From Cyanophora paradoxa CCMP329 (taxonomy: Eukaryota > Plantae > Glaucophyta): a stretch of DNA of 64,000 bases. The stretch covers positions 310,001-374,000 of the forward strand of contig QPMI01000015.1 in the NCBI GenBank assembly GCA_004431415.1, read 5' to 3'. The notes beneath the pieces are model-generated. The model did not search any database, was not told the origin of the DNA, and saw only the letters and a list, made by a program, of their open reading frames with translations. Both the position numbers and the translations under genes were made by a program. Shown in pieces: positions 1 to 64,000 of this stretch (position 1 is the stretch's first letter; each line of letters starts with the position of its first letter).

Positions 1-237
1 AGGGCGAGCTAATAGAAGCGCCCATTGGGCTCCTGGACACCGCCCGCGTCGTTTCTGATCCCTCCGACAGGTTTCCGCTGCCGCGCGCAGCTGGGTCGAG
101 AACGTGCGGAGGCATCGCCGCCTGCGCATTGGTGTCTAGCTGAAGGTTCTGCCGCCGCATCCCCGCCCGCGCGCACCGCGCACCGATTCGGAACTCGTGC
201 GCAGGTTGCGCGCCATCGATATCGACACCGCTCGAGC

Positions 238-1461
238 ATGAGCGCGTACTGGAACCACGAGCGGGTCTCCTTCTCCGAAGGTCCCTGCGCCGTCGTCAAG
301 TCGAATCCCTACCCGTGGCTTTCGGGAGGCTTCGTCCCGCCCGGGCTCTTCCCGCCGCAGCGGCAGCCGGGCCACTGCGATGCGCATCCCGCGGAGCACC
401 CGCCGGCCAGCAGCGAGGGATCGGGCGGCCTCAGTGCCTTCGGGAAGCTCGACAGGCACCTGTCCATCCAGGTCCTGTCGCTGCTCGACGGGGCCGGGCG
501 CGCGGTCGCGTCGCTCGTCTGCCGCGAGTGGCTCGCCGTCATCCGGTCCGAGTGGCCGTGGCGCTCCCTCCGCTCCATCGCCCCGGGGCACTCGATCCAC
601 GGCTCCGCGGCGCCCGGCCCGGCCTCTAGCCCCTTCCCGGACGACCGGCGGCACCTGCGCTGGCTCGAGTCGGCCGACCTGACCGCGACGCCCGACCTGG
701 CGATCGAGCTGCTGGGGCTCGTCCAGTGCGCGGGCGGCCTCCGCCGCCTCAGCGTCCGCTTCAACCGGCCCTCCGCGGAGGCCCTCGATGCGGTCGCCGC
801 CGTCGCCCCGCGGCTCCAGGAGCTCGAGCTGGACTTCGTGTCGCCGGCCGCCTTCGCCGGCGAGGAGGCCGCCTGCACGGAGGCCATGCGGCGCCTCCTC
901 GGCAGCTGCGGCGAGGTCGCCCGCCTCGCCGTCTCGGGCGGCGGCGAGGGCGCCGGCCCCGGGTCGCCCGCCGCCCTCGTGGACGACGCCGGCGTTCACG
1001 CCCTCGCGGAGAGCGCCGGGCCCTCCCTTCGCTCCCTCCACCTCATCTCGGCCTTTGCGCCGACGCTGCCGGCGCTCTCGGCCCTCCTGGCGCGCTGCCC
1101 CTCCCTCACATGCCTCTCCTTCTCCCGCCAGCGCTTCGAGCCGATCTTCGGCTCCTCCGCGCACCCCCCCGAGTCCGAACCCCGGGCCTCGTCGCCCTGC
1201 CGGCTGCCGTACCCCGCCTACCCCTTCATCGGGAGCTCGGCGCGCGTCGAGGTGCGGGCCGAGGAGCTGGGGCGCGAGGCGGCGGTGGCCGAGGCCGTCC
1301 GCATCCTGGAGTCCATCTACGCGGGGGCCTTCACGCACCAGGCCTCTTCCTTCAGGGCCGCCCCCTCCTTCGCCGACCTCGGCGGCAGCGCCCTCCTCGC
1401 GCACTGCGGGAGCCCCATGCTCCTGCACCGCGCCTCGGTCGACCTCGTCCTCGTCTGCTGA
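238..1461 (+). CDS. F-box protein with degenerate LRR (RNI-like) C-terminus
   Basis: Open frame from ATG 238 (MSAYWNHE...). It carries an F-box-like motif FGKLDRHLSIQVLSLLDGAGRAVASLVCREWLAVIRSEWPWRSL, then LRR-like segments (LRRLSV, LQELEL, LRSLHL, RCPSLTCLSF). An upstream exon is possible. Confidence 0.75.
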   Translation: MSAYWNHERVSFSEGPCAVVKSNPYPWLSGGFVPPGLFPPQRQPGHCDAHPAEHPPASSEGSGGLSAFGKLDRHLSIQVLSLLDGAGRAVASLVCREWLAVIRSEWPWRSLRSIAPGHSIHGSAAPGPASSPFPDDRRHLRWLESADLTATPDLAIELLGLVQCAGGLRRLSVRFNRPSAEALDAVAAVAPRLQELELDFVSPAAFAGEEAACTEAMRRLLGSCGEVARLAVSGGGEGAGPGSPAALVDDAGVHALAESAGPSLRSLHLISAFAPTLPALSALLARCPSLTCLSFSRQRFEPIFGSSAHPPESEPRASSPCRLPYPAYPFIGSSARVEVRAEELGREAAVAEAVRILESIYAGAFTHQASSFRAAPSFADLGGSALLAHCGSPMLLHRASVDLVLVC

Positions 1462-1689
1462 AGCTCGAGTGCGAAACTTTTCTCGACGTTGGCGTTGCCA
1501 AGTTGTACCTTGCATCACAGCGGTGTTCATCGCTTGTACCATAGTTAGTAATCTATCGTACGGTATTCGCTCTTTCCCTGGTCTCAGACCGACCTCTTTT
1601 GATGTACCTTTGATTTTCTAAATCAGCCCCCGCATTTTGCAGCTGCGTGTAATTTTCCTCGTGTAGAGATGTGCTGCCCGGCAGCAGAA

Positions 1690-2395
1690 CTTTTGGGCCA
1701 CTGGGCCATGCTTCCAGAAAGTTCCGATATCGATGATCAGCTTGCAGGATTCCGAATGATTGAATTTCCTGCCAGCGCCCAGCCAGTGGCGCGACGGTCC
1801 GGATTCTCGTGTCCTCTTTAACGTCCGTAGCCTAGCAGTAGCCTAGTAGCGATAGACAGTCGGACTCGTAGACTCGAATATTTCGATTTTCCGACTCAAT
1901 TTCAGCTTCGGATCATTGGATTCGGTAGAAGGTAGAGGTAGGTATGCCATGATCGGCAGTTCTTGGCGTATTTATTCTACAACGCCGTGACGTGACAGAC
2001 TACTACTCATGCCATGATGATCATGGTCAGCCCGGCCTGGCAGATCCGGACCCTTTCGATACACTGCAGCTTCGAATTCAGTTCTCATCATCATGGCAGC
2101 CACTGGGCCATGATGCCGTATTGATCATGCAACGTTAACGTTCAAGTGGTTTTTCACGGTTCACGGTTAACGGTCCGACGGTCACCGGCTTCAACGTAAT
2201 GCAGAAATCATTGAACTCGTAATCAGATATTTGGAGCCGCGCCGCGCCTAACTTAGTAATAATTGAATTATAATCATGATCAGTCCGACGGTCGACGTCT
2301 TCCGAGTTCCGAGTAACGCGCATTTTTATCATCAAGGCTCCCACTGGGCCATAAATTTTAAGGGTTCCGAGTTCAACGGTTAACAGGGCCTAGCT
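1690..2395. repeat. Lower-GC intergenic island with CCACTGGGCCA x3 and (A)ACGGT motifs; probable decayed non-autonomous DNA-transposon sequence
   Basis: CCACTGGGCCA at 1698, 2100 and 2341; clustered ACGGT motifs at 2155-2185 and 2371. The same motifs recur near 12.4-12.6 kb and 57.8-58.0 kb. Confidence 0.45.
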
Positions 2396-2538
2396 GTAGG
2401 CTCGTTCGCAGAATTATAGATCTTGATAATCACCACCACACAACGAACAGCACTGCAGCTGCCTGGCCAGAAAGGGATAGGAAAGTGCAGGGCCCGGCCC
2501 GGCCCGCCGGCGCCGCAGACGGCAGCGCGGTCGGAGGG

Positions 2539-5500
2539 TCACCTCCTGCCCTTCCCCGCACCGGCCTTGGCGGAGGGCTTGGCCGCCGCTTTCGCGGCCG
2601 GCGGCGGCTTGGGCTTCGCCGGGGCCTTCCCCTTCGCCTTCCCCTGGGGCTTGCTCTCGGCTGGGGCCGCCTTCCCCCGCGGCGACCGCCGGACCGGGGC
2701 CTTCGCCGCAGCCGCCGCCGGCGGCGGCTCCGACCCGCCCTCGCTGCCCTCGCCCTCGCCCTCCCCCTCCTCTTCGGCCCCGCTCGAGGCGGAAGAGGAG
2801 GAGCTCGCCTCGACGGGCGCCGCCTTCTTTGCCGCCTTCTTGGCCGCCGGCGCTTTCCTGCAGCAACGTCGGCGGGTCAGGGGCAGCGCGCGGGCACGCT
2901 TGAAGGGCCCGTCGGGTCTCGAAAGGAGGGCGCACTTGGCCGGCAGGGGGATCGACGACTCGGCGTCGCTCCCGCCGCTCTCGCCGCCGCTCTCCTGCGC
3001 CTGCGCCTCGGCGGCCTTTCCCCTCTTCTTCGGCGTCGGCGCCGCTGGCTTTCTCTTCCGCTTCCTGCGCGCGGGACGCCGCCGCGATCAGAGCGATCAG
3101 AGAGACTCCTCCCCGAACGGGCCCGCACCCGTTCTCCGCGGGCTGCTTCTTGGCCTCTGCCGACGGCCTCTTGGAGGGGCGCCCCCCCTCTTGCTCCCCC
3201 TCCCCCTCCTCCTCTTCCTCGGCGGCGCCGCCCTCGTCCCGCTGCTCGGCCGCCTGCCTCCTCATCTGCCGCTGCGCCGCCGCCTTCGCGCCGCGCTTCG
3301 GCCTCCTGCGCGCCCCCGCTCGTGAGACGAGACGAGACGGGACCCGAGGGTCCGCGCGGCCGGCCCCTCGACGCACTCGGCCGGAGGAGCGCTCGCCCGC
3401 CCCTTCCCCTTCCCCTCTCCCTCTTCCTCGCCCCCGCTCGCGCCCCCGTCCTCGCCCTCGCCCTCGCCCTTGCTCCCGTCGTCGGTCGAGGGGCGCCTCC
3501 TTTGCCGGGCGGCCGACTTCGGGCGCGCGCTGGAGGATGAAGCGGACTGCAGCGAGGCTCCGTTGGACGGGGCGAGGAAAGAATGGAAGGTGGAGCGAGC
3601 ACCTGCTGCGAGGGCCGCGAGGGGCCCGGCGTGCTCGGCGTCGTACCCCCCGAGCGCGGCGTCCGCTTGCCCTTCTGCGGCGCGCGTCGGGCGAGGTGGG
3701 CGAGGCGCGACGGGCGGCGGGCGGCGGGTGAGAGCGCGGGGGCGCACGCCGGAGGGCCTGTTCGGAGTGCCGTCCGCGAGGGCAATGGCCTTCCGTTCAG
3801 CGCCCTGCGCCCGGCCTGTGGTCAGAAGGCGATCTCAGAGCGGCGGGCTGCGGGGCACGCGGGCCTTCAGAATGTCCTTGGGGACGTATTGCGTGGAAAG
3901 CTGCGGTCGGCGGGGCGGCGGTCAGGCGGAGGGGCGGAGAGCGGGGGGAAGGAAAAGGGGCCCGGGACCGGACCCGCTGGGCGGCCGCGGCGCGGTCCAG
4001 AGGGAGGAAGAAGTCGGGCCACAGCGAGACCTGCGGCGCGGCCGGCTCGCTTAGCGAAGGGGGAGGGGGATACGAGGTACTTGCCTGGGGGCCGAGGGCG
4101 GAGGGGACGAGGGCGGCCGGCTCGCTTAGGGAGGGGGGGGGGAAGAAAAAGGGGGGTACGAGGTGCTTGCCTGGGGGACGAGGGCGGAGGGCCCGGCGGC
4201 GGCGGGCTTCGTGCGCGCCGCGTCGAGGGCGACGAGGAGGGCGAGGTCCGCGACCTCCAGGAGGGCCTGCGGGGGGAGGGGAGGACGAGGAGGGGGAGGT
4301 CAGGGGTAAGAGGAAGGAGGAGGGTGTCCGGGTTAGATCAGAACAACTTCGAGAAGAGGACGACTAGATAGATGAAAAGATTGGACAGATTAGAAATTGA
4401 AGGGATCGAAGCAGAGCCGGGGTGCACGGTGCATCCCGGGTCAATTAGAAAGATTAATTAGATGTAAAGATTGGACGGATCAAATTGGAGGGACCGAAGC
4501 AGAGCCGGGAGCGCAGCGCACTGAGGAGCCGGGGTCGAGGGCGTCGTCGGTCTGCTTGACGGAGAGCAGCAGCTGCTGCACGTACGGGAAGTTGTCCCCG
4601 CGCCCCAGCTGCGCGAGGTGAGAAAGACAGAGGGACAGGGGAGAAGGCGAGGAGGACGAGCCTCGATGAGGGGCTGGAGGTAGGCCTGGAGGCACCGGGC
4701 CGCGCCCTTGTACTGCGCAGCCACGCCCCCGGGTCGCTCAGAAAGGAGGGACGGGGCGACGGGGGCGGGGGCGGGCGGCGAGCGGGGTCCGGGATGGCTT
4801 CTAAATCAAACTAATCTCATTCCAAGAAAACAATGGTCGCCGTTTAGGACTAGTTTTCCGTCAGAACGGCGCGGCGCACGCCGGGCTGGTCGCCGGCGAA
4901 GTTGGCTTAGAAATCAAGCTTATTTCTCTCTAGGATAGAAGACGGGCCGCCGTTTATGACTAGTTCTCCAAGACATCGATATAGACGATTAGAAGTATGT
5001 CTAAATTCTAAAGACGATTCGATAGACGATATCCATAGACGATTCTAAATTAGAAGTATGTCTAAGAGAAGAGGGGTCGCCGTTTAGGACTGGATCTAGT
5101 CTAGGGCGCACGGCGGGCTGGTCGTCGGCGAAGTTGGGGCGGTGGGCGACGACGAGGACGAGGAAGGGGACGAGGTCCTCCACGACCTGAGGGGAGGTCA
5201 TGGTCAGGCGGGCGATGGTCAGGCGGGCGAACGAAGGGGGAGTTTTATGTTGTATTTGGTGGATTTATTAGGTGAATTATGTCTCGGATAGGTAAACGAT
5301 TAATTAATATTCCTAGCCAAGTTACGGTTAGCGTCGAGGATCGAGATCAAGTGTATTCTGTTAAAGGACGAAAGGACGGGGGCGGGGCGGGGGTCGGGTC
5401 AGACGGCGCTCGCCTTGGCTTGCGTGTTGGCGGTGCGCCGCTTCCAGTCGGCCATCGTGCTCCGGAGCGCCGCGAGGGCCTGCGCTCGAGATGAGATGAG

Positions 5501-8500
5501 GGACGAGAGATGGGCGATGGGAGAGCGGAGGGGAGGCGCACGGCGGCGGCGATGGGCTTCGAGGAGTCCTCGGCGCCGAGGGCGAGGGCGACGAGGAAGC
5601 GGGGCGACATGCCCTCCCGCCCTAGCCGCTCAAGCTTGGCCACGAAGCGCCGCCGCAGACCCGGCGTCTCGCCGAGCATCGGCCAGCACGCGGCGAGGGA
5701 GAGCTCGGGCGTCAGGAGCCGGTAGAGGTGCCCCTCGGCCGTCACCCGCGCCACGCTCAGCGCCGCCGCCTGCCGGAGGAACTCCGCGTCCACCGCCGCC
5801 CTGCCGCGCGCGAGAAGCTTAGAGGAAAGAGCGCCGGTAAATCGAATTTTAGAACATAAGTTCGATTCTTCTTCAGGAGAGCGCGGGGAGGGCGAGGAGG
5901 GGGCGCACTGGCCGCCGGAGTTGTCGCCGTCCTCGGCGGGCCGCTGGTCCATGAGGCGCTGGAGGACTTTCACGACGGCGCCGCCGGCCGCCTGCGCGTC
6001 TTCCTTGCCGAGCCCCAGCAGGAACTTCACGAGAACCTTGGCCGCCGCCGCCTGCACCAGCCCACACGCTCGATCGCTCGCTTGCTCGCTTGCGGAGCGC
6101 GCGTCGGGGCCGGGAGAGCGCACGCGTATGCGGGCGTCCTCGCTCGGCTCTCCGGCGGCAGCCGCCGCTTGCTGCCGTCGCTCCTTCTTGTTGCCGCCCG
6201 CCTTGGCCGGAGACTGCGGCGGCGGCGGCAGGCAGGGCTGAGCGGGCGCAGCGGGGACGCGGACGCCAAAAGGGCGAGGGCACCTTGGCGCCTGTGCCGC
6301 CGCTGCCGAAGATGATGCCGCTGACGAGGACGCTCGTGAGCTTCTTCTTCTCCGCGTCAAACAGCTGCGCGGCGACGTCGTCGCCGTCAGTTCTGAGCAG
6401 AAGCAGCGGCGGGCGGGCGGGCGCCGGCGCGGGAATCTCTTTTTCTAACAAGAAAGAGAAAAATTATGAGTGGATCGATTCAAAGAGGCGCGCCTGCGGG
6501 AGGTGGAAGGCGAAGGCGGCGAGGACGCGGAGGGCGGCCCGCAGCTCGGGCCCCGCGAGCTTCGGGAGGGCCCCCGCGAGCTCGCGGAAGGCGTCCCCCA
6601 GCAGCTCCGAGGCCTCGTCGGCCCCCGCCGCCGCCGCGAGGCGCACGGCCGCCTTCGCAGCCCGCCCGTCCCCGCGCCGCGCCTCCACGATGGGCGCCAG
6701 CCGGCCCCGCAGGTCCCTGCCCCTCGCCTCAGAACGAAGAGAAAGCTACGAGCCTCGAGCCTGGCGCCGGCGCACTCGAGGGCGTCCGGGTCGCGCGCCG
6801 CGAGCTCGGGGACGGCGGGGGCGAGGCAGAGGAGGGCGCCCTCGGCGAGCGGCGCGTGCCCCACGAGCGGGACGAGCGCGGGGGCCGCCGCCGCGACCGA
6901 CCGCGGGCACGCCTCGCCCATCGCCTGCGGGCAAGATTCTTAGAGGCCGGGCGAACGAAGGAGTGAGCAAGAGCTGGGCCGCTCGCCTTCAGGAGCGCGA
7001 GCGCCGCCGCGGCCTCGCCCTTGGCCTCCTCCCGGTCCTCGGACGGGGCCGGCGCCGGGCTCTCGGCGGCCCCCGAGGAGGTGCGCCGGCGCTTGCCGGC
7101 CTTGGGCGCGGGCGCGGCCGGCGCCGGCGCGGCCGCCTGCGCGATGGCCGCCAGCTCGCGCGCGACGGCCCCCGAGAGCGACGTCGCCGTCGCCCGGCGC
7201 AGCACCGCCCGGACCGGCTCGTGCTCGCCGCCCTTGGCCGCCCCCATGCGCGCCAGCGCGTCCGCCTGCGAGCGCGGCGCGGCGCGGCGCGCTCGGCGGG
7301 GGCCGCGGGCGGGGGAAGCATCGTTTGCGGGGCGGGGCGCACGAGGGCCGAGCGGGCGGCGCCGGGCTCCGTGTCCGCGTCAGAGGCCTTGGCGAGGGCC
7401 GCGAAGACCTGCGGGGCGCCGCCCTCAGCTTCTTGTTAGCACGAGAATCGTTCTTAAAATGAACGTTAAGACGCTGTAGGCCAATTTACGTATATTTTCT
7501 CATTTAATTGGATTTCAACGCTAAAAAGCTATAAATTCTTAACGATTTGGGCATATTCTAAAATAAACCGGGGGCGGGGCGGGCCTTGTTGTCCTTGTGG
7601 GAGTAGGCGGCGCGCAGCTGCTTCAGCGCGTCGTCGGGGGCGGGGAACCCCTGCACGAGCATGCGGATGCACGCCTCGACGGGCGACCCGGGCGAGCTCT
7701 CCAGCGGCTGGGCGGAGATTCAGCACATCGGGGCGAGACGAGCTCGGAGCTGAGCGCCCGCCCGCACCTTTTTGGCGGCCCGGAGCTCGGCCAGCTTCCT
7801 CAGGAGCTTCATGCAGCTGCCGGGGGCGGTAAGAGCGGGCGGGGCGGGGCGGGCGGGCGGGCGGGGCCGGGCGCGCCGTGCGTGCTCCCTTAGGTACGCC
7901 GCCAGGAAGCCGGCGGAGGAGCGGCCCTCGCCGTTGCTGGCGTGGCACGACCGGTAGAGCGCGAGCAGGCGGCGCGCCCGCGCCTCGGGCGCCGCCGACG
8001 CCCCCAGCAGCGCGTCCTCGACGACCCCGTCCAAGAAGACGCTTCGTATCGGATCGGCGAGCGCGCACACGCAGAGATCTGAACGGCGCACCGGTCCTCG
8101 CTCTGAGAGGGGTTGGCGAGAGAGCAGTAGGCGGCGAAGAGGCGCGCGGGGATGGCGGCGAGGGGCGCCCAGGCGCCGGCGTCCTGCCCGATGGCCTCCA
8201 CGTACGCCTCCGCGAGCCGCTTGGAGGCCTCCCGCCGCACCGTCACCTGCCGCCCCCCGGCGCCCTCTCGTGAGCCGGGGAGGGACGGCCCGGACGCCGG
8301 CGCGGGCGCGCCTTGCGGTCGAGGAGGCAGCGGGAGACCGCAGCGACGGTGCTCTCCCGCTCGTGCAGCTTGGCGGACGGGCGCTCGCGCATCGCGTCTG
8401 AGGTTGGTCAAGTCAGCGGAGCGAGACGGGCGGAGCCGGCGGGGCGGGCCGCGCGCACCCCAGAGGGCCGCAGCGGCCGCCAGGCGGACCCGCTCCTCGC

Positions 8501-10281
8501 CATCCTGCGTCCGCACCTCGCACTTGGCTGCGGTCGCACGGGGTCGCCGGGTCAGCCGCCGGCTCTGAGGGCCAGCCGAAAACCGCTTCGGAGGCGGCGC
8601 GCACCGACGATCTCGTTGAAGAGGGGATTGCCCGGGTGGATGCGGAGCAGCAGGGTCCTCGCGTGCCCGCACATGACCTCCCGCACCTTGGCGTTCGTGT
8701 CGTCGAGCCTGCGGGGCCCTCAGCCCTCCTAGAGGAAGAGAGATCGAAGAGCGACAGACGGACCGCTGCACGAAGTTGGCGGGGACGGCGCCCGGGCCGG
8801 CGGCGGCGGCGCCGGGCCGCTGCTCCCTCCCCACCAGGCGAACGCTCATCTCCATAGCCCGAAGCCTCACGTCCACCTCGTCGCTCTGCGGTCGCGAACA
8901 AACATCGACCCGACGGCAGAGAAAAAAAGCCTTCCGGGCCCGCCCGCGGCGGACGGACCCGCAGCTGGTCGTCGATGAGGGGAAGGGCGGCGAACACGAA
9001 GTTGGGGCCGACGGCGCCCAGCTCGACGAGAAGCTCCATGACCTGCTTCTGGAGCGCGGGCGGGATCTCCTCGTCCCGCGCCTCCTGCCCGGTTCGAATT
9101 CGAATTTGAATTTGAATTCTTTCAGGGTCGCCGCCGAGGGGGCCGCGCACCGAGTCGTCGGCGAGGAGGGCGGTGAGGAACTCGTTCACGGGCCGCTCGA
9201 TGCGGGGCGCGGTGACCTCGAGCAGCTTCCGGGCGAGCCGGTAGCGCTCCTTGTTATCCTCCCGCGCGGGGGGTACCAGGTTCTGCAGGATCTCCCCAAG
9301 GAACGTGTTCGAGAGGCCATCCGCCTCGTCGATCGCGGCCGCCAGCCACGAGACGATCTCCCGCTCCACCTTGTTGCTGTGGCCGCTCCTGCACGGCGGG
9401 GGCTCGTTCGCCGGGGCGCCCCGGGCGCGGGGAGGGGCGCGCGTGGGGGCGGGGCCGCCGCGCACGAGATGACCCCGAAAAGCGTGCGAACGTTCTCGAC
9501 CATCAGGTCGTCCGCCATATCTAGGCTGACCATCAGGACCTGGGCGGGCGGATCAGGTCAGGGGGGCGAAGCCCGGCGGGCCGCGGGCGGGCGCACAGCC
9601 GCCTTCACGATGTTCAGACGCTCCAGCATCCAGATGTAACGCGGAAACAACGGGCCGGAGGGGTTGTCCAGGCCCTTGAACTGCTCGCAGAAGAGCAGGA
9701 AAACCCGCTGCGCCGCGGGTCTCATTCGAATTGTCGGTGCGGCCTCGGCGGCCATGCGCGGCCGCTGCACGCAGCGCATGCGCTGAGCTCAAAAACGGAC
9801 CCGGAGTATCGCATCGTCGTAAGGAGGGTCCGGAGCTTCGATTTCGAACGGGCACGCTCAAATCAGCAGAGTGCGACGCGCGGCAGCTCGGGCGCGCCGC
9901 ACCGAAGATGCGGATTACGTCGGCTAGGCAGCATGCTGTGAATGCCTTCACTGTCTTGTCCTGGGCGAGCGTCAGCACGTGGCGCAAAAGCGAACGCTTG
10001 AGCGAGGTCGTACGGCGTGCTGCGTGAGGCGCTTGTCAATGAGATCTGCGTATACCTCGAGCTTGTCGCTGGGGTAGTCCTGGGAGCAGGACGCGAGGAA
10101 AGTGTGCAGCGCCTGCCGATGGAGCGGTCAGCCAGCTCCAGCGCAGCGCCCGCACGCTTCGGGGCGGCGCAGATACCTTAAGCCGCTTCACTAATTCATC
10201 CTTGTTCGAGACAGCGGTGCGCAGGAAGCCGCCGGCCACCATCTGGCCCTCGGAGTACGCGCCGGCGCTGGAGGACGCCAT
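2539..10281 (-). CDS. PDS5: Sister chromatid cohesion protein PDS5 (multi-exon, HEAT repeats, disordered K/A/E-rich tail)
   Basis: Exon translations SNKDELVKRLK, DKTVKAFTACCLADVIRIF, FCEQFKGLDNPSGPLFPRYIWMLERLNIVK, TVRREASKRLAEAY and VVEDLVPFLVLVVAHRPNF match PDS5 motifs. The tail ends ...AKAGAGKGRR* at 2539. Confidence 0.88.
4038..5140. repeat. Imperfect tandem duplications of splice-junction segments inside PDS5 introns
   Basis: 4038-4105 resembles 4113-4191; 4366-4434 resembles 4459-4521; 4835-4906 resembles 5075-5140. Confidence 0.75.
5241..5376 (+). pseudogene. rpl6: NUPT: plastid-derived rps8 3' end, spacer and rpl6 5' end, inside a PDS5 intron (antisense)
   Basis: AT-rich insert. GTT TTA TGT TGT ATT TGG TGG resembles the rps8 end (VLCYIW*). 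It is followed by an SD-like AGGTG and ATG 5279 MSRIGKRLINIPSQVTVS..DQVYSVKG, the uL6 N-terminus. The order matches the spc operon. Confidence 0.88.
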
Positions 10282-10892
10282 GATGCTATCTGCACTGCGC
10301 TTCCCGCGGCGGTACGTCGCGATGCCGCCGCTGCTTGCCCAGATGTTCGGCGCGAACGCGGGGGTACACGCTGAAGCAGCTTGTCATCAACCGCAACCGA
10401 GCCTGCTCCAACCGGGCCCGTGCCTCTGATGCCTGTGATGCTGTGATCCTCCACAACAACCAGCCAGCTCGCCCGCGTCGAGTTGATGCCCGGCGCTCAA
10501 TCAGCCAGCTGCAGCGCGGACGGCCCCGTGTGCGCATCAAGCTCCAGCATCTTATCTCGCGGAGCGGCCGGCTCCGCCGTCGTCCCGGCTTTCGCGACCT
10601 CGACCCTGGCTTGCCTGGGCGCTCGGCTGCAGCCGGGTCACTACTACCGGGCGATCACTTGCAATCGCATTTCCAGCGCGTCAGCGCTCGCCCAACTCGG
10701 CCTGCCTGTCGCGAAGCGCTTCTCGCGTAGCTCTACCTTCACCGGCTCGCCTTTACAGCGCACCGGGTGGTGCGCTCTTATGGTGGCCCCGGTGTGCATC
10801 GGCTACAGGTTCACTCGCGCCGCAGGCTCGCACGAGGCGCTCGCGTGACGGGTTGCGCGGTTCATACGGCGCCAGTCTCGAGCTCCGCCTCC

Positions 10893-12266
10893 ATGCAGCC
10901 GAACGGGAGTCAAAGCACCATGCGCGTAATACGCGTTGATCGTCAGTCTCCGGACGATGCGCTGCTGGAGCCCGCTGCGCGCTTGCTACGCGAGGGCGAG
11001 ATAGTGGCCTTCCCCACCGAGACGGTCTACGGGCTGGGCGCGAACGCCCTCAGCGCTACCGTGCGCCTTTCGCTGGCTTTCATGCGTAGCGCGCGAAGCT
11101 GAAGTGACCCCCGCGCGCGTCCGTGCAGGCGTGCGCCAAGATCTTCACTGCCAAGGGCAGGCCCTCCGACAACCCCCTCATCGTCCACATCGCCAGCCTC
11201 GACATGCTTTCCCAGGTACGCCGGCCGTCGCTGCAACTCCTTTGGGGCTCACCTCGTGTCGCGCCGCCTAGCTCTCCCGGACCCCCCTCTCCGAGCTCCC
11301 CCCCCGCTTCCAGCAGACCATCGACCAGTTCTGGCCGGGCCCCCTCACCATTCTCTTCCCCCGCGCGGCGAGCGTCCCCGACATCGTCACTTCGGGACTG
11401 GACACGGTCGCCGTCCGCTTCCCATCCGACCCCGTCGCCTCTGCCCTCATCCACCGGGCCGGTGTGCCCGTCGCCGCCCCGAGTGCCAACATTTCCGGTG
11501 CGCTGGTGCCGTCTGCAGCTCCACTGCCGCCGTCCGAGCCGCGGCCGCATCCGCAGGGCGCCCAAGCGCGACGCGGGCAGAGCACGTTGTGGAGGACTTC
11601 GAGGGGCGCGTCCAGTGCGTTGTGGACGGCGGGCCCTGCGCCGTCGGACTCGAGTCGACCGTCCTCGACATGCTGCGCGACCCGCCCCTGATCCTCCGGC
11701 CCGGTGGCGTCACGCTGGAGGCCCTGCGCGCGGGGCCGCTGCCGGACGCGCTCCAGTACGGCCTCTCGCCGGGCGCCAGCCGCGATGCGGAGCTTGAGGC
11801 CAAGCCGACGACCCCGGGGATGAAGTACAAGCACTACAGCCCGAGTGCCGAGGTCGTTCTCTTCGTGGGGCGCAATGCTGGCGGAATCGGACGGCGCATT
11901 GCAGGGGAGGTCGAGGGGCTGCTCATGCACCAGAAGCCCGGCGGCCCGCCCCTTGGCCTCATCCTCCACTCGGGTGCCGTCGCGGGTTCTGCCGCCTGGC
12001 TCGCTCAGCGTTACCCCAACCTCTTCATCGTCGACCTCAGCACGTCCTCCCTCCCTGCCACCACCGAGGATGGTGAGGAGAGCGGCCTCGCCCCCGCCGC
12101 CGGTGGCACACCAGCCCTGGCACGGGACATCTTCCATGCCCTCCGCCTCCTGGACACACGGCAGTGCTCGCAAATCTTTGTGGAGGGGACCTCAGAAGAG
12201 GGCATTGGCGCCGCCGTCATGAACCGCCTCCGCAAGGCGGCCTCCAATGTCATCGACTGCTCCTAG
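10893..12266 (+). CDS. SUA5: Threonylcarbamoyl-AMP synthase Sua5 (YrdC plus SUA5 domain)
   Basis: VAFPTETVYGLGANA, KIFTAKGRPSDNPLIVH, FWPGPLTIL, PVAAPSANISG, DGGPCAVGLESTV, TPGMKYKHYSP and AVMNRLRKAA, across 4 exons. Confidence 0.95.
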
Positions 12267-12320
12267 ACAACAGCCCTCAGGATTGAGCATGCGCAGCCTG
12301 GACTCCCCACTCCCATCCTG

Positions 12321-12631
12321 GGCCCAGTTCCTGAGCCCTGGACCCACTTGACTACGTATACATGCCAAGCTGCAGCTGCTGATCATGAGTACTGAATAAT
12401 CTTCAGTGATCATGAAACCGTTGAACAGTTCCTGAGATCTAGAAAGTAATTGAATTCTTGCATCTCGGCTCCATGATTCCCCCCCCCCCCCCCTCCCCCG
12501 GCCCGCCCAAGGTTTCCAAGATTAAAGCTGAAATCGCATTGAATCCTGTGACGAGTACGTACACTAGATCCATGCATATGGTTCAACGGTTTTAAACTTT
12601 GAAAGTTTCCCCCGGGCCCCCCACTGGGCCA
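12321..12631. mobile_element. MITE-like relic with nested inverted repeats
   Basis: GGCCCAGT (12321) pairs with ACTGGGCC (12623); AAACCGTTGAAC (12415) pairs with GTTCAACGGTTT (12581). No coding capacity and no clear TSD. Confidence 0.35.
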
Positions 12632-13533
12632 AGGCCGATATTGCAAGGCTTGGCAATTGCACTGCAGCAAGCTCAAGCTTGAGCAAATTGCCATGATGGT
12701 TCATGCCGGACTGAGAACTGATAGTGGCTCGTGAATCGTGATACTGTGATATCGATATGTTCATGATCATTCAGGCCACATACACGATACACGACAGCGA
12801 TAACCATAACGATACACGATACACGCTAACGATAACGATTAACGATTGCAAACTTGCATGCGAACGGGCCGAACGGGGCCACGGCTCGCGCTCCATGATC
12901 TCTTGCGCCTGTGACATGGCAAAATAGCGACGCCCAAAGAAGGGGACGATTCGTCGCCTGTTGACCAGGTTCCAGGTTCTGCTGAGGGCGCGCGCCCCGC
13001 CCGAGACAGCACACACGGCGCACGGCGCCCCCCGCGGATGCGCAGCACGGCGGCGGACCTGGCCGGGCGGCGGCAGCGGTCGGCGGGCGGAAGGCTCGTC
13101 GAGCAATCCCCGATGCGTGGTGATCTTGCGCGCCACCCCATTCTGCGCAGTCGTTCCAGGACTCTTTTCGTAATCAAAGCTGATCCAGACACTTGAGGCC
13201 GGGCAGGCGATCCACACCTGTGGCTGAGCAACTGCCATCCAGAGATGTGGCCGAGCAACTGCGCGTACAGCCGCAGCTGAAATCTGACACGGGTACGAGT
13301 ACGAATGGCCCGGAAATGGCATGACCGATGTGGGCGACAGCTGAACCTGCCGACTCGTACAGTACTTGCGCACGCGGACTCCGTCGTGGAGCTCGAAATC
13401 TGGAAGCGTAGGGCGGCGCACAGGGAGGATCGTTATCGCGCGATTCAACCGTACCCCCATTCTGCCAAACTGCGTGAAGGCGTCGATCGCCGGGCATAGG
13501 GGCGTCACGCTCAGCAGGTACAGCATAGCGAAG

Positions 13534-16438
13534 ATGTTCGCGTTCGTCGCCGGCCTGCCGGTTGTCCGTCCTACCACGCCTGGGGCGCTCGCGTCGAGCT
13601 TCACCGGCGCCCGCGTTCGTTCGGAGCGGACGCCGCGTCAAACCGCGGCAGCGAAGCATCGCAAGTTCGAATATGTCCCCGCCGAGGAGACGCGTTGCGA
13701 GGTATGCCCGAATCGGTCGCTCCCCGCAAACGCACACGCCCTGGATCGGCCGGACCCCCGACGAAGATCCGCGCGGCCGCAGGCTGCGCCCGCCAAGAAA
13801 CTCTCAAAGAATGAGCCGCTGAAGGAGGGGAGCGACTACCTGCGTGGCAAGCTCGTCGAGGAGTTCGCCGACCTTTCGAGCGGCGCGATCTCGGAGCCGC
13901 AGACACAGCTTCTGAAGTTCCACGGGAGCTACATGCAGGATGACCGCGAGCAGCGCGCTCCTGGGAAGGACAAGGCGTACTCGGTGCGTACGCCGCCCTT
14001 CGCGGCCCGCCCTCGCTCATGCGTTCGGGGCGCAGTTCTTCATTCGCACCCGCACGCCGTCGGGCGTCGTCAACCCGGATCTCTACCTCGCTCTCGATGA
14101 GGTTCGCGGTGGGACGCACGGCCGAACGAGCCCGAACGAGCGGGGACGCGGGCTGCCGGCGCTCACGCGTCACCCGCAGATGTCGGAGAAGTGGGGGAAT
14201 CACACGCTGCGCGCGACCACCCGCCAGGCGTTCCAGCTGCACGGCATCCTTAAGCAGAACCTGAAGCCCGTCATTGCTACCATCGTCAAGAACCTCGGCT
14301 CGACCATGGGCGCCTGCGGCGACATCAACCGCAACGTGCGTAGCCCCGCAGCGCGTGATACCTGCGCGTATTAGAGTAGCGCTTCGCGCAAAGCAGCGTC
14401 GGACTGCTCTCCAGCGGCGAGCTAGCCCCGCGCCGTCGCTGTCCCCGGCGCTTCCCTCGCGTTGGCTCGATTCGCTGACGCGCGTCTTACGAACGACAGG
14501 TGATGGGCCCGGCGGCTCCCTTCGTGAAGCCGGAGTACCAGCACGCGGCCGAGTGGGCGCGACACGTCGCGGACCTGCTCCGCTCGCAGGCGTCCACCTA
14601 CATCGACATCTGGTGCGCCGCTTTCGCCGTCGCCGTCGATTGAGAGACAGGAGAACCCGCCGCTGAGCCGCCCGCAGGGTCGACGGCGAGAAGTACGCGT
14701 CGCTGACGAGCGAGGCGGAGTTCGTCACGGCGGCCCGCAACAAGCAGCAGAACGGGATCAACACGAGCGACTCCGTGGAGCCGATCTACGGCAAGACGTA
14801 CCTGCCCCGCAAGTTCAAGATCGGCTTGACCGTCCCCGGCGACAACTCGATCGACATCTACACGCAGGACATCGGCATGGTCGCCATCACCAACGCCAAG
14901 GTTCGCGAGCCCGCCGCCGCCGCCCCCCCCCCCCCCCCCCCCCCCCCCGACGCAGCCCAGCTACCTACCACACAGCCGCTCTGACCGCTCGGGGTTCAGG
15001 GCGAGCTGGAGGGCTTCAACTTCACGGTCGGGGGCGGCATGGGCCGCACCCACAACAAGGAGGAGACGTTCCCGCGCCTTGGCGACCACCTGGGGTACGC
15101 GTCCAAGGACGACGCGCTCATGCTCGTCAAGGCCATTGTCGCCACCCAGCGCGACTTCGGCAACCGCGAGGTGCCGGGCCCTTCCCGTCGGGCTGCTTCC
15201 GCACTTCTCTGGTGCGATATTTGCACGCTGCAGAACCGCCGCCAGTCGCGCATGAAGTACACCATCGAGAGCATGGGCTTCGACAATTTCAAGGCCAAGG
15301 TCGAGGAGTGCGCGTCCTCTCTCCGCCCTCCCCTACCCAGCCGAAGCCGAAGCCCCCTCACTTAATCACGCGCTGCAGGTTCTACGGCAAGAAGGTCGAC
15401 GCGTGGAAGTGCGTGTGGCCCACGCCCCGCGACGCCGTTTCCGTCTATCGATATGACGCGCCCGGCGCGCAGGGCGCTGCCGGAGTGGAAGTACGAGGAC
15501 TACCTCGGCTGGCACGAGCAGGGCGACGGCAAGGGCTTCTACGGCGTCCAGATCGAAAACGGCCGCATCAAGGACGTCGGTCCGCCGGGGTCTCCCGCGC
15601 TCCGCCATGCCTCGCTGAGCGGTCTCGATTCGCGCGCGGCGCAGGCGACTTCAAGCTCAAGACGGCGCTGCGGGCGGTCGTCTCCAAGTACCGGACGACG
15701 CTGCGGGTGACGCCGCACCAGAACGTGCTCATCACGGACCTCGACCTCTCCGCCAAGGCCGACGTCGAGTCCATCTTCCGCTCCCACGGCGTCCTCCCCG
15801 CCGACGAGGCGCGCCACGTTTTCCCTCCCCTCCCGCCCGAGCGCAACGGCGCGCTGAGAGACTGTAATCCGCAGCGCGACTCGCTGGTCCGGCTCTCGAT
15901 GGCGTGCCCCGCGATGCCCATGTGCGGCCTGGCCATCACCGAGGCCGAGCGCCGGCTGCCCGAGGGGCTCGAGCGCATCCGCAACATGATGAAGAGGTCC
16001 GACCTACTCTCGTTGCATTCTTCACGAAATGGCTTCGTTCCGACCGGGGCCGCGCCCGCCCGCAGCGTTGGTCTGACGGACGAGGACACCCTCACCGTGC
16101 GCATGACGGGCTGCCCGAACGGCTGCGCGCGGCCGTACATGGCCGAGCTCGGCTTCGTCGGCGACGGCCCGGACACCTACCAGGTCCGTCCCTCGCAACC
16201 CCGCTTCGGCTCTAGCGGCCCTCGCGAACGCGTTCCCTCGCAGCTCTGGGTTGGCGGCACGCCGAACCAGACGACCCTCGCGTACCCCATCAAGGAGCGT
16301 GTCAAGTACGACGACACGGAGAAGGTGGTCACGCCGATCCTCGCGGCGTACAAGGAGAAGCGCAACTCTGGCGAGAGCTTCGGCGCCTTCGTCAACCGCA
16401 TCGGCAAGGACGCCGTTCTTCAGCTCATTGGAGCTTAA
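13534..16438 (+). CDS. SIR: Ferredoxin-dependent sulfite reductase, plastid-targeted (siroheme/4Fe-4S)
   Basis: N-terminus [13 protein letters not shown] is transit-peptide-like. Motifs: [65 protein letters not shown]. Confidence 0.95.
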
Positions 16439-16441
16439 GCA

Positions 16442-18344
16442 CTACCACTTCAACATCGAGCTAGCGAGCTTCGGCCTTTCGTGGTACTGGGTGTGCAGCA
16501 GCGCCCGGGCCTGTACAAATACAGCATAAGATCAGTGACTGAGAGATATGTGTGAATTTCTATTATGAGCAAATGAACCTTTTCTGAGAAAGGCTGCCCG
16601 AAGAGCTGGTCGTGCATTTGCAGCACGTGGGGGTCGCGTGTCAGGTCCTGCTCCGCCCGCTGCTCGTGCACATCCCGTGCCTTCGCAAGCAGCTGGTTCC
16701 TCGCCTCCGTGCCCTCGGGGCGGATCTGGCCGCCGCCGTTCAAGCACCCTGCAGCCAGGCAGCAGATTAGTTGCATCGAAAAATCAGTTTGATGCAAGGG
16801 CGCGGACCGCCAGGGCAGGCCATGATCTCGATGAAGTCGTACGGGCAGCTCTTTTGCTTGACCCGCCTCACAACGTTCTGGATGTTCTTGAAGCCGTATG
16901 CCATCGCGAACTTGATGGATCTCTGGGAATCAATCTGTAGAGGGGATGAGGATGGCCAGAGGCAGCTCAAGAGCGTGGTACATACATCAAGAGACGCCTC
17001 TCGCATGTCCTGATTCTTGAGTGGCTGGAGCTCTGCCTCGGGCCGAGCAACTGCACTAGCCAGAGTCCGCATGGTGGACTGCAGGTAGCCACCAGCGCCG
17101 AAACCAGCCGGCCTGAAGAGGACATCCGGACTGACGTGGGCCAATGTAAACCTGCAAAATCGCATAAGCAACAAGAAACACATCAAAGGACAGCAAACGC
17201 ACTCTGGGTCTGGAGGGGATGGAGGCAGGCTCTTCAGATCAATATTTCTTTCTGATAGCAGCTCCTCAATCTCAATGGAGGTAACAACGCAGTCCACGTC
17301 CTTGGTTGTCTTCTCCTGGTTCATGAAATCATCTCTTGAAGCTTCCAGCTTCTTGTCGTAGCATGGCATGACAGTTACATGGTAAATCTCGTCCGGCCTG
17401 AAAGCACACTGGCGTCAGCATGCACAGGGAAGGCATGACCCAGGCGAGCAAGGGCGCACTTCTTCCCGAGCTTTTGGGACAGAAACTGCTTGACGAGGGT
17501 TCCCATGATTTGCTGAGGGGACTTCACAGAACTAATGTAGGGAAGGACATAGGATCCGTGGGTCTTCTCGGCGTAGCAAATCCATCCTGGCAGAGAATTA
17601 GTTTCCAACTGTGCCCACGGTGGCCGTGGAACAAACCTGGGCAAGACGATGTGATAATGGGCAGGGCAGCAGGTCTCCCAGCTTCGCGCTCTGCAAGGCG
17701 GGCCTGAAACTCGGCGTTCAGCTCGATGAGGGAGAATGCCGATGCGAGGGTGCAGTCGTAGACGAAGTGAGCGCCAATGCTCTTGAAGAGGGTCACGAGC
17801 TTTGCCAGACCCTGCACAGCATTCAACCAAGGATCCACAGCATTCAAACAAGAAGGATCGATTCTCGCAGTGCGTCTTCTCGCACCTCGACGGCGTTCAG
17901 CCCGTAGTGCGCGCAGATCGAAGAGTGCGCTGGGATTGAGATGGAAACGACGTTGACCTTCTGGCCGGACGTGAACGCATCAAGCATTTCTTTCGTGCTT
18001 TGCTCGCCGATGAGGACTGCTTCGGCTGTCGTCACGCAGCCGCTGCGCTCAGCGCTTGAGCGCGCGAAGACTACAACGCACACACGACGTTCTGCACCTG
18101 CAGGCGAGGCAGTCATTCAGCGAGAGCTTGGCTGCCTTGGTGCCGTCCGCGGCATGCGCTCCACCCTGCATCGGCAGCCGCTCTGTCTTGTTCGACTGCG
18201 CGGCAATTAGCAGGGGCATATCGTCAAGCGCGGCCAGACTGCGCGTACGAGGTCGGGAAGGGCGCCGACGACGCAGGATTGAGAAGGAGTAATGAAGTCA
18301 TCGAGATCCGTCAGGCGCACGCCCGAGGAGAACCTGTTGGACAT
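16442..18344 (-). CDS. NAR1: Cytosolic Fe-S assembly factor NAR1/CIAO3 (hydrogenase-like)
   Basis: [95 protein letters not shown]...KW*. Confidence 0.95.
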
Positions 18345-18720
18345 CTTTCCGACGTTTGCGGGAGCTGCAGAGCGCTGCTAGCGCGTTCAAGCCGCGCGTA
18401 CGACGGCCGGCTGACGGCCGAGAATTATGCGCCCCGCAGCGACCCCCTGCACGCGTCTGCAGCTGCGCGACCTGCGAGAGGGCGTCTTTCCTCGCGCGCT
18501 CACCGACGAGCTGTCGTACGCACCGCGTCGCAGGCCGGGGAGCAGATGCCGTCAGCGCGCGCTGCTGCCCTTTGCGAACAAGCCCAGCGCCGCCTCCGCG
18601 TCGCGCGCTCGATCGCTCTCTTGCGCGCTCGATGCTCGCCGCTGAAGCCCAGAACAGACGCTGATTCGTCGCTGAAGCCGAAGGGGGTGCGGTATTCTTC
18701 AGGGCTAGCTGCTTGGCGCT

Positions 18721-19859
18721 ATGACAATGGCGCTCGAGACGCAGAAGCTCGTCAGGTACGCGAACGCGCATGCATGCGCAACCGACGGCAGCTGGGCCCG
18801 CGCCAACAGTCAGCCAGGTTCCTGTGCGCGGGGCGGTTCGCGTCGAGCTCGTTCGAGCTGTTCTATACGCACGCGGACGTTGACGCCGATGCTTCCGAGA
18901 AGAAGTGGCGCGACGGCGTGCGCAAGGTCGGTCCGGGCGACGCGGGCGCACGGAATCAATTTGGCACTCAGCGCCGCCGCGCAGCTGCTGATGAAGGGCA
19001 CGGGCTCCGCTGTCGTCAATGTGAAGCTATCAGAGGCCATATATAAGAATAAGTTCGCCAATGTGCCCCTAGATGACGGTCAGCAATGTTGTCTCGTTTC
19101 CCGCCGCGGCTCGAGCTCGCTAACTCGCGGCGGCAGGCCTGTGCTATTACATCAGTGACGATGAGCGGTACTTTGCAGTCGGGACCGCCAGGACGTATCC
19201 CTCAAAACCTGCCTTCCAGCTTCTGCGGTCTTTCCGCGGCGAGTACGTTCCCCCTCCTTCCGCGGACGAGGAGGCGCCATCGTGGGGCCAGGTTCGCTTT
19301 GAGGATGATCCTCGCTCGTGAACTCGCCTTCACCAGCTCTGCTAGGGACTTGCGAGCCAGAACAGCAGAAAAGCCAAGGCCGTCTGCACACAGTATGAGG
19401 ACCCTGCGAGGCTGGACGACGCATCCGCTCAGAGAGTCGAGGTGAGTTCCGCATAAAACGACCAATCTCTTCCAGCCTTGCCGAGAATGATCCCCTTTGC
19501 AGAGGATGGGCCAACACATGGAAAACGAGAGGGTGCTTGCTCAGAAGGAGCAGGAAATGTCGAGCTGGAAGGACATGTTCCGGTCTCCAGGCGAGCTCTC
19601 ATGTTTCCAACTGGCATGGCTTGCAGCTGATGCTGATTGCTTGCATCGTCTGCACAGGCCTGAGGCAAAAGCTCTTCTGGAGGAATTGCAAGTACGGTCT
19701 TGTCCTCGCCGTCGTTATCCTCATTCTCATTCTCGGTGAGACCACCCTTCAACTGGATAACTATATCACATTCGCTGAGGCTTCTTACATGTGCTGCTCA
19801 AAGCCAATTTATGCGTTTTTCTAATTTTCTGTTCCACAGTGATCTGGTGGTCCATCTAA
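18721..19859 (+). CDS. Divergent VAMP/R-SNARE-like tail-anchored protein, possibly with a longin-like N-domain
   Basis: The spliced C-terminus MFRSPGLRQKLFWRNCKYGLVLAVVILILILVIWWSI* resembles the synaptobrevin juxtamembrane and TM region. Internal exons are less certain. Confidence 0.55.
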
Positions 19860-20377
19860 GCCAGTGCAACACAGTCCAGTCTCGTCCAAAACAGTTGTTC
19901 GGTTTGAACGACTTCGACTTCTTGCCCATCCTTCAGTTTAGTTGTTCCATTTGACGACTTGCCAAAAGTTGCATCATAGCATATCTGCATGGCCAGTGTC
20001 GAGCCTCGGAGGGACCGGGGCGGGGTCGTGGCTTTTTGGGCTTGCGCTGTACACGCACGCTGACAGCAACGTAAAGAATCCGGTCCGGATTCCGGAGTTC
20101 CCAGCTAGCTGTGGCGCCTTTAAATTTCCCGCGAGATCCAGGACTCCTTTGACGGGGGGTACCGATTTACGGTTCGACAGCTCGCCACCCAAGCCGCCCC
20201 GACGCACAGCAGCGGGGCGACGCACACTCGCGTTCATGAATGGCGTCCAGCGGGGGCCCACCTGGCCCGGGTGGCAGTGCGTGATTTGGAGAATGGCCGT
20301 GATGCTCACGGCGACGCTCACGCTCGATTGTTCTCGCGTGCATTTCGTTCACAGAGCCCTTTGACATACCGCGGACG

Positions 20378-23300
20378 ATGTCGGCACCGCCCAGCCTGAA
20401 GGAGCAGCAAGAAGCTCTCTCTCGACACGCTGGCGCCCACTTCATTCCGTATCCTTCGGGCTACAATGTGGTGTCTGCGGTGAGTGACGGCGTGCGCGGC
20501 GCCGCTTTGCCGCGCTCAGGCGAGCGCAGCAACCACAGTTTCAGATGGGGCAGATGGGCCCGGGCATGAACATGCAGCCCATGCATGTGGCGCCTCCCGG
20601 AGCGCCTTTCGTGCAGCAAGGCTATCCCTACGGGCCCCAGGCGCCGCAGTATATCCTTGATGCCGCTGCGGGGCCAAGTGGGTTTTCGTCGCGGGTCGCT
20701 TTCCCTGACTCGGGCTCTTTTCTTCCTTCTTACTCGCGCAGCCGCCGCATCCTGGACCTCAACACCAGCAGCAGCAACAGCCGCAGCATCAGCCACCGCC
20801 CGCGGCGTCGCATAAACCCCAGTCGAAGGCGATCGCTATCATCGATCCCAAGACGATGCAGGAGGTGCGTCCGTGCAAGGCTCGCTTTCAATGATCTCCT
20901 TACACCAGTGCGCTCCCCGCGCGACAGGTCGCTGTCGGGTCGAAGCAGTCACCCACTCCGCCACCCGTGCCCAAGATTCCGGAGACAAAGCCGCAGGCGC
21001 AGGCGCCGCCACCGCCTCAGCAAATGCCGCGTCACCAGCAGCCGATGCAACAGCCCATGCAGCAGCCGATGCAGCAGCCCATGCAGCAGCCCATGCAGCA
21101 GCCGATGCAGCAGCCCATGCAGCAGCCGATGCAACAGCCCCACCAGCAACAGCAGCAGCACATGCCAGGGCAAGGCCGCGGCGCGCCTATCGTGCCAACC
21201 GTGCCTGCCAATCCGGCGGTCACCGCGGCTGGTCGCGGAATGTCGCCGATGATGGGTGGCCCCATGGTCCCCCAAGTGCAACAAGCCATGCAGCCACAGA
21301 TGTCCGGGCCGCCGCCCGGGGCGCCGTTCCCGACGGCGAAGTTCCCCGGGCAGCCTCCTCCGCAGTTCCAGATGATGCCTCCGGGGGCGCAGTTTCCGCC
21401 GCACGTCGCCGGCCGCGGCGGGCCTCCGATGCCATACGGCCGGGGCCGCGGCGGCCCGCCGATGCAGATGCAGCCCGGCGTCGTCCCGCACGTCATGATG
21501 CCGCCGGCTGGACGCGGCGGGCACGTCATGGTTGGCCCGCAGGGCCGCGGCGCGCCCATGCAGGCGCCCATGCAGATGGGCATCCTCAGCACGCCTGGGC
21601 CCCAGATGCCGCACGGAATCCCGCCACAGATGCAACCGCACCTCCACCAGATGCAGCCCCCGGTCCACATCCCCCCGAACGTCAGCCCGTCCCACATGGC
21701 GCAGAGCCCGCAGTTCATCCCCAGCCCGATGGTCTCCTCTCCCCTCCCCGCCTCTCCGGCCGGCTCGTCCCCGCACCCGCACCCGTCGGCTGCGGCCGGG
21801 CTGGCGCCACGCCCGGGCCCCTCCGCCACCTCCCCTGTCCAGCGCTCTCCGGCCCCCGCCGCCGCGGCCCCCGCCCCTCCGGTCGCGGAGCCCGCCCCCG
21901 CGCCCTCCTCGTCGTCCCCTCTCTCGTTCGGGGACTTCGCTCCTACTTCGCCCTCCGCCGCGCCCGCCCCAGCCCCAGCCGCGCAGCCGCAGCCGCAGCC
22001 CGAGGCGCCCGCGCCCGCCGCAGCCCCGCGGCTCCGGAGGCGCCGACTCCCGCAGCGGTCCCGTCTCCGGCCCCGCACCCGCGGCGGCGCCGGAGCCCGC
22101 CCCTGCGCCGGAGCCCGCGCCCGCGCCTGCCCGGAGCCCGCGCCGGCTCCGGCGACGCCGCCGGCCCCCGTCGTCGAGGAGCCGAAGCCCGCGATTGAGC
22201 CGGAGGCGGTGACTGCCCCGCCCCGCTGCCGCCGCGTCTCCCACGCCCGCGGCCGCGGCGGCCCCGGAGCCGGCACCGGCCGCGCCCGCACCCGCTGCGG
22301 CGCCAGAAGCCCCTAAGGCCCCCGAAGCCGAGGAGGCGAAGCCGGCGGCGGAGGCGGCGGCGTCCGCGTCGCCGGCGGCTTCACCGGCGCCCGCCGCGGC
22401 CGCCGCGGCGGAGAAGCCCGCGAACGGCGTCGATGAGGCGAAGGCGGAGGATGCCAAGCCGGCCGAGGCGCCCGCGGGCGACAAGCCGGCGGAGAAGAAG
22501 GACGAGGAGAAGAAAGAGGAGAAGCCCAAGAGCGGAAAGTGCGCCGGCGCCGCGCTGAGCAGCGCGCCCCCTCGCTGTCCTGCGACCTGACCCCTGTCGC
22601 CAGGTACGAGGCTCCGAAGGGGCGCAACGCCAAGAACATGCGCAAAGTCCTGCAGAAGGCGGACCAGGTGCGCTCGGCGCCCTCCCGTCGGGCGCCGCCG
22701 TCTGAAGCGTGGCGGCGCAGAACCAGTTCAAGGCTGCCTCCTTCGACCCGTACGTCAGCACCGCGGCAGCGCCCTCGCCCCCCGCCGAGGCCAAGCCCGG
22801 TGAGCTCCGCCCACTCCCGCGCACTTGTTCGAGCCGCCCGCTCCCGCTCACGACCGCGCGCAGAGGCGGAGAGCTCCGAGGCCGCCGCTCCGCCGACGCC
22901 GGCGGCGGTCGAGCCGAGCCCGAAGGTGCGCCGCCATTCGGCTCCCGTGCGCGCGTGCCGCGTGTGCCGTCTCAGACCGCCTGCAGGGCGACGAGAGCTC
23001 GTGGGAGGACAAGGACTTCGAGAACGCGCCGCCGGTCGTCACCCCGCAGAAGTCGGTCCGTCTCGCGCCGCGACGTCGCAGAGCCGCAGCGGCCCGGCGC
23101 CTGACTCGACCTCCTGGCAGACGGAGAAGCCGAAGGCGGTGCCGCTGATCGGGCCCACGGGCAAGAAGATCTACCCGCGGGAGTTCCTGCTCGACCTCAA
23201 ATCCGTGCGCGGCGTTTTTCAACGGCACCGCCTTCCTCACTGACGTTCGCGGCAGTCCTTCACGCAGCGGCCGGACGAAGAGACGCTCATCAAGGACATC

Positions 23301-26300
23301 ATCAACACGCCGTCGGCCCTGGCGGAGGCCATGCGCAAGGGGATGTCCCCCCGCGACTTCGCCCGCGCCTCCCGCGGCGGCCCCGGCACCGCGACCATGC
23401 CCCGCGTCGCCTCCGGCGCCTTCCGGCCGGGCTTCGAGCCGGCGGTTCGCCCCTGCTCCCCGCCCTGCGCGCGGCTGTCCGCCCCCGCTCAACCCGCCCC
23501 GCGCAGCCGTCGCTCCGGGACTCCCGCGGCGGCCGCGGCGGCCGTGGCGGCGCGCAGGGCGGGCGGGGCGGGCGGGGCGCCCCCGCTCCGATGGACCTGC
23601 CGCCCGTGGAGCCGCTGCCGAAGCCGAGCGAGAACGCTTTCTCGCGGCGCCGCGCGGCGACTTCCGAGGAGGAGAAGACCATCAAGAAGGTCAAGGGGTG
23701 CGTCCCGCGTCCTGACGGACGACGCCTTAGATCCCTCGCCCTCTCTCCCGCTCTCCCGGCCCTGACCCCTCGCCCCCTGCAGCATCCTGAACAAGCTGAC
23801 GCCGGAGAAGTTCGACACGCTCGTGGAGCAGATCCTGCGGGTGGGCGATCCCCCTCCTGAGTCTCTCCTCCGCGCCGCCCGCGCGCCCTCTTGACGCCGC
23901 CGCTTTCGCTTCACTCGCGCCCCGCGCGCAGGTCGGCATCGACTCGCTCACGATCCTGCAGCGCGTCCTCGACGAGGTCTTCAACAAGGCCGTCTCCGGT
24001 GCGCAGCTCGAGATTAATGTGTTTAGCTTGCTCCGCCAGCTTTACTACTGCATCTCAGCTAGCTTTTCCGCCTCGCATGCGGGCTGACGCCCCTACTCTC
24101 TCCCCGCGCGCAGAGCCGGCGTTCGCGGGGATGTACACGGACCTCTGCGTCCGCATGTCGCAGGCCCTGCCCGACTTCCCCGTGCCGGACACCGACCCGC
24201 CCCAGACGCAGGCCCGCACTCCGCCCTCCTCCGTGAACGATTGCCGCGGCTGATGAATGCGGGAGCAGAACTTCCGGCGCTCGTTGCTCAACAAGTGCCA
24301 GGAGGAGTTCGAGAACCGGAAGATTGACGTCAAGGAGGAGGAGGGGATGACGGAGGAGGAGAAGGCGTACGCGGAGCGCAAGATGCGGCTGCGCGTGCTC
24401 GGCAACATGCGCTTCATCGGCGAGCTCTTCATCAAGAAGATGCTGAGCGAGAACATCATCCACCAGTGCATCCAGCACCTCCTCGGCAACCTCCAGGAGA
24501 CCAACGCGCGTTGCTTCGGATCCGTTCTAGCCGAGCTTCCGTCTGAGTCGGCCCCGCCCCGCAGGAGGACAACCTGGAGTGCCTTGGGAAGCTCATGTCG
24601 ACCGTCGGCTCCCTCATCGACCGCGAGGCGGTGCGCAGCGCCGCCGCCGCCGCCTGCTCGTCCCTCGTGGGACTTGGGGCGATTGTTTCTGAGAGGGGGG
24701 GCGTCGCAGGCGAAGAAGTGGATGGACGAGTACTTCGCTCGCATCAAGAAGCTCTCGGAGAACCCGGAGCTGGCGTCGCGCCTGCGCTTCATGCTCCAGG
24801 ACCTCATCGAGCTCCGCCGCAACAAGTGGGTGCCCCGCCGCAAGGTGGACCAGCAGAAGACCCTGGAGCAGGCTCGTGCACGCGGCCGCGGCCTCGGCCG
24901 TCCCCGTAGTCCCCTTCCGCTCACGCGTCGCCGCAGGTGCACGCCGACGCGGAGCGCGAGGAGCGGGAGAAGGCGCGCCAGATGGCCATGGGCAACCTGG
25001 GCGGTGGCGGCCGCGGCGGCGGCGGCGGCGGCGGCGGCCGCGGGCCCCCGATGATCATGTCGCGCGGCGGCGACCGGCCGGGCCCGGCGGCCGGCGGGAC
25101 GAGCCGCGGCGCGCCCCGCCCGCGGACGAATGGCAGCCGGCGCGGAACAAGGCGGTCCCGCGGGTCGACTCGGGCGTCAGCCTCATGCCGCAGACGGGCG
25201 GCAGCGGCGCGCACGGCGCCCGCGGCTGGTCTGCCGCTGCGCCCAGCACTGCCCCGCTACGCGCACGCAAAATTCCTTTGGGTCCGCTCCGCGCCCCGAG
25301 CTCGCGGCGCGCGGCTGACGTGCGCCGCAGCGCTCTGTCGCGCGACGAGGGCCGCGCCCCCGCCAGCGGCGGCGCCGGCCGGGGCCTCCAGACGCTCGCC
25401 TCGTCGCAGGCCGGCGGCCGCGGGGGCCCCTCCCCGGCGCCCCAGGCTTCTCCGTCCCCGCCCGCCGCGGCTGCCGCGGCCGCCCCGTCCACCTCGGGCG
25501 GCAAGCGCTCGGTGCGGCCCGCCGCCGCCTAGCCGGCTCCGCTGCTGCGATCTGACGGGGCGGGCGAGCAGCCGTCGCCGACGGAGGCGATGACGGAGGA
25601 GCAGGCGATCGCTGCCGCGAAGGGCCTGCTGGAGGAGACGTGGAGCAACGGGGAGCGCGGCATCGACGACGCCCTCGCGAGCCTGCGCGAGCTCGGCCTG
25701 GGGGAGCACACCCCGGCCGTCATCGACAACTGGCGCGCCCCGCCCGCCCGCCCGCTTTTTACTGCCCCTCTTGACGTCGGCCGGCCGGCCGGCCCCGCGC
25801 GCAGGCTCATCGCCTCGTTCGACGCGAAGGAGGCGCACCGGAGCGTCTCGATGAAGCTGCTGGAGGCGGCTGTGCGCGCGCGCATCGTGAGCCCGGAGGC
25901 CATCCGCAAGGGCCTCTCCATGACCGGCTCCCTCCTCGCCGACCTCGCCGTCGGTCCGCCCGCCCGCCCCGCGCGCCGCCTCGTAGCGTAGCGCCCTGGG
26001 CGGGGGACCCGCTGAGCGCTAGCGCCCCGCAGACATCCCGAAGGTTTTCGAGTACTTCGCGGCGTGCATCGCGGCCGTCCTGCACACGCTCGCCCACGTC
26101 CAGAACCGGTGCGCGGCTGCGGCCACGCGAAGAAGGCGGCCGCCCGCTCCTCCCCGGGCTCACGAGCGGGCGGGCGTGCGGCGCGGCAGGGACGAGCGGG
26201 CGACGGAGGACGACCTCCTCATGGGCCTGCCCCCGCAGGAGCAGTCCCGCATCCGGGAGATCCTCAGCCGCGTCCGGCCCGCCGCGCTCACGGACGACCG

Positions 26301-26921
26301 CGTGCGCGACGCGATTGAGGCGAAGGACACGGCGGCGCTCTTCGCGGCGCTGCAGAGCGCCTCGATCGGCGCTATGGACGGCGCCCTCGCCTCGTCCATC
26401 ACGCACCAGATCTGCGCCAGCTACGAGGGCCGCCTCGACGCCCACGAGGGCCGCGCCGAACTCCTCGAGCTCGTGCGCAGCGCCCCCGGCCCGCTCTCCT
26501 CGCCGCCTTTCCTGACGCCTTTTCCCCTTCCCCTCCCTCCCTCCAGATCGTGTCGTACAAGCAGACTCTGCTGCTTGCCCGCAGCGCGGAGGCGCAGCTC
26601 GAGATCCTGCGCGAGGCGCGCCCGCCCCCCCTCGGCCCGCCGCCCCTTCGGCCCGGCGCTGATGCCGCGGCGGGCGGGCAGGTGGTCAAGTTCCTCCACC
26701 GGCGGCTGCCGCCGGCGCAGACGGGCCTGGAGCAGGTCTTCGGGCGCCTCTTCAGCGACGACATCGTGCAGGAGGCCGCCTTCTTCGCGTGGCGCGACGA
26801 GGCCTCCGAGGAGGACGTCGCCACCACGGAGCGCTTCTTCACCGCCCTCGAGGACCAGAGCGAGGGCGACGAGGTCGACGGCGAGGGGGAGGCGGAGGAG
26901 GGCGAGGCGCCGGCCGCGTAG
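20378..26921 (+). CDS. EIF4G: Translation initiation factor eIF4G
   Basis: 4E-binding motif KKIYPREFLLDL. MIF4G: ILNKLTPEKFDTL, FRRSLLNKCQEEFE, LGNMRFIGELF, RLRFMLQDLIELR. MA3: DLAVDIPK. W2-like end: LFSDDIVQEAAFFAW. Confidence 0.95.
21036..21140 (+). repeat. Coding 12-bp tandem repeat (QQPM)x8 in the eIF4G N-terminus
   Basis: CARCAGCCSATG repeated 8 times plus a partial unit. Confidence 0.95.
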
Positions 26922-27198
26922 CCCCCACACACAACTAGCCTAGTAGTCTTTGCGCCTGTTGCACAATCTCAGCAGCTGCGCCCTAGGAGCTGGCTCGATT
27001 ACGATTACGATTCTAGATGGAGGGGTTAAAGCCTGCGAAAGCATTCAGGAAGCGCTCGAGCTCGAGCCTCAAGGTGACCACATGCAGGGGATCAAATTGC
27101 ATATAATAGGGGGGAGATCAAATTCGCTCAAGTGACGAGACAGCCGGTCCGCGCACCGCGTACACAGCCACGCAGCGGGTCACGCAGCAGCAGCCAGC

Positions 27199-28600
27199 AT
27201 GGCCGCGTTCGCGGTTGGCCTGTATGCCGCTCGAGCGCACTGCTTCGTGGATTCGAACCAGACCACCGCAGCTGCCGGCTCGAGCACGCCTCGCTCCCCG
27301 AGCAAACCGGTCGACGGCACTCATCGCCGCACGCAGCCAACGCATATTTCCGCGGCCTTGCGAACGAGCTTCGTTCCTCGGGTCGCCGTGCGGCAGCAGT
27401 GGACTCCAGCGCATACGGGCGGCAGGCCGACCGCGGGCCTCTGGCGACAGCACGCGCTCCCTTCGATCGATATCCGCGCGCATGATGACGATGACGATGA
27501 TCACTGGGAGGAGGAAGGTTGGCCCGGTGCCCGCTCGCTTCATTTAGCCCGGCAGGCCCTGAGTGCGCGACAGATGCCGACGGGTCCCGCGCGCGTTTCG
27601 ACGAGGATGGTAAGCTATCTTTTTGCATGAATCTGTCTCTTCCCCCTCGCCGCTACCGCTCGTCCTGCCTAGCACTTCAGCGCTAGCTGGCATTGACGAA
27701 GTCAGCCTGATGCTTCCTCTTGCAGGCACGTTCGAGAGCGAATTCGAAGAGCTGCTCCACTACATCACCAGAGGAACCACGCCATCGTTAGGGGTGCGGG
27801 CCAAGAGCGACAGGATCGAACAAGCAATGGAGGAACTCGAGGCTTTCTTGAAATTGCACAAGAAATCTCGGCAGAAGCGAATCTATCGAGCATTTCTGCT
27901 TTTCTGGCACGACGATCTTGAGGGCGCCTCGCTCGACGTGGATGCTCTTCTAAAGAAGAAGCAGGCGCTTGTGCCATTCTGGCTTGACGGTATGTACATA
28001 TGTGCTTGCAATTGCCTTCACTGAGGTTGACTCTTCCTGGACAGTTATGATTGATCGAAGAAATGGCAATATCGATGCTGCAATTGCAAAGATCGAAGGA
28101 CACGAAGATTATTCTGCTGCGGTTGTGCACTCTCTCTCAGGATCCGTCTACGATTTCCTGGAGGCCAGCAGAGACAGCAAGCAATTTGGTACTCGGATAG
28201 CCGCTAAAACTATCTTGAAGGTGCTTTCGCCGATCTTTTACTTTTCATCAATCCGACCATGAAATCACAGGATGCGTTTGCTGATGGAGAGACTTTGAGC
28301 ATGAGCAAATTGTACCAGGCTGCCTCAAGGGCAGAGTCAGCTCTGGACGAGGACCCCTTTTACGAGCTCTTAAACGAGATCCAGGTATGTTTGAATGTAC
28401 AAGGACGAGACGGCTTTTTTTAAATTGAAAGCAGATGCTTGAATTCGAGACACTGCTGGAATTCCTTTATTTTAACATCGGAGAAGAGTAGCTCTCGAGG
28501 GAGGATGCTTTTTGTGCAAAACTATCAGCATAGTCCTTTTACTATTTGTGAAAACTTGTTTAAATTTGGAAAGTTTACATTGTGGCAACGTGCTAGCTAG
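27199..28600 (+). CDS. Unknown helical protein with putative plastid transit peptide
   Basis: MAAFAVGL..., then an S/T/R-rich leader and acidic DDDDDDHWEEEG. GT-AG introns join exons in frame (TFESEFEELLHY..., VMIDRRNGNIDAAIAKI...). The 3' end is tentative. Confidence 0.6.
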
Positions 28601-28837
28601 CACGACACCGGCTGTGCGGCAACGTGCCGTAGGCCCAGCCATGGCCAGACAGAAAGCTAGATAGCACGACAACCCAACCCCGGGCCTATAGTCCCCTGTA
28701 CAAACCTGAAATCAAAGTCCAACCCTGATCTGGTCCAGTGGCTTGCAGTGTTCGAGTGATTGAGTCGCTATCGCAACCTTGCGTCGTCACTTTCACACTT
28801 ACAGAAGTAAGCATACCAAGAACATCAGAGACAAAGT

Positions 28838-29297
28838 TCAAGTGACACGCCGCATGGGGGCGCGCTTCGCGGCTGCTATAAAGGTCGCCAGGGTCTCCGC
28901 CTGCGCGGGCATCGGCGCCGCAACAGAGAAACTTGGCACGGCACTCTCGCAGACCTCGTCCACAGTGTGCGATGCAAAGTGCTTCGTTATCGCAGCGACG
29001 AGATCGCTTTTATTCGGGTGTGTCTTCCCGTCGAGCTGTAACCTGAAGTGCTTCCTGTACCTGCAGAACCGCAGCCTCGGTCAGCGCTATCGAGCTGAGG
29101 CGAGCGGCCGCTTTCAAATTCCTCGGACAAGCCCCTGAGCGCCGCTACCGCCCGCACCTCTGCAGCGTTTTGATGTCGAGTTTGGAGAAGTTGACGAACT
29201 GCGAGGCGGATAAGCTGCGCGGAAAAGGGAGCGGTGCGGAAGAGCGCACGGTAGAAGGAGTCTTCCGCTCCTTCTGCACGCCCCCTTGTGGAGACAT
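28838..29297 (-). CDS. Small SAP30-like protein (Sin3-binding domain only), 4 exons, ~85 aa
   Basis: Spliced product MSPQGGVQKERKTPST-FVNFSKLDIKTLQR-YRKHFRLQLDGKTHPNKSDLVAAITKHFASHTVDE-AETLATFIAAAKRAPMRRVT*. It matches the SAP30 Sin3-binding consensus, and all three introns are GT-AG. Confidence 0.85.
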
Positions 29298-29494
29298 AGT
29301 AGTGTAAGGGTTGACGCCGATTGAGGCTGCCTGAACTGATCGGAAGGCCTAGCTGAGGGCGAACTGTCGGGCAAAGGCGAACTATCGGACGCCGACGGTC
29401 CGCGAACCTGATGAGCGTGTACCCGCCCCGGCCGAGCCCCCGTACCCGGGAACGATCACTTAAACACGTTCCGACCCGACCATGATCATGATCA

Positions 29495-30820
29495 GGACAT
29501 ATACCGCACTGGCATGGAAGCATCGGAGATGTAGGCGGGAGAAGAGCGGGACCCCGTGACACTTTCTTCGCAAGCTTTTCGCAAGCTTTCACGTTCATCG
29601 CACGCCAGCACGTTTAGTTGGGGCGAATCGCAGATATGCCTGCGGTTTGTTATCGCCGCACTCAATTGCAACACGCGTTTTGCGATGCTTATACCAACGC
29701 AGCTCGAAGTGCTTGCCGCCATAATCGTCGTGCTCATCGGCAACATCTTCCACGAACGCAAGCGGGCGGAGCAGGAGCGCCAGCGGGCGGAGCAGGAGCG
29801 GCAGCGGGCGGACCGAGCGGAGCTGCAAGCCAAGTTGCGTGTAGCGGGTTCGCGAGACAGCGTTGAGTTTTTTCAAGGTCTCGAACTTACTTCCAACTAG
29901 ATTTGCTGGCTGCAGGACCGTGGCGAGAGAAGTCAGGGTCGGTTCGCGCTGATATTTCATTTCCGGCCGCGCAAGCCTTTGTTTTAACAGCATTCCAGTA
30001 CAAACAGACTCCAGTTCCGAAACGGGTGGCGGAACTTCGGGCATTTCCTCAACGTCAGCGCAGCCTCGCACGCCTCCAGGCATAACACAATACACCTTCG
30101 TCCAATTTAAGCCCCAACATGTCCAACGAGAACTACAATCCCACCAGCAGCCTTAACCTTGACCATTTCACGGCACTCTCCGAATGACGGCAGCTTGCAC
30201 ATCGGAGGCAGAAGGCGCGGCTACTGACGCGGTGCCGGCAACCACAGCTGGTCCGGAACCAGTGGGCACGGCTGCCGAGCCGGCAGGCGTGGCCGCGCAG
30301 CCGGCAGACGCACCAGGCCCGGAGCCAGTGAGCACGGCTGCGAAAGCAGCGAGTAATGGCCAAGACATTGGACAGGGTTGAGGTGACGGAAAACAACGTC
30401 GATCACGGAACGTTGCCACGGTTGCCGGCAACTAGGGGTCGGACGCTTTGGACGTACGACGTTTCTCCTTCCAATTTTCTTCTCTTTCCTTCCAATTTTC
30501 GTCTTTCGACCCCATGCCCCCGTACCCAGGGTCGTATGCATGATCATACGACCCCTGAGCATTTGGACATGTTGGGCTACAAGTCCGGGCTACAAGTGTG
30601 GCCACTGCGATGTAAGGAGAGTAACGCGCCTCCTTGCAGACACTCTAGCTAGCTACAGCTAGCTAGAGTAAATATAGCTAGCTAGAGTGTCCAGGGGGCT
30701 TTGATTGGCCAAGATTGGACATATACCGCACTGGCATGCAGTTAATGTTTTGGTAGGATAAGAGAGGCACCGGCACCGGCGGAAGAGGAGCCGGACCCCG
30801 TCACACTTTTCTGCGAGCTT
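29495..30820. repeat. Imperfect direct repeats (29495-29577 and 30717-30820) bracketing ~1.1 kb of degenerate ORF-like DNA
   Basis: Identical 22-mer GGACATATACCGCACTGGCATG, plus a GGACCCCGT(G/C)ACACTTT..AGCTT block, in both copies. Confidence 0.75.
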
Positions 30821-30935
30821 AAAATGACAATTACATTCGAAGTCTTTCAGATCTAGATGTCAGCTGCAGATCACGACCGGTCGAGATTACTAGGTCTGTA
30901 CATTTTTTACAAATGATGAAAAAAACAGAGCCACA

Positions 30936-33900
30936 TCACTTCTTCCGTAGCCGTGAGTCCCGGAATGCCTGGATCTTCTCCTTGAGCTCCACGTCTGCGG
31001 GGCAAAGGAGCGAGTTAGAGCAGGCGGAAGTGTCGAATGCATAGCCACGCACTGGGAATGAGTTGCTCGACTGTGAGGTGCTTGCGGTTAAATGGGTCGG
31101 TCTCGTCACTGAGCAAGTGCCGCGTGATGACCGAGCGGTCGCAAATATTTCCTGAAGTTGGCAGAGTAACAGGGTCATCCATGATCTCTGCAGTGATGGG
31201 GTCCAAGAACTCGTCAGGGACCTCTCCAAGCTGCTCCTCTTCCTCATTGGCGTGAGCCTCCAGGGATCCACAAATGGCAGCAAAAGAATCCCACTCTGCA
31301 AGTGTGGGCTCAGGGAAGAGCCCGACACGGCGTGCAATTCCACCGGCCCGGACGAGAAGCCCTGTATCGTAGGACCGTTTCTCCTTGATGACTGCCTCTG
31401 GGAACTGCTTGTACTTCTGAAGGTGGAGGTACACCTGCAGCCGTGTTATGATGGCTTTACTCGACATATACATCAAACTGGGATGGCACCATCATGATGT
31501 TTTTGAGTAGCTCCTTAGGACGCCAGTAGAGTTTATCGGGGTTCTCGACCTTGAGCTCAATGCACGCGGGGCCCACAAGCCGCTTCAAGGTCTCATTCAG
31601 CGATGCTGCAGACAAAGTCAGAGATGGTCGCACAAGGACCTCGTGCATCGGAAGTAAGCGAACCTGCAATGCGATCTACCATTTGAGCTTCCACAAACGG
31701 CTCCCCGAGCTCAGCTGAGAGCATCACGAGCATCTTGACCGAGTCATCCGCCAGCCTGCATGTGCCCAGAAAACAGCGAGGATCAGAAAGAGAGGAAAAA
31801 CAAATTGGCAGAAGGAGAGAGTTAAATAGACCTCATGAAAGATGCAACCATCTTCTCTTTCTGCTCCAGTTCTGCCTGCAACTCTCGCCGCTCCTGCTCC
31901 GACTTCATTGTCCACTCTGGAGTCTTCGGCATCTGCTGCAGGTCCCTGATTCTCTTCAGGTTTCCAAGGCAGTCTTCAAGCAGGAAGTTGAAATCTTGGT
32001 GATGAAGATTTCAGCTGAAGGACACCAGGTGCAATGGGAGAAACTCCTCACCATTGAGCAAGAAATTGACGAAGCGCATGAAGACGCCCGTCTCTCGGGG
32101 AACGGAAGCCTGGTACTCTGCATGCACACGCTTCCTGAAATGCTGGGACACCCACATCTTTTCGATGACTGTGAAGCTGTCAGCAAAACGCACATAGACA
32201 CGAAAGAACGCTGCCAACACACATACCTTGCGAGATGTGGTGCCGAACATTGAACTTGTCATAGAATTGAGTGTGAGAGCCCGTGTGCTCAATGTCGACT
32301 GCATGGCCATGAGTGTGCAGACAGGGAACTAAAAAGAGCCGATAGTTCACCATACAAGCGCATCATGCCAGTGACAAGGTAGTCCCGTGCTGCTGGGATC
32401 TGAGTGCAAAGCCTGATCAGATGAAGTCATGCCATCACAGTCTTCGTGACAGCACCTTCTCTAGGTGGTCAACGAGCAGGATTGGGTCACTGTTCTTGGA
32501 AACTTTGTGAGTCATGAATGCACTCAGCAGCTCAGCGAGCTTTGAACTGCAGCCACCTCAGATCAGTGTGCACAATTCGATTGGGAGAGTGCCACAAACC
32601 GCAAGTAGGGGTTTCGAGCGTAGGCAGGCAGAGGGACGAAATACGCAGCAAGGTTGACAATAGGAACAAGCAAGCTGGGACACTCGACCCTTGAAGCGCC
32701 AGCCATGCCATCAAACATCGTCGCATTGCGACCATTGTAGAGGAAAGTGGTGTAGGCCTCGAAAATGTCCTGCAGAAAGGTCACAGATACGTTGAACGAG
32801 AAAAAGGGAGCTCACATCGATGAGATGCTCGGGTAGAGCAGCAAACTCCATCGGAGGAGGCGTGGGCAAAGAAGATGGACCCTGGCGATTCGGATCAACT
32901 AGGTCCAACAAGTACTCCCCAGATAGTGCTGCAACTTTCAGAATTCCGGAGGCAAACTCCGGCTCTGCGAAGCACGATACTCAGAGACGCCAACGGTACT
33001 CAGAGAGCCACCCACCCAGCAGTTGGGCCTCGAAGGCGAAGATGTCCCTCGAACACTGGTCATATTCCTCTTTCAGCTTCTTCATTTGCTCGTCATGCTG
33101 AGGACCTGTACTCGGGATATTCTTCGATTTTTCATATGCTTCTTTGTAACGCCAGAAGTTCTCCTGCAGATGCTTCAACTCCTTGACCTGCGAGTGAATA
33201 TGCAATTAGACATGGCCACGCTGCTCTTGGAGAGTGGTGTCTGGAGTTCTATGCAACGCACTGCTGGGGTGAATCCCACAAAGATGCTGCGGAGCATCAT
33301 GAAGTAGCACTCCGTGGAGAAAGGGTACTCCACCAATGGAGGCTTCTCGCCGGACTCTGAGGCTGAGGCTGAGGTCCCCGAAGATGTCGATGGTCGGGGT
33401 CCAGCAGTTTGAACTTCCTTCTGCCTGTGCTGCCACGCCTGGATTCGCGCCAGGTTGCGCTTATCAACCCTAATTGTCCCAGTTATTGATACAACACGAA
33501 AGGCAAGGCGGCAACTTCCTCACCAGGCATCGAGCTCTGCCGATTCCACTGCTATCTTTGTGTCCTTACTTACGTCCATACGTGCGGACTCCTGGTAGTA
33601 GTTGGGATCGAACTTTTTACGTTTCTCCGCAGCTGGCAACTGAATTGCTGGCTTCGCTCCTGGTGGCGAAAGGCCTTCTAGGAAAGGCTTGAAAAGTTCA
33701 AGCATGACAGCGCAGAGGTTGAGTGTGAAGCCATGAGTGGCATACAGCCGAGGATCATAGTGGTACTTTGTTTTATCTGATATCCAATCAGATTTCAGCC
33801 AAGGACCAATCAATATGAACACGCACCAAAGTTCGCATCGATCATCTTGGCAATCCAGTCTAGTGCCTTGCTCTTTGGGCCAGGGCCACCGCGAAGCAGC

Positions 33901-35408
33901 TTAAGCATGATGTCTCGAAGTGCCTCGTGTAGAGGGCGCAATGCAAGCCGGATTGACTTGTGTGCATCATCAAGAGCCTGCTGTGAGATGTTGTTGGGGT
34001 CGGGATAAAATGACCGGTTGATGCTGGCCGCCTCCTTGTGGTCGGGAAGTGCGTGGATCCCGAAAAAGGGACCGAGAAGTGAGAAAAGCTCGTAATGGAG
34101 ACCAATGGCTGGCCGGGGGGCGAAGATGTTTGGCTTTGGAGGTGGAGGGAGGAAGCTTGGGTGCTCAACAAACAGAGCAGCAACCGCCTTGTGACTCAGC
34201 AGCATGAGCAGGATGCGCACCCAGCCTTGATAAGTGCCCTGCGAATGCAATCAGTACACCATACACCCTCCAAAATAATGTGTGATCATAGAGGAATGCT
34301 CACCATGAGCCCAACACCCTTGACGCTATCCGAAATCTTCTGAAGAAGAGGGTTGATGAAGTTCTCCAGGCCTTCATTCTCAAACCTGCAGGCATGACGG
34401 TGAGAAAAAGACGCGTGTCGTTCAGCACTGGTGAGCACCTTGTGATGAGAGCCTCGAGAAGCCCATCGGGGAGAGTGCGCTGTGAAGAGCCCGACGCAAG
34501 AATACCCGGACTGGCTGTCGCGGCATTCTCGAGAAACGGCATCAAACTCTCTGGGCCTTCAATTTTGTTCGCTTGCCCCTCCCACCGATCAGCAAATGCT
34601 TCTGGGTTGAGAAGGTAAATGCCAAGATAAGACACGACGTAGCCTCTGCATTCTTCGACAATGGCCTTGCGCTCCGCGTTGCTCGATACGCGTCTGACCT
34701 CGTCGCTCGCCCTTCGGAAGCATCGCAGCAGGTACTCCAAGCCTGACTGAGGCTCCCCGCGCGGGAGAGTCGAGACTGGAACGGCGATTCGCTCGGCAAG
34801 GACGGAATCCAACCGAATGCGCCGCAGCTTCAGGGCTGCGTTACCGGAAACTAGTCGGCCGCGTACATCCAGAAAGCGCCGCGCAGGGCGCGCGGCACCT
34901 TCCGTATCGCCGTTGGAGCTTGTAATAATGTCCGTCGCGCACTGCTCAAGGAACACGGGAGGCGGCTCCTGCTCCGCGCGGCTGGTCTGGGGCCCGATGT
35001 CTACAAGCGTGACCCCGAAGATGCGGGCGATGACATCGTGCTCGTAATCAACAGGGCTTGCGGGGCTCTTTTGAGTCTCTCGAGGCGTCGGCTTCAACTC
35101 CTCCGGCGCAGGCTTCGGAGTCGACGGCTTGGGCGCGGGCGGAGGGGTCTGAGCGCAGCGTCCGGTCAACGCGCGCGCGTACGGACGCGTGCAGCGCGAA
35201 AGAGCTTGCCTGCGACTGCGTGGCGGGGGAGGATGCGCCCTGTGCCGCTCCTGCGCGGACATGAAAAGTGTGCGCGGCGAATGGAGGGCAGCGCAGCGGA
35301 GCTGGCGCGGGCGGCGAGCGCCGCACCTTCGACAGGCTGCTGAGGCTGCTGTAAGCGCTGCAAGCGCTTCAGGCGTATGTCATCCTGGCTGTCAGCTGCC
35401 TGTTCCAT
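30936..35408 (-). CDS. UFD2: Ubiquitin conjugation factor E4 UFD2/UBE4 (Ufd2P core plus U-box)
   Basis: DDIRLKRLQRL, HGFTLNLCAVMLELFKPF, FAALPEHLID, ARNPYLR, FMRFVNFLLN, and U-box VPDEFLDPITAEIMDDPVTLPTSGNICDRSVITRHLLSDETDPFNR. Confidence 0.95.
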
Positions 35409-35637
35409 GCTGCGCTTCGTGGTAGAGCTGTGGTGTGCCCCGGGCGATGCCGAGGCGCTTCGAGCGAGCTTCGACGAGCCCACAGCAGTGCTGGCCGCAG
35501 ACCCGCCGCGCCTGACCGCGCCGTCACCGCGGAACTTCACGGGTACAGCAGAGGGCTCCAGCCGACTCGTTGTGAACTTCCACGAGCACTTCAGCGCGAG
35601 CAGAGCGAGCACTTCGGCGCGAGTAGGAGCGCTCAGA

Positions 35638-36587
35638 ATGGCTCAGCCTCTGAGGAGTGTCGCCGGGCCGTCGTCCGGCCCATCGTACGCCGCGCCGCAG
35701 GCGCCGCAGAGCGTTGCCTTCTACCAGGTTCGCTGCAGCGTGCATTCTCGCTTCCGACGACTCATTGAAGCGCGCGCGCTCAGACGAGCTACCAAACAGG
35801 GCCGGACTACACTAGCTCGGCTTATCCTCCACCGGCTTATTCCGCCGACAATGAGCCGCCGCTGCTCGAGGAGCTCGGAATAAACCCCGACCTCATTCTG
35901 CGCAAGACGCTGGCCCTGCTCAAGCCGTCGAAATCCGTCGACCGCACTCTCACTGAGGACGCGGACATGGCTGGGCCGCTCCTCTTGTGCTTGCTCCTCG
36001 GTTTCTTCCTCCTGCTGGTAGGCCGCGTCGCGTTCTCTGCGCTCGTACCGGTGTCAACCTCGCTCGTCCAGACGGGCAAGGTGCATTTCGGCTACATCTA
36101 TGGGCTCGGCGCGTGTGGCTGCATCGGCATCTATTTCGTCATCAACCTCATGGATCAGCAGAACAGTGGTTTGCGCTTCTCATACGGCTGCGCCGCTGAG
36201 ACCCTAACTTTTTGCTCAGGTGTTGATCTGTACCGTTGCACCTCAATCCTCGGCTACTGCCTTCTCCCTATCGTGTTCCTGGCGTTTTTGACGCTGATAG
36301 TACCGGTCATGTACGTGCTTTAGCTCTTTAAAGCCCACAAAGTATCAACTATGACTGATGTTTTGCCCAGGTCTGCCATCGGGTTTGTGGTATCTGCTCT
36401 TAGCATCGGCTGGGCGACGTACATGGCCTCTGGCATCTTCATGGAATCCTTCAATATGAAGGAGCAGCGCATCTTGATTGCCTACCCAGTGGGCCTCTTT
36501 TGTGCGTCGGCTTCAAGGCTTTCTCGAATTGCTGTCGCCTGACTCCGTTTTGCAGATACATGCTTTGCGCTGATTACTATATTTTAG
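35638..36587 (+). CDS. YIP1: Yip1/YIPF5-family Golgi/ER membrane protein
   Basis: NEPPLLEELGIN, DMAGPLLLCL, GKVHFGYIYG, SILGYCLLP, LIAYPVGLFYTCFALITIF*. Confidence 0.93.
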
Positions 36588-36667
36588 ATACTTTGCAGAG
36601 CAGTACTGTCCACTCTAATCTGGATCATCACACTAGGGCCAAAACCGACGGGCATGCGGGACTCGTG

Positions 36668-36740
36668 CTTGAACGAATCGACCCGGCCCATGCCTGTGAG
36701 GGAAAAGAACGTGACCCGCGGGAGCCGGAGGAACCCCCGT
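36668..36740. repeat. Dispersed repeat, copy 1 (partner at 38680-38748)
   Basis: Shared CTTGAAC.AATC.ACC..TGCCTGTGAGGGA.AAGA.CG..ACCCGCGGG...CCCCGT. Confidence 0.65.
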
Positions 36741-37033
36741 GATCCGCGGGAGCTGGTGCCAGCTGCAGGCCAGACCTGAACAGCATAAACTTCCCATAAA
36801 TGTGACCCGCTGCAGCTGGCAGCTGGCATCGATCTACCGTGGCTTGCACACACCTCAGGGCCTCCATATCGCGAGATCCCCGGCCCCCGGGCCCCGGCCC
36901 ACGCGCGCGCGCTGGCCGCCGCACATGGACATATTCACGGCCGCACACCGCCGGCACAGTGCACACCACCAGGCTGGCACCAGCCCGCGGCCAGGACCCA
37001 CTGGGAGTTGATGCCGACGCTCTTCGTCGAAAA

Positions 37034-37117
37034 TGCAGGGTGTGGGGTTCGAACCCACGCCTCCGTAAAGAGACCTGAACTTGAGTCAGGCGCCTTAGAC
37101 CACTCGGCCAACCCTGC
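37034..37117 (-). tRNA. tRNA-Leu(CAA), intronless, long variable arm
   Basis: GCAGGGTTGGCCGAGTGGTCTAAGGCG-CCTGA CTCAAGT TCAGG-...-GTGGGTTCGAACCCCAC-ACCCTGC-A, followed by a TTTT Pol III terminator. Confidence 0.97.
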
Positions 37118-37843
37118 GTCCCCCGATTTAACGCTTTTCGGGTCGGCCTGGTTCGAATCCGAGACCCCTGGTTCCGGCCTGCTCCCGGAATAGTCGGCCT
37201 GGTCGGGGCAGTCGACCATGTTGCAGGATGGCGCGCTCGCCGGAGTCTCTCCAGCGCAATGTGGATTACTCCCGCGAGTTCATGCGCAAGTACAGGCGCT
37301 CGCCCCGCGGCCGCTTGCTCAGGGCGCTCTACCGCGCGAGGGACAGCACGCAAGCGAAGGCCGCGGCGCACGCGGAGCGCATCGCGCTGCGCCGGCTCGC
37401 GAGCCTCGCGAGGAGAGGCCCTCGGGCGCCTCGGCGCCCGCAGGGCCGCCCCCGCGCGCTCGCCGCGCACCACAGGATCTAGTGGATCGACGCGCTCGCC
37501 GCGCTCGCCGCTCTCCGGCTCGAGGTCGACGCTGCCCACGGCACCTACCGCCTCTAGGCGCCTTGAGCTTGAGCTTGTTTCAGCGACGTGTTTTCGCTCA
37601 AGTCGAAAAAAAGTAGTCCGGTTGGATCAAATTGGCGCTAAAGAAAGAGCAGGAGCCAACGTTAACAAGCGCAGGCGCGCCGAGCTTGCCCGACGGCCAG
37701 AGCTGCGAGCTTGAGCTGCAGCAGAGTCAATTTTCAATCTTGGGGCCTTATCTGCACCTGGTGACCACAGCTGCAGTCGAGCGCACAGCCCCAGCTGCCG
37801 GCCTGGCGCTCGCCAAGTGGGGCGCATGTCATGCTGCGCGAGG

Positions 37844-38646
37844 ATGCCAAGCGAAAGCCATGCAGGAGAGCAGGTGAACGGAGAGGTGCTGATTTTGGGG
37901 CCCGTTGATGCTGGCAAGTCGCTTCTCGTCAAGCAGCTGCGCCTGCTCGGTGCGTGCTGCACCACACGATACGGACCCGCCTAACCGTGCAGTCTCAAAG
38001 CGTTGCGTGCTCGCGCGCAGCCAAGGCGAAGGCCGAGGTCGATGCTGAACCGGCCGGCCTGCCTGAAACTCAGCCGACGGTGCGCCGCGCTAACCCCACA
38101 GCCCGCGGCTTGCCAAACTCGCGCCATATTCCAGACTGGCACCGAGGTGGATTACATAACGGCTGGAAAGTACACGTACAAAGTCCGTGAGATGGGAGGC
38201 ACGTTCATTGAGCTGTGGCCGAAGTACTTCGCAGCTGCAATCGCAGTTATCGTGCGCAGTTTCTCCATCATTTCCCATCTTTATTATCGCGCTTACGCGC
38301 GGTGCCTCAGTTCGTGGTGGATTCGGCCAGTGCCGAGACGTTGTCCACTTCATCTGTCGAGGTTTTCAGACTTCTTGGAGATAGCGAGCTGAAGGCTCGC
38401 AGGATCTTGTTGCTGTTTAACAAGCGGTACAGTGAAGATTTGCTCTTCGCTTCGAATTCGAGGGGATCTGAAATATATCACAGCGATGCCCCCTGTGCTT
38501 GCCCCCGGGAATTGCTCGATCTGTTCTTCAGGCCAAGGGAGCTCGTCTCCATGAAAAAGAAGAGCGGAGTCGAACTGGATGTGCTGGAAGGCTCAGCTAC
38601 CCAGCAGGAGACTATACAAAAGGTACTTGACTGGCTTGCTCTTTGA
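37844..38646 (+). CDS. ARL16: ARF-like small GTPase ARL16
   Basis: LILGPVDAGKSLLVKQL, ETQPTTG, atypical G3 VREMGG (ARL16-type rather than WDxGG), FVVDSAS, LLLFNK.DAPC, KVLDWL*. An alternative in-frame ATG lies at 37826. Confidence 0.85.
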
Positions 38647-38679
38647 AAAAGCTACCGGCTCGCGATTACGCCGTCTACT

Positions 38680-38748
38680 CTTGAACAAATCAACCGTGCC
38701 TGTGAGGGAGAAGAGCGCAACCCGCGGGGGGCGGAGAGGGCACCCCGT
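38680..38748. repeat. Dispersed repeat, copy 2 (partner at 36668-36740)
   Basis: See copy 1. Both copies are also followed by GGCTTGCA (36841 and 38782). Confidence 0.65.
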
Positions 38749-39120
38749 CTGATAGAATAGTTGGGGATGGCGGCCTAGGCTGGCTTGCAAAGGACTAAGC
38801 TATATCGAAGGTAGCCTAGTTAGTAGCACTTCGACACATTAACTAACTACATTGATATCGCTGCATGTGGGCTAAATGTACAAGTGAAGAACCTCGGGCC
38901 CAGCCCACGATCAAACTGACCAGCCGGACCCTGAGTGGCCCTCTAATTATGCCGTTATATTAATATGGCTAAAGTGACCCCACCGTGATCTAGATCCTGA
39001 TGCAAGTCGCTCCCCATGCAGCTGTGCCTGCTCAGTGCACTCTGAACGAAGAGAACCAGAATCCGCTACATGCTACATGCGGCAGTGCCATGCTGCACTG
39101 CGGCATCTCCTGATTACACG

Positions 39121-39755
39121 CTATTCTTTACTCTGGACTTCTTGCACAAGTGGCCGTTTTCGTTGACCCTTCTTGGGCGGGTCGCCTGGCATCCGAAGCT
39201 CCCCATCTGCAGCTGAATCTTCTCGCTTCTGCACGTCGAAAATGCCCATGGCGAGGTTCTGATCGTCGTGGGCGTGGGGGCAGATTAGATTCGAAAGACG
39301 CGTCTCGGAGCAGTCGCTCAGCACGCGGCATGCACCATTTCGATGTAATGCCCATTTTCCTCATCTACTTTCTCTATGTCGAAAGCGTCCGGCGTTGAAG
39401 CCTCGATCTGCTCCTGCAGCGTCTCGTTCGCCTTCGCTATCTGCGGAAGGAACTCGGCGACCCGTCCTAACACTGCGGGCGCGCTTGAGTGAAGGGCGGC
39501 GGCAAAGTACGCGATACAGCATCAACATACAGGCGGAAGGAACAGCCACACGCTCAGTCTTGAGCGCTATGGGCTTCTCCGGCGCGCCGCTCTTCTCGCC
39601 GACGAGGAGAATCGAAGGTTTGGCTGCGTATGTGTCATCTACAGCTCACGTAGCTAACGCAATCGAAGCCGCTCGAGGCCCCGCGCCCGCGCTAGCGCAC
39701 CCGGCGGGATCTCGAGGAGCCCGCCGTCCTTCTTCGGGGTCGGCGGGTTCGACAT
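39121..39755 (-). CDS. NOPCHAP1/C12orf45-like protein (DUF4598; box C/D snoRNP chaperone)
   Basis: Spliced VLGRVAEFLPQIAKANETLQEQIEASTPDAFDIEKVDEENGHYIEM-NLAMGIFD...RPLVQEV matches the DUF4598 FLP..AN / IEM.L..G.F motifs. Confidence 0.8.
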
Positions 39756-39878
39756 GCGCCACTTAACACCTCAAGCGGGTGGTGCGAGCGCCGGCGCTGG
39801 GATCGGAACTGGGTGGAGGCTGGAGGCGGAAGCGTTGCCGCAAACGAAGCTATACCCCCGCAGCGCGCTTTGGCTGCG

Positions 39879-41737
39879 ATGCGCACCCGCAAGGTCGTGC
39901 TGGCCTGCGTCGTGCTGGCCTGCATCGCCATACCGCTCGTCGCGGCAGGCCCCGCGAAGGTGCCCGCGCTGTCGGTCCCTGCCAGCGCAAAAACTGACCG
40001 GCCTCGCAGAAGAAGGCAGGCGGCGTACGCACGCAGTCGTCGAAGCCGGTTCGTAGATCGCGCGTACGGTATCGTGCTGCGCGAGCGAGCTAAGCCGCAC
40101 GCAGGCGGGAGGGAGGCGCGGCCCTGCGGCTGCGTTCACCGCGCCCCCAGCAAGGACACCGACCCCTAAGCCGCGAACACCGCGCGCGAAAGCTGGCGAG
40201 CAATTCAAAGCTAAGGCTGGTGCGCTGAAGGGGAAGCAAGCGAGCGCGAGTGCAGCATCGAAGCGCAATCCCTACGATGCGGTGCGGCACTCCAGCTGCG
40301 CCCAGCATCACCGAGCGCGATGCGACGTACTGCGCAGTACGCGAAGACCGAGGTCACGCCGGAGCAGTCGAAGACCATCGAGTACATGCTCCGTAGAAGT
40401 GCAGAGTCGCCTTTGATCAAGATGAGCTCCTCCGACTACCAGCGCTACATCCTTTCGTTCCCGCGTCCGTTTGGAGTCGTCGTCCTCTTCACAGCGAACG
40501 AAAAAGGGGCTTTGCCGAACAAACAAGGTTCGTTGTATATGCTTGTGCTCCTGTTCCCCACTTGCAGCTCACCTCGATCTGCAGATTGCCAGCTTTGCAG
40601 GTCTTTTTTTCTCGGATTATTAATTATTTCTTATTCGGCCCAGAGATCCGACTCGATCTTGCAGGCAATTGACCGAGGAGGTCGAGGCCCTTGCTGCCTC
40701 GTGGTGGATGAATCGTGATGCTGCCTCCGGTCGCCTCTTTTTTGTCATGGTGGACTTTAAAGACAATCAACAGGCCTTCCAATACGTGTGTGGTTTGCAG
40801 TGGATTTATCTCGGCTCGTCTAATGCCCTCCGCAGCACCAACTCCAGTCTGTTCCAGGGCTCATCCACATGCCCCCCTATGCTAGTAAGAAGAAGCCCAA
40901 GGATGGGAAGATCTACGACCAGGAAGATGTCTGCAGCTTCAAGCAGGGTCTTCATGCAGAGGCGCTGGGAAAGTGGGTTGCTGAAAGAGCACCATTCAGG
41001 GTCAGCACGCACCTGCAGTGCACCAATCCTTACACTTTACTCAGAATTTCGTACAGTTGGTCGTGTTCCGGTCGCCTATGAAGAAGTTCGCACTCGGCAT
41101 GGCCTTGTGTGCAGTTTGCTTCATCATGTTCTTCTTTGGCAAGAAGATTGCTGCGGTGCTCAGGGCTGTGTGTTATTGTTGAAGAAATCCTAAGCCATTC
41201 CCGAGCAGAAAGTTGTGCGGGAATCGAAGTACATTGTCCTCACGGTGGCAATGGTTCGTTGTCGTGAGAATGCCCTCACACTTCATCCATCTTAACTGGA
41301 GCCATCCAGCTTGTCTACTGGCTCAGCATCTCGGGAATCATGTTCGACATCATCCACACACCACCTTTCTACTACATTCACCCTTACACGGGCAAGTACG
41401 TGTTCATCTCTCCCGGAGCCCGCCAGCAATTCATCTTGGAGGGCCTCATTGCTGGGCTTCTGAGTGTGTTCTTCTTATCCATTTATGGCTACCCCCTCTT
41501 ATTTTTCTTGCAGGCATGGTGGCAGCCATGGGTCTCATTATGCTCATTGATGTAGTACCCAGGATACGAAAGGTGGTCGCACAGTACTTCGTGGCCATGA
41601 TTGCTTTCGGCTTCGTTGGCTGCTTCCTCTTCTTGGTCAAGCTGTACTGGATTAAAGCGCCTTACTACGTAAGCTCAAACGATTTCCTCGTGACTAACGA
41701 CTAATGTTTTTGCGACCAGATGATGGTTACAGAATAG
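39879..41737 (+). CDS. OST3: Oligosaccharyltransferase subunit OST3/OST6 (MAGT1/TUSC3 family)
   Basis: Signal peptide, PRPFGVVVLFTA, CQLC redox motif, LFFVMVDF, SGIMFDIIHTPPF, QQFILEGLIAGLL, and C-terminal TM helices. Confidence 0.9.
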
Positions 41738-42009
41738 ATGATCATGGGGCCCCTTGTTTGAAACCCCAATACCCCGTCGCTCATGACCGCTGTCGGCTCG
41801 TTGAGCTGGCTCATTGAATTAACGAGATACTCGGATGCTGCACGGATTCAAAGAAAGTGAGCGGCGTAGTGCGGGTACATGGTCATGGACTCCCGGTGGA
41901 CTACTTGGCCCACTTGGGAGAGAGAGAGAGCAGGTAAAAGACACTCCCTTGGGGAAGCACTTGGATCTTTAAAGTAAAAGACACTCCCCCAATTGCAAGT
42001 TCGTCTTGC

Positions 42010-43558
42010 ATGCTGCGATCGGACTCCCCGCAAGAGCTTGGGGGATACCAGATATCGGGTTCGATGGCGCGCGTGGAAGCGGCCGGCCGGCAGAGGGGAA
42101 CGCAGCCAGCGCCCTTCGCGGGGAATCGGTCGCGTCGCCTCGCTTTCACCGGCACGAAAGAGCCGGCGGCACCTGCAGCGCCGGCAAATGCGCCGTCGAC
42201 CAGCGCCCCCCCGAGCGCGACCGAGCCGCCCAAGAAGGAGAATCCCGGTGCGCATTACTGTGCGCAGCATGGCTCGCGCTGGAGCGGGGCGGGGATCGCA
42301 AGGGCGGCGCGTCGAGGGCACCTGCAATACCTGCATGCACCCACTGGATTGCACGCGATTAGATTGCTTAGATAACGCACCGCCGCGCCCAAGGGATGAA
42401 CGCGGTTTCCGTAGCTAACGCAGCTCGCAGTGTTGGACAAGTTGAAGACCTTGTTCGACCCGCGAGCCGCGCGGGAGGCTGCCAAAGCGCGCCGCAAACC
42501 TCCTCCGGAAGCGCTTTTCAAGATTGCAGACAGTGCGGCACTGTAGAAGGCCCCAGCTAGGTCGCTGTGCTCACCCATCATTCGCAGGCGCGCCGCCAGC
42601 GGTGCTCGGGCTGTGGAAGGCCGTGGACAGGATCACGGCCGCTGTTCCTGGATCCAGCTTCATCGTTGACATGAGCGCGTACGGTGCCATTACGGGAGGG
42701 CTCGAGAAGCTTTTCGGCATTCCGTGGATAACGGGTGGCCTCTTCGCTGGCGCGGTCCTCGGCGCGGCAAAGCCTGCTTTCGGGTCTGCTAGCGAAGTCG
42801 TAGAGGTGCGCAACTGCTGTCGAGGAAGAGGCTGAAAATTGCCTTCTGACCTTGATCGCAGAATGCACTCCTCTCGAGAATAGACCCAGCTGCACCTCCC
42901 GAGCAGTATCGGCAAGTCGTTAGAAAGCCGCAGTTCTGCGGTCCCGAAGTTACATCACACGGGAAGCAAATGCCCGACTTGTCCGGAGACGACAAGACTG
43001 TCCGGTACTTTGCCATTTGTATTGGATTCATGCGTTCTTGACATCTGTGCTCTGTAGGTGTTTGATCCATGGCAAGCGCAACGTTGGCATGGTTGTGGAC
43101 AGGACGAAGGGGCAGGAGCAGTTTGGACCTGTGTACCCGAAGCTCCTGGACGTCGCAGACCGTGTGGGCCTCCGCAGCATAGAATCAGGCCCCTACCGCA
43201 TCTTGTATGCTCCTGGGCATGCTACCGCTGCGCGCAAGGTGCCACGTGTGCTTCGGACAGAAAATTGCTACAAGCCTGACTTGCTAAACAGATTCAGAGG
43301 GCTCTCGCCACAGCAGCTGGCAACAAGACACATGACTGGGTCGTTGGAACCCTTCTCGGATACAGCGAGCGGGACATCAAAGCGGTTTGCTTTCTTTGTG
43401 TCTGCCCAGGTGTTCCTTGCTTACAGGCGCTGCAGTTCTACAAGCAGGAGGTGCCCTACACTGCAGAGCTGTCGAAGCAGAAGGGAGGCCGGCGACTGTT
43501 CGAGGAGGAATACCTCAAGGTTGTTGCAGAGGGCAAGGAGTGGCTTGATAGGAACTGA
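42010..43558 (+). CDS. Hypothetical protein, ~7 exons
   Basis: In-frame GT-AG exon chain ending HDWVVGTLLGYSERDIKA-FYKQE...GKEWLDRN*. The start is uncertain. Confidence 0.55.
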
Positions 43559-43610
43559 TGTGATCATCATATGATACAGAATACGTGTACTCTACAATAC
43601 AACCAAGAAA

Positions 43611-44426
43611 TCAAGATACTCGGGGTCGGCCGGATGCCTTCGCATCACCCTCAATCTTACTCATAGCCCTTGCGAGATACACGTTCTCGGGCTTGCCGCC
43701 TCCTTCTTGGCTCTTTGCCTCTTGACCCTTCTGCATCCTCATCCTTTCCTTCTTGTCCGCGTTCTCTATCTCCTGCACTCGAGCGGCGAACTTGGCTCGG
43801 TCGGCCACGCCCTTGGCTAGCTCCGTTTCCGTGGGCACTGTTTCCCGGCTGTTCCATAGCCAGGCTCGCCATTCTGTGCCGCAGGCGTCAAGGGCGCGAA
43901 AGTGCGCACGCGGCTGGGCAAGCGGACCCGGAGGGATAGTCTCGGGCTCGATGTCGCCATCTTTGTAGTCCACCTGCCTCCGCGGTTTGGCGCCTACGCG
44001 CGCGCTCTCGTCAGCCAACCAGCCAGACAAATAAGCGAAGCGCCAGCCTGGCAGCAAAGCGCGCCGCCCCAGTCAGCGCCGCTTCGCCACACTTCGCTAC
44101 GGCCCCGCAGCGCCGCGACATGCATGCAACGCGCTCGGAGCTTGCGATGCCAAAGCTAGAGGCCGCCGGTAGCACTCCCGCCCGCATCTCCCATGCGCAC
44201 CCTTCGACTCGAAGAAGAGATAGTAGTGGTTGCCGTGAGCGTCCCGACCAACGAGCTCTCGCCCCATCAGCTTATTGAAGACAGCCCTGCTGCTCGTCAG
44301 CGTCCGGGCGCGGGGCGGCGCGGGAGGGCGAGGGGCTGCGCGGGGCGGCCGGCGCGTGGGGCGGCGCGGGGCGGCCGGCGCGTGGGGCGGCGCGTTCAGC
44401 CGGGGGTTGCACCTAAGCCTGTTCAT
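43611..44426 (-). CDS. NDUFAF2: NDUFA12/NDUFAF2 (mimitin)-family complex I assembly factor
   Basis: RELVGRDAHGNHYY, PRRQVDY, IPP-EWRAWLWNSRETVPTETE, then a charged helical tail. Confidence 0.8.
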
Positions 44427-45130
44427 TGCAATTGAACAAACTCGGCCTGTGACACGCGTCTACGGGTACAGCACACACTACGTGCATACGGCACGACTTC
44501 GACGCCGTGAACAAAGGGCCGGGAGAGTCCTGGGGAACGGAGCCCCTCTATCCGGTCCACGCGCTAACCGGCGCCGCACAAGACTGTGGGCGGAAGAGGT
44601 TGGTGGTCAACCAACCGGAGGGAGAGCTAGAGGAGCTAGCTGCATAGCGCTAGCTAGATCTAGATCTAGAGCTGCAGGCGCTGCCTCTTCGCCGGGGGCG
44701 GGGCCGCCGACGAGGACCCGGGGCCAGACGCCTCCGGATCCGGTGCGGGATCCGGGGCTCGAGCTCGAGCTGGAATGTCGACAGCCGGCACCGGGGCCTG
44801 CGCATGTACAAAAACGTTTATCCGGTCAGAGAACGTTTATCTCGGAATTAAAAACACGGGCTGCCGAGCCAGGAGGAGGTGCCCCTCCCATCATACCCCC
44901 GCCCACCCCCGCCCGCCCGCCCGCCCGCCCGCGAGCGCCGCGCCGCAGCTCGAGGCGATTCTGGAGGTGTACCAGATCTAGAAGTTCAAGCACGCGGGGC
45001 CGCCCAAGCTCGCCGCCCCCAGCCAAGCGGAGCTGGACGCGGCCCCGCCGGCTTCTCGCGCGCTGGCGGCGTTCGTGCGCTTCGTGGGCGGGGCGGGGAC
45101 GCGGGTCGTGGGCCACAACATCGTCCGCCT

Positions 45131-45335
45131 CCGATCGTAACTCTAGCGATCGTAACTCCTCTAGCGATCGTAACTCCCGGCTTGCCTCTGGCGATCGTAG
45201 CTCCTCCGATCGTAACTCTAGCGATCGTAACTCTAGCGATCGAGCTAGCGAAGAGTTGGTCAACGAGGCGCGATGTAGCTGTAGCTAGCTAGCTAGCGAG
45301 ACCATAGGCATCTGATAGCTAGCTAGCTAGCTAGA
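45131..45335. repeat. Minisatellite of ~15-bp unit (AG)CGATCGTAACTC(T) x~7, followed by (TAGC)n
   Basis: CGATCG cores at 45132, 45147, 45165, 45192, 45207, 45222 and 45237; TAGC runs at 45282-45333. Confidence 0.85.
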
Positions 45336-45923
45336 GAGTGTGTGCAATCGAGATTGGCTGCTCGCTGGTCACCCGGGTGGGCGCGCGGCGCGGGTGCACG
45401 GGTGCTCCGCGCCGGTCACAGGCCTGCGAGATAAGCTTTAATAAGCTTAGATGCCTGCCGAGATGAGCTTAAATGGTATTTCGGGCTCATTCTTGCATTG
45501 GAAATTCGCAAAGATGCTATCTCGGGTTTTACTCGAGCTCAACCCGCTGATTCTTGCTGTGCGCTCGGACCTGGGGTGCGCGCGGAGTCAGTGTTGCTGT
45601 GCTTGTGGTATGCGAACAGCACGCTCAGATGTTCGAATTCCTCGGATGGCGAGGGCCGTCCAACGTTCGCGGCGCGCGCGACGCTAGAAGCTGGCGTAGT
45701 AGCGCTGATCTTGCGTAGCGCGGCGCTAACGGTCGCTCTGACTCAGCGCGCGGCGCCGCGCGTCGCGTGCGCCAAGACTGGCGAGCGCTTGGCGCTGCAG
45801 CTGCCAAACCGAGGCTGAAGCGCTGTGGGGCCGAGCTCTAGTGAAGGACTGCGAGGGTATACCCCCAGACTGCCAGCAGGCTGGCAGCAGGCTGCAGCAG
45901 CACAGGACCGCCAGCGATGCGTT

Positions 45924-48900
45924 ATGGCACCGCACTTCGCTACAGCCCCGTCGCGCGGCGTGCCGGGCGTGACCGACCGGTGGATACCGCCTGCCTCGCC
46001 GCCGCGCCAGCTCGAGCGCCAGCCTGAGAGCGACGGACTGCACGGGGACAGAAAGAGGTCACGCAGCTCGTCGCGTCCACTTGAAGGGGAGCGCGGCAGA
46101 TCTAGATCCCGCCCGCGCGAAGGCCAGAACGAACCTTCGAGACGCTCGGTGCGCGACGCCGCTCGTATCTGAGCGGCGCAAACTGGATCTAAAGCTCACG
46201 TACGCGCTCGTTCTTCTCAGCGTTCTCGGCCTCGCGAGTCGCGGCATAGCCGCTCCCCTTCGCCTCGCGCACGATCGGCCTCGCGGCCGCGAGAGGCCTC
46301 CAGGCCGCGCGAAAGCTCGCGGCCGCGGCCCCCTTCGCAGCACTCGCAACGTCGAGATGCCGTGAGCCCCCCGGCATCCTCGAGCCGGCCGGGGATCGGG
46401 CGATCTCTCTCCCGGCCCGTCTCGCGCGGCCCCACGGAGGAGGCCCGGGTCCGGCCTCCTTCGCGGGGATACGTGGAGGAGTCTCGCAGTCGGCCCGCAT
46501 CGCGGGGGCCGCCGGTCGACGACGAAGGCCGGGGCCGGCCCTTGCCTCGGGGTCCGGAGGAGCGACCGCGGGGCCCGAGCCAGCCCAGGCCCCCGAGCCA
46601 GCCGCGGCCGCCGTCCCGGCCGGCCCCTCCGGAAGGAGATCGGAGGAGCCCGGGTCGCGGCGCCTCGCGTCCTCGGTCGCGAAGCCGCAGCCACAGCCGC
46701 AGCCGCAGCCGCAGCCCCGTCCGGAGCCGCTCGCGATCGCACGGGGCGCCGCGCACGCCGCGGCTGCGCCCGGCCGAGCGGGAGGCGCTCAGCGCGGCGG
46801 CGCAGGCCGCACGCGCCATCGAACGGAAGTTGAAGCGGCAGGGCTCGCCCGACTCGGGTCCGCGCAGATGCCCCCCGCCCCCGCCCCCGCCCCCGCTCAA
46901 CTGCGCGCAGGGGACGAGGCGCGGCGGCGGAAGCGGGCGGCGTCGTCGGGGCGGGACTCGGAGGCGGGGCGGAGCGTGGCGGGGGACGGTGAGGACTGCG
47001 TGGCCGTCATAGTCGGAGACGAGGACGGCGACGACTCGCCCCTCCCGCCCTCGCCGGTCTTCAAGCCGCGCCCGAGCGCCCCCAAGAAGCCCGCAGACGA
47101 CGAAGAGCCCCTGTGGCGGCCGGCCCCGCTCCGCCCGGGGGCCCCCGCCCGCTCCGCATCGCCCCCGCCCCACGCCCCGGGCTCCTCCGAGCCCGATCGC
47201 GCCAAGTCCCCCCCGGGCGTCGCCGAGGCGGCCGCCGCCCCTCCCCCCGCCGAGCTGCCCCCCGCCGCTTCCTCTTCTTCTTCCGCCCCTTCCGCCCCTT
47301 CCGCCCCCGCGCCGCCCCCGTGGGCGCGCAGCCCGCCGCCGCTGCCCTCGGCGCCGCCGCCGGGTTCGGGGGCGCCAGCGGCCACCTTCAGCAAGATGCT
47401 GCAGTCCGGGGGCGGGGCGGAGGCGCGCGCCCCCGGCGCATCAACCTCCGGCACCGGATCCGCCGGCAACAGCCCCGTACCCCTCCCAGGTGCGCTTCTC
47501 CCTCCCCTTCTTCACCCCATCTTCTCGCCCCGGTCCGACCGAGCGCGCGCAGTGGTGCCGAAGCCGTCGGCGTGCCCCGCGCCGAAGGCGGCGCCGAGCA
47601 CGGGCAAGGCGGCGTCCCTAGCGACGGCGGCGAGGGTGGCCGGCATCCCCACCATCACCTCCGTGGGCGTCAACTACTACGGGCCGCCCCCCGCCTACGA
47701 CTACTCCTCCTACTACGCCTACTACAGCATGTACTACGGCCAGCAGCCCGGCTGGGAGGCGCGCCGCGCCGTACCCCCCGCGACCCCTTTCCCCTCCTGA
47801 CAAGCGCGCAGGAGTACGCGAAGTACTACGCGCAGCAGTCGATGTCGGGCAAGGGCACCCCCAGCGCGGGCGGTCCCCCTCCCGCCCCGCCCGCGTCTGC
47901 GTCCTCCGCCCCCGCCCCCGCTCCCGCCCCCGCCCCGACCGCCGCCTCCGTCAAGTCTCCGCGCCAGCAGGCGCCGTCCGCCCCCCCTCCGCCTCCGCCC
48001 CCGCCGCCGCCCCCGGCGCAACCCCCCTCGGAGCACGCAACCGACCCCGCCCCGGCCGACGACGCCGCCGCGGCCGCTTCTGCGGCACCAGCAGCAGCGG
48101 CGGCAGCGGTAGAGACGGCGCCGTCCGCATTCGCCTCGGCCCCGCTCCCCGCCACCCCGCCTCCTGCCGCCCCGGCTCCAGAGCCCTACCACCCCGAGTT
48201 CCCCTCCGCGTTCGAAGGCGACGCCTCCGCCCCGCGGCCCGCCCCGCAGGGCAGCAGCATCAGCTCGTCCGAGGTCCGCCCAGCCGCGCGCCCCTTGCGC
48301 TCTTCGGGTGGCCCGCTCAAACGCGCCGCGCCGCGCAGCCGGCGACGGGCGAGGGTCACTACCCCGCGGAGCTCCCGCCGGCAGAGGTGGCGGCGGTCGA
48401 GATGGAGATGGAGGAGGAGGAGGAGCGCGGCGGCTGGCGCGAGGTGGTGGCGCGTTCAGACGACCCCTACGTCCGTCCTTCCGCCCTGCAGCTCACTCCC
48501 CCGCAGATCGCGCCGGCCGTGCCAGGGCCCGCCCCCCAGCCCGCAGCTCCTGAGCAGGAGAAGGCGGCGGAGGAGGGCGCGGGCCCGACGCAGGCCGAGG
48601 TGGCGCTGGCGGGCGAGGTGGCCCGCCTGGAGGCGGAGAACGCGCAGCTGCGCAGCGACCTCCGCCGCGCCCGCGAGGTCCGTACCCCCTTACACGAATC
48701 TCGGCCTGTCGGCGCCGGTCAGACGCGCGACCGCGCGCCTGCAGGACGGGGAGGCGGCGCGGCGCGAGCTGGACGCGCTGTGCGGGGCGGGGGACGCCTG
48801 CGGCGACCCGTACGGGTGCGCCCGGCGCCGTCCTTTAGCCGCCCGCCCGCGCGCACGCCCTTTCGGCGGCCTTTTTGACGGCCCGGCGCGCAGCGGGGCC

Positions 48901-49152
48901 GAGGAGGGGGCGGTCTCGCTGGACCGCCTGGAGGCCATCCACCTCTCCGGCATCGCCCGCGTCCTCGCCGCCCGCGTGCGCCGCCCCCGCCCCCGTACCC
49001 CCCCCCAAAAAAGCTTTCTTTTTCGGCGTGTTCTGATGCACGTACCCCCGCAGCGCGCGAACCACGAGGCGGACGTGGCACGTCTGACGGCGGCCGCGGC
49101 GGCCGCCGCCGCGGGGGCCGTGCCCCACCGCTCAGGCTCCGGCCCGCACTGA
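45924..49152 (+). CDS. Low-complexity RS/Pro-rich protein with Tyr-rich motif and C-terminal coiled coil; function unknown, possibly RNA processing
   Basis: RSRSRSHSRSRSRSP, YDYSSYYAYYSMYYGQQPGWE-EYAKYYAQQ and LEAENAQLRSDLRRARE, with plausible introns between blocks. Boundaries are approximate. Confidence 0.55.
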
Positions 49153-49262
49153 GGCGCCCCCGTCCCTTTCTCCTAAACGCAGTTATCGAACTAGCGCTGT
49201 GCGCGCTTTTACATAAAAACTTTCAAATGTGTCGTCGATGCTGCCCGAAGGATAGGAGGGGC

Positions 49263-50045
49263 TCACGAGTGGGGGTCGGCGGGCTGGCGGATGAGGCGGA
49301 GGCCGTGGGGCAGCGCGGTCATGACGGCGCCCAGGTTCTCCTTCACCGCCTTCGGGGAGCCTGCGGGGTACGTAGCTATCGTCAGCTGGGCTCGCGATCG
49401 GGCGCGGCGCGCGCGGGCGGCGGGCGAGGGCGCACCGGGCAGGTTGAGGATGAACGTCTCCTTGCGGATGCCCGCCGCGGGCCGGCTCAGGATCGCCATC
49501 GGGGTCGCCTGCGCATACACGCGTTCGTTTGAACGGAGAAACACGCAACCGCTTGAGAACGCTTCAGAGGCGCGCCTGCAGGCCGGCGTTGATCATCGCG
49601 ATGACGAAGCCTGGCGCTTCCCTGTCCAGCACGCCCTTCGTCGCCTCCGGCGTCTGGTCCCGCGGCTGCGCGCACTTGTCAGCTGCAGCTCCGCTTTCAA
49701 TGCGAAGCGCTGCGGAGGCCGGGGGCGCGCCGTGAAGCCCGTGCCGCCAGTTGTGAGGATCAAATCCAGCTTGTCGACGTCCGACCAGGCCACGAGCACC
49801 TCTTGTATGCGCTGCACATCGTCCGGGACGACAGCAGTGTGCACAACCTGCGCGAAGCGCGCGTACGCGCCTCGATGACAGAAACGAGCGCGCGGGACTC
49901 GGGATGCCCTGCGGACCTGGGCGCCCGGGAGCCCCTGCGTGATCAGCTCGACGCAGGCTGGCCCGCTCTTGTCCTCGGTCTCGCCTTTAGCTGTGCGATC
50001 GCTGATCGTAAGGACGCCGACTCGAAACCCGCCGGCGGCCGCCAT
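49263..50045 (-). CDS. CNX1G: Molybdopterin adenylyltransferase, stand-alone G-domain (MogA/CNX1G)
   Basis: VGVLTISDR...EDKSGP, VVPDD, DLILTTGGTGFT-PRDQTPEAT, AILSRPAAGIR, ILNLP-GSPKAVKENL; stop at 49263. Confidence 0.93.
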
Positions 50046-50852
50046 TCCTCTTTCTTCGCGTGCGCCTTCCTTCGGCGCTGCCTGAGGGCGAGCTTCGGTC
50101 GATCGAGCTGCCGATGATGATCTGCCGGGGCTGACCCTACACGGTTCGCGGTTCGCGTACCCGGCAGTCCAAGTCATCCACGGGACCGGTGCGACCAGCG
50201 CAGCGCAGCCGGGCCGGGGAGGGACGATCCGAGTCGCTCGTGCAGTCGAAGGACACCACAGGAAGAGTTTGTGAGCCTTTCGTGCCCAGGTGAATGCTGC
50301 GCTCCTTGAGCGAATGCGCGTGCGGTGGTTCTGGCCATGAGCGGCGTCGCCCGATGCGCTAGTCTGTTCTAGAAAGCTTGATCGTACGCATCGTGGAAGA
50401 TAGATATGCCGCCGCGCGCTCGGTCGACCGCGAACGCCATCCTGTCATCCGGCCAGTTAACGCGCCCGAAGCTCGAAGGCTGATAGATAGAAATATGACG
50501 TCGACAGCCAGACTCGTGCCGCGCGTTCGCGCGCCGCGCGCGCCTCCCCGGCGCTCTTACACGTCGCCCCGGCGCGCGCCGGCGCATGCGCAGGCCCCCA
50601 CGCGTACGGCCGCGACCGGTCATCACGCAACGTGCACGTGAGCAAGGTGCGCGTACGTGAGCGCGTACGCTTGCGAAGTTCGCGCAGATCTAGATCTAGC
50701 TCGCCGTCGAGCTCGATTGAGCGCTAGCCCGCGTTCAAATGGCGCGGGCGCCGGCGCGCGCGCAATTGCAATTGCAACTGCAAGGCGAAGGGCGGAGCTT
50801 AGAGTAAAAGGCTGTAAGTTGACTGCAATTGGCGCAGCAGATATCGATCGCG

Positions 50853-53800
50853 ATGTCGACGCCAGGGGCGCCCGCGCCGTCGCAAGGAGAAGGCCAAGGC
50901 CTCGCATCGAATTCGAACGGTGCAAGTTTGAAGTCAGCCGCTTCCAGCTCGCGATCGATGGCGACATCGAGCTCGCTGGCGGTCGCGGCCGTCGCTGGTG
51001 AGCGACTGCAGGCCCAAGCTTCAGTCGCCGCGGGTGGCCGTGGCATTTCATCCTGGCACATCGATATCAACCCACATCGACAATTGCAATTGCAAACTGC
51101 TCTTCATGATCATGATCATGATAGCAATCAGAGCACGTGCACGCCCCAGCGCGTTCACCCCGTCCCTCATGACGCCCTTTTGCATGCGCATGCGGTGCCC
51201 TCTTTGAAGAACATCATCGCGATCGATTGCACTTTAATCTAATTCTTCGATGTTGCAGGTATCAGGCACAAGCTCAAGGAGCCCTCATGGCCATGATCAC
51301 GGGCCCGCGGCCAAGCCAATGACATCTGATGTTAACGTTGCTGCTTCTGCTGCTACTGCCACTAACGTGCGAGATAAAACCTACTTCTGGTGGGGCTCCC
51401 GCTCAAAAAATGTCAGTGTCCCTTTTTCCTCTAGAAGTACTAGCTATATATATAGTGTCACTGGCTTATTGTTACTTGCAGTGTCGCACTCCGGCTGCTT
51501 CTAACGCAGAGGAGAGGAATCGGCTGCGAGACGTCTGCATCGTCGCTTGCCAGGAGCTCGACAAGCACGATGGACTCAGCAGCACGCGTACGATCTCAGA
51601 TGGGCTGCTTACGCACCCGCGCTCCGGTACGTATACGGTATTTCTATCGAAGCCTCTGTCCACGAATATTATATTCAAGCTTCTGCTGCTTCATTCACTT
51701 TCCCAACCAGATTACGAGGATCAGGCATTTGTTCGAGCAATCCGCGAGGGGCAGCTCGTTGTGGAGGAAGACGGAGATCCGTGGGATGCTGTGCGGCGCT
51801 TTCTCAAGACCATGGGCTCCGTGCCTCAGAACAGTTGGCAGAAACAACCACGCCTGCGGGAGCCTGGTCAAATTATTGGAATCTCAAAAAGGCCGAATGG
51901 GTATCAGGGCCGCTTTGTATGGCGGCGGCGCGAGGTGCAAGATTTCGTTGCTCAAAATTGTATATTTGAACCTTTGATCGCGTTCACGAGCTTGTCGTGC
52001 AGATGTCGACGACCTGCCGTCCTACGAGTGAAGCACGTTTAATTTGACTGTTTCATGATCATCATATATTATAACTAAAACATAAGCAATATTAATATTC
52101 TCATCTAACGCTTCGAATTGTGCGTAATACAGGAGGCCGTCAGGGCCCGGGACTGCCTCGCCATCATCTGCATGTTTGTCGATGAGAAGACTGGCTGGCA
52201 GCCCCGCCTGCGCGAAGAGATTCTGAACCACCCTCGCTCACGTGCGCCCAAACGCTGAAATTCTAAAGCAAATTAACTCTAAGCGCCATCTCCAGGGTAC
52301 GAGGGTGATCATGAGAGCTTCTACGCCGCCCTGCAACGGGGCAAGTTCAAAATCCCGACCAGCTCGAGCTCGTCACCCAATTCAGCCCAAGATCAAGTCG
52401 ACTTTCACGCTCTCGTTTATGCTTTCTTTGAGCGACATGGTGGGCCGCTGAAGCCGGTGGGGGTTTTTATTCAATTCAAATTTAGATTAAAACAATGTTT
52501 GTGTTTTTTTCTCTTTTTCTGGACTGACGCATTAGCAGTCCGGGGGATCCACGCGCACGTTAGGCGCACGATGTGACTCAAAAAAAACAGGAGCTAGCGC
52601 TGCAAACTGTATTCAAACGCCAAAAACGGGTTTGTTCGAGTATAAATCCGCGGGAGTAGCGCTGACCAATATAATCCTGACCGCAGAGTCGAAGCTCAAG
52701 GTTGCGAGTGCTTTGAAATCAAAGAGTCAGGGCGGGAGGCCTTCGACCACAGGCTTCAGGGGAATCCATCGCGATCGCAGATCACGCGGCGGCTTACGAG
52801 GATCATTCAAGTGGCGTGGTCAGACGTTCAAATTTGCATGTCCCTCCGCGTGCGACCCTGAGGTCAGTGCCAAAATTAATTTTATATTGTATATACGTAG
52901 CTCGATTGTTGCGGATTGAAGCCGTTGGTTTCAAATTCCCTATTTCTCAGGAAGCTGCTCGAATTCTTGACCGCTTCATCATCACCTGCCAGGAGCTGGA
53001 CAAGCTCACCAAACGGCCCCCGGAACAGCGTATCTCGGATTCGAAGTTGAACTTTCCTCGCGAGGGTGCGAGTTTGCAATTGATCGACATCATGAGCTGA
53101 CTTTAATTTGCACAGCTACAGCGATCTAGATCTCACAGCTTTTGGGGTTTCGCGCAGAGTATGCCAAGGAGGAATTCTTCGACCTTTTGCAGCGCGGGAA
53201 GCTGGCTGGGTATGTGAAGGAGCATGAGACCGCACCTGCAGCTGGTCATGAATTCGAAGAACTCGACAACCTGCGTGAGGCTGTGCGGCATTTTCTCAAG
53301 GATTGCGGGGTCATCAAAAGATTCGTTCGCAAGGTTCGCATACGTCTGTGCATGCGGTTTCGCGCAATTTGCAATCTGCCATAATGCTCTCCTCTCTCGA
53401 TCATGATCAGCGGACACGCGCTCGGAGCGACGCGGAAGAAGAGGAGGACAAGGAAGAGGACGAGGAAGAGGACGAGGACGAGGAGGACGAGGACGAGGAG
53501 GACGAGGACGAGGAGGACGAGGAGGAGGAGGACGAAAACGAGGACGGAGATGGGGACCGCATACGCGCTCGTTCTCGAGTGGGGCAGTCTGGCTACCACT
53601 GTGTCCTTCGGTTCAAGAAGCGATTCTGGCGCGGGAAGTTCATGTGGCGCCGTGAATACTTCTCTTCGGCATCTTCCCTCGATCCAAAGGTTTGCCGAAC
53701 GTCAACGCGATCTTTTGAAGTTTATACATTGCAGAACCTGTGGCGCTCTTGCGTCTGATTGCTTTCGCGCAGGACGCAGCCCAGTTCCGCGACCGGGCGA

Positions 53801-56800
53801 TCATCTGCTGCCAGTGGCTCGACAAGCACGAGGGGATCCCAGAAACGTCCCGCATTCCAGACGCCCAACTGAATTTCAAGCGTTCCAGTGCGCATGCATT
53901 CAAAGCTCAAGATCTGAATTAAATCTGCAGTCGCCTGTTAAATATAAGATTATGCACACATATTTTATATATTTCTGTATGCACACACGTCGTCAATCTC
54001 TATTGAATATGCTTCGAATGCGCAGAGTACGAAAAAGAGAAGTTTTACCTCGACCTGCACGCTGGGAAGCTGGAGGGTTACGTCGAGACTTCCGAAGACG
54101 CCAAAAGCTACCGCAAGAGGATACGCAAGTTCCTTGCCAACCGTGGAGCCTACCAAACACGCGCACGCGTGCGCCCGGCTCGGCTAGCGCTGCGCATCCA
54201 CATACGCATGCGGAACCTTGACATCAATGCTGACGCCCCTGCAGTCTACAGTCCAGCCTTCGACCGCGAGCAAGGACGAAGAATCGGGCGAACTCGAGGC
54301 GACTCAGGTCGACGAATGCGAGGATGATGAGGACGGTGATGGGGACGAGGAGGCTGGATCTTCGGCTGACGAGGCGGAATCTTCGGCTGACGAAGGTGAT
54401 CATGAACTGGGCCAACACATGTTGAATGCATGACGAAAATTAAATAATTTCCTCGTGCTTACTTGCGTGTCCGATCAAGATGAAATCATCTTCAAAGGAA
54501 TTCGGAGAGACAAGCGCGGCTTTCCAGGCTACTTTGCCTGGAGAGATATGCAGTTCTCAACGCCAGGAGTGTCCTCCACCATGGAGGTGCGCATCCTAGG
54601 CCTTTTAATTTGTGCAAACCCCTAGGCCTGCAGGCTTCTCTGCAATTTCCACCCTCGACTAACAGTGTCTACGGCAGGAAGCCGCACGGCTCCGTGACCG
54701 CCACATGGTCACATGTCAGTACCTCGACAAGGCGCAGCGCATCCGGCCCATACTTACGTGTGACTCAATGAACTTCCCCAAAAACGGTACGCATGCGATC
54801 TCTTGCGACACTTATCTTTACTTACTTAGCTTTCCTTATCTTCTAGCTAATAATATAATCTTCCCCGCGTGAGCAGACTACAAGGAAGAGCCGTTCTTCA
54901 AGGAGCTGCAGCGCGGGAAGCTGAAGGCGCCCAAGGGCAAGGCGACGTACGCGGCCGCCCGCTGCGTCCGCGAGTTCCTCGCCGAAATGGGAGTGGCCCC
55001 GTATCCAAAGGCGCGTCTGTACATGCACGCGTCTGTACATGCATGCATGTTTCTCGAACCTGCAAGTTTCAGATCGCGATCGCAATGCTGACGGCAGTTT
55101 GTTATAAATTACAGCGCCCCAAGGCCGCAGCGGTTGCCACACTGGGAGGCAGTGCACGCGCAGAGGACGAGGAATCATCGTCTGATGAGGAAAGTGATGA
55201 TGAGAGCTTCGCAGGCCACCAAAACAATCCCGAGGACGAAGCGACGGGTGTGTCAAGGCGATTTCGATGCCATTAATACTACTTCCTCGTCGAATGTGAA
55301 AACGTTATCCTAAGCTTCGGTTTGTTTGGCAGCGGCTATCAAGGCGCACTGGCGTGAGCTGCACAGTCGTGGAAAGGTGTGTGCATATGCATGTGATACT
55401 GTGCTTTAATTATATTAATACACTTGCTTGCACAGAAAATAGCGGATTCCGTGGTCAGGCTTGACGGACGATACTACGCGACTTTCTTCCTTGAGAACGA
55501 GAAGGCGCGCGATTAGATTCCTAGAATTTCCTCTTCCAAGGATTTTCTGACCCCCCGACGCCGCAGGCCATCTCGCCGCCACTGGCGTCGGTGGACGACG
55601 CGCTTCACTTCGTCGACCGCTGCCGCATCGCGTGGTGCGGCCCAGACGGCGAGCGCCGCTACGGAATGGAGATCAACATGGACATCGAAGGTCACCCTTT
55701 ATCTTTTGATGCGATATCCATCATGGCATGGCAATACATATATACACACTATCTGCTCCTGTTCGTGTCTTATCTCACGAGCCATGCCGGTGCCCCAACA
55801 GATTACACGTCGGAGGCGTGGTACCAGAGGCTCTTCGAGGGGCCGGAGGGGCAGCGGCCGAAGGTGGGAGACAACGACCCCGACTGGAATGCGGACCACG
55901 CGGCCGCCGTCCGGCGCACCGTCGCCTTCGTTGTCGAGGCCGAGCTCGAGGTGGAGTCCTTTTATGATATCTACATCTCTCTGACTGTTTAGGCCTAGGT
56001 CTCTTTGCATCTGTGCCCGGGTATTGCCTGTGCTGATTTGCTTTGTGCAGCTCCGTGCACGCGAGCAAAAGGATGCCGGCGCGGCCGCAGGGGGCGGGGT
56101 TGCGGGTGCACTGGCGGCCACAGCAGGCGAGGAAGGTGCAAGCTCTGGATCCGCGCCGGCGCTTCTGTCGGCCGCGGACAGTGGGGTTGCCGCAGCCGCC
56201 GGCGGCGATCGCGAGACGCATGAGCCAGCCCTGCGACCAGCCAAAAAGCAGAGACTTGCAGCCGTAGACGGCGACACCCCAACAGGCACTCAAGCCGCTG
56301 ACAAAGCCAAGGGCCGCGGCCGCGCTAGCGATCAACAGCCCGCAAAGAAGCAGAAGACAGCCGGCGCCGCTGCCGCGGGCACCAAACAGACGCCTCGCGC
56401 CTCTCCTGCAGCTGAAGCCGCCCCCTCTAGCCACAGAGAGGCAGCTGCAGCTGCAGCTGCAGCTGCTCCCAAGCCAGCCGCAGCGCCGATTAATCCCGCC
56501 CCGCCGGTGCCTCCCGTGGAGGCAGGGCCCCCTGCAGCTGCTCCTGTGCCTGTGCATGTGGCCAGCCCCGCGGTAGCCCCCGAAGCAGCCGGGCAGGCGG
56601 TCGCGAGCGCGAGCGGGCCTCCCGCCCCGAAGCACAACCCGAGCGCGGTGCGCCCAAGCCCCCTGAGTCCTCTGGATTTAAAGCGTCCAGTTCCAGTGCT
56701 GCAACACTTGCATTCCTGACCATAATCGTCTCTGCAGCTGCTCGAGTGGGAGGCGCCGGAGGTGCTCCAGTGGCTCGTCGAGCGGCTCGGCCTCAAGAAG

Positions 56801-57447
56801 CAGCCCCGGGCGTGCGCGTGCCGCCGCTCTCCACAACTAAATCTGATTAATTTATCGCATCGCGCTCGTCGCTTCGACGAATTCGTATATATCTTTGACG
56901 GCAAGCGCGCCTTTACGCAGGTGCCGAGTGCTGGGGCGGCTGGCGCTCACGGGCCGCATGCTCCTCATGCGCTCGGCGGCCGGCCTGCGGCCGCGGCTGA
57001 TGAAGAAGCTGGGGGAGGAGATCGCGGAGGGCGGCGCCGACACGAAGCTCGAAGACGTCCTCGAGGCCGCCTTTGAATTCCTCGACGACGAGGCGCGCGC
57101 GTGCTCACGCTCAAGCGCTAGCTAGCTAGCTATAGCCTAGATTTGATTTATGACCGTGCATGATTCCCCCTTCAAGGCTTGACCTTGGAAGCTATTAGTT
57201 TAGCTTCGAATTCCATCTGGCGCTTACGCTGAAATCGAATAGCTTTTAATCACGATCACTTAACATTAAATCACGACCGGTACCTCGATTAAATCCGGCG
57301 CTGGTATACGTACTGGACCGTTACCCCTAGCCATGATCAGTTGACGTTGCGGCGCAGGTCCGGATTCTGGTGGAGGAGGCAAAGGAGGCCGGCGGCGGGG
57401 CGGGTGCCAGCGAGGAGATCGCCCGCCTCTTCTCCCGCCGCGCCTAG
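50853..57447 (+). CDS. Large multi-exon protein with six tandem AP2-like modules, acidic linkers and a C-terminal SAM-like domain
   Basis: Six units resembling (G)FRG..R..G.F.WR....EAAR.RDR.II.CQ.LDK...LNFPR.xY..E.F...LQRGKL...VR.FL...G. The C-terminus reads LLEWEAPEVLQWLVERLGL...LTGRMLL. Splice phases are consistent wherever checked. Confidence 0.75.
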
Positions 57448-57599
57448 CCCCGGCCCCGGCCTAGGCCCAGGCCCGCCGCGAAGCGGTCGCGGCTGAAGCT
57501 GCAGCTTTTGTTTCGAATCAATATTCACAGCTTTGAAATCGAATCGCACGCCTGTGTGCAAGAAGAAATGAAATGGATATCACTTGTAATATAATTCGA

Positions 57600-58160
57600 A
57601 AATTCGCGCAATTCCGCATGCAAGATGGCGCTGAGCTCAGCGCTGAGCTCATGATCAACTACAACGCCTGCAATTATATGTTTCGTGCCTCTAGATCTGC
57701 TGATTGCGATGAGATCCTGTGTCCTTTCCGGGTCCTGTGATCATGATTGCGATCAGCAATTGGATCATGATCATCGGATCATGATTACCATCAATCGCAA
57801 CGGTTGAACGGTTGAACGGACCCTCAGGGCCTCGGAAATCATGTGCTCATGGATTTATGCAATCGGCTTCGAAAGCTCTCAATTGCAACTTTAATTAATC
57901 TGCTTTCAATGCGTATACGTAGCACCATTCTTTAGCTTGACTCTGCAGCACCTCTTGGCCTAGGGCCCCGGCCCGAGTCCTCCCCTCAGCCTGGCAGTGC
58001 ACCAGCAGGTCACTACACCACCACTGGGCCAGCAGCGGCACTGCGGCAGCAGCTCACTGTCTCACCCCCTACATGCATCACAGCTCATGCTGTGGTGCAC
58101 TGCGGCATGTAGAAGAGGGGCATTGCTGAAGAGAACCACCAAGTAAGTGATCATGATTAA
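57600..58160. repeat. Intergenic island with palindromic microsatellites and shared motifs
   Basis: GATCATGATC runs, AACGGTTGAACGGTTGAACGG and CCACTGGGCCA (58021). GCACTGCGGCA and GAAGAGAACCA are also present at 39040-39110. Confidence 0.5.
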
Positions 58161-58215
58161 ATTCTGCGATTCACCGCATCGATATCACACTCAGCGATCC
58201 AGAAGCTATTTCCAG

Positions 58216-61200
58216 CTACCGCTTCCCGCGCTTGCTGGGGAGGGTGGGCCGCAGAGGCCGGAAGGCGGAGGCGGCGGGGGCGCCCGGGGGCGGGGCGGGG
58301 ACGAGGGGCGCGCCGGCCCCGGGGGCCCCGTCCTCCCTGCGGGGGAAGGGCGGCGGGGCGCGGAGGAGGGGCGCGGCGGGGTCCCCGCAGGCCGGCCCCA
58401 CCGCCGCCAGCAGGCCAGCCACGCTCACGCTGGCGACCTGCGCTCGGGCGAGCCGGCGTCAGAACAGAGGAGGATGGAAGAGGCGAGAAACTTCGATGAA
58501 AGGGCGGACGGAGGGGCGTAGGAGAGGACGGCGTCTGTGGCGGATCGCCGGGGCGGGAGGGCGGGCCGGAGGGCCGCCCGCGCCCGCTCCCGCGCCTCGT
58601 CCGCCAGGCGGCGGGCCCGGGCGAGGGACGGCGGGCCGGCGGGCGGCGGGGGCGGCGGGGCCGGCCACACCCGCGAGCGCCACCAGCAGCGACTCCAGCA
58701 CGTCCGCGACCACCTGTACCCTCGGGCGGTCAGGGGTGGGGAAGAGGGGGGGGTAGAGGGACTCGCCTCCTCGACGGGGGCGGGGGCGGGGTCTCGGCGC
58801 CGCTGCGGGAGGGCGGCTGGGGGTGCGGGGCGGGCGGGGCTGGCGGCGCCGGAGGAGGGGCGGAGGGGGCGGGCTGGAGGCGAGGTGCACGGGGAGGGCG
58901 AGGGGCCCCTGCCGCCCCCGCAGCTGCCGCCGCGAGAGCCGCGCCCGCCACCGCCGGCTCGGGCCCCCGCGCGGCAGCCCGGGCCGGGCGGCGACGGACG
59001 CGGCGGCGGGGGCGGAGGCGGGGTCCGGAGCGAGGGGGTCCGGGGGGCGAGGAGCGGGAGGCGCTCGGCGGCGAGGAGGGCGCGGGCGAGGGGCCCGAGG
59101 GCGACGGCGGCGCCCTCGCCGGCGACGCGGAGGCGCCAGGCGCGCTCCGGGCGCGGGCGACGAGGGCGCAGCGGAAGGCGCGCTGCCGGCGGAGGGTGCA
59201 GGCGAGGGTGAAGGCGCCGCGCTCGCCGGGGCCCAGCAGCAGCGCCGCCGGCGCCACCGCGAGCTCCACGTCCCCCAGCGGCCACTCGGGCCCCTCGGGC
59301 GGCGGCCCCGGAGCATCCTGCTCCTCCTCCTCCTCGTCCGCGCTCGACTCTTCCTCATCGGCGTCGTCGTTGTCCGCCTCCTCCGCCGGTACCCCCTCTC
59401 CGTCGGGCGTGCGCCGGCGGCGGCGGCGGCGGCGGCGGGAGGGCTCGAAGGAGAGGGCGAGCGACAGCCCGACCTCGGAGCGGTTCTCGAGCACCACCGT
59501 CCGCCGCACCGCCTGCGCGCCCCGTTAAAGAAGGGAGGAGGAGAAGGGGGGTACAGGTGCCCACCTGGCCGACGGGGAGGACGCCGAGGCCGGCGGTGGG
59601 CGGCTCGAAGCGCACGTCGAGGGCCCCCCCGACGCCGGCCACCGAGACCTGCCCCGCCCCGCCGCCTAAGAAGAGGCGGGCAGGGCAGAGGAGGAGGAGG
59701 AGAAGGAGGAGAAGAAGGGGGGGGGGGGGGGGGGGTACGGACCTCCTTGTAGCGGGCGCGGGCGGCGACGAGGAAGGTCGCGCCCTGCCGCCCCCGGTGG
59801 CCCTCCCCCGGCGCGAACGTCACCTGCCGCCCCCGCATCAGACGCGCCCCAAGCTGGATCCTAGTCTTAATCCCATCGCATCGTTTCTAAGTGTTCGAAT
59901 CGAGTCTGAGTTCTAGAAGCCTTGATCTCGTCTTCTCGATCTTGATCTAGTCTTCTGTCCAGCCTCAGATGCGGGGCGGGGCGCCTGGGGCACCTCGAGG
60001 GGCGCGGAGGCGCGGGGCTCGAGGCGGCCGCGGTCGGGCTGGACGGAGAAGGGCGCCTCGACGGCGGGGACGCTCCACTCAACCGAGACCAGCCCCGTGT
60101 TCCGCACCGATATCTGGCCGAAGCTAAGCCCGAAGAGACGAAGAAAGGAAGGAAGGCGGGCGCGGACGGTGCGGGTGGCGTGGAAGCCGATGGCGGTGAC
60201 GCCAAAGTTGACGAGGGGGGGGTCCACCGCGAACTCGGGGTACGCCCCCTTGCCCGTCACCAGCACGTCCAGCACCCCCACGTTCGACACGATCTGTCAG
60301 GGTGCAGGATTACAGAGGTCTCTTTCGAATCTTTTTCTTTCATGGGAGGGGGGTTACGCGCCTTGATGGAGGAGTGCATCTCGAAGCCGCCGTTGGGGAC
60401 CCAGCGGACCGTGAAGGTCTCCTGGCCGTGCCCGGGGATCGTTCCCTTCAGCGGGTTCACCTGCCCGTTCCCCCGCCGCGTCGGAGGGCGAGAGACGCGA
60501 GGGCAGTGCGGGGGCGGGGGCGGGGTGGGGAGGGGGACGGGCCTTGATGGGGTACACGTGGCGCAGCGTGTACGTGAAGGGGAACCCGCCGTAGTTCTGC
60601 GCCCGCCCGCACGCCCGCCCGCCGCTGCCGTCAGCAGAGTGGAGCGCAGGATCCGCCCGGCCCCCCTTCTCCCAAACTTCTTCTTCTCTGAAAGCGGTCG
60701 GGTGGGGCGGGGGCGGGCCTGGACGACGAAGGAGCGGGTCTGGGGGTCCCCCACGGGGCACGCCCCGAAGGAGACCAGCGCGAACTCCGCCGCCCGCACC
60801 ACCGTCGCGTCGCTGCGGGGCGGGGCAGAGGGCGGCGCTCAGGGGGGAGGAACGGGGAGAGGGAGATCGACTGACAGAGGAGAGATGGGTTGATGGATAG
60901 GGAGGGCAGAGGCCGAAAGGGCCCAGCTAGGTAGGGCGAGGGCAGAGGGGGGGGGGGGGGGGGGGGTAGAGCGCTAAGGGCTTCGAGTGCGCCGAGGGGC
61001 CGGTCTAGAGCAAGACGGCGACGGCGGCAGGCGGGGGGTGCCCGGCTCGGACAGGGAGCTAGAGAGAGAGGGGGCGCGGCTCGGGGCCGCTTGAAAGCGA
61101 GGAGCCGCCTGGGGGCGCGCCTGTGGCCGAAGAGGGCAACAGCGGCGGGCGGGGAGGTGCCCGGCTCGGACATGGAGCTAGAGAGAGGGGGGACATGGAG

Positions 61201-64000
61201 CTAGAGAGAGGAGCATGGAGCTAGAGGAGGGGGGGGGGGGGGGGGGGGGGGGGGGTTAGAGTGGGCGGGCCTGTGGCCGACGACGGCGACGGGGTAGCGC
61301 GCGCCGACGAGGTCCGTCGTCAGCGCCACCTCCTCCTCGAACCTGAAGCGGGGGGCGGGGCGGGGCGGGGCGGGGCGGGGCTCAGGGGGAAGCGAGCGAG
61401 CAAAGCGTGAAGGGCGGCGGGGCGGGGCGCGGGAGAAAAGGACGCGCAGCTAAGATGCGCGGCGGGAGAGGTGATGGGTTAGATAAATCTATGCCATGAT
61501 GTTAGATCAAGGCCGCAGAAGTCACAGCACAGGAGTCACAGGAGACACTAAAGTGCGTTGGACTTAGGCAGCGGGCCGGGGAGAGCTTTAGAGGAAGGAC
61601 GCGCAGCTAAGGTGCGCGGCGGGCGGGAGAGATATGACAGTTTTTGAACAGACTTCGACGAAGGTTGCCGAGCGGGCGGGAGGGAGCGCACTTGAGGAGC
61701 TCCGGGGAGACGAATGTGGCGACGAGGTCGACGGCGGCACCGGCCTCGAGGCGGCCCTCCGTCCGCGACCAGCGCAGCAGCGGGTTGAGGGCGGGGGGCC
61801 GCCGCAGCTGCCAGTGGCACGCCATGTCCCCCGCGTTCCGCACCGCCAGCGTCCGCCGCGGCGACGACCCCGCCTGCCCCGCCCGCCCCAACTCAGCCCC
61901 CCTGCTAAAAGAACAAGCGGCTCTAGGAGTGCCCTGAGGCCGGCTAGGCTTGTGCGGGCGGGGGCGGGGCGGGCCAAACTACCAAACGAACAAGCGCCTC
62001 TAGAAATACTAGAAACTATAGCTTGGTTTGGCTTGGCGGGAGCGGGGGAGGGGCCGGGGCGGGGCGGGCCTGGAAGTGGCCGAAGTCGAGGCGCGGCGTG
62101 ACCTCCAGCTCCACCCGCCCCGACTGCACGTGCACCGGCACCTGCCCCCGGGGGGTGAGATGCCGAAGGAAGGAAGGAAGGGGGAGGAGAGGAGGGGGGG
62201 TACCTCCATCTCGGCGTAGGGGGTCTTGACGAGGAGGACCGTCGCGAGACGGTCCATCGACGCCGTCGGCCGCAGCGTCAGCGTCACCCGCGCCGCGCGG
62301 AACGCCTGCGGGCGAAATTGATCCTTGGGGGGGTGGAGTGGGGGGTACGGGCGCGCCTCGACGACGAGGCGGGAGGGCGTGACGTCGAGGTCAGGGAACG
62401 GCTCCTTCAGCGTGATGTCCACCGGGTACTGGCGGAGAAGGGGGGGGGGTATCGAATCAATCTCACATTGTTGGGGAGAGGACGGAGTGCCGGGGGGGGG
62501 GGAGTTGCAGGGGGGTACCTGGAGGTCGCCGACGTTGGAGAGCTCGAGCGAATCGTAGTACACGTTCCCGATGACTGCGGCGAAAGCCGTGAGGTGTACA
62601 TCGAAGAAGAGAAGGAAGAGGCTCCGGAGAGGGGTGAGGGGTGGGGGTGGGGGCGGGGGCGGGCGGGGGGTACCGCAGGCGAGGAAGTCGGACTTGGACT
62701 TGGAGAGGGTGAGGACGGCGTGGCGGCCCGTGCCCGTCACCTCCACCTTGAACCGGTCCACCTGCCCCCGCCCCCTCAGCTTCGATTCGTTTTCAACAGA
62801 GTTAAGCTCGGTCCAAGGCTAGGCCATCGGGGGAGGAGGGGGCGCGCCTTGGTGCGGACGATGAGGCGGCCGACGAACTGGTCCTCGGAGGGGGGGTTGA
62901 AGAGGACGGGCACGTCGAAGTGGCCCCCGGGGGGGATCTGCCGTGCCCCCCGCGGGAAGTCCTCCCCCTCCTGGGAGGCGAGGCGTGAGAGAGCGGCGGA
63001 AGAGCGCCGCGCCAAGCTGCCGCTGTCTCTAAATCTAACTCTGTCTCTTTGAGCGCTGCGCTGCGCTGTCCTAGACCCTTCGAAGCGCCGTCCCTCTCTG
63101 TCGAGCGCTATGAGGCATTCTCTGCCAAAAAGAGCGTTCTCCATCTCCATCTCTAACTCTGTGAGCGCCCGGCGGGCTGCTCTCTCTCTCTCTCTCCCAG
63201 ACCTTGAAGACGGGGGACTCCTCGAGGTGGATGGAGCGGATGGGGAGGTACGCCGTCCCCTCGTTCCGCAGCCGCACGCTCCCCACCGTCCACGCGTTCA
63301 TCTGCAGGCGGCGGCGGGACCGGTCACTGTCTGTCTGTCTCTCCCTCTGCGCCGCAGGAGAAGGAGAGAGCGGACCATGCAGCGGCCGAGCTCGTGGCGG
63401 AGGGCGGTGCCACACGCTAGGCGGTAGGCCCCGCCCCCGGCCAGCACCTGCGTCACATGGCGGCGGCGGCGGTTAACCACTGTGATCGGCCGCTTAAAGC
63501 TCAAAGCCAGCAAGCCGGCTTCTTCAAGTGTTGCAATTGGTTGTTTTTCAATTGTGATCGGCCGCTTAAAGCTTAAAGCCAGCCAGCCAGCTCGTTAGCC
63601 AGCTCGCTCGCTCGCACCTTGAAGCGGAGGGGGGCGGCGGTGAGGGGGTCGAAGAAGATGGGCTTGGCGGTGAGGCCCTCGCGGAGCGGGTGGAAGACGA
63701 AGTGGACGCGCACGGCGTCCCCCGTCTTCAGCTCCCCCTCCCGCGGGTCCACCGTCACCCCTGTGAAACGAGTAGAAGCGGTCGGTCAGAAACGGCGGCT
63801 CAGAAAAGGGTCAGAAAAGGCGGCTCAGAAAAGAAAAGGGTCGGAAACAAAAAAAAGGGCTCAGAAAAGGGTCGGAAGGGGCGGCGGCCGGGCTCCGAAG
63901 GGGTCAGTTAAGGCGGCTCGGAAGGACCAGTCAGAAAGGGCGGCTCAGAAGAGGGTCAGAAACAGAAGAGAAAGGGCGGCCGCCGGGCTCCGAAAGGGGT
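58216..64000 (-). CDS. 3' portion of a Hydin/CFAP47/CFAP65-like ciliary protein with tandem ASH (PapD-like Ig) domains; 5' end outside the window
   Basis: Repeated ASH signatures: VDPREGEL..GDAVRVHFVFHP, VRLRNEG, VSFGACPVG, VNPLKGTIPGHGQETFTVRWVP, VNFGVTAIG..ISVRNTG, FSVQPDRGRLEP. Confidence 0.75.
63780..64000. repeat. Intronic degenerate tandem repeat GGC(G)GCTCAGAAAAGGGTCAGAAA
   Basis: At least 8 variants of (G)GTCAGAAA / GCTCAGAAA / GCTCCGAA, running to the window end. Confidence 0.75.

What the first reader, a model, noticed from the sequence alone, without database searches (positions are those of the whole stretch)
50853..57447. Six-module AP2-like array plus SAM-like domain: candidate undescribed modular DNA-binding protein built by exon-module duplication
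Seen: after splicing, six ~100-aa units occur at about 51370-51830, 51865-52460, 52740-53335, 53585-54160, 54480-55010 and 55435-55950. Unit 3 reads TTGFRGIHRDRRSRGGLRGSFKWRGQTFKFACPSACDPE|EAARILDRFIITCQELDK...KLNFPRE|EYAKEEFFDLLQRGKL. Unit 5 reads FKGIRRDKRGFPGYFAWRDMQFST...ME|EAARLRDRHMVTCQYLDK...MNFPKN|DYKEEPFFKELQRGKL. All six have a phase-1 intron just before the conserved Tyr, and units 2-5 have a phase-0 intron at the start of the EAAR helix. Known: AP2/ERF domains read YRGV..R..W....EEAARAYD.AA.....LNFP..Y and bind DNA through the three-stranded sheet, and plant AP2/ERF proteins normally carry 1-2 copies. Inference: the sheet residues differ between units while the helix and an extra CQxLDK / LQRGKL / VRxFL extension are conserved. 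That pattern would suit an array in which each unit reads a different motif, and the SAM-like tail could allow polymerisation or repression. The ORF track does not show this gene intact.
Basis: partly seen in the sequence, partly recalled or inferred. Interest (0 to 1): 0.85.

Follow-up and report, generated by a model that had tools for sequence, protein, structure and literature searches.

The report
Six-AP2-fold, SAM-tailed algal regulator gene
This is a real, heavily spliced gene of the glaucophyte alga Cyanophora paradoxa whose protein strings six very diverged copies of the plant-type AP2 DNA-binding fold in front of a SAM-type self-association domain, a layout found only in a small family in this alga and in no paper I could find, though DNA binding and expression were not tested.

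Summary
All six have a phase-1 intron just before the conserved Tyr.

Units 1-5 are significantly alike. Unit 6 is a diverged homolog (hhalign 94.8%, E 5e-8).

The gene is Cyanophora paradoxa model tig00000076_g2412. A profile of the helix exon found only 14 proteins among 1.84 billion. Twelve are Cyanophora paralogs from about seven loci, one carrying an HMG box.

Pfam AP2 and SAM models match none of them. The predicted structures do support both folds:
- **Unit 4** (pLDDT 91): the only three of 48,161 PDB representatives with Z >= 5 are AP2 domains (WRI1 7.9, TEM1 6.7, AtERF1 5.1). All nearest ESM Atlas clusters are also AP2.
- **Tail** (folded from paralog P0005): it matches almost only SAM/PNT domains (Z up to 7.7).

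Units group by array position across paralogs, so the array is older than the gene family.

Best reading: a lineage-specific multi-AP2 DNA-binding regulator with a SAM oligomerisation tail. No RNA evidence was obtained, and DNA binding is inferred.

The scan has met this family before on other DNA of this genome (s1-528618, s1-611676).

The parts
51319..57447 (+). Whole gene, about 25 exons. It is Cyanophora paradoxa model tig00000076_g2412.t1 (P0001), corrected here at units 2 and 3 and at the 3' end.
   Evidence: Start ATG at 51319 as in P0001, with an alternative in-frame ATG at 51250. Stop TAG at 57445-57447.
51340..51862 (+). Unit 1. Short sheet exon 51319-51411, helix exon 51482-51626, and the tail in exon 51711-51934.
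   Evidence: It groups with unit 1 of paralog P0003 (support 100/99). The sheet is shortened and not significantly like the other sheets.
51863..52439 (+). Unit 2. Strands 1-2 at 51863-51934, third-strand mini-exon 52003-52032 (followed by a GC donor), helix exon 52133-52241, tail exon 52296-52439 (or to 52456).
   Evidence: The continuous exon 51713-51946 aligns colinearly with P0003 residues 87-158 at 55% identity. The public model therefore wrongly splices out 29 residues here.
52740..53333 (+). Unit 3. Sheet in exon ~52591-52862 (5' boundary uncertain), helix exon 52951-53065, tail exon 53158-53333.
   Evidence: The sheet is similar to unit 5 (z 9.3) and to paralog sheets. The public model skips most of this sheet.
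53411..53578 (+). Asp/Glu-rich linker, the first part of exon 53411-53689.
   Evidence: Translations. Similar acidic linkers occur in the paralogs.
53579..54168 (+). Unit 4. Sheet 53579-53689, helix exon 53773-53887, tail exon 54026-54168. This is the unit that was folded.
   Evidence: AlphaFold pLDDT 91.3, pTM 0.86. AP2 domains are the top structural matches.
54245..54395 (+). Acidic linker exon.
54480..55010 (+). Unit 5. Sheet exon 54480-54586, helix exon 54678-54786, tail exon 54877-55010 (GC donor at 55011, as in the public model).
55115..55247 (+). Acidic linker exon.
55333..55950 (+). Unit 6, a diverged terminal subtype. Lead-in exon 55333-55376, sheet exon 55436-55504 (GC donor at 55505), helix exon 55567-55690, tail exon 55802-55950.
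   Evidence: It is 55-88% identical to the same unit in paralogs. hhalign against units 1-5 gives prob 94.8, E 4.9e-8. Its language-model neighbours are AP2 clusters, which is a lead only.
56051..56647 (+). Ala/Pro-rich low-complexity region with two KKQ(K/R) basic motifs that look like nuclear-localisation signals.
   Evidence: A similar basic motif lies between unit 6 and the tail in paralogs P0002, P0004, P0005 and P0013. The NLS role is inferred.
56738..57447 (+). SAM-fold C-terminal domain. Exons 56738-56811, 56921-57092 (or to 57098) and 57358-57447.
   Evidence: Alignment of six tails has 17 invariant columns. The model of paralog P0005:528-651 has pLDDT 84.3. Its matches are almost all SAM/PNT domains, Z 5-7.7. 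The last exon is confirmed by paralogs.

Best explanation
The gene encodes a nuclear regulator of about 1,250 residues that belongs to a Cyanophora-specific family.

**Shown here:**
- There are six units. Each has a basic three-stranded sheet, a long helix and a small helical extension.
- The folded unit 4 has the plant AP2/ERF DNA-binding fold.
- The units are separated by acidic linkers.
- The protein ends in a SAM-fold domain.
- Each array position is a distinct subtype kept across paralogs.

**Inferred:**
- Each sheet lies in the DNA major groove, as in AtERF1 and WRI1. The array would then read a long or composite site, or several sites, with position-specific preferences.
- The SAM tail joins molecules to each other or to partner proteins, raising avidity or allowing spreading.
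- The acidic linkers act as activation or auto-inhibition segments.
For: **Gene and family.** The exon chain has conserved intron phases. The public spliced model P0001 and 11 paralogous Cyanophora models are the only real hits among 1.84 billion proteins.

**AP2 fold.**
- The unit model has pLDDT 91.3.
- An exhaustive PDB structural search gave only three chains with Z >= 5, all AP2: WRI1 7.9 (88 aligned), TEM1 6.7 (87 aligned) and the AtERF1 GCC-box domain 5.1 (60 of 63 aligned). The next chain scores 4.3.
- All seven ESM Atlas cluster rows returned are AP2/ERF or HNH-AP2 clusters. The best is a chlorophyte AP2 cluster at TM 0.62 over 106 residues.

**Sheets.** Complete sheets carry net charge +2 to +7. 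They are the part that differs most between array positions (22% identity) yet is kept within a position (40%).

**Array age.** Units cluster by position across paralogs.

**Tail.** The tail model matches SAM/PNT domains almost exclusively.

**Paralog context.** Paralog P0007 carries a Pfam HMG box (E 2e-14), which puts the family in a DNA or chromatin setting.
Against: - No Pfam AP2 or SAM match exists for any family member or any of the 24 units, even at E 10. Sequence profiles hit no AP2 chain in the PDB.
- The structural Z values of 5-8 are middling in absolute terms.
- Only one of the five tail models was confident (84 against 54-66), and it was made on a paralog.
- The gene needs three or four GC-AG introns to stay open.
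- DNA binding, nuclear location and oligomerisation are all untested.
Confidence: 0.6

Rival explanations
1. The AP2-fold units are worn-down scaffolds that no longer read DNA sequence. The protein would work through protein-protein or general chromatin contacts, for example as a SAM-linked adaptor.
For: The units are too diverged for Pfam AP2. The unit 1 sheet is shortened, and unit 6 has lost most of the shared motifs. The helix and extension are more conserved than the sheet.
Against: Complete sheets stay strongly basic in every paralog. They are conserved within each array position (40% against 22% between positions; tree). That pattern suggests selection on the sheet surface.
Confidence: 0.2
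2. The family is cargo or a remnant of a mobile or viral element that carries AP2 domains, as HNH-AP2 endonucleases do, rather than a host regulator.
For: The family is multi-copy and restricted to one lineage. The gene body is GC-poorer (51-61%) than its flanks (73-77%). Bacterial and phage HNH-AP2 clusters appear among the structural neighbours. Earlier scan notes report AP2 domains in Fanzor2 elements of this genome (not checked here).
Against: Pfam finds no nuclease, transposase or integrase domain in any member. The gene has about 24 spliceosomal introns with conserved phases. The array order is conserved across paralogs. Plant and chlorophyte AP2 match better (TM 0.54-0.62) than HNH-AP2 (0.39-0.41). 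No repeats of the units lie elsewhere in the window.
Confidence: 0.08
3. This copy is a silent or decaying paralog, and the open reading chain is partly an artefact of permissive splice choices.
For: No RNA data were obtained. GC donors are needed at 52033, 55011 and 55505. The 3' end needs either a GC donor at 57093 or a GT donor at 57099 that inserts two residues. The public model and mine disagree at units 2 and 3 and at the 3' end.
Against: Every exon is open and in phase. GC3 is raised in most exons (0.6-1.0). The disputed exons are conserved at protein level in paralogs. The GC donors share one motif, AG|GCGCG, and three of them were already used by the public annotation.
Confidence: 0.1

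Closest known systems
Plant AP2/ERF superfamily, especially double-AP2 WRINKLED1 (PDB 7wq5), the RAV-type TEM1 AP2 domain (7et4/7et5) and the AtERF1 GCC-box domain (1gcc/2gcc)
   Same: Both have a three-stranded sheet packed on a helix. The motifs here resemble the plant ones: a Gly-Ile/Val start of strand 1, an EEAAR-type helix start, and an LNFP-type end. The helical extension after the core superposes on WRI1 and TEM1 over 86-95 residues.
   Different: No Pfam AP2 match. There are about ten extra residues between the helix and the LNFP-like motif. The protein has a SAM tail and acidic linkers. The family is in a glaucophyte. A recent survey reports AP2 factors absent from all red algae (PMC12567131).
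ApiAP2 proteins of Apicomplexa (for example the PF14_0633 AP2 domain, PDB 3igm)
   Same: Both are lineage-specific expansions of diverged AP2 domains, often several per long low-complexity protein.
   Different: The structural match is weaker (Foldseek E 3.1). ApiAP2 domains are detectable by Pfam AP2 (my own knowledge). I know of no SAM tail or position-conserved six-unit array in that group.
SAM/PNT-containing transcription regulators: Yan/TEL (ETS), polyhomeotic/Scm, and the LEAFY N-terminal domain
   Same: A DNA-binding part is joined to a SAM-fold domain. The tail model aligns to Yan-SAM (Z 6.7), PHC3 SAM (6.7, 69 of 70 residues), Scm (6.3) and the LEAFY oligomerisation domain (5.4).
   Different: The DNA-binding part here is AP2-fold, not ETS, LEAFY or zinc finger. 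There is no Pfam SAM match. Polymerisation was not tested.
Cyanophora paradoxa paralogs P0002-P0015 (EukProt models on tig00021357, tig00000520, tig00000806, tig00000339, tig00000093, tig00000430)
   Same: They share the same unit types in the same order, the same unit 6 subtype, a basic motif, and the SAM-fold tail.
   Different: Unit number differs per model (1-4), partly because models are split or truncated. P0007 adds an HMG box.

Membership tests
AP2/ERF domain (Pfam PF00847) | Significant match to the family's sequence profile | tested here: not met
   There was no AP2 hit on 10 full-length family members at E <= 1. There was none on any of 24 single units at E <= 10. Unit profiles hit no AP2 chain in the PDB at E <= 10.
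AP2/ERF domain (Pfam PF00847) | Three-stranded antiparallel sheet packed against one alpha-helix | tested here: met
   The model has strands at 11-14, 18-25 and 28-35 and a helix at 38-58, with pLDDT 91.3. AP2 chains are the only PDB representatives with Z >= 5. ESM Atlas neighbours are all AP2 clusters.
AP2/ERF domain (Pfam PF00847) | Conserved YRG and RAYD sequence elements | tested here: inconclusive
   Alignment A5 shows a Gly-Ile/Val strand 1, a nearly invariant Trp-Arg at the end of strand 2, an EEAAR-x-RDR helix start and an LNFP-like motif. The WLG motif of strand 3 is absent, and the helix-to-LNFP spacing is about 10 residues longer. The comparison with the plant motifs is from memory.
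AP2/ERF domain (Pfam PF00847) | Sequence-specific binding to double-stranded DNA through the sheet | not testable with these tools
   Only indirect evidence: complete sheets carry net charge +2 to +7.
SAM / SAM_PNT domain (PF00536, PF07647, PF02198) | Significant match to a SAM sequence profile | tested here: not met
   No SAM family hit on P0001, P0002, P0004, P0005, P0007 or P0015.
SAM / SAM_PNT domain (PF00536, PF07647, PF02198) | Compact five-helix SAM bundle | tested here: met
   The model of the paralog tail has pLDDT 84.3. Of the 34 PDB rows shown with Z >= 5, about 30 are SAM/PNT domains. Whole small SAM domains are covered: 74 of 75 and 69 of 70 residues. Foldseek's top hits are all SAM. 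Caveats: four of the five models were poor, and the target was P0005, not the window's own tail.
SAM / SAM_PNT domain (PF00536, PF07647, PF02198) | Homo- or hetero-oligomerisation | not testable with these tools
   None.
HNH-AP2 homing endonucleases | HNH nuclease domain next to the AP2 domain | tested here: not met
   No HNH or other nuclease family in any member. HNH-AP2 clusters are weaker structural neighbours, TM 0.39-0.41.

The most novel reading that the evidence does not exclude
The family may be a programmable-looking array reader. Six AP2-fold units, each a conserved positional subtype with its own sheet surface, would together read a long composite DNA address, much as zinc-finger arrays do. 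The SAM tail would then polymerise the bound protein into a spreading, Polycomb- or TEL-like repressive or bridging assembly. If so, multi-AP2 arrays and AP2-SAM coupling arose in glaucophytes independently of the plant AP2/ERF radiation. The AP2 fold would also be older in Archaeplastida than profile-based surveys indicate.
Probability: 0.25. Interest if true: 0.8.

Novelty: new variant of a known kind. Interest (0 to 1): 0.58.

Why it matters
AP2/ERF is counted as a plant and green-algal transcription-factor family, and profile-based surveys find it absent from red algae (PMC12567131). This finding shows a glaucophyte holding a family of AP2-fold arrays that such profiles cannot see. That bears on when the fold entered Archaeplastida. 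It also bears on how far profile-based censuses undercount transcription factors in deep-branching algae.

The layout itself is a testable model for modular DNA reading by AP2 domains. Six position-specific units sit in front of a SAM tail, and one paralog adds an HMG box. I found this pairing of AP2 fold and SAM fold in no paper.

Tried and rejected
- I worked by coordinates afterwards.
- **Single-exon Pfam.** Pfam on single exons gave nothing, because each unit is split over three exons.
- **Joined model left out.** Exons were searched by reference. The public spliced model P0001 and its paralogs, returned, served for whole-unit tests.
- **PDB sequence searches.** Profile searches of the PDB found no AP2. 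The helix profile gave only chance hemocyanin hits. The 24-unit profile gave chance hits only.
- **Homolog search.** The search for homologous proteins with P0005 returned only itself and P0002. Low-complexity words filled the candidate list, so it says nothing about taxonomic range.
- **Literature.** Searches for AP2 in Cyanophora or glaucophytes, for AP2 plus SAM, and for GC-AG introns in Cyanophora found nothing relevant.
- **My first splice guess at unit 2.** I dropped a GTTGCT donor at 51947 in favour of the annotators' mini-exon 52003-52032, which matches paralog P0003.
The start at 50853 is rejected for lack of support.
Full report
**Observation**

The window is GC-rich and intron-rich. 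Three-frame translation of 51200-57200 shows short open pieces on the + strand that repeat a three-part pattern. Reading the DNA, I placed GT-AG borders around each piece.

Each unit has three parts:
- a sheet exon;
- a helix exon that starts with an EAAR-like motif and ends with an LNFP-like motif;
- a tail exon that starts one base before a Tyr codon.

All six helix-to-tail introns are phase 1. In units 2-5 the sheet-to-helix intron is phase 0, exactly at the helix start.

Alignments of the three exon types are A1-A3. Against 300 shuffles:
- helix exons of units 1-5 score z 5.7-16.2;
- tails of units 1-5 score mostly z 4-8, except the unit 1/unit 2 pair (z 1.5, not significant);
- sheets of units 2-5 score z 3.0-9.3.

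Unit 6 and the short unit 1 sheet are not significant pairwise. A local tblastn found no other copies in the window.

**How the spliced protein was handled**

Exons were searched one by one, by reference. Single exons gave no Pfam match, which was expected for a domain cut in three.

A profile of the five clear helix exons (A4) was run against 1.84 billion representative proteins. It returned only 14 hits. Twelve are EukProt models of Cyanophora paradoxa. The other two (P0012, P0014) are ENA metagenome proteins whose weak matches are repeats of a 12-14-position part of the profile, so I do not count them as family members.

P0001 (1160 aa, tig00000076_g2412.t1) is the public spliced model of this very gene. 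The others come from about six further loci. P0007 also has a Pfam HMG box (E 2e-14). These stored proteins gave me referable whole units.

**Gene model**

P0001 agrees with my exon chain over most of its length. It also adds pieces I had missed:
- a 30-base mini-exon at 52003-52032 for the third strand of unit 2;
- a lead-in exon for unit 6 at 55333-55376;
- GC-AG introns at 52033, 55011 and 55505.

It is wrong in three places:
- It splices 29 residues out of the unit 2 sheet, although the continuous exon aligns colinearly with paralog P0003 at 55% identity.
- It skips most of the unit 3 sheet, which is similar to other sheets.
- It reads into an intron at the 3' end and misses the last exon, 57358-57447. 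That exon is 58% identical to the end of P0005.

The start at 50853 is unsupported.

**What the units are**

Pfam finds no AP2 domain in ten family proteins at E <= 1 or in any of 24 excised units at E <= 10. Unit profiles hit no AP2 chain by sequence in the PDB. Membership by sequence profile is therefore not met.

The fold test gives a different answer. With the 24-unit alignment A5, AlphaFold2 folded unit 4 (P0001:425-552) at pLDDT 91.3 and pTM 0.86. The model has three strands, a 21-residue helix and four short helices.

| Search | Result | Call |
|---|---|---|
| Foldseek, PDB | Top six hits are AP2 structures (TEM1 prob 0.99; WRI1). AtERF1, a Plasmodium AP2 and AtERF96 rank lower. | 33 |
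| VIA alignment, all 48,161 PDB representatives | Only three chains reach Z >= 5, all AP2: WRI1 7.9 (88 aligned, rmsd 2.6), TEM1 6.7 (87 aligned), AtERF1 GCC-box domain 5.1 (60 of 63 aligned, rmsd 2.5). The next chain scores 4.3. | 51 (also 36) |
| ESM Atlas shape search | Only AP2/ERF, RAV and HNH-AP2 clusters. The best is a chlorophyte AP2 cluster, TM 0.62 over 106 residues. | 64 |

The extension after the core therefore also has counterparts in green-lineage AP2 proteins.

The unit 6 subtype is well conserved among paralogs. It is homologous to units 1-5 by profile-profile comparison (prob 94.8, E 4.9e-8, 57 columns). Its language-model neighbours are AP2 clusters, which is a lead only. It was not folded.

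**The tail**

Six paralog tails align with 17 invariant columns. The complete tail of P0005 folded at pLDDT 84.3 in the best model, but the other four models were poor. Foldseek's top hits are SAM domains.

In the exhaustive search, about 30 of the 34 rows shown with Z >= 5 are SAM or PNT domains. These include:
- TIR-1, Z 7.7;
- Hyphen, Z 7.1 (74 of 75 residues aligned);
- PHC3, Z 6.7 (69 of 70 residues aligned);
- Yan, Scm, L3MBTL3 and TEL;
- the LEAFY N-terminal domain, Z 5.4.

Pfam SAM models do not match. As with AP2, the fold is supported and profile membership is not.

**Evolution of the array**

A maximum-likelihood tree of the 24 units groups them by array position, not by gene.

| Array position | Support (ultrafast bootstrap / SH-aLRT) |
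|---|---|
| Unit 1 | 100/99 |
| Unit 2 | 100/99 |
| Unit 3 | 92/90 |
| Unit 4 | 89/80 |
| Unit 5 | 88/83 |

The array was therefore built before the family multiplied, and each position has been kept as its own subtype. Identity by region:

| Region | Within a position | Between positions |
|---|---|---|
| Sheet | 40% | 22% |
| Helix | 60% | 36% |
| Tail | 47% | 33% |

Complete sheets always carry net positive charge (+2 to +7). This pattern fits sheets that contact nucleic acid with position-specific preferences, but that is inference.

**Mechanism proposed**

By analogy with the solved AtERF1-DNA and WRI1-DNA complexes, each basic sheet would sit in the major groove. Six different units on flexible acidic linkers would read a long or composite site, or bridge several sites. 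A conserved KKQ(K/R) motif in the Ala/Pro-rich region would direct nuclear import. The SAM tail would mediate self- or hetero-association. None of these steps was tested here.

**Rivals**

Three other readings remain open:
- non-DNA-binding scaffold units;
- mobile-element cargo;
- a silent, decaying copy.

The second is weakened by the absence of any nuclease or transposase domain, by about 24 phase-conserved introns, and by better matches to plant than to HNH-AP2 folds. The third needs RNA data to settle.

**Comparison and novelty**

The unit works like an AP2/ERF domain and matches WRI1, TEM1 and AtERF1 best by structure. It fails the profile test and has a longer helix-to-LNFP segment. I found no paper that describes AP2 in glaucophytes or an AP2-SAM protein. 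A recent survey states that AP2 factors are absent from all red algae (PMC12567131).

The scan itself has met this family before on other DNA of this genome. Examples are the HMG-box paralog (s1-528618) and a three-unit giant gene (s1-611676). I rate it a new variant of a known kind: a diverged, lineage-specific AP2-fold family with an unusual six-unit, SAM-tailed layout.

Noticed in passing
window 52033, 55011, 55505, 57093: Three or four of about 24 introns in this one gene start with GC instead of GT. Three of them share the donor motif AG|GCGCG. The public annotation already uses the first three. The fourth competes with a GT donor at 57099, which would insert two residues. I found no paper on GC-AG frequency in Cyanophora.
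   Followed up: partly
window 50001-58000 against 46001-50000 and 58001-60000: The gene body is much less GC-rich (51-61% per 2 kb; exons 62% overall, N-terminal exons 47-57%) than its flanks (73-77%). GC3 rises from about 0.4-0.7 in the 5' exons to 0.8-1.0 in the 3' exons. The cause is unknown.
   Followed up: partly
window 49596-50177, minus strand: The neighbouring open piece upstream matches the Pfam molybdopterin-binding domain MoCF_biosynth (E 4.6e-12). It is probably an exon of a MoaB/Mog-type gene on the opposite strand.
   Followed up: partly
P0007 (tig00000430_g613), not in this window: One paralog combines two or more of these AP2-fold units, a unit 6-type tail piece, an HMG box (residues 495-563) and the same SAM-fold tail.
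   Followed up: partly
P0008, P0010, P0006, P0011 (tig00000093 g3625-g3628); P0009 + P0002 (tig00021357 g20791-g20792); P0003 + P0013/P0015 (tig00000520 g1808, g1810): Adjacent or nearby public gene models each hold only part of the array. They look like single array genes cut into several models, or tandem copies. The true number of family loci and units per gene needs re-annotation.
   Followed up: no
window 55443-55461, other frame than exon 55436-55504: At the start of the unit 6 sheet exon, a GFRG-type strand 1 motif is readable in a different frame from the one that continues into the conserved sheet. It may be the trace of an old frameshift in this diverged unit.
   Followed up: no
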